DNA of 20,000 nucleotides, from assembly GCA_010015585.1 (NCBI GenBank), contig ML975176.1; one strand, written 5' to 3'. The position numbers and the translations under genes are program-made. The notes under the pieces were generated by a model. The model was not told the DNA's origin and ran no database searches. It saw only the letters and a program-made list of their open reading frames with translations. Numbering within the stretch: position 1 is the stretch's first letter; every line of letters starts with the position of its first letter. The DNA is from Eremomyces bilateralis CBS 781.70. Its lineage: Eukaryota. Below, in pieces: positions 1 through 20,000 of this stretch.

Positions 1-156
1 GTTCCCAAACTTTTTCGTTTTGAGGGCTTTTATGAACGCCCCACGATCCATCTTGTAACTTCTTCTGATTTCAAATCTCTCCTGTAGTTTCTGGTATAGA
101 TCATGATTCCACTTGATATCATCTCCAAGATGGAGAATAATCGGCTTCGACTCCAT
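1..156 (-). CDS. 5' end of D-isomer-specific 2-hydroxyacid dehydrogenase (glyoxylate reductase / D-mandelate dehydrogenase-like); runs off window start
   Basis: Not in the ORF track. Manual translation from ATG 156: MESKPIILHLGDDIKWNHDLYQKLQERFEIRRSYKMDRGAFIKALKTKKFGN, open to the edge. It resembles the N-terminus I recall for fungal 2-hydroxyacid dehydrogenases (KP..LHLGDDI.WNH.LY...F...S..M.R..F..AL..K.FG). Confidence 0.75.
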   Translation of the reverse strand, partial: MESKPIILHLGDDIKWNHDLYQKLQERFEIRRSYKMDRGAFIKALKTKKFGN

Positions 157-567
157 CTCTTGTGGCTTTGGAGTAGAATTGACTTACGGAAAGGCGGTCT
201 GAGGGTAACTAGCTAAGAAAGCAATGGTCACAGGTGGAGTTCCCGTCCTTCTGATACCCCATGACTCATCCTTTCGCCTCATATGTAGAACGGACATCTT
301 TGACGACAATGAATCCCTTGAGGATTAGACCGGCTTAGAGCAAAGATCTGGACAAATCGATCGAGTAATTCTTGAGTTGTGATAGTCGAACAGGACGTGG
401 GAAATTGTAGTCAGGCTACAAGGCAACAATTCCGTTTTCGCGACATCCATCTTCGCGACTTCGCCTCTCAGAAACAACTCCTGTCATTCAACCAAGATCA
501 TCCGCCGAGAACTCATCAAGAACCATCGATATTCACTCCGTCACCGAGAACCCATCAAGAACCGATC
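157..567. promoter_or_regulatory. Short divergent (bidirectional) promoter region between the dehydrogenase and the zinc-finger gene
   Basis: The two ATGs (156 on -, 568 on +) face away from each other across 411 bp. A 20-bp direct repeat CCGAGAAC(T/C)CATCAAGAACC sits at 505-524 and 544-563. Confidence 0.55.
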
Positions 568-1828
568 ATGGGAAAGAAGAAGAGGAATCATCCCGATGTC
601 GAAGATGTCCTGTCACGACCTTGGTGCTACTATTGTGAGCGCGATTTCGATGACTTAAAGATCCTCATATCTCATCAGAAGGCTAAGCACTTCAAGTGCG
701 ATAGATGTAATCGTCGGTTGAATACCGCTGGAGGTACGTTGATCCCATGACTTTACGCGCATCGCTAACCTCTCAGGTTTGTCCGTTCATCTGAATCAAG
801 TCCACAAAGAGACCCTCAATGCCGTTGACAATGCCCTTCCCAATCGACAGGGCTTGGATGTGGAAATCTTTGGGATGGAAGGTATCCCGGAGGATGTCGT
901 CAACTCACACAAACAACGCGTCCTTCAACAATACTACGAAGCTCAAGCCGATCGTCAAGCACAAACCGGAAACCCAGCTCCTGGTGCAAATGCTCCAAAG
1001 AAACCGAAATTCGAATCTCCATCCGATTTGAAGAGGAGATTGGCCGAACACAAAGCTAAGAAAGCTGCCGAAGCCGCTGGAAGTAGTGGTGATGTAACAC
1101 CGTTACAGGGAGCTCAAAGTCCAGCCGCTGCTACTCAAAGTCCGGTTCCTTTCGTAAGTCGATCGCTCTAGATGTTGAGCAGATACTAACTCTTCCAGCA
1201 CCCGCCCTTCCCTTCACACCAAGTACCTCATATCCCTCCCCAAACCAGTCCTCCTCCCTATGGACAGTTTCCGCCTTACGGTCAGCAAGCTTTCCCTCCA
1301 TCTTGGGTTCCCGGAATGCCTCAAGTCCCTCCCATGCCCGGTGGATACTCACCAGGTCAATATCCATCCATCTCCCCCCCATTCCAAGGACATCCGCAAG
1401 TCCTTCGACAAAATCTCCCAAATGCCCCGGGACTTCCACAAAGACCCGCCTTTGGCGCTCCCCAGGTGAATTCATTTCAGTTTCAGCAAATGCATCAAGG
1501 CCATGCTCAACCATCTTCACCGGGCCCTAACCAGACCCAGGGAGTCAATGGTCACAACGCGGCCGCTTTCTCCGCGTCAGTTGATGAACTGATTGCTAGC
1601 ACCAAACAGGAAATGGACAAATCCAAACCAAGTGCAACGGAGAAATCAAAGAAAGACTTCCGTTTGGTTTATTCGGATAATGAGGTTAGTCCGGAGGAGA
1701 AGATGGCAACCCTTCCAAGGTACGCATTCGTTCCAAACAACAAACCAGAAACCGTCTTGGGGGATGTGGAGGGTAGTGTGACGGGTCCTGTGGTAGGTCC
1801 AGACGATGTCATGGACAAATCAGGTTGA
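568..1828 (+). CDS. ZNF207: BuGZ/ZNF207-like C2H2 zinc-finger protein; exons 568-733, 777-1153, 1199-1828
   Basis: MGKKKR...[51 protein letters not shown]...NALPNR...[10 protein letters not shown] is the ZNF207/BuGZ N-terminal signature. It is followed by a Pro/Gln-rich middle and C-terminal [20 protein letters not shown]. Introns 734-776 (GTACGT..GCTAAC..CAG) and 1154-1198 (GTAAGT..ACTAAC..CAG) join three ORF-track pieces in frame. Confidence 0.92.
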
Positions 1829-2249
1829 TCCGGTTGCTTCAGAGGCGATGGAAAGTGCTCACTTAGTACTCCCGACTCCCTACGACACGAGATCATAGGC
1901 CATCGGAGTTGCAGATTCATTATGGGATATGGTCAGTCAGTCCATCGGTGTTCATAGTTCTTGCGGGAACTGATTCTTCATTCAAGTTCTGGTCCGAAGG
2001 ATGGATGGAATACCGTTTGTAAGTCGATTGATACAAATTTTCAAGCCTTTTCATGATTTCCACATCTGTGTCGTTCCACCGGCATTTGCGCTCAGTAGTG
2101 GCATGATTTCCTCACCTTTCTATAAACACCATTGAGGATGCAGCATTGCATTGGTAATATTGTGATTGTGCCTCTAAAAGACCAGCCATTGTATGGCGTG
2201 GTGGAAGAATGGGAAAAATCGGTGTCAGAAACCTGATTTTGAAGGCATT

Positions 2250-3336
2250 CTATACCTCTCTCACTCCTTCGAGTTCCTCGAAAATGGTGTCTACCGCGCC
2301 CTCGGCTCCTTTCAACACCGTTTCCAGCGTTCGGATGTTGATGAAGATCGGACATTCCGAGATATTGGCCACCGCTGATTCGAACCATTCATTTGCGGTT
2401 GGAAATGCGTTCTTGGATATTAACGCAAGAGAATAGAACGTATTAGAGGCTGATCGGATTTAGCTCGGCATCCAACTTGTCAGATGAGTGATGATACATC
2501 GCCTCTCAAAACGCGTGCGGGAGATGAGGATCCCAGTCTGCGCGATGAATGCGACAAGGGCTTTGGTGAGTTTGGATGGATTGCCCTGGTAATTATTAGC
2601 GTTGAGTTCTTTGACCCGCTTTATGCAATCGTACCATGTCGATGATGCGTTCACGCCCTAGTGTACTGTCTTCGAGTCGATCCAGCGTCATTCTCGGGCT
2701 CATCCTCGTCCTCATCCTCGTCCTCACCCTTATCCGCCTCGCTGCCCTCGTCCCCCTGGTTTGTACGGCGCGTCCTCCAGATCCTCCGGCTCCTCTGGTT
2801 CGTTCAGTGCGTCCTCCAGGCCCCCCGGCTCGTCCGGTTCGTCCTTCGATTCGTTCTCCTCCAGGTCTTCTTCTGTCTCATCTTCATCCTCTTTGTCTAG
2901 CTCGTCGGCACCTCTAGCATTTTGCTTGTCCGGTTTGAGGGACCTCGAACTACCTTGAGGACAGCAGCTTTGTCGATGTTAAGGTCGGAAAAAACAAGGT
3001 CAAGTGCGATGCCAAGCACATCTTGAGTGGCTCGTTCGATTGATGGCCGCGTCTGGTTCGTGTTCCTGGCTCCCTAATGTTGTCTTGCGGCCGGGGTGAT
3101 TGCATTTTGTAGCTCAGCATGCGAAGCGCTTGGTTGACTTGCTGCAATTGGCAAGCGACTGTCATGTGGGATAGGAAGAGTGGTGATGTGATCCCTAGAT
3201 TTTCTACCCGATTCTTCTCTGGAAGTCGAGGACGTCTTGGGACAACATCGTAGGTGTCCGTTAGCCCTACATATTCTTTGATATGGCGAATGTTGGCCGC
3301 GGTGGCGTTTAAACCTTTGTTTTTGCCGCGTGCCAT
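2250..3336 (-). pseudogene. Decayed gene of unknown family with an acidic (Asp/Glu) low-complexity segment
   Basis: ATG 3336 opens MARGKNKGLNA... The acidic tract DELDKEDEDETEEDLEENESKDEPDEPGGLEDALNEPEEPEDLEDAP continues as DEGSEADKGEDEDEDEDEPEND only after a frameshift near the C5 run at 2752-2756. A later segment reads ISKNAFPTANEWFESAVANISECPIFINIRTLETVLKGAEGAVDTIFEELEGVREV*. No family recognised. Confidence 0.35.
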
Positions 3337-3401
3337 TGCTGATGCTTGGTGGAGTGGTGATTGGATCTGGGGTTTTCTGGAGAAATCGACGCTACGGATT
3401 G

Positions 3402-3650
3402 CAAGAAGCCCGTCCCGATGACAAGGTTGATGGGGGATGGATTGAAAGAAAACAAGAAGTTGTTCTAAGGACTAAACTTATGTCGGCAGCAACGTCGAGA
3501 TGATTGATGAGATGAATCCCAATGGGATAACAAGAAGCCTGTCCTAGGGACAGGGCTTAGAAGATGATGGGGCAACAAGGAACCCGTCCGATGGACTGGA
3601 CTTACAATACGAAGGGAAAACAAGAAGACCGTTCTATGAACAAGGACTTG
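3402..3650 (+). repeat. Five degenerate ~30-bp direct repeats (consensus AACAAGAAGcc.GTyCta.GGACa.GaCTTA)
   Basis: CAAG(A/G)A(G/A) cores at 3402, 3453, 3531, 3576 and 3621, each followed by GT[CT]C...AC..TT. Spacings are 51, 78, 45 and 45. Confidence 0.6.
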
Positions 3651-5564
3651 ACTATGGATATCCGTGCAGATATGATGGCGGTGATTGGAAAGTGATGGTG
3701 GAAAATGTAAGCTGAAACCTGGCTATCCATGTGAGTGAAACCTAACAAAAAACCCCACAGCTCAGTTCTCAAAATTCTGCCTATTCGGACTTAATATCAC
3801 TTCACTTTGATTTATCCACAGATTCCACTGGACACCCTATGTATCTGCCCGACCAGGCGGGACGGATCGTTCCGGGATCCAGGAAACCGGAATCCTCAAG
3901 TTCTACTGGTATGGATAAATTGCTCGACTAGACGATGGGTCGACAGGCACGGTGAGTTCCAGCATGATTTCCCGAAGGAATCGATGGGTGGTACGTCTAT
4001 GAACAAGTGTATTGCGTCACCAAATTCATCATCAACTCCTCTCATCATCCCTTCTGTTTGCATGTCCCGTTTGCATCTTCGGTATACAAATATTCTCCAA
4101 GTCCCCCGTCTTTCAATATTCTACTGCAGCTCTGAATTGGAGTTCTGAATTGTCCTTGACTTTGCAATGCTCCTTGAATCGCGAATATACTCTGCATAGC
4201 CATTTGCTTGTTCAATGTATCTAGTAGAACCTTCGTATATTGTCGCATTGGGTTGTCGAGTCATTATCTCATCGAGCAGACTGGCATCCCGATTTCCTGC
4301 AGCTGATCTTGAAACCTCACTTTCTAACAACATACTGTCATGACGTGACAATCCTTTCTGTCTCATTACCCCATCCACCGGAGTTATATTTACGATATAC
4401 GATTAAATGTCTTGTCTTATCTTCATCCACCGGTTCTATAACTCCGCGAATCATAACCCCAACCCGTGGACCCGTTACTCAGTCGACTCGATCCATTGTT
4501 AAGCTTAGACATAGTGTGGGATTCTTCTCCCGTCCGTTGATTCGTAAGCTCAGCCATAGTGCGGGTTTCTCACTCTTCGGGAAAGCGACTTCTCCCTTCC
4601 CGATGTCAAAGCGGGGTTGTATCAAACTTCAGCCAGATATGACGAGACAAAACTGACGCAAGACCGCCCAGACAGGAGGATTTCCGAGCTGGAAACGAAA
4701 GTGAAGGTGAATCTGGCCGACAAGGTCAGATATTGGGCAGAGGCTGGACCAGCAGGGGAAACCTGCGATTAGTGTTGGGCACCGGGGATAGCAATCCCAC
4801 CGATTATGAAAGGATCAGGCGGTGCGCATTCAGCAACTTGAGATAGTTAATCAAAAAGTCTCGATGCTGGGGCCAGATTGGCTGGCGCGGCCGGCAGAGC
4901 TTGCGCGACGAGATTTCAAGAGGCGAATATCGAGCATGGAAAGGTCAAGGGCAATTATGAGTTAGAAGATGCTACCCATCAACTACAGATGGAGCTAACT
5001 GATCAATTGTTAACGGTTCAGGCGGTACAGATTCAGTCGCGGGTTCAATTATGCACGAGAATGGTGGAGGGCAGTAATTGATCATATCTCCGGAACTTCG
5101 GTGATCAGCACACACAGTCGGTATGCTCTTCGTATTCCGAGTCAATTCATCGCTGTGTAGTATCTTTTCGTTTCTGTTACTTCTGGTCAGTCGGTTTGTT
5201 GGGGTGCTCTTCTCGATAGAGAGCTTGTATTTCGATTCTTTATCCGAGTTAAGAGGCCGATGCCGTGCAGTTCCTCGAGAGTACTATCCTCAGGCAGCTC
5301 CACCAGTCGACATTAGAATCAAGAAGGTTTTTGTCGGAATGGTGGTACGATGCTGCCTGGTGATCTCTGGCGGGCCGAAATGGGATAAAGGGCATGAGCG
5401 TACTGCCGTGTGTATGTATCTTCGATCCGATACTGCGCATTGTTAACATTATATTAGGCCAGTCATGTGGGACTCATAATCGGCCCTAATAGTTTAGGAG
5501 TGATATCCCGACGAGGCACCATGTGCTGGGGCTCCTAGATCATTCGTGCGAATCGACTGATTAG

Positions 5565-5749
5565 TGTCATGGGCCCAAACCACGAAGGATTTGGTAAGCT
5601 GGTAACGCTATTGAATTGCTAAAGAGAAAAGGAAAAGATCTCTCTCACGATCTACTATGTACATCTGTGAGCAAACGGTCTACCTATCCTTCCTGCCTTA
5701 GGCCGCAAGGCCACAATACACAGACTGGGCGAAGCCCAAGACTGTCACA
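5565..5749. mobile_element. Solo LTR (185 bp) with 5-bp target-site duplication ATTAG
   Basis: ATTAG(5560-5564)-TGTCATGGG...GACTGTCACA-ATTAG(5750-5754). It has TG...CA ends, imperfect TGTCA/TGTGA terminal inverted repeats and a perfect TSD. Confidence 0.75.
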
Positions 5750-6775
5750 ATTAGAGGCGGGTTAGATCAACCACAATATAGTTGCATCAAAAGGGGGAAG
5801 GCCATCAAAGCAGGTCGCATAGATATATGTACAGGGTTCTTTGTTCTTTGCATTGATTCTCACTTCATCTTAGTGTCTCCAATGGTTTCATATTCCGTAC
5901 CACTGCTTTCACACGAATCTTTGCTACCACTCCGGCCAAACTGCTTGAGAAGTCTTCCTGCGAAGAGCGAACATCACAGTAATGGTTGTTCAGCAACCAT
6001 GGCCTGAAATTAACAGCTTCCGTTTTCGAAAGTCTGCTAATTCCACTCGTATAACTATCACAAAGTTTCCATGCCTTGCTAGTTGCCAATTTGCTGGTTT
6101 ACATTGTGACTGGTGAATGGAGGACGTAGCTTTTAACGGTCGGCAAGCCAACAGTAGTTGGTTATTTTCATTAGCTTGGAAAACACATTGATTATGTGTA
6201 TTCACTGAAATTCTGTGTTGAAAATTGTCCATCGTGAGTATGGTGAATTGCGCTGAAGTAAAACCTCCTAGTTTCCACCTGTCCGTAGACTTTACTTCTT
6301 CATTCTTTCAATATTTTTCCACTTCTTTAAGAAGAAAATTCTACAGAAGCCCGCGAAGTCCAACTGTACGCGTCCACGTCGCCGCGGGTGAAACATTGAT
6401 GGAGAAGAGTTCTCTATTGATGGCTAAGTGCAGTGGCGATGAGAGAGACGCACGCGTTGCGCGTGCAGGTCGCAGGCCTTGAGCGTGGTATCGCCATACC
6501 ACCAATACCAGCACGACTGTGTCTACTGACTCCGCTTAGACACGGTGTCCTTTCATTAAGGGAGGCCTCTTGAGGGATATAAAGGGATACGAAAACCATC
6601 CGATAGGGGTCTATCTAGCTCGCAGCTGGATCCGGAAGCCTGACTTATCATTAGGTAGATGAGGACGCGTCCTAGGCCTCTAACAGGACATCCTCAGGCT
6701 CGCCTACTCTGGGGTTACGCGTGAGCAACGAGCTGCGTGTAGCGAGGGTTTAGAATAATCCTAATTCTAAAGAAC

Positions 6776-6994
6776 TGTCACGGTCGTACTTTTCGTGCTT
6801 TGAGGCGTTAATGTATTGTTGCCTTATGGCCTGATACGGATGCCTCACGATACGATCGGTGTTGTGAGCACCTCAAGGCCTACTTATCATCGCTCACACA
6901 GCGGCATGTACTTAGATCTTCCTTCCTCCTTCGTAGATTGATTCTCGTATATCGCGAATTACAGAGTTTCACCTCATCCTTTCGTAGCCTGACA
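6776..6994 (+). mobile_element. Probable solo LTR (219 bp), no TSD
   Basis: Begins TGTCACGG and ends CCTGACA (5-bp perfect terminal inverted repeat TGTCA/TGACA), with a pyrimidine-rich 3' half. The flanks AGAAC/GTATC do not match. Confidence 0.45.
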
Positions 6995-7027
6995 GTATCC
7001 ATCTTCTAACTTCAAAAACCATTCCGT

Positions 7028-8065
7028 CTATAACTTTTGCTTCTTCGGTGCTGGTCTCAGAATGCACTGTTGGGTCATATTCGCCACTAACTTCGTCCCT
7101 GTCTTATCAAAGAGCCTCGACTCGGTGTACGTCCTCGCATGGTCGGCAACTATCGTTCGCCATTCTCTTAGGTGCCACTTACTGAGGTCGATTTCAGTGA
7201 CATATAATCTTAGGGCGAAGTCAAGCGTCGAGCACGGGCCGGCTTCATCGAACCACATGGCGTTATGCGCCAACGGAATGAACGACAGCGCCCCGTCCAT
7301 CATGAGCGAAAGTCCGCACACGTTCTCGGCTTGGGTTTGAGTCGTTCCAACATGTCGGAAATAGTCGGCAGATGTCTTCTCTGTAACATCCAGATCATCC
7401 TGGCTGGTCTTCAACCACTTCGCCGCCCCAAAGGTCTGGCCCATGACTCCTTCTGGCGTGGTGCGCTGTTCGAATTGAAGTTTCTTGACCAGCCCAAATT
7501 CCTTCTTCAACCCTTCTGACACTCCCGGTGGGAGTAATCCCTTCTCTTCCATCTCTAGAGCGGTTTGATCGTGCGGCTTGCATATCTCGACTGGAGAGTA
7601 TTGCCTGAATGGCTTGACAGAATACTGGAGCAGCGCCTCCGGTTCCGGGGCTTGGAAATCCGCAATCATGATCATCACCTTCCGCTCAGTCTTCTCCAGG
7701 TTTTCCTTCACGGCCTTCGTGAGGGTTTCGTAGGGAACAGCGTTCGTGCTTTGGCTCAAGTCTATGACGCGAGTTGCAAATGATCTCGTGTCGCGCACGC
7801 GTCGTACTCGCGCAATGAACGGCCGGTCAACCAACGAAGGGCCCAAGAAGCTTCCAGTTGCAGAATAGAGGGCGTAATTTGGGCCTACGGTTTGGAAGGC
7901 CGCGTGAAGCGAGGCGGAAATGGTACAGCCGCCGTACGCGATGCTCTTCGAGTTGGCCATTTGATCTGGAGGAATCACACTGATGAACTGATCATCTCCA
8001 ATCGACCGGAGAGCTAACTGGGCGCTCAGCGATTTTGGTGCCAGCTCAACAGCGTGGGCAGCCAT
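7028..8065 (-). CDS. Acyl-CoA thioesterase II (TesB/ACOT8-type double hot-dog fold), 345 aa, intronless
   Basis: Motifs AYGGC, YSATGSFLGP, VRRVRDTRSFATRVI, MDGALSFIPL, STLDFALR, WHLRE...ARTYTESRLFD...VANMTQQCILR are typical of fungal TesB-family thioesterases. The ORF is intact. Confidence 0.9.
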   Translation of the reverse strand: MAAHAVELAPKSLSAQLALRSIGDDQFISVIPPDQMANSKSIAYGGCTISASLHAAFQTVGPNYALYSATGSFLGPSLVDRPFIARVRRVRDTRSFATRVIDLSQSTNAVPYETLTKAVKENLEKTERKVMIMIADFQAPEPEALLQYSVKPFRQYSPVEICKPHDQTALEMEEKGLLPPGVSEGLKKEFGLVKKLQFEQRTTPEGVMGQTFGAAKWLKTSQDDLDVTEKTSADYFRHVGTTQTQAENVCGLSLMMDGALSFIPLAHNAMWFDEAGPCSTLDFALRLYVTEIDLSKWHLREWRTIVADHARTYTESRLFDKTGTKLVANMTQQCILRPAPKKQKL

Positions 8066-8662
8066 CTTAACGAGGGATTCGAGAGTGATGAGATAAGGAT
8101 AACGCGAAACTAGTCCAAAACTACCGGATCGATGAAAAATCTCCCCGTGACTTCAGAAATATATGTAAAGGGATGTATCACTTGTATGGGAAATGGGAAA
8201 TATATTAAATTTACGGACGTATTCCGTCACTAACTAACTTCCGGTTTGCTGAGACGGCGAAGTTCGGACTTTGAACGTTGCTGGAAGGGGTTACAGCAAT
8301 TATCTAATGAGAAGCCACTAATGGGCAGAGTAACAAGTTGGAGATAGGCGGCAAGGGGCCCATTCTAATAATATTTTGGTTAATCTCTCAGTAACTTGAA
8401 CCTTCTTGATTACCATTCACACTTCATCTTTCTCACCGCATCGGCTAATGCAATGGTGTTAGCCGGCTATGAGAGATGAATCTCATTCTACGGCAGCTAG
8501 CCATCTTTTCATGTAGAAGCCAGGCTTCTGCGATCATCATGGAGTTACAAGGCCTAACCCGTAGAGTTGCACAGCATCCACTGTGCGCCCAGGCCTTCTT
8601 GACCGGGGGGTGGTCGGATGGTCTGTGTAGGCCGATGGCCGGCCTGGCGAATAGGTGAGCAT

Positions 8663-8815
8663 TATTACGGAATACATTTCTATATACGGTACATATTTCT
8701 AAGCTGGGGAAGCCTTCTTTGTTTACATCGAAGAAGGTTGGACGCTGAATCAACCCTTAACCTAATCAGGCTTGGGCTCTCAGCCTTAGCGAACCAAGGG
8801 TTTCAACCCATAACA
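8663..8815 (-). mobile_element. Possible degenerate solo LTR abutting the 3' end of the gene fragment
   Basis: On - it reads TGTTATGG...CCGTAATA (CCGTAACA with one C>T). The 8-bp termini differ only by transitions. No TSD. Confidence 0.3.
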
Positions 8816-9132
8816 ATCCGCTTCACAGTCGTACCAAGTTCCCTCTTCGTCCGCCGCCAATACTGGTCCCTGAACTGTACAGGGCCGATAGTTCCGAACC
8901 TAACGGCCGTAAGAAATGCGGCGGTCTATACAAGTGTGATGAGGAAGCCAATAGGGAAGATGTCTAGTGTCACGCCTGGCAAGACCAAAGACGTAACGGT
9001 CGCAGCCAGCGCCGATACTGAAGCTTGGGTCGCGGGGTCGATCGTGCTCGTGCCCTAGTTTGCGAAGACGCCGGACATAAAGCTGGCTTCGGTGCTAGAT
9101 AGCGTAGTATTGACTACAGCCTGAGTGACCGC
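8815..9132 (-). pseudogene. C-terminal fragment of a conserved Pezizomycotina membrane-protein gene, RIP-inactivated
   Basis: Translation: AVTQAVVNTTLSSTEASFMSGVFAN*GTSTIDPATQASVSALAATVTSLVLPGVTLDIFPIGFLITLV*TAAFLTAVRFGTIGPVQFRDQYWRRTKRELGTTVKRI. It matches the recalled family pattern ASF..GVF...F.LPG....IFP.G.IIT..W......GT.GR..FR..YRRR. Stops at 9055-9057 and 8926-8928 fit CAG>TAG and TGG>TAG. Confidence 0.65.
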
Positions 9133-9687
9133 ACGCGTCGTAGATAGCTCTTCTTCTTTAGCTTTGCAATAAATGAAAGTGGTTCTCGTAACTTCTGCGA
9201 TCAAACCGTCTCAACGGTTAGATATATCAGCGGTTTAGAATTCAATCGGGAAATTTCCTCGATCGTTTTGCTTAATTAACAGTTGGTTAGCGGTTGTGTC
9301 GCATCACGCGTGGGTGATGATTAAGCACGTTTGCTTCTTTAGCTCAGTTGCTGTAGAGTCACAACGCAAGTTGGTCTTGACGATTCCCATTGTCTCTCCA
9401 AAAAGGAGATCTAGCTAGCAAAACAGTTGAAGATAACTGGGACATATCATAAGGGCAATTTTGGTGCGTCATGGCCTGGGTTATTAGGCAAAAATGCCAA
9501 GACCTTAGTTCTTCACACATAACACCCATCGCGGAAATGGTACTCTTATTGCCTGTAACTAACAACAATAACAGTAGCAGTAGCAGAGAAAGTATGGATA
9601 TCCATGCGTACGCGCATATTTTTATGTTTAACCATCTTGGTTGAGATCTTCGGTAGGGACGGTAAGCTGTTAGATATATCGACTTAT

Positions 9688-9715
9688 AAGTAACAAGTGA
9701 CAAGTGACAAGTGAC
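9688..9715 (+). repeat. 7-bp tandem repeat (AAGTGAC)x4, first copy AAGTAAC
   Basis: AAGTAAC AAGTGAC AAGTGAC AAGTGAC, read directly. It lies about 400 bp downstream of the Crypton stop codon. Confidence 0.8.
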
Positions 9716-9904
9716 CAAAGTCAACTTGTTGTATTGAAATCCCGACTACCCAAGGTACAGCATAATAGGGTGAGCCTTCTGAGATAGAGATTCGTACGTA
9801 GGTGGAATTTCTCTTTCTAAAATAGGAATTCGTACGGAAGGGGTGATTCATTTGACTCAGTAAGGTGTAGTTATAAGTCTAAGCTTCTGTCCTATGGATA
9901 CTCG

Positions 9905-10025
9905 ATTCCTCCTTTTCCCTCTCCTCCTCCTCCCCTTTCTCCTTCTCCTCTTCCTCTTCCTTCTTCTCTTCCTCTTCCTTCTCTTCCTGATTCTCTTGAT
10001 CCTCCTCTTCGTTTTACTTCCTCCT
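9905..10025 (+). repeat. CT-rich low-complexity tract (GAG/GAA-rich on -) downstream of the Crypton ORF
   Basis: Almost pure pyrimidine run on +. On - it would read EEDQENQEEKEEEEKKEEEEEKEKGEEEREKEE. Confidence 0.7.
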
Positions 10026-10106
10026 GCTTGATTCCAAATTAATTTATTATCGTACGAGCACCTCCTCTATCAATCTTAGAGCTTATCCAAGTAGATTACT
10101 CTTTTT

Positions 10107-12414
10107 TTAAGCAATCTCCTTGTAGAGATGATGTAAACTCCACTTTGATCTCGTACGCACCTCTTCTAACCGTGTTACCGCAAGGAGAGCTGGTATTCTC
10201 TTCGCCTCAGATACTGTACGGATATAATCGATAATAGCTTTTCTACGACTATACCACGTCTTCTCTGAATCTTTCTGTCGCCATAAGGCACCATAACTTA
10301 ACTCTAACGCTTGTACGGAAGGATTAGGTGCAAATCCTTCAAACCACTCTCGCCAGAGTTGATCAACGGTTTCTACCGTACGAGACATAGTATAGATTGG
10401 CTCTCCATTCTCTTTAATCGGCCGATCAGGTAGCGGTGGTACAGTCGAAGGGCTGGCGGCCAATAGCGGTAGAGCTGAAGAGGTGGTAGGAGTAGAGCGT
10501 GCGATAGAAACCGGAGTTTCTATTACCGGCGTTGAAGGTATTCCCGTGCCGGGAGCGGCCGTCCGAACCGCTGGCAATGGATCCTGGAGTAAGGATAAGT
10601 GTCCTACATTAAGGTAAAGAGGTGTTCTGCCACTGAATACATCATCTAGAACCGTACGCTGGCGGCACTGTTCCGTACGAAGAGAGTCGAACATCTCTTG
10701 TAATCTTTGTCCAATATTGGTCTCCATCACACTCAACCGATCTGCAATTATCGGAACAGCTTATCGTACGAGTACATCTTGCGGTTGAACTACTTCAGCA
10801 GCAAGAGTTTGCCTCATCCTCCGCATAAAGTCAAGGTACTCCGGATCAGAGAAGATCGGATGCTGGAAGAGAGGGTGGTGTGGAAACTCATCGCGGATTA
10901 GTACGAAGTCCTGAAGAAGCACCGTACGAAGATAATCAAGTAGCCGGAGGAAGGCCTTTCCAGCAAGGTCATTCCGATCTCCCTCACCCTGTTCTTCTAA
11001 CTGGTGATCCTCACGCACGGTGCTCTCATTCTGTTGGAACCGCTCGATCCACTCGTCCACCCATGGCCAGATCTTCCGTACGAGAGTCTCAGGAGGCAGG
11101 ACCTGTGCTCGCGGAATGAAGTAGTCTCCTCGGCCGCTGGGAGAGAAGCCAGCGGCTGCTCGTACGAACTTTCGGGGAATGTGGCTGAGGTATGCATTCG
11201 ACATGGAATCCGAATTCCATCGTCCAGCTCTCTGAATCTGAGATTCGCTGACCCCAAGTATCTCCGCATGCTGAGCACCTTGCTTTCGTCCGGCATGTGT
11301 CTTCTTGTATGAAGAGATCTCATAGCGGTCAAAGATCTCATTGACCTACTGCAGCTGAGTAGCGTACGAGAGAGGATGGGTATTCTGGCCACCTTTCAAA
11401 ATCTTCGTCCGATACTAATCTGAGCGCTGCTTGAAGGTCGGCGGCGGTTCTTTCTCAAGGTCCCAGCGGAAGAAGAGGTAGAACGCCAGTTGAGAGACTA
11501 AACATTTCCAATGCTCCTTGTGCCGTACGGTAACACCATACTCTAGCTTCCCAAAGGCGTTTGTCTTCCCGTTGTCTATAATCATACAGAGAACACGGCA
11601 ATCTGTTGCTCCTTCATTCTGCAGCGGGACGGCGAAGAGATCAGGCAGTTCTCCGTTTCGTACAGTCTCCCCACGCAGAAGCATGTTATGCGAGAAGAGG
11701 AGATCGACTGCCGTACGAAGCCATCCGCTGTAGACCTGCGACGTCGGTCTCTCTCGCTTTCTTTCCTTGCCTGCCCGGACAGACGTTTCAGACGCCTCGG
11801 GCTGCCAGCAGCCTCGTATACATCGTACGAACTCTTCTTCTGAATAGCCGTCGAGCAGTGTGCCAGTACCGCGATCAACGTACTCTTCTCGCTTGCGGGC
11901 CACCTCGGCCATCTTACGCTTTTGCAGCAGCTGCTTCAACGCATACGACCGGGCGGGGACATTTTGGTTCTGAAGAAGGCTGTACTGCACTTTCCACAGC
12001 TCCATAATTGCAGAGACGTACGTTTCAATCGATCGAGCTCCGAGCGTTTGTACGATCGGATTGCCATCTGCGCCCGTACGAGGCTGCTTCAGCCTCCGGC
12101 CTGGCTGGGTCGGCTTTGCTATACGACCGATAACCTCTTCTTCTAGAAAGAGGATAATCTTTGGACTGGTAACGAGGATACCGTCGCTGCACTGGTTCTT
12201 CTGGCACCACGCCTAACCGAATTAGCCTCCTCCTTCGTTAGATTCCCCGTACGAAAGCGCTTCTCACAATAAACTCTTGCTGTCGTGGCTCATATATTCT
12301 CCTTGTATTCGTTACTCGGCCATCTGGTGTTGCAAGGGCTCGTTGTGTCGCTGCATTTAAACGGTTATTCAGCTCGATCGTATGCTCTATAGAGAGCTGC
12401 GAGCTAGGAGGCAT
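10107..12414 (-). pseudogene. Crypton tyrosine recombinase (NDC10-II-like YR domain + C-terminal GCR1_C DNA-binding domain); exons 12414-12268 and 12212-10107; 750 aa; three in-frame RIP stops
   Basis: Intron 12267-12213 (GTGAG..GCTAAT..TAG) gives NTRRIYEPRQQEFI|AWCQKNQCSDGILVTSPKIILFLEEEV. YR catalytic motifs are LLRGE (R), NGKTN (K), THAGR (HxxR), GRW (W) and MSNAYL (Y). The GCR1_C motif is YTMSRTVETVDQLWREWFEG...WRQKDSEKTWYSRRKAII. Stops at 11415-11417 (D*Y), 11346-11348 (Q*V) and 10761-10763 (R*AVP) are all in frame, with no frameshift. Confidence 0.9.
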
Positions 12415-12962
12415 TTCTTCACGGTCTGATGGCAGTACTTAGTAGGAACAACTCGAGTAAATTATCTCTATATTATTATCGAGACAGGCTCGTTCTATCG
12501 AGAGAGGAGGGGAGGGGAGGGGAGAGGGGAAAATGCCTGAGCTAAGCACCACCAAGTCACAGCTATACCGTATAGAGCGATAGTTTCCACGGACGCTTTA
12601 CTGAAAAAGGCTTAACGCTGCGCGATTTCTTCGCCAGTAACCCAGCCACCACGAAGACTTTCAGATAAGTGCATATCAACTAGGTGGCTCGGTGGTTGGT
12701 TGCGCAAAGGCTGGGTTATCATGCGCCTTGGCACGCCATAACCCGTGGCGCTGACCCTTGATAACGGTTGGTTAACGGTTTAGTAGGCAAAACGTCGGCT
12801 AAGATTCGGCTTAGCTTCGGGGGTTCCTATTAATCCGGCTCCTACCATAACTCTACGATGCTCTCCTAGACCTAATCATACGGGTAGACACGTTATAAAT
12901 GAGATGAGCTTCTTATATAAGACTCAGATGACCTATAACCACTCTTAAACTCGATATTTGAG

Positions 12963-13914
12963 ATGGATAACACTGCTGCTGGCATAGACCCGGCGCTGTC
13001 CGGCTCCCATGTTGGAGCGGAAGATGATGAACTAGGTCGTCCAGTATGCTCCGCACACTGCCTTTCTTATATAAATTATATAGGAAGTCCAGTCTCTGAC
13101 GCATTAAGTAACCCGAGGATTTCCAATCCTACCTCCGTAACCCGAAGAAACGGGTACGAGCGAAGCGCCATCACCACGCCGAAGCCGTCAGTGAGGACAA
13201 TGCTCGCGTTGCGAAGCTGTCCAGATCAACGAGGTGGAACCATTTCTTTTTCCACAGCTGTTTTGAGGAAAACAAGTTGATCCAGAATGTGTACGGATCT
13301 GTGACGGCGGATGACGTCGAGTGGCGAGAAGCGCATGACTTTATTCATGCCTGGTCCAAAGGCTTCAAGTTTGAGACTATCAGGAACATGAAGGCTAGCT
13401 ATACGTCTTACTAAGTTGTTCTTTTGCTAATTTCGCGTAGAGTTACGTTAAACGGCTCATCGAAGAGGATACAGTGGCTGCATCAATTGCAGTAGATAAA
13501 TTTACCAAATTTATCGAGTCGGAGTCGGTTTTTTCGTCCGTTAACTTCTTTAACGTTTTCGGCTACATGCATGAATACCTAGATTACGACGGGTCTTCCA
13601 CTTCTGGGAAGTGGTACTGCAGGAGCAAGTTTCCCCTATTCCCCCTAGTTCTCTAGTTCTCCGCCTATTTCGCATATTTCTCCTATTTCTCCTATTTCTC
13701 TTGCTTTTCCTACTAGTTCTCTTAGTTATCCTAGCTTTGAAGCTCGCTAACTGTAATAGGCGTGTTTGCGAATCTTGCGGGTGAGGTGCGCCGGTGGATT
13801 GAGGATGGCAAAGATGAGAATGCCAGGCAGCGGCTGCTGCAATTTTACGACGAGATGGTTGCTTATGAAGCATATACGCCATATAAGCGTAAAGACCTCT
13901 TTAAAGAGGCATTT
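12963..13914 (+). pseudogene. Multi-exon orphan gene, divergent from the Crypton; exons 12963-13043, 13109-13393, 13441-13624, 13760->gap; one in-frame stop
   Basis: Introns 13044-13108 (GTATGC..CTGAC..AAG), 13394-13440 (GCTAGC..GCTAAT..TAG) and 13625-13759 (GCAAGT..GCTAAC..TAG) give one frame: MDNTAAG...GRP*PEDFQSYLRNPKKRVRAKR...WNHFFFHSCFEENKLIQNVYG...WREAHDFIHAWSKGFKFETIRNMKSYVKRL...GKWYCRSVFANLAGEVRRW... TAA 13109-13111 fits CAA>TAA. Family not recognised. Confidence 0.6.
13631..13735 (+). repeat. Degenerate 9-bp minisatellite (CCTATTTCT/CCTAGTTCT) inside intron 3 of the orphan gene
   Basis: cctattccc cctagttct ctagttct..cctatttcg catatttct cctatttct cctatttct.. Confidence 0.6.
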
Positions 13915-14474
13915 NNNNNNNNNNNNNNNNNNNNNNNNNNNNNNNNNNNNNNNNNNNNNNNNNNNNNNNNNNNNNNNNNNNNNNNNNNNNNNNNNNNNNN
14001 NNNNNNNNNNNNNNNNNNNNNNNNNNNNNNNNNNNNNNNNNNNNNNNNNNNNNNNNNNNNNNNNNNNNNNNNNNNNNNNNNNNNNNNNNNNNNNNNNNNN
14101 NNNNNNNNNNNNNNNNNNNNNNNNNNNNNNNNNNNNNNNNNNNNNNNNNNNNNNNNNNNNNNNNNNNNNNNNNNNNNNNNNNNNNNNNNNNNNNNNNNNN
14201 NNNNNNNNNNNNNNNNNNNNNNNNNNNNNNNNNNNNNNNNNNNNNNNNNNNNNNNNNNNNNNNNNNNNNNNNNNNNNNNNNNNNNNNNNNNNNNNNNNNN
14301 NNNNNNNNNNNNNNNNNNNNNNNNNNNNNNNNNNNNNNNNNNNNNNNNNNNNNNNNNNNNNNNNNNNNNNNNNNNNNNNNNNNNNNNNNNNNNNNNNNNN
14401 NNNNNNNNNNNNNNNNNNNNNNNNNNNNNNNNNNNNNNNNNNNNNNNNNNNNNNNNNNNNNNNNNNNNNNNNNN
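13915..14474. other. Assembly gap (N run)
   Basis: Run of 560 N. Confidence 0.99.
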
Positions 14475-14688
14475 TCTATTGTGTAAATTTCGCGAAGTCC
14501 ACGCGTTTGTGCGTATCGCACCTTCCATCGCCACTCACACTTTCCGTTCTTACCTAGGCACCGTACAATATCGAAATTCAACGTCAATCACCTCACCCCA
14601 TCAGATCTAATGGTCGCTTAATACCTCTACTCTTTACTATATATATCGGATTTTCCTCTATTCCAGCCTCTTATCGATTACGGCCATT

Positions 14689-16601
14689 ATGGTGAAATCA
14701 TACCGACAATCCGGGCGAATCACTGCTATTCGCCGTCACATAGAAGCTTAGTACGAGGCTATAACGCGGGCGTAGCAAGAGGCTCAGTAGCTCGCAGGAC
14801 AACTCGTGGAGGAAGTTGACGATGATACTAAACTATTAGATACTATTAGTAGTATAGAGCCATCGTCTAAGCGTCCAATGCTTAATGATAGCGACGAGGA
14901 TGATATAGGAATGTTATTCGAAGTAGGTCCTATTACTTTTTACCTATTTTATGTTAATAGAGTACAAACTCCTTATAGGATGCTACTGAAGAAGACCTTA
15001 GGTTTGATAGCTTCGAAGCCATACTCGGGGGTACGCAGGCCATGCTAGCAAGCGAGCTTAATAAGACGATGCCTACCCTGGATAACCGTCGTGAACTTGC
15101 TGAATACCAGTTCCCGGCAGAGGATATCGAGGATTTAACGCCTGTTGCTAACGATATCGAATCCGATGAAGAGACCGCTACTATTAGTAGTCAGACGGTG
15201 GCTAACACGGAGACAAGTCAAGTTACCCAAGAAGCTCCTCACCCCTTCGCCGCCAACTCCAAGTATTTCATTCCTTCAGATACCTCTCTACCTCTACTAC
15301 GCAGGATTGCCACCCAGCCAATGACTAACTTCGCCCTTGCAATGGGCACATGGGTACAGTAGTACGGTGTCCCTCGGTCCCAGTATAAGGCGCTCGTTAA
15401 GGTTCTGAACCTTACTAGCAATAAAGAGATTAGTAAGCTCCCTAAAAGGGTTGATACTATAAAGAAACAAGTGAACGAATAACTGCCCCTCCTCGAAATC
15501 CGCTCTAAACCAATTACCCTTAATGCTAACAAGCTCCCGAGTGGCCGCCGTGGGGAGGCTGAGGCCGGTTTACGAACGCAAGCAGAGAACCTCTACTTCT
15601 TTAACCCGTTCGAGCTCTTTAGGACAATCTTGTACACCGAGCTACGCTTAAATATGTTCTTTGGGATGGCTAGGTTCGTCGACTCGCCTAAAGAGCTCTG
15701 GGAATCTATTGCCTGGGCGTCGTCAATCCGTTGCTCTTCTGGTCAGTACGCCTACTATCCAAATACGACCGAGCCAGTTTTTCCTTCGGATCTCGTCCGT
15801 TTCAAATGCAACGATACACAGTGTCTCTGTCAGACGATGACGCAAAAGCCGCATCTTGGCCAAATCGTGGCTTTTAGAAGGGATTTCCGCATATATCGCG
15901 AGCATAGTAGCCCAGAGGGTTCGATTATCCTTAAGGTCCAGCGGTTTCAGCTAATAAACTAGTTCCTCTCTCGCCTAACGTACCAAAATCTTACTCTCGA
16001 CCCGCCTCCTTACTCCCGCGAATTCATTATACTAGATGATACTATCGACGTTGTACCCGAAGAATTGATTGAGCGCCTAACAGACATTACTGTCTATTTT
16101 GACTATGCCTTCAGGAGCTCTGTATAACTCCCTAGCGATCGATCAACAGACAGCCTCTCTCTAAACGAGCATATTGTGCGTCGGGTCTATAACCAGAATA
16201 CAGGTATCCGGCCTATCTTTAAGACCTACCCGATCCGCGGCGAACTTGAGCTTAAGGTCTATGGGCGAGAATATTTCGTTAGCAATTTCGCAAAGCGGAA
16301 TAGGCCTAGGGGGACGGATATCTTGTCTATACCTATCCTTGGGTATCTTGATGGCTTCGGGCTCTTCCGTAACATGCGCCGTACTATTATAGGCTTCTAT
16401 CTTCTCCTGGCCTGCCTTGTCCAAGCCGAGCGGAATATTCCGGCCAATGTATTTCCACTGACTTTGGGCCCTCATAGTAGAAGCTTTAACGACGTCGTCG
16501 ATGCCCTAGAGTTGATGCAAAGACTAGATAGGGGCGTTGATATGGATATCAACGGTAAGACGTGCTTCGTATACATTCCCTTCCTAGCGTTCATCGGTGA
16601 T
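14689..16601 (+). pseudogene. CACTA/EnSpm (CMC)-superfamily, Plavaka-like DDE transposase; RIP-mutated and truncated by the Mutator insertion; intron 14923-14978
   Basis: One frame through TAG/TAA stops: ...FALAMGTWVQ*YGVPRSQYKAL...LYFFNPFELF...ELWESIAWASSIRCSSGQYAYY...VFPSDLV...PIRGELELKVYGR...YLDGFGLFRNMRRTIIGFY...ER..ANVFPLTLGPH...LDRGV...FLAFIGD. The DGF...N....GP...L..G...GD layout is that of Tnp2/Plavaka transposase cores. Coding sequence stops abruptly after the second Asp. Confidence 0.65.
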
Positions 16602-16607
16602 GGCTGG

Positions 16608-16662
16608 TGAGATTTTCCCACCAGGTTTTGAGATTTTCCCACCATTTGAGATTTTCCCACCA
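16608..16662 (+). repeat. Three perfect 16-bp repeats TGAGATTTTCCCACCA (MULE terminal/subterminal repeats)
   Basis: Copies at 16608-16623, 16629-16644 and 16647-16662. Confidence 0.9.
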
Positions 16663-17167
16663 GCTCTTTGTTTAGTGGAAATTAATCGCTCAACTGAGCC
16701 TAGTGCGTATTTCCATATATCTTCTTCTGTAGACAACTTTAATGTTCAATCTGGTCTTTCTCTCACAATCTCCGCATGGAGGTGTTTCTTGCCAGAGATC
16801 AGGTTTTCGGGATATCTTTGTTTTTCGGCGTTTTCCGGTTTCCTACCCATGACCCCCATTTCTTGCTCGTATTTAGGTGGTATAGACCCCGTGTTCCCAA
16901 CCATGACAGCGCATCACGCATCCCGCGATATTACCAACCCCTCATTCTTTGCTTTTTCGCTCGGTTTGAGGAAATCAAGGTCTCCGTGGCCATCAATTGT
17001 ATACAGAACTTAAATATGAGCGTATTCCCAAAGCTTTTATGCTTATTAGGAACAAGATCAATCAATGTCTCAATTCTTGGTCAAACACAGAGCTCTCCTG
17101 CTGTGACGTGTCTTATAGACCACAGGAACCGCTGTTTTCTCACATTCCTTCTCTTACAGATTTCAGC

Positions 17168-19625
17168 ATGGAGGATATCGCTCCCCCCCAAGATTGCCTT
17201 TACGCATCCTATAAAGAAGCCTATAATGCTCTCAAGGGCCATAGAATGTAGCATAGCTACGGCTTCCTACTTAACCGGAGTAGACCTCACAATTCTAATG
17301 TTAAGACACGATATTACTACTACTGTGATCGATCCGGAAACTATTAGTCAAGAGCAAAGAATCTGAGTACAAGCATACGCTTAATAGGGTGTCCTTTTAG
17401 GCTTAGTATATTTAAGAACAAAAGCGACGACCAGTAGAAGCTGGAGGTTCTATACAAGCATTACAACCATCCCCGGTCACTTAACCCTAGTACGCATAAT
17501 GTCTATCGCGAGCGTATATTAGCATAGAAAGACATAATTAAATCAATGACGCATGCCGGGGTACGGCCGATGCAGATAATGGCTGCTATTCAAAAGGAGG
17601 ATCCAGACACCCTAGTATCTGCTACCGATATTCGCGGCGAGAGGAAGGCAATTAGAGAGAAGCACTTAAATGGGAGGAGTCCGATTGAGACATTATTAGA
17701 TGACCTGTCTACGCCGGAATGGGTCTTTACTGTTAAGAAGGATGCGGATAATCACGTACAAGGTCTCTTCTTTGCCCACCAGAAGCAGATTGAGCTACTG
17801 CTTGCAAATCCCGATATCCTGTTGAGGGACTGTACGTACCGAACCAATAAGTACAAACTCCTACTGTTGCACATACTCGGCTGTACCAATCTATAGATAT
17901 TCTTCTCTGTAGGGTTCTGCTTCCTCCGCAGCGAGAAAGAAGCAGATTACTATTGGGCAATCTCAAACTTCCTCCTTAATACAGGGACACCGCAGCCACG
18001 TGTATTCATTAGCGATCAGGAGGATGCGGTAAAACTAGCAGCTCGCACTCTGTTTCTAGATATCCCACAACTCCTGTGCATATGGCATATTAATAAGAAT
18101 ATGCAGAAAAAGGCTCAAAAGACCTAGCGAGACGCTGATGGCGTAACAAAAGAGGAGAAGCAGAGAATCGCTGAGCACCGGGCTCAATTTATGAAACGTT
18201 GGAGTCAGGTATGCTCCCCACCAATGGCCTAAGAGGCGTTACCGGAAGGCTTCCGGGAATGCCTCTTATAAGTTTTTCACAGAACTGACTGGAGCAGCTT
18301 ATCTATGCAAAGAGTCTACTTACATTTAAGCTAAAGTGGGACGAGTTACTCAAAGACTATGCCGACCAGCGAGAACTTTGCCAATACTTACGTGATAATC
18401 AATGGCATACACGTACCGAGTGGGCAGCTGCTTGGACGTCTCAGCATCGACACTATAATACAGTTACAACCTCTCCTGTTGAAGGAATGCATAGGGTTTT
18501 GAAGGACCACCTTATGCCTTCAAGAGGCGACTTGCTACGTGTTGTTAGAAGGATTGAGCAGATGGTCAAGAGTCAATACAACAAGTACAGGAAACAGATT
18601 ACTTCTTCTAAACACAGCATTAAATTTGAGCACAGACTGGAGTCAATGCCATTCCTACCTCCTAGTATTTATGACATCCTTACGCCAGCGGCAATTGAAC
18701 GCATTAGACAACAGGATCTGATGCGCCAGAAGGAGCAGAGACAACGTCGTAGGAGGCGTCCTTGTTCTGGCCTCTATGAGAAGATAAACGGTCTTCCATG
18801 TCATCATACGCTACGAGATGTGATAAATTCTGGATCGACGTTACGACCAAATCACCTTTACGACGATTATTGGCGCTATTAACGTGAGCAAGGACGGTCT
18901 ATAAGCCTCTCTCCAAGGCCATATTAATCTATCCTAGAGCCGCTTCCGGCTTAAACAAGAGGTACGCCGAGGAAGAACGAGGCATTAACTCGTCGAGATC
19001 TATCAGCTTTTGAACGACGTGTACCGCCTTCTCTACTACAACCTTAAGGTCAATTACTTACTGAGGTCTTACGGTATACAAACACCTCTGTCGCTGTGTC
19101 AATTCCTACATCTGCACTACCTACGAATGCTATAACTCGTCGAGATCCTTCGGGCTTTGAACGACGTGTGCTACCTTCTATCCCTCAATTTCAGCCTCCT
19201 CCTCAACCCTAGGGTCAAACACTTGCTGAGGTCTTGCGACACACAAACATAGCTGTTACCATATCAGTTCCTATATCTGCACCAGCTACGAATCCTATAA
19301 CTACTCCTCCACCTACTCCATCTCATTTGTCTTCACCTGTCTCTATTACTGCGTCTATTACTACGGCTTAATCCCCTCTATAGCCTGCTTAGCAACCTCC
19401 GTCGTTAGAAGAGTTCTTTACTAACATCGAGCGTCGACGACTTCAGCCTGTTCTATATAACTATAGTGACTTTAGCACAGTGATAAATCATTTAGTAGAG
19501 ATAGGGCAGGAAAACGACCCTATAGAACTAGTTGAAGCACGGGATATGGCTCTCGCGACAAGAGGGACGTTTGCTTCCTGCACTCCAACAATGGCATAGA
19601 ATTATTACTTTGGAGATATGGAAGC
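17168..19625 (+). pseudogene. MULE transposase (FAR1/WRKY-GCM1-like N-terminus, DDE core, SWIM-like finger); intron 18209-18297; many RIP stops
   Basis: N-terminal YYCDRSG...GCPF...HYNHP. Core LFFAH...LLRDCTYRTNKY...FISDQE...LCIWHINKN...TTSPVEGMHRVLK. Zinc finger CSG...GLPCHH. Stops at 17249-17251, 17894-17896 and 18880-18882, among others, are TAG/TAA in Gln/Trp-like positions. The intron GTATGC..CTGAC..CAG keeps the frame. Confidence 0.9.
18986..19297 (+). repeat. In-frame tandem duplication (147 bp + 165 bp) in the MULE C-terminus
   Basis: TAACTCGTCGAGATC...TTTGAACGACGTGT...CTGAGGTCTT...CTACGAAT starts at 18986 and again at 19133. Protein: TRRD.S.FERRV.PS...GQ.L.EVLR.TN..V twice. Confidence 0.85.
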
Positions 19626-19871
19626 TGTGAAGATTCACTATCTGCATGAGCCATTTGGGCCCTTTGGGCCCAGGTCGGATTATCTTTCATCCTTACCCCG
19701 CTTTTGAGGTATATAATGCCCCGCACGAATCCTACCAACTCTCAACGGTAGCGATTCGCGCTGTTACACATTACACGATTACATACAATACAAATACGTT
19801 GATACAGACTTCTTGATCTATTCAGTTGCCTACAGCAATCCAATATCACCCAGGACTACCAATCCTTGACA
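19626..19871 (+). mobile_element. 5' LTR (246 bp) of a Gypsy/chromovirus-like retrotransposon inserted in the MULE
   Basis: TGTGAAG...CTTGACA ends (reverse complement TGTCAAG) and TATATAA at 19710-19716. The 9-mer CGAATCGCT 2 nt after the LTR is complementary to the LTR's AGCGATTCG. An ORF starts 45 nt after the LTR. Confidence 0.7.
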
Positions 19872-19916
19872 CTCGAATCGCTCTTCTTGGCTGTACAACG
19901 CTGAGCAGAGTAGAGA

Positions 19917-20000
19917 ATGTCTGACAACACCATCAATCCCCGGGAGACAAGGGCCACTAGGGCTAGCAGGGCCCAAGCGGCCTCTGAAGACCTGTACGGT
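19917..20000 (+). CDS. Probable start of the gag ORF; runs off window end
   Basis: MSDNTINPRETRATRASRAQAASEDLYG, open to the edge. The assignment rests on position after the LTR and priming site only. Confidence 0.45.
   Translation, partial: MSDNTINPRETRATRASRAQAASEDLYG

What the first reader, a model, noticed from the sequence alone, without database searches (positions are those of the whole stretch)
9607..12253. Crypton region saturated with the palindrome CGTACG, written through its own coding sequence
Seen: 19 exact CGTACG at 9607, 9793, 9831, 10051, 10152, 10377, 10653, 10674, 10765, 10923, 11077, 11161, 11363, 11524, 11712, 11824, 12017, 12075 and 12248. About 0.65 would be expected at uniform composition, and I found only one (7933) in the remaining ~17 kb. 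One-transition variants also occur (10215, 10312, 11659, 11942, 12049, 12379). Sites fall in all three codon phases (CGT-ACG RT at 12075, ACG-TAC-GTC TYV at 12017, TTC-GTA-CGA FVR at 11824), in the intron (12248) and in the 3' non-coding flank, so protein or codon bias does not explain them. Flanks are biased: pyrimidine 5' in 16/19, A 3' in 12/19, and CCGTACGA 7 times versus its reverse complement once. Inference: a DNA-level self-identity code overlaid on the gene. It could be binding sites for the element's GCR1_C/YR protein that mark an element lacking TIRs, or copies of the recombination core/target site. The hexamer has no CpA/TpG, so it resists canonical RIP. Novelty should be checked against the Crypton literature.
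Basis: partly seen in the sequence, partly recalled or inferred. Interest (0 to 1): 0.88.

Follow-up and report, generated by a model that had tools for sequence, protein, structure and literature searches.

The report
Evenly spaced palindrome array inside Crypton transposons
A fungal-type Crypton transposon carries a short DNA palindrome about every 140 bases along its body, even inside its own gene, and distant relatives carry the same array, so it looks like a selected set of protein-binding sites whose binder and purpose are untested.

Summary
The window has 20 CGTACG, and 19 lie in 9607-12253. The enrichment survives dinucleotide shuffles and synonymous-codon shuffles (14 in coding sequence against a mean of 2.5, 0 of 1000).

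The region is a 3465-bp CryptonF-type element (9297-12761, minus strand). It encodes an NDC10_II tyrosine-recombinase-like domain plus GCR1_C. This copy is a pseudogene with three premature stops.

New findings:
- The hexamer is the core of a roughly 12-bp palindrome, CTT-CGTACG-AAG.
- Sites are spaced far more evenly than chance (CV 0.46 against 0.93).
- Three other Crypton lineages from metagenomes, only 40-50% identical in protein, carry the same array at 6-8 per kb. About eight further loci show mild enrichment.
- At many sites the motif-poor relatives encode different amino acids, so the protein was changed to fit the motif.
- RIP does not explain it. L002 has normal RIP indices, and a third of its CpGs lie in motifs.
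- The termini and the empty site do not contain CGTACG.

Best reading: a selected array of sites for a dimeric DNA-binding protein, probably the element's own. The binder and the purpose are inferred, not shown. I found no published description.

The parts
9297..12761 (-). CryptonF-type element, a 3465-bp insertion
   Evidence: Contigs of runs X1 and X3 join 9296 to 12762 with only GT between, skipping 3465 bases (tables 5 and 5c). The insertion is flanked by 19-nt direct repeats of the host sequence (D8).
9607..12253 (.). Array of 19 CGTACG cores (consensus CTT-CGTACG-AAG) at 9607, 9793, 9831, 10051, 10152, 10377, 10653, 10674, 10765, 10923, 11077, 11161, 11363, 11524, 11712, 11824, 12017, 12075, 12248
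   Evidence: Positions. Flanks. Even spacing: mean 147 bases, CV 0.46 against 0.93 for random placement, 0 of 5000.
12267..12414 (-). Exon 1 with the start ATG at 12414-12412
   Evidence: ORF 12238-12438. A spliced contig of X3 covers 12267-12411 (table 8).
12212..12266 (-). 55-nt intron (GT..AG on the minus strand) containing motif 12248
   Evidence: Joint 12211 to 12267 in run X3 (table 5). The reading frame is continuous across it (my reading).
10107..12211 (-). Exon 2. One reading frame with premature stops at 11415-11417 (TAG), 11346-11348 (TAG) and 10761-10763 (TAA); the natural stop is at 10107-10109
   Evidence: In the alignment the stops fall at conserved Trp, Trp and Gln positions of the homologues.
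10836..11807 (-). Tyrosine-recombinase-like domain (Pfam NDC10_II)
   Evidence: E = 1.1e-18 and 1.8e-39 for the two halves.
10155..10394 (-). GCR1_C DNA-binding domain
   Evidence: E = 1.6e-23, full profile 1-80. Folded with pLDDT above 88.
9277..9295 (+). Host-repeat 19-mer flanking the insertion (left)
   Evidence: D8: TAACAGTTGGTTAGCGGTT.
12762..12780 (+). Host-repeat 19-mer flanking the insertion (right)
   Evidence: D8: TAACGGTTGGTTAACGGTT, 89% identical to the left copy.
9900..10020 (+). CT-rich tract in the 3' flank of the gene. It forms an inverted pair with the GA-rich tract at 12497-12534
   Evidence: (sequence), I1 and I9.
12497..12534 (+). GA-rich tract upstream of the start codon (CT-rich on the sense strand)
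   Evidence: I1.

Best explanation
The 19 CGTACG are the cores of a short palindrome (consensus CTT-CGTACG-AAG). Selection keeps them as an array of protein-binding sites spread over the body of a CryptonF transposon: gene, intron and 3' flank, but not the roughly 300-500 bases at either end.

Shown:
- The array is specific to the element.
- It exceeds what codon usage allows.
- It is evenly spaced, with neighbours mostly 57-232 bases apart.
- It recurs in four Crypton lineages whose proteins are only 40-50% identical.
- Amino-acid replacements were accepted to create sites.
- Sites decay by CpG transitions between near-identical copies.

Inferred:
- A symmetric site means a dimeric double-strand DNA-binding protein.
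- The most likely binder is the element's own recombinase-GCR1_C protein, because only Cryptons carry the array and not neighbouring transposons or host genes.
- Coating the whole element marks it as self. My first guess for the purpose is keeping its chromatin open or counteracting silencing, as VANC proteins do for VANDAL transposons. Second guesses are loading the recombinase onto an element without terminal inverted repeats, or holding on to the excised circle.
For: Enrichment:
- 19 of the window's 20 sites lie in 2.6 kb.
- Synonymous-codon shuffles, each 0 of 1000: window 14 against 2.46; L002 16 against 1.19; L008 13 against 1.62; L022 24 against 4.29.

Palindrome: over 100 sites the sense-strand -3/-2/-1 bases are C 50, T 47, T 75, and the +1/+2/+3 bases are A 56 (G 33), A 39, A 36 (G 33).

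Even spacing: CV 0.43-0.58 against 0.93-0.96 for random placement, with a fraction of 0.0004 or less of random placements as even, in all four elements.

Element specificity:
- 1 site in the other 17 kb of the window.
- 1 site in 3.6 kb flanking the L008 element, which includes a Tc1/mariner copy.

Recurrence among relatives:
- Of 56 metagenome loci chosen only by protein similarity, 4 have more than 3 sites per kb: L002 and L004 (one element), L008 and L022.
- CGTACG ranks first of the 64 palindromic hexamers in 10 of the 34 loci of 2.3 kb or more, and has z above 5 in 8 of them.
- The motif-rich elements are 40-50% identical to each other in protein.

Protein bent to fit the motif: at aligned sites the motif-poor relatives mostly read CATGCG, CGCCGG, CGCCCG or CGCATC, which encode Met, Ala, Gly or Ile where the rich elements have Val, Arg or Thr. 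RT and VR dipeptides number 10 each against 3.5 and 4.1 expected.

Not RIP: L002 has TpA/ApT 0.74 and (CpA+TpG)/(ApC+GpT) 1.44. 42 of its 128 CpGs lie in motifs, and CpG observed/expected outside motifs is 0.5.

Compatible with a dimer, weakly: the C-terminal region has a predicted 42-residue helix upstream of a confidently folded GCR1_C domain.
Against: - No binding was tested, and none can be tested with these tools.
- The motif-rich elements are not one clade. The tree needs 5 changes, and at least 2 are forced by well-supported branches. L002 is closer to motif-poor L010 and L005 (57% identity) than to any rich element. That pattern also fits independent gains driven by a shared host factor.
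- I found no residue pattern in GCR1_C that tracks motif density beyond the residues the motif itself encodes.
- The known specificities of GCR1_C proteins, as I recall them, are not palindromic (the Gcr1 CT box CTTCC).
- Between near-identical copies the motif columns are not visibly protected: 3 of 18 substitutions against 0.85 expected for L002/L004, and 0 of 37 against 1.65 expected for L008/L022a. The numbers are too small to decide.
- Every copy examined has 1-3 premature stops, so none is shown to be active.
Confidence: 0.4

Rival explanations
1. The array is a set of sites for a host dimeric transcription or chromatin factor. Several Crypton lineages living in similar hosts recruited it independently, for expression or open chromatin.
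For: The motif-rich elements are not monophyletic and sit on long branches. They share a lower G+C (0.48-0.51) than most motif-poor relatives (0.53-0.65), which could reflect a shared host group. Two different motif-rich Cryptons, 47% identical, lie side by side on one contig, L022.
Against: Other transposon-like sequences next to the elements lack the motif: the Tc1/mariner copy in L008, and in the window the host repeat and the 16-19 kb region. Mild enrichment is also seen in G+C-rich relatives such as L005, L010 and L016, so the link follows the Crypton clade rather than one host type. The sites fill the gene body and avoid the promoter side, which is unusual for transcription-factor sites.
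Confidence: 0.2
2. The palindromes are secondary substrates of the Crypton tyrosine recombinase. They would be internal crossover sites allowing exchange between copies, or deletion, duplication and inversion within a copy.
For: It is a 6-bp core with a central TA flanked by inverted arms. The reported CryptonF terminal repeats are also 6-mers, most containing TA (TTGRTA, TAACTA, CAGTAT; Additional file 1 of PMC3212892, read). In L008 a 265-bp internal duplication, absent from the 97%-identical L022a copy, begins exactly at TCGTACGAAG. That is a single case.
Against: Neither the window's insertion junctions nor the L008-type 3' end is CGTACG. 19-35 active sites per element, with a symmetric core, would scramble the element, yet the reading frames are collinear with homologues. 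Only about 3 bases on each side of the core are conserved, far less than the recombinase-binding arms of loxP or FRT as I recall them. None of the joints seen in the read data lies at a motif (table 5).
Confidence: 0.12
3. The motif acts in the transcript (UCGUACG), for example as a binding site for an RNA-binding protein or for RNA-RNA pairing, because it occupies roughly the transcribed part of the element.
For: Sites begin about 160 nt after the ATG, continue through the intron and coding sequence into about 500 nt of 3' flank, and are absent from the promoter side. The sense strand shows a stronger T at -1 (75 of 100) than A at +1 (56 of 100).
Against: The consensus is a palindrome, as expected for double-stranded DNA bound by a dimer. 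In the L008-type element, sites continue through a DUF3716 ORF that lies on the opposite strand. The flank asymmetry can be explained by codon position. Transcript ends are not known.
Confidence: 0.08
4. The array is a by-product with no function: RIP or another mutational bias converting CGCACG and CGTGCG, or codon and dipeptide bias of an Arg/Thr/Val-rich protein.
For: The window copy does carry RIP-type damage: stops from TGG to TAG and CAA to TAA, TpA/ApT 1.0 and RIP index 1.01, and an excess of T and A relative to the other genomic copies. CGC-ACG to CGT-ACG and GTG-CGN to GTA-CGN are synonymous RIP changes. At one site (reference residue 28), 6 of 29 relatives read CGCACG.
Against: L002, L008 and L022 have non-RIP indices yet 21-35 motifs. 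RIP precursors are rare in relatives, at 0-8 per locus. Most aligned hexamers in relatives cannot give CGTACG by C-to-T or G-to-A changes. Enrichment survives synonymous shuffles that keep the element's own codon usage. 5 of the window's 19 sites are non-coding. The even spacing is not expected from mutation.
Confidence: 0.03

Closest known systems
VANC21 anti-silencing protein and its YAGTATTAY motifs in Arabidopsis VANDAL21 transposons (PMC5735166; passages read)
   Same: A short motif is highly enriched in one transposon family and rare elsewhere. Motif density, not a single site, defines the target. In VANDAL21 the binder is encoded by the element and its effect spreads over the whole element.
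   Different: VANC motifs are non-palindromic, arrayed in one orientation, lie in non-coding tandem repeats and are absent from coding regions. Here the motif is a palindrome, dispersed singly at even spacing, and written through the coding sequence with amino-acid changes. Binding and any effect on silencing are untested here.
CryptonF elements as described by Kojima and Jurka 2011 (PMC3212892; passages and Additional file 1 read)
   Same: A tyrosine recombinase plus a C-terminal GCR1_C domain, about 3-4.5 kb long, no terminal inverted repeats, low copy number, fungal-type gene structure.
   Different: In the passages I read and in Additional file 1, that paper reports only 4-6-bp terminal direct repeats (none CGTACG) and no internal motif array. 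A full-text search for Crypton together with CGTACG found 0 papers.
Subterminal transposase-binding repeats of Ac/Ds (AAACGG) and En/Spm (recalled, not looked up)
   Same: Many copies of a short motif inside a transposon, bound by the element's own protein.
   Different: Those repeats are clustered in the few hundred bases next to the ends. Here the ends are free of the motif and the body is covered.
Over-represented functional words in bacterial and viral genomes: parS inside coding genes, DNA uptake sequences, Chi/KOPS, papillomavirus E2 sites ACCGN4CGGT (recalled, not looked up)
   Same: Short words, often palindromic, are kept by selection at many places including coding sequence and are read by one dedicated protein.
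   Different: Those are properties of prokaryotic chromosomes or viral episomes. I know of no such array described for a eukaryotic DNA transposon.

Membership tests
CryptonF transposon | Encodes a tyrosine-recombinase domain | tested here: met
   Pfam NDC10_II, E = 1.1e-18 and 1.8e-39. The residues that are invariant in 9 homologues (Arg in MLLRGE, His and Arg in THAGR, Trp in GRWN, Tyr in AYL) are present in the window copy. That these are the catalytic residues is recalled, not tested.
CryptonF transposon | GCR1_C DNA-binding domain C-terminal to the recombinase | tested here: met
   Pfam GCR1_C, E = 1.6e-23, profile positions 1-80 of 80. It lies in the same reading frame, after a premature TAA.
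CryptonF transposon | No terminal inverted or long terminal repeats; short (4-6 bp) terminal direct repeats | tested here: inconclusive
   No terminal inverted repeat was found at 9297 and 12761. The junction hexamers TTGTGT and TTGATA share only TTG, and the empty site reads TTGGTT. This resembles the TTGRTA reported for CryptonF-2_CGlo, but the match is weak in this mutated copy.
CryptonF transposon | Mobile: several copies and an empty site | tested here: met
   In runs X1 and X2 there is a second copy about 95% identical, and a contig joins 9296 to 12762 without the element (tables 5 and 8).
Self-recognition motif array of the VANC/VANDAL type | Motif enriched in the element's own family and rare elsewhere | tested here: met
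Self-recognition motif array of the VANC/VANDAL type | Motifs lie in non-coding tandem repeats in one orientation | tested here: not met
   14 of 19 sites are coding. The sites are dispersed singly, the motif is a palindrome, and no tandem repeat underlies them.
Self-recognition motif array of the VANC/VANDAL type | Bound by an element-encoded protein, which causes loss of silencing | not testable with these tools
   Needs EMSA, DAP-seq or ChIP, plus methylome data.
Tyrosine-recombinase crossover site (the element's own attachment or terminal site) | The same sequence occurs at the element's ends and in the target | tested here: not met
   The window junctions and empty site and the L008-type 3' end defined by two copies contain no CGTACG.
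RIP product | RIP composition indices, with precursors (CGCACG or CGTGCG) at the same sites in unmutated relatives | tested here: not met
   L002, L008 and L022 have TpA/ApT 0.68-0.87 and (CpA+TpG)/(ApC+GpT) 1.07-1.44. The aligned hexamers in relatives are mostly not RIP precursors.

The most novel reading that the evidence does not exclude
A clade of eukaryotic tyrosine-recombinase transposons writes a 12-bp palindromic 'self' word through its whole body at a roughly nucleosome-scale spacing of 120-150 bases, changing its own protein sequence to do so. The word is read by the element's own Ndc10/Gcr1-type protein. Such an array could coat the element or its excised circle to keep it open, tether it or segregate it. 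That would be a free-living version of the sequence-specific DNA marking that budding yeast later domesticated in Ndc10 (point centromere) and Gcr1.
Probability: 0.15. Interest if true: 0.92.

Novelty: new variant of a known kind. Interest (0 to 1): 0.78.

Why it matters
How Cryptons are recognised and controlled is largely unknown. They have no terminal inverted repeats, and their recombinase-GCR1_C protein has never been given a DNA target. The dense, evenly spaced palindrome array is conserved across lineages whose synonymous sites, at 40-50% protein identity, I would expect to be saturated. That gives a concrete candidate target that can be tested at once by EMSA or DAP-seq.

If the element's own protein reads it, this would be the first case I know of in which a eukaryotic DNA transposon overlays a recognition code on its own coding sequence. 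It would also bear on how the Crypton-derived yeast proteins Ndc10 and Gcr1 acquired sequence-specific roles.

Practically, the motif density is a simple signature for finding this Crypton clade in fungal genomes and metagenomes.

Tried and rejected
- Whole genome: none is held for this window.
- RIP origin: rejected.
- Codon or dipeptide bias: rejected.
- Recombination core or target site: rejected from the junctions.
- 'Each Crypton family has its own palindrome': a scan of all 64 palindromic hexamers in 34 loci found no other comparably enriched word. Some non-palindromic words (L023 CCCGCTAA 9 times, L003 TGTTTAA 11 times) were not followed up.
- Covariation of protein residues with motif density: 17 columns separate rich from poor elements. 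Several are the motif-encoded Val or Arg themselves, and only two lie in GCR1_C. This was inconclusive.
- Strict periodicity or helical phasing of spacing: none. Rayleigh R is 0.05 at 10.5 bp and 0.21 at 147 bp.
- Homodimer of the GCR1_C region by complex prediction: no verdict. This counts neither for nor against binding.
- Fold of the GCR1_C region: Foldseek found no match with E of 0.001 or better. VIA-align's best Z was 4.7, so no informative match.
- tRNA or Rfam family in the window: none.
- Crypton relatives in viral contigs: none.
- Search of the records behind L008 and L022 for background motif density: those records are not held.
- RNA evidence: no listed holder is on record as RNA. 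Run X3 is only guessed to be RNA, although it holds a spliced contig.
- Literature: Crypton plus CGTACG, 0 papers. CGTACG plus 'transposable element' plus fungi, 1 paper, in which the hexamer is only the BsiWI site used for optical mapping. The 8-10-mer forms matched only primers and unrelated sequences among the 30 of 901 papers listed.
Full report
**Observation.** A search of the window finds 20 exact CGTACG. Nineteen are at the listed positions between 9607 and 12253 and one is at 7933. Dinucleotide-preserving shuffles give a mean of 2.81 and at most 9.

**What the region is.** The gene lies on the minus strand.
- Three consecutive stop-to-stop ORFs (12212-11415, 11345-10764, 10760-10107) match Pfam NDC10_II (N-terminal half, then C-terminal half) and GCR1_C.
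- Alignment with 14 homologues shows that all three are one reading frame. The frame is interrupted by TAG, TAG and TAA at conserved Trp, Trp and Gln positions.
- The start ATG is at 12414-12412.
- A 55-nt intron (12212-12266) is skipped by a spliced contig in run X3 that comes from a copy about 95% identical.
- So 14 motifs are coding (7 as Arg-Thr, 5 as Val-Arg, 2 across a Tyr codon), one is intronic and four lie in the 3' flank.

**Element limits.**
- Contigs of two runs join 9296 directly to 12762 with GT between. This defines a 3465-bp insertion into a tandem GTTGGTTAACG-like host repeat.
- In these runs the element body has about two to three times the depth of a long single-copy contig, and a second, roughly 95%-identical version is present.
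- The window copy has more T and A than the other copies (T>C 47 and A>G 29, against C>T 17 and G>A 24 in X1), and its composition indices are borderline RIP-like. It is a mildly mutated pseudogene copy.
- Only 40 of 213 differences were displayed, so I could not inspect the second copy at every motif. Where the display seems complete (11841-12123), the 12017 motif is kept and the 12075 motif reads CGTACA.

**Is it more than codon usage?** Yes.
- Permuting synonymous codons within the element keeps its already skewed codon usage. It gives 2.26-2.46 motifs against 13-14 observed, never reaching the observed value in 5000 and 1000 trials.
- RT and VR dipeptides are themselves about 2.5-3 times over-represented. 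The motif shapes the protein, not the reverse.

**Relatives.** One scan of metagenome contigs with a profile of full-length homologues returned 56 loci chosen by protein similarity alone.

| Locus | CGTACG count | Length | Note |
|---|---|---|---|
| L002 | 21 | 3.0 kb | L004 is the same element, 99.3% identical |
| L004 | 21 | 2.8 kb | same element as L002 |
| L008 | 26 | 7.6 kb | 25 lie inside a roughly 4-kb element |
| L022 | 35 | 4.8 kb | two elements, see below |

- L022 consists of the 3' 2 kb of an L008-type element abutting a second Crypton that is 47% identical.
- With the window there are therefore four motif-rich lineages, 40-50% identical in protein. Each is significant under synonymous shuffling.
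- CGTACG is the top-ranked of all 64 palindromic hexamers in 10 of the 34 loci of at least 2.3 kb, with z above 5 in 8 of them. The mildly enriched loci have 4-7 sites against 0.3-1.2 expected.
- No other palindrome approaches these values in any locus.
- An outgroup clade of 8 loci shows no enrichment.

**Anatomy of the motif.**
- Pooling 100 sites from the four elements, the sense strand reads C(50) T(47) T(75) CGTACG A(56)/G(33) A(39) A(36)/G(33). This is a roughly 12-bp palindrome, CTT-CGTACG-AAG.
- Spacing is much more even than random in every element: CV 0.43-0.58 against 0.93-0.96, with a fraction of 0.0004 or less of random placements as even, and means of 121-152 bases.
- Few neighbours lie closer than 50 or further than 250 bases. 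There is no strict period or helical phasing.
- The array avoids the ends. In the window the 310 bases at one end and the 508 bases at the other have no exact motif.

**Evolution of sites.**
- Mapping sites onto a reference protein shows many shared positions among the rich elements, for example reference residues 114, 226, 256, 323, 425, 595 and 639.
- At those positions the motif-poor relatives mostly carry hexamers that encode other residues (CATGCG, CGCCGG, CGCCCG, CGCATC). These cannot become CGTACG by C-to-T or G-to-A changes.
- The residues that best separate rich from poor elements include the motif-encoded Val and Arg.
- The rich elements are not monophyletic. They form a long-branched basal grade to a well-supported clade of 18 motif-poor elements. 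Either an ancient array was lost repeatedly, or it was built up several times.
- Between near-identical copies, sites are lost by CpG transitions, CGTACG to CGTACA or CATACA. So long-term retention needs selection.
- In L002 a third of all CpGs (42 of 128) sit in motifs, while CpG elsewhere is depleted (observed/expected 0.5). Its RIP indices are normal.

**What it is not.**
- It is not the transposition crossover site. The window's junction hexamers are TTGTGT and TTGATA against an empty site reading TTGGTT. The L008-type 3' end, defined where two copies diverge, is TTACATATA. The terminal repeats listed for 14 CryptonF elements in Additional file 1 of PMC3212892 are A/T-rich 6-mers, none of them CGTACG.
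- It is not a RIP product or a codon artefact (see above).

**Mechanism.**
- A symmetric 12-bp word, specific to the element, evenly covering its body and conserved across deep divergence, is best explained as an array of sites for a dimeric DNA-binding protein.
- I favour the element's own recombinase-GCR1_C protein, because neighbouring transposons and host genes lack the motif.
- The C-terminal region has a long predicted helix ahead of a confidently folded GCR1_C domain.
- The binder is an inference. A host factor recruited convergently fits the non-monophyly equally well.
- One internal duplication in L008 starts exactly at a motif. This keeps a recombination role alive as a minor rival.

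**Comparison with the known.**
- The nearest described system is VANC21 with its YAGTATTAY motifs in VANDAL21 (PMC5735166; passages read). It is the same in logic, an element-specific dense motif read by an element-encoded protein. It differs in every structural respect, being non-palindromic and confined to non-coding tandem repeats.
- The Crypton paper I read describes no internal motif array, judging from its passages and Additional file 1 (PMC3212892).
- Full-text searches found nothing linking Cryptons or fungal transposons with this word. Subscription-only papers are outside that library, including the original 2003 Crypton description, which I did not see.

**Verdict.** The 'self-identity code' idea is supported as a DNA-level selected feature. 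Its reader and its purpose remain untested, and the 'recombination core' variant is not supported.

Noticed in passing
window 13500-15000: A block with G+C of about 0.2 next to normal-composition DNA, full of spurious long ORFs on both strands. It looks like a heavily RIP-mutated repeat relic.
   Followed up: no
window 9141-9438: Depth in runs X1 and X2 is 20-130 times single copy, with many contigs diverging at 9188, 9213 and 9438. Yet 9297-9438 lies inside the 3465-bp insertion. It may be a terminal piece shared with short non-autonomous derivatives, or a separate small repeat. There is no tRNA or Rfam match.
   Followed up: partly
window 9277-9296 and 12762-12790: The Crypton sits in a tandem array of 11-bp units (GTTGGTTAACG-like) that belongs to a repeat family of about 5 or more copies.
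   Followed up: partly
window 7028-8152 (-): An ORF with acyl-CoA thioesterase N- and C-terminal domains. It holds the only CGTACG outside the element (7933).
   Followed up: no
window 17528-17896 (+): A weak match, below the Pfam cut-off, to the ZSWIM1-3 RNaseH-like domain. It may be a remnant of a MULE-type transposase. There is no CGTACG here.
   Followed up: no
L022 1-2019 and 2020-4822: Two different motif-rich Cryptons, 47% identical in protein, lie head to tail. The second starts right after the 3' end (TTACATATA) of the first.
   Followed up: partly
L008 5139-5762 (-); L022 1005-1628 (-): The L008-type Crypton carries a second ORF on the opposite strand with a DUF3716 domain (E = 7.8e-17). 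Motifs continue through it. The window's element has no such ORF.
   Followed up: partly
L008 about 2231-2249 and about 6080-6098: Subterminal inverted repeat of about 19 nt (GAGTTATTGCCAAGCCCCC / GGGGGCTTGGCAATAACTG). A related sequence stands at the start of the second element in L022. These are candidate end-recognition sites, distinct from the CGTACG array.
   Followed up: no
L008 4558-5029: A 265-bp internal duplication, absent from the 97%-identical L022a copy. Its homology begins exactly at TCGTACGAAG. This is a single case.
   Followed up: partly
window 11415-11417, 11346-11348, 10761-10763; L002 1550-1552; L008 3463-3465; L022 3466-3468: Every motif-rich copy examined has 1-3 in-frame stops. 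All but the window's TAA (at a conserved Gln position) fall at conserved Trp positions. They read TAG in the window and TGA in L008 and L022; the L002 codon was not read. These fit G-to-A and C-to-T damage rather than a variant genetic code.
   Followed up: partly
L023; L003: Non-palindromic words recur in two motif-poor loci: CCCGCTAA 9 times in L023, and TGTTTAA 11 times in L003. I did not check whether they lie inside the Crypton.
   Followed up: no
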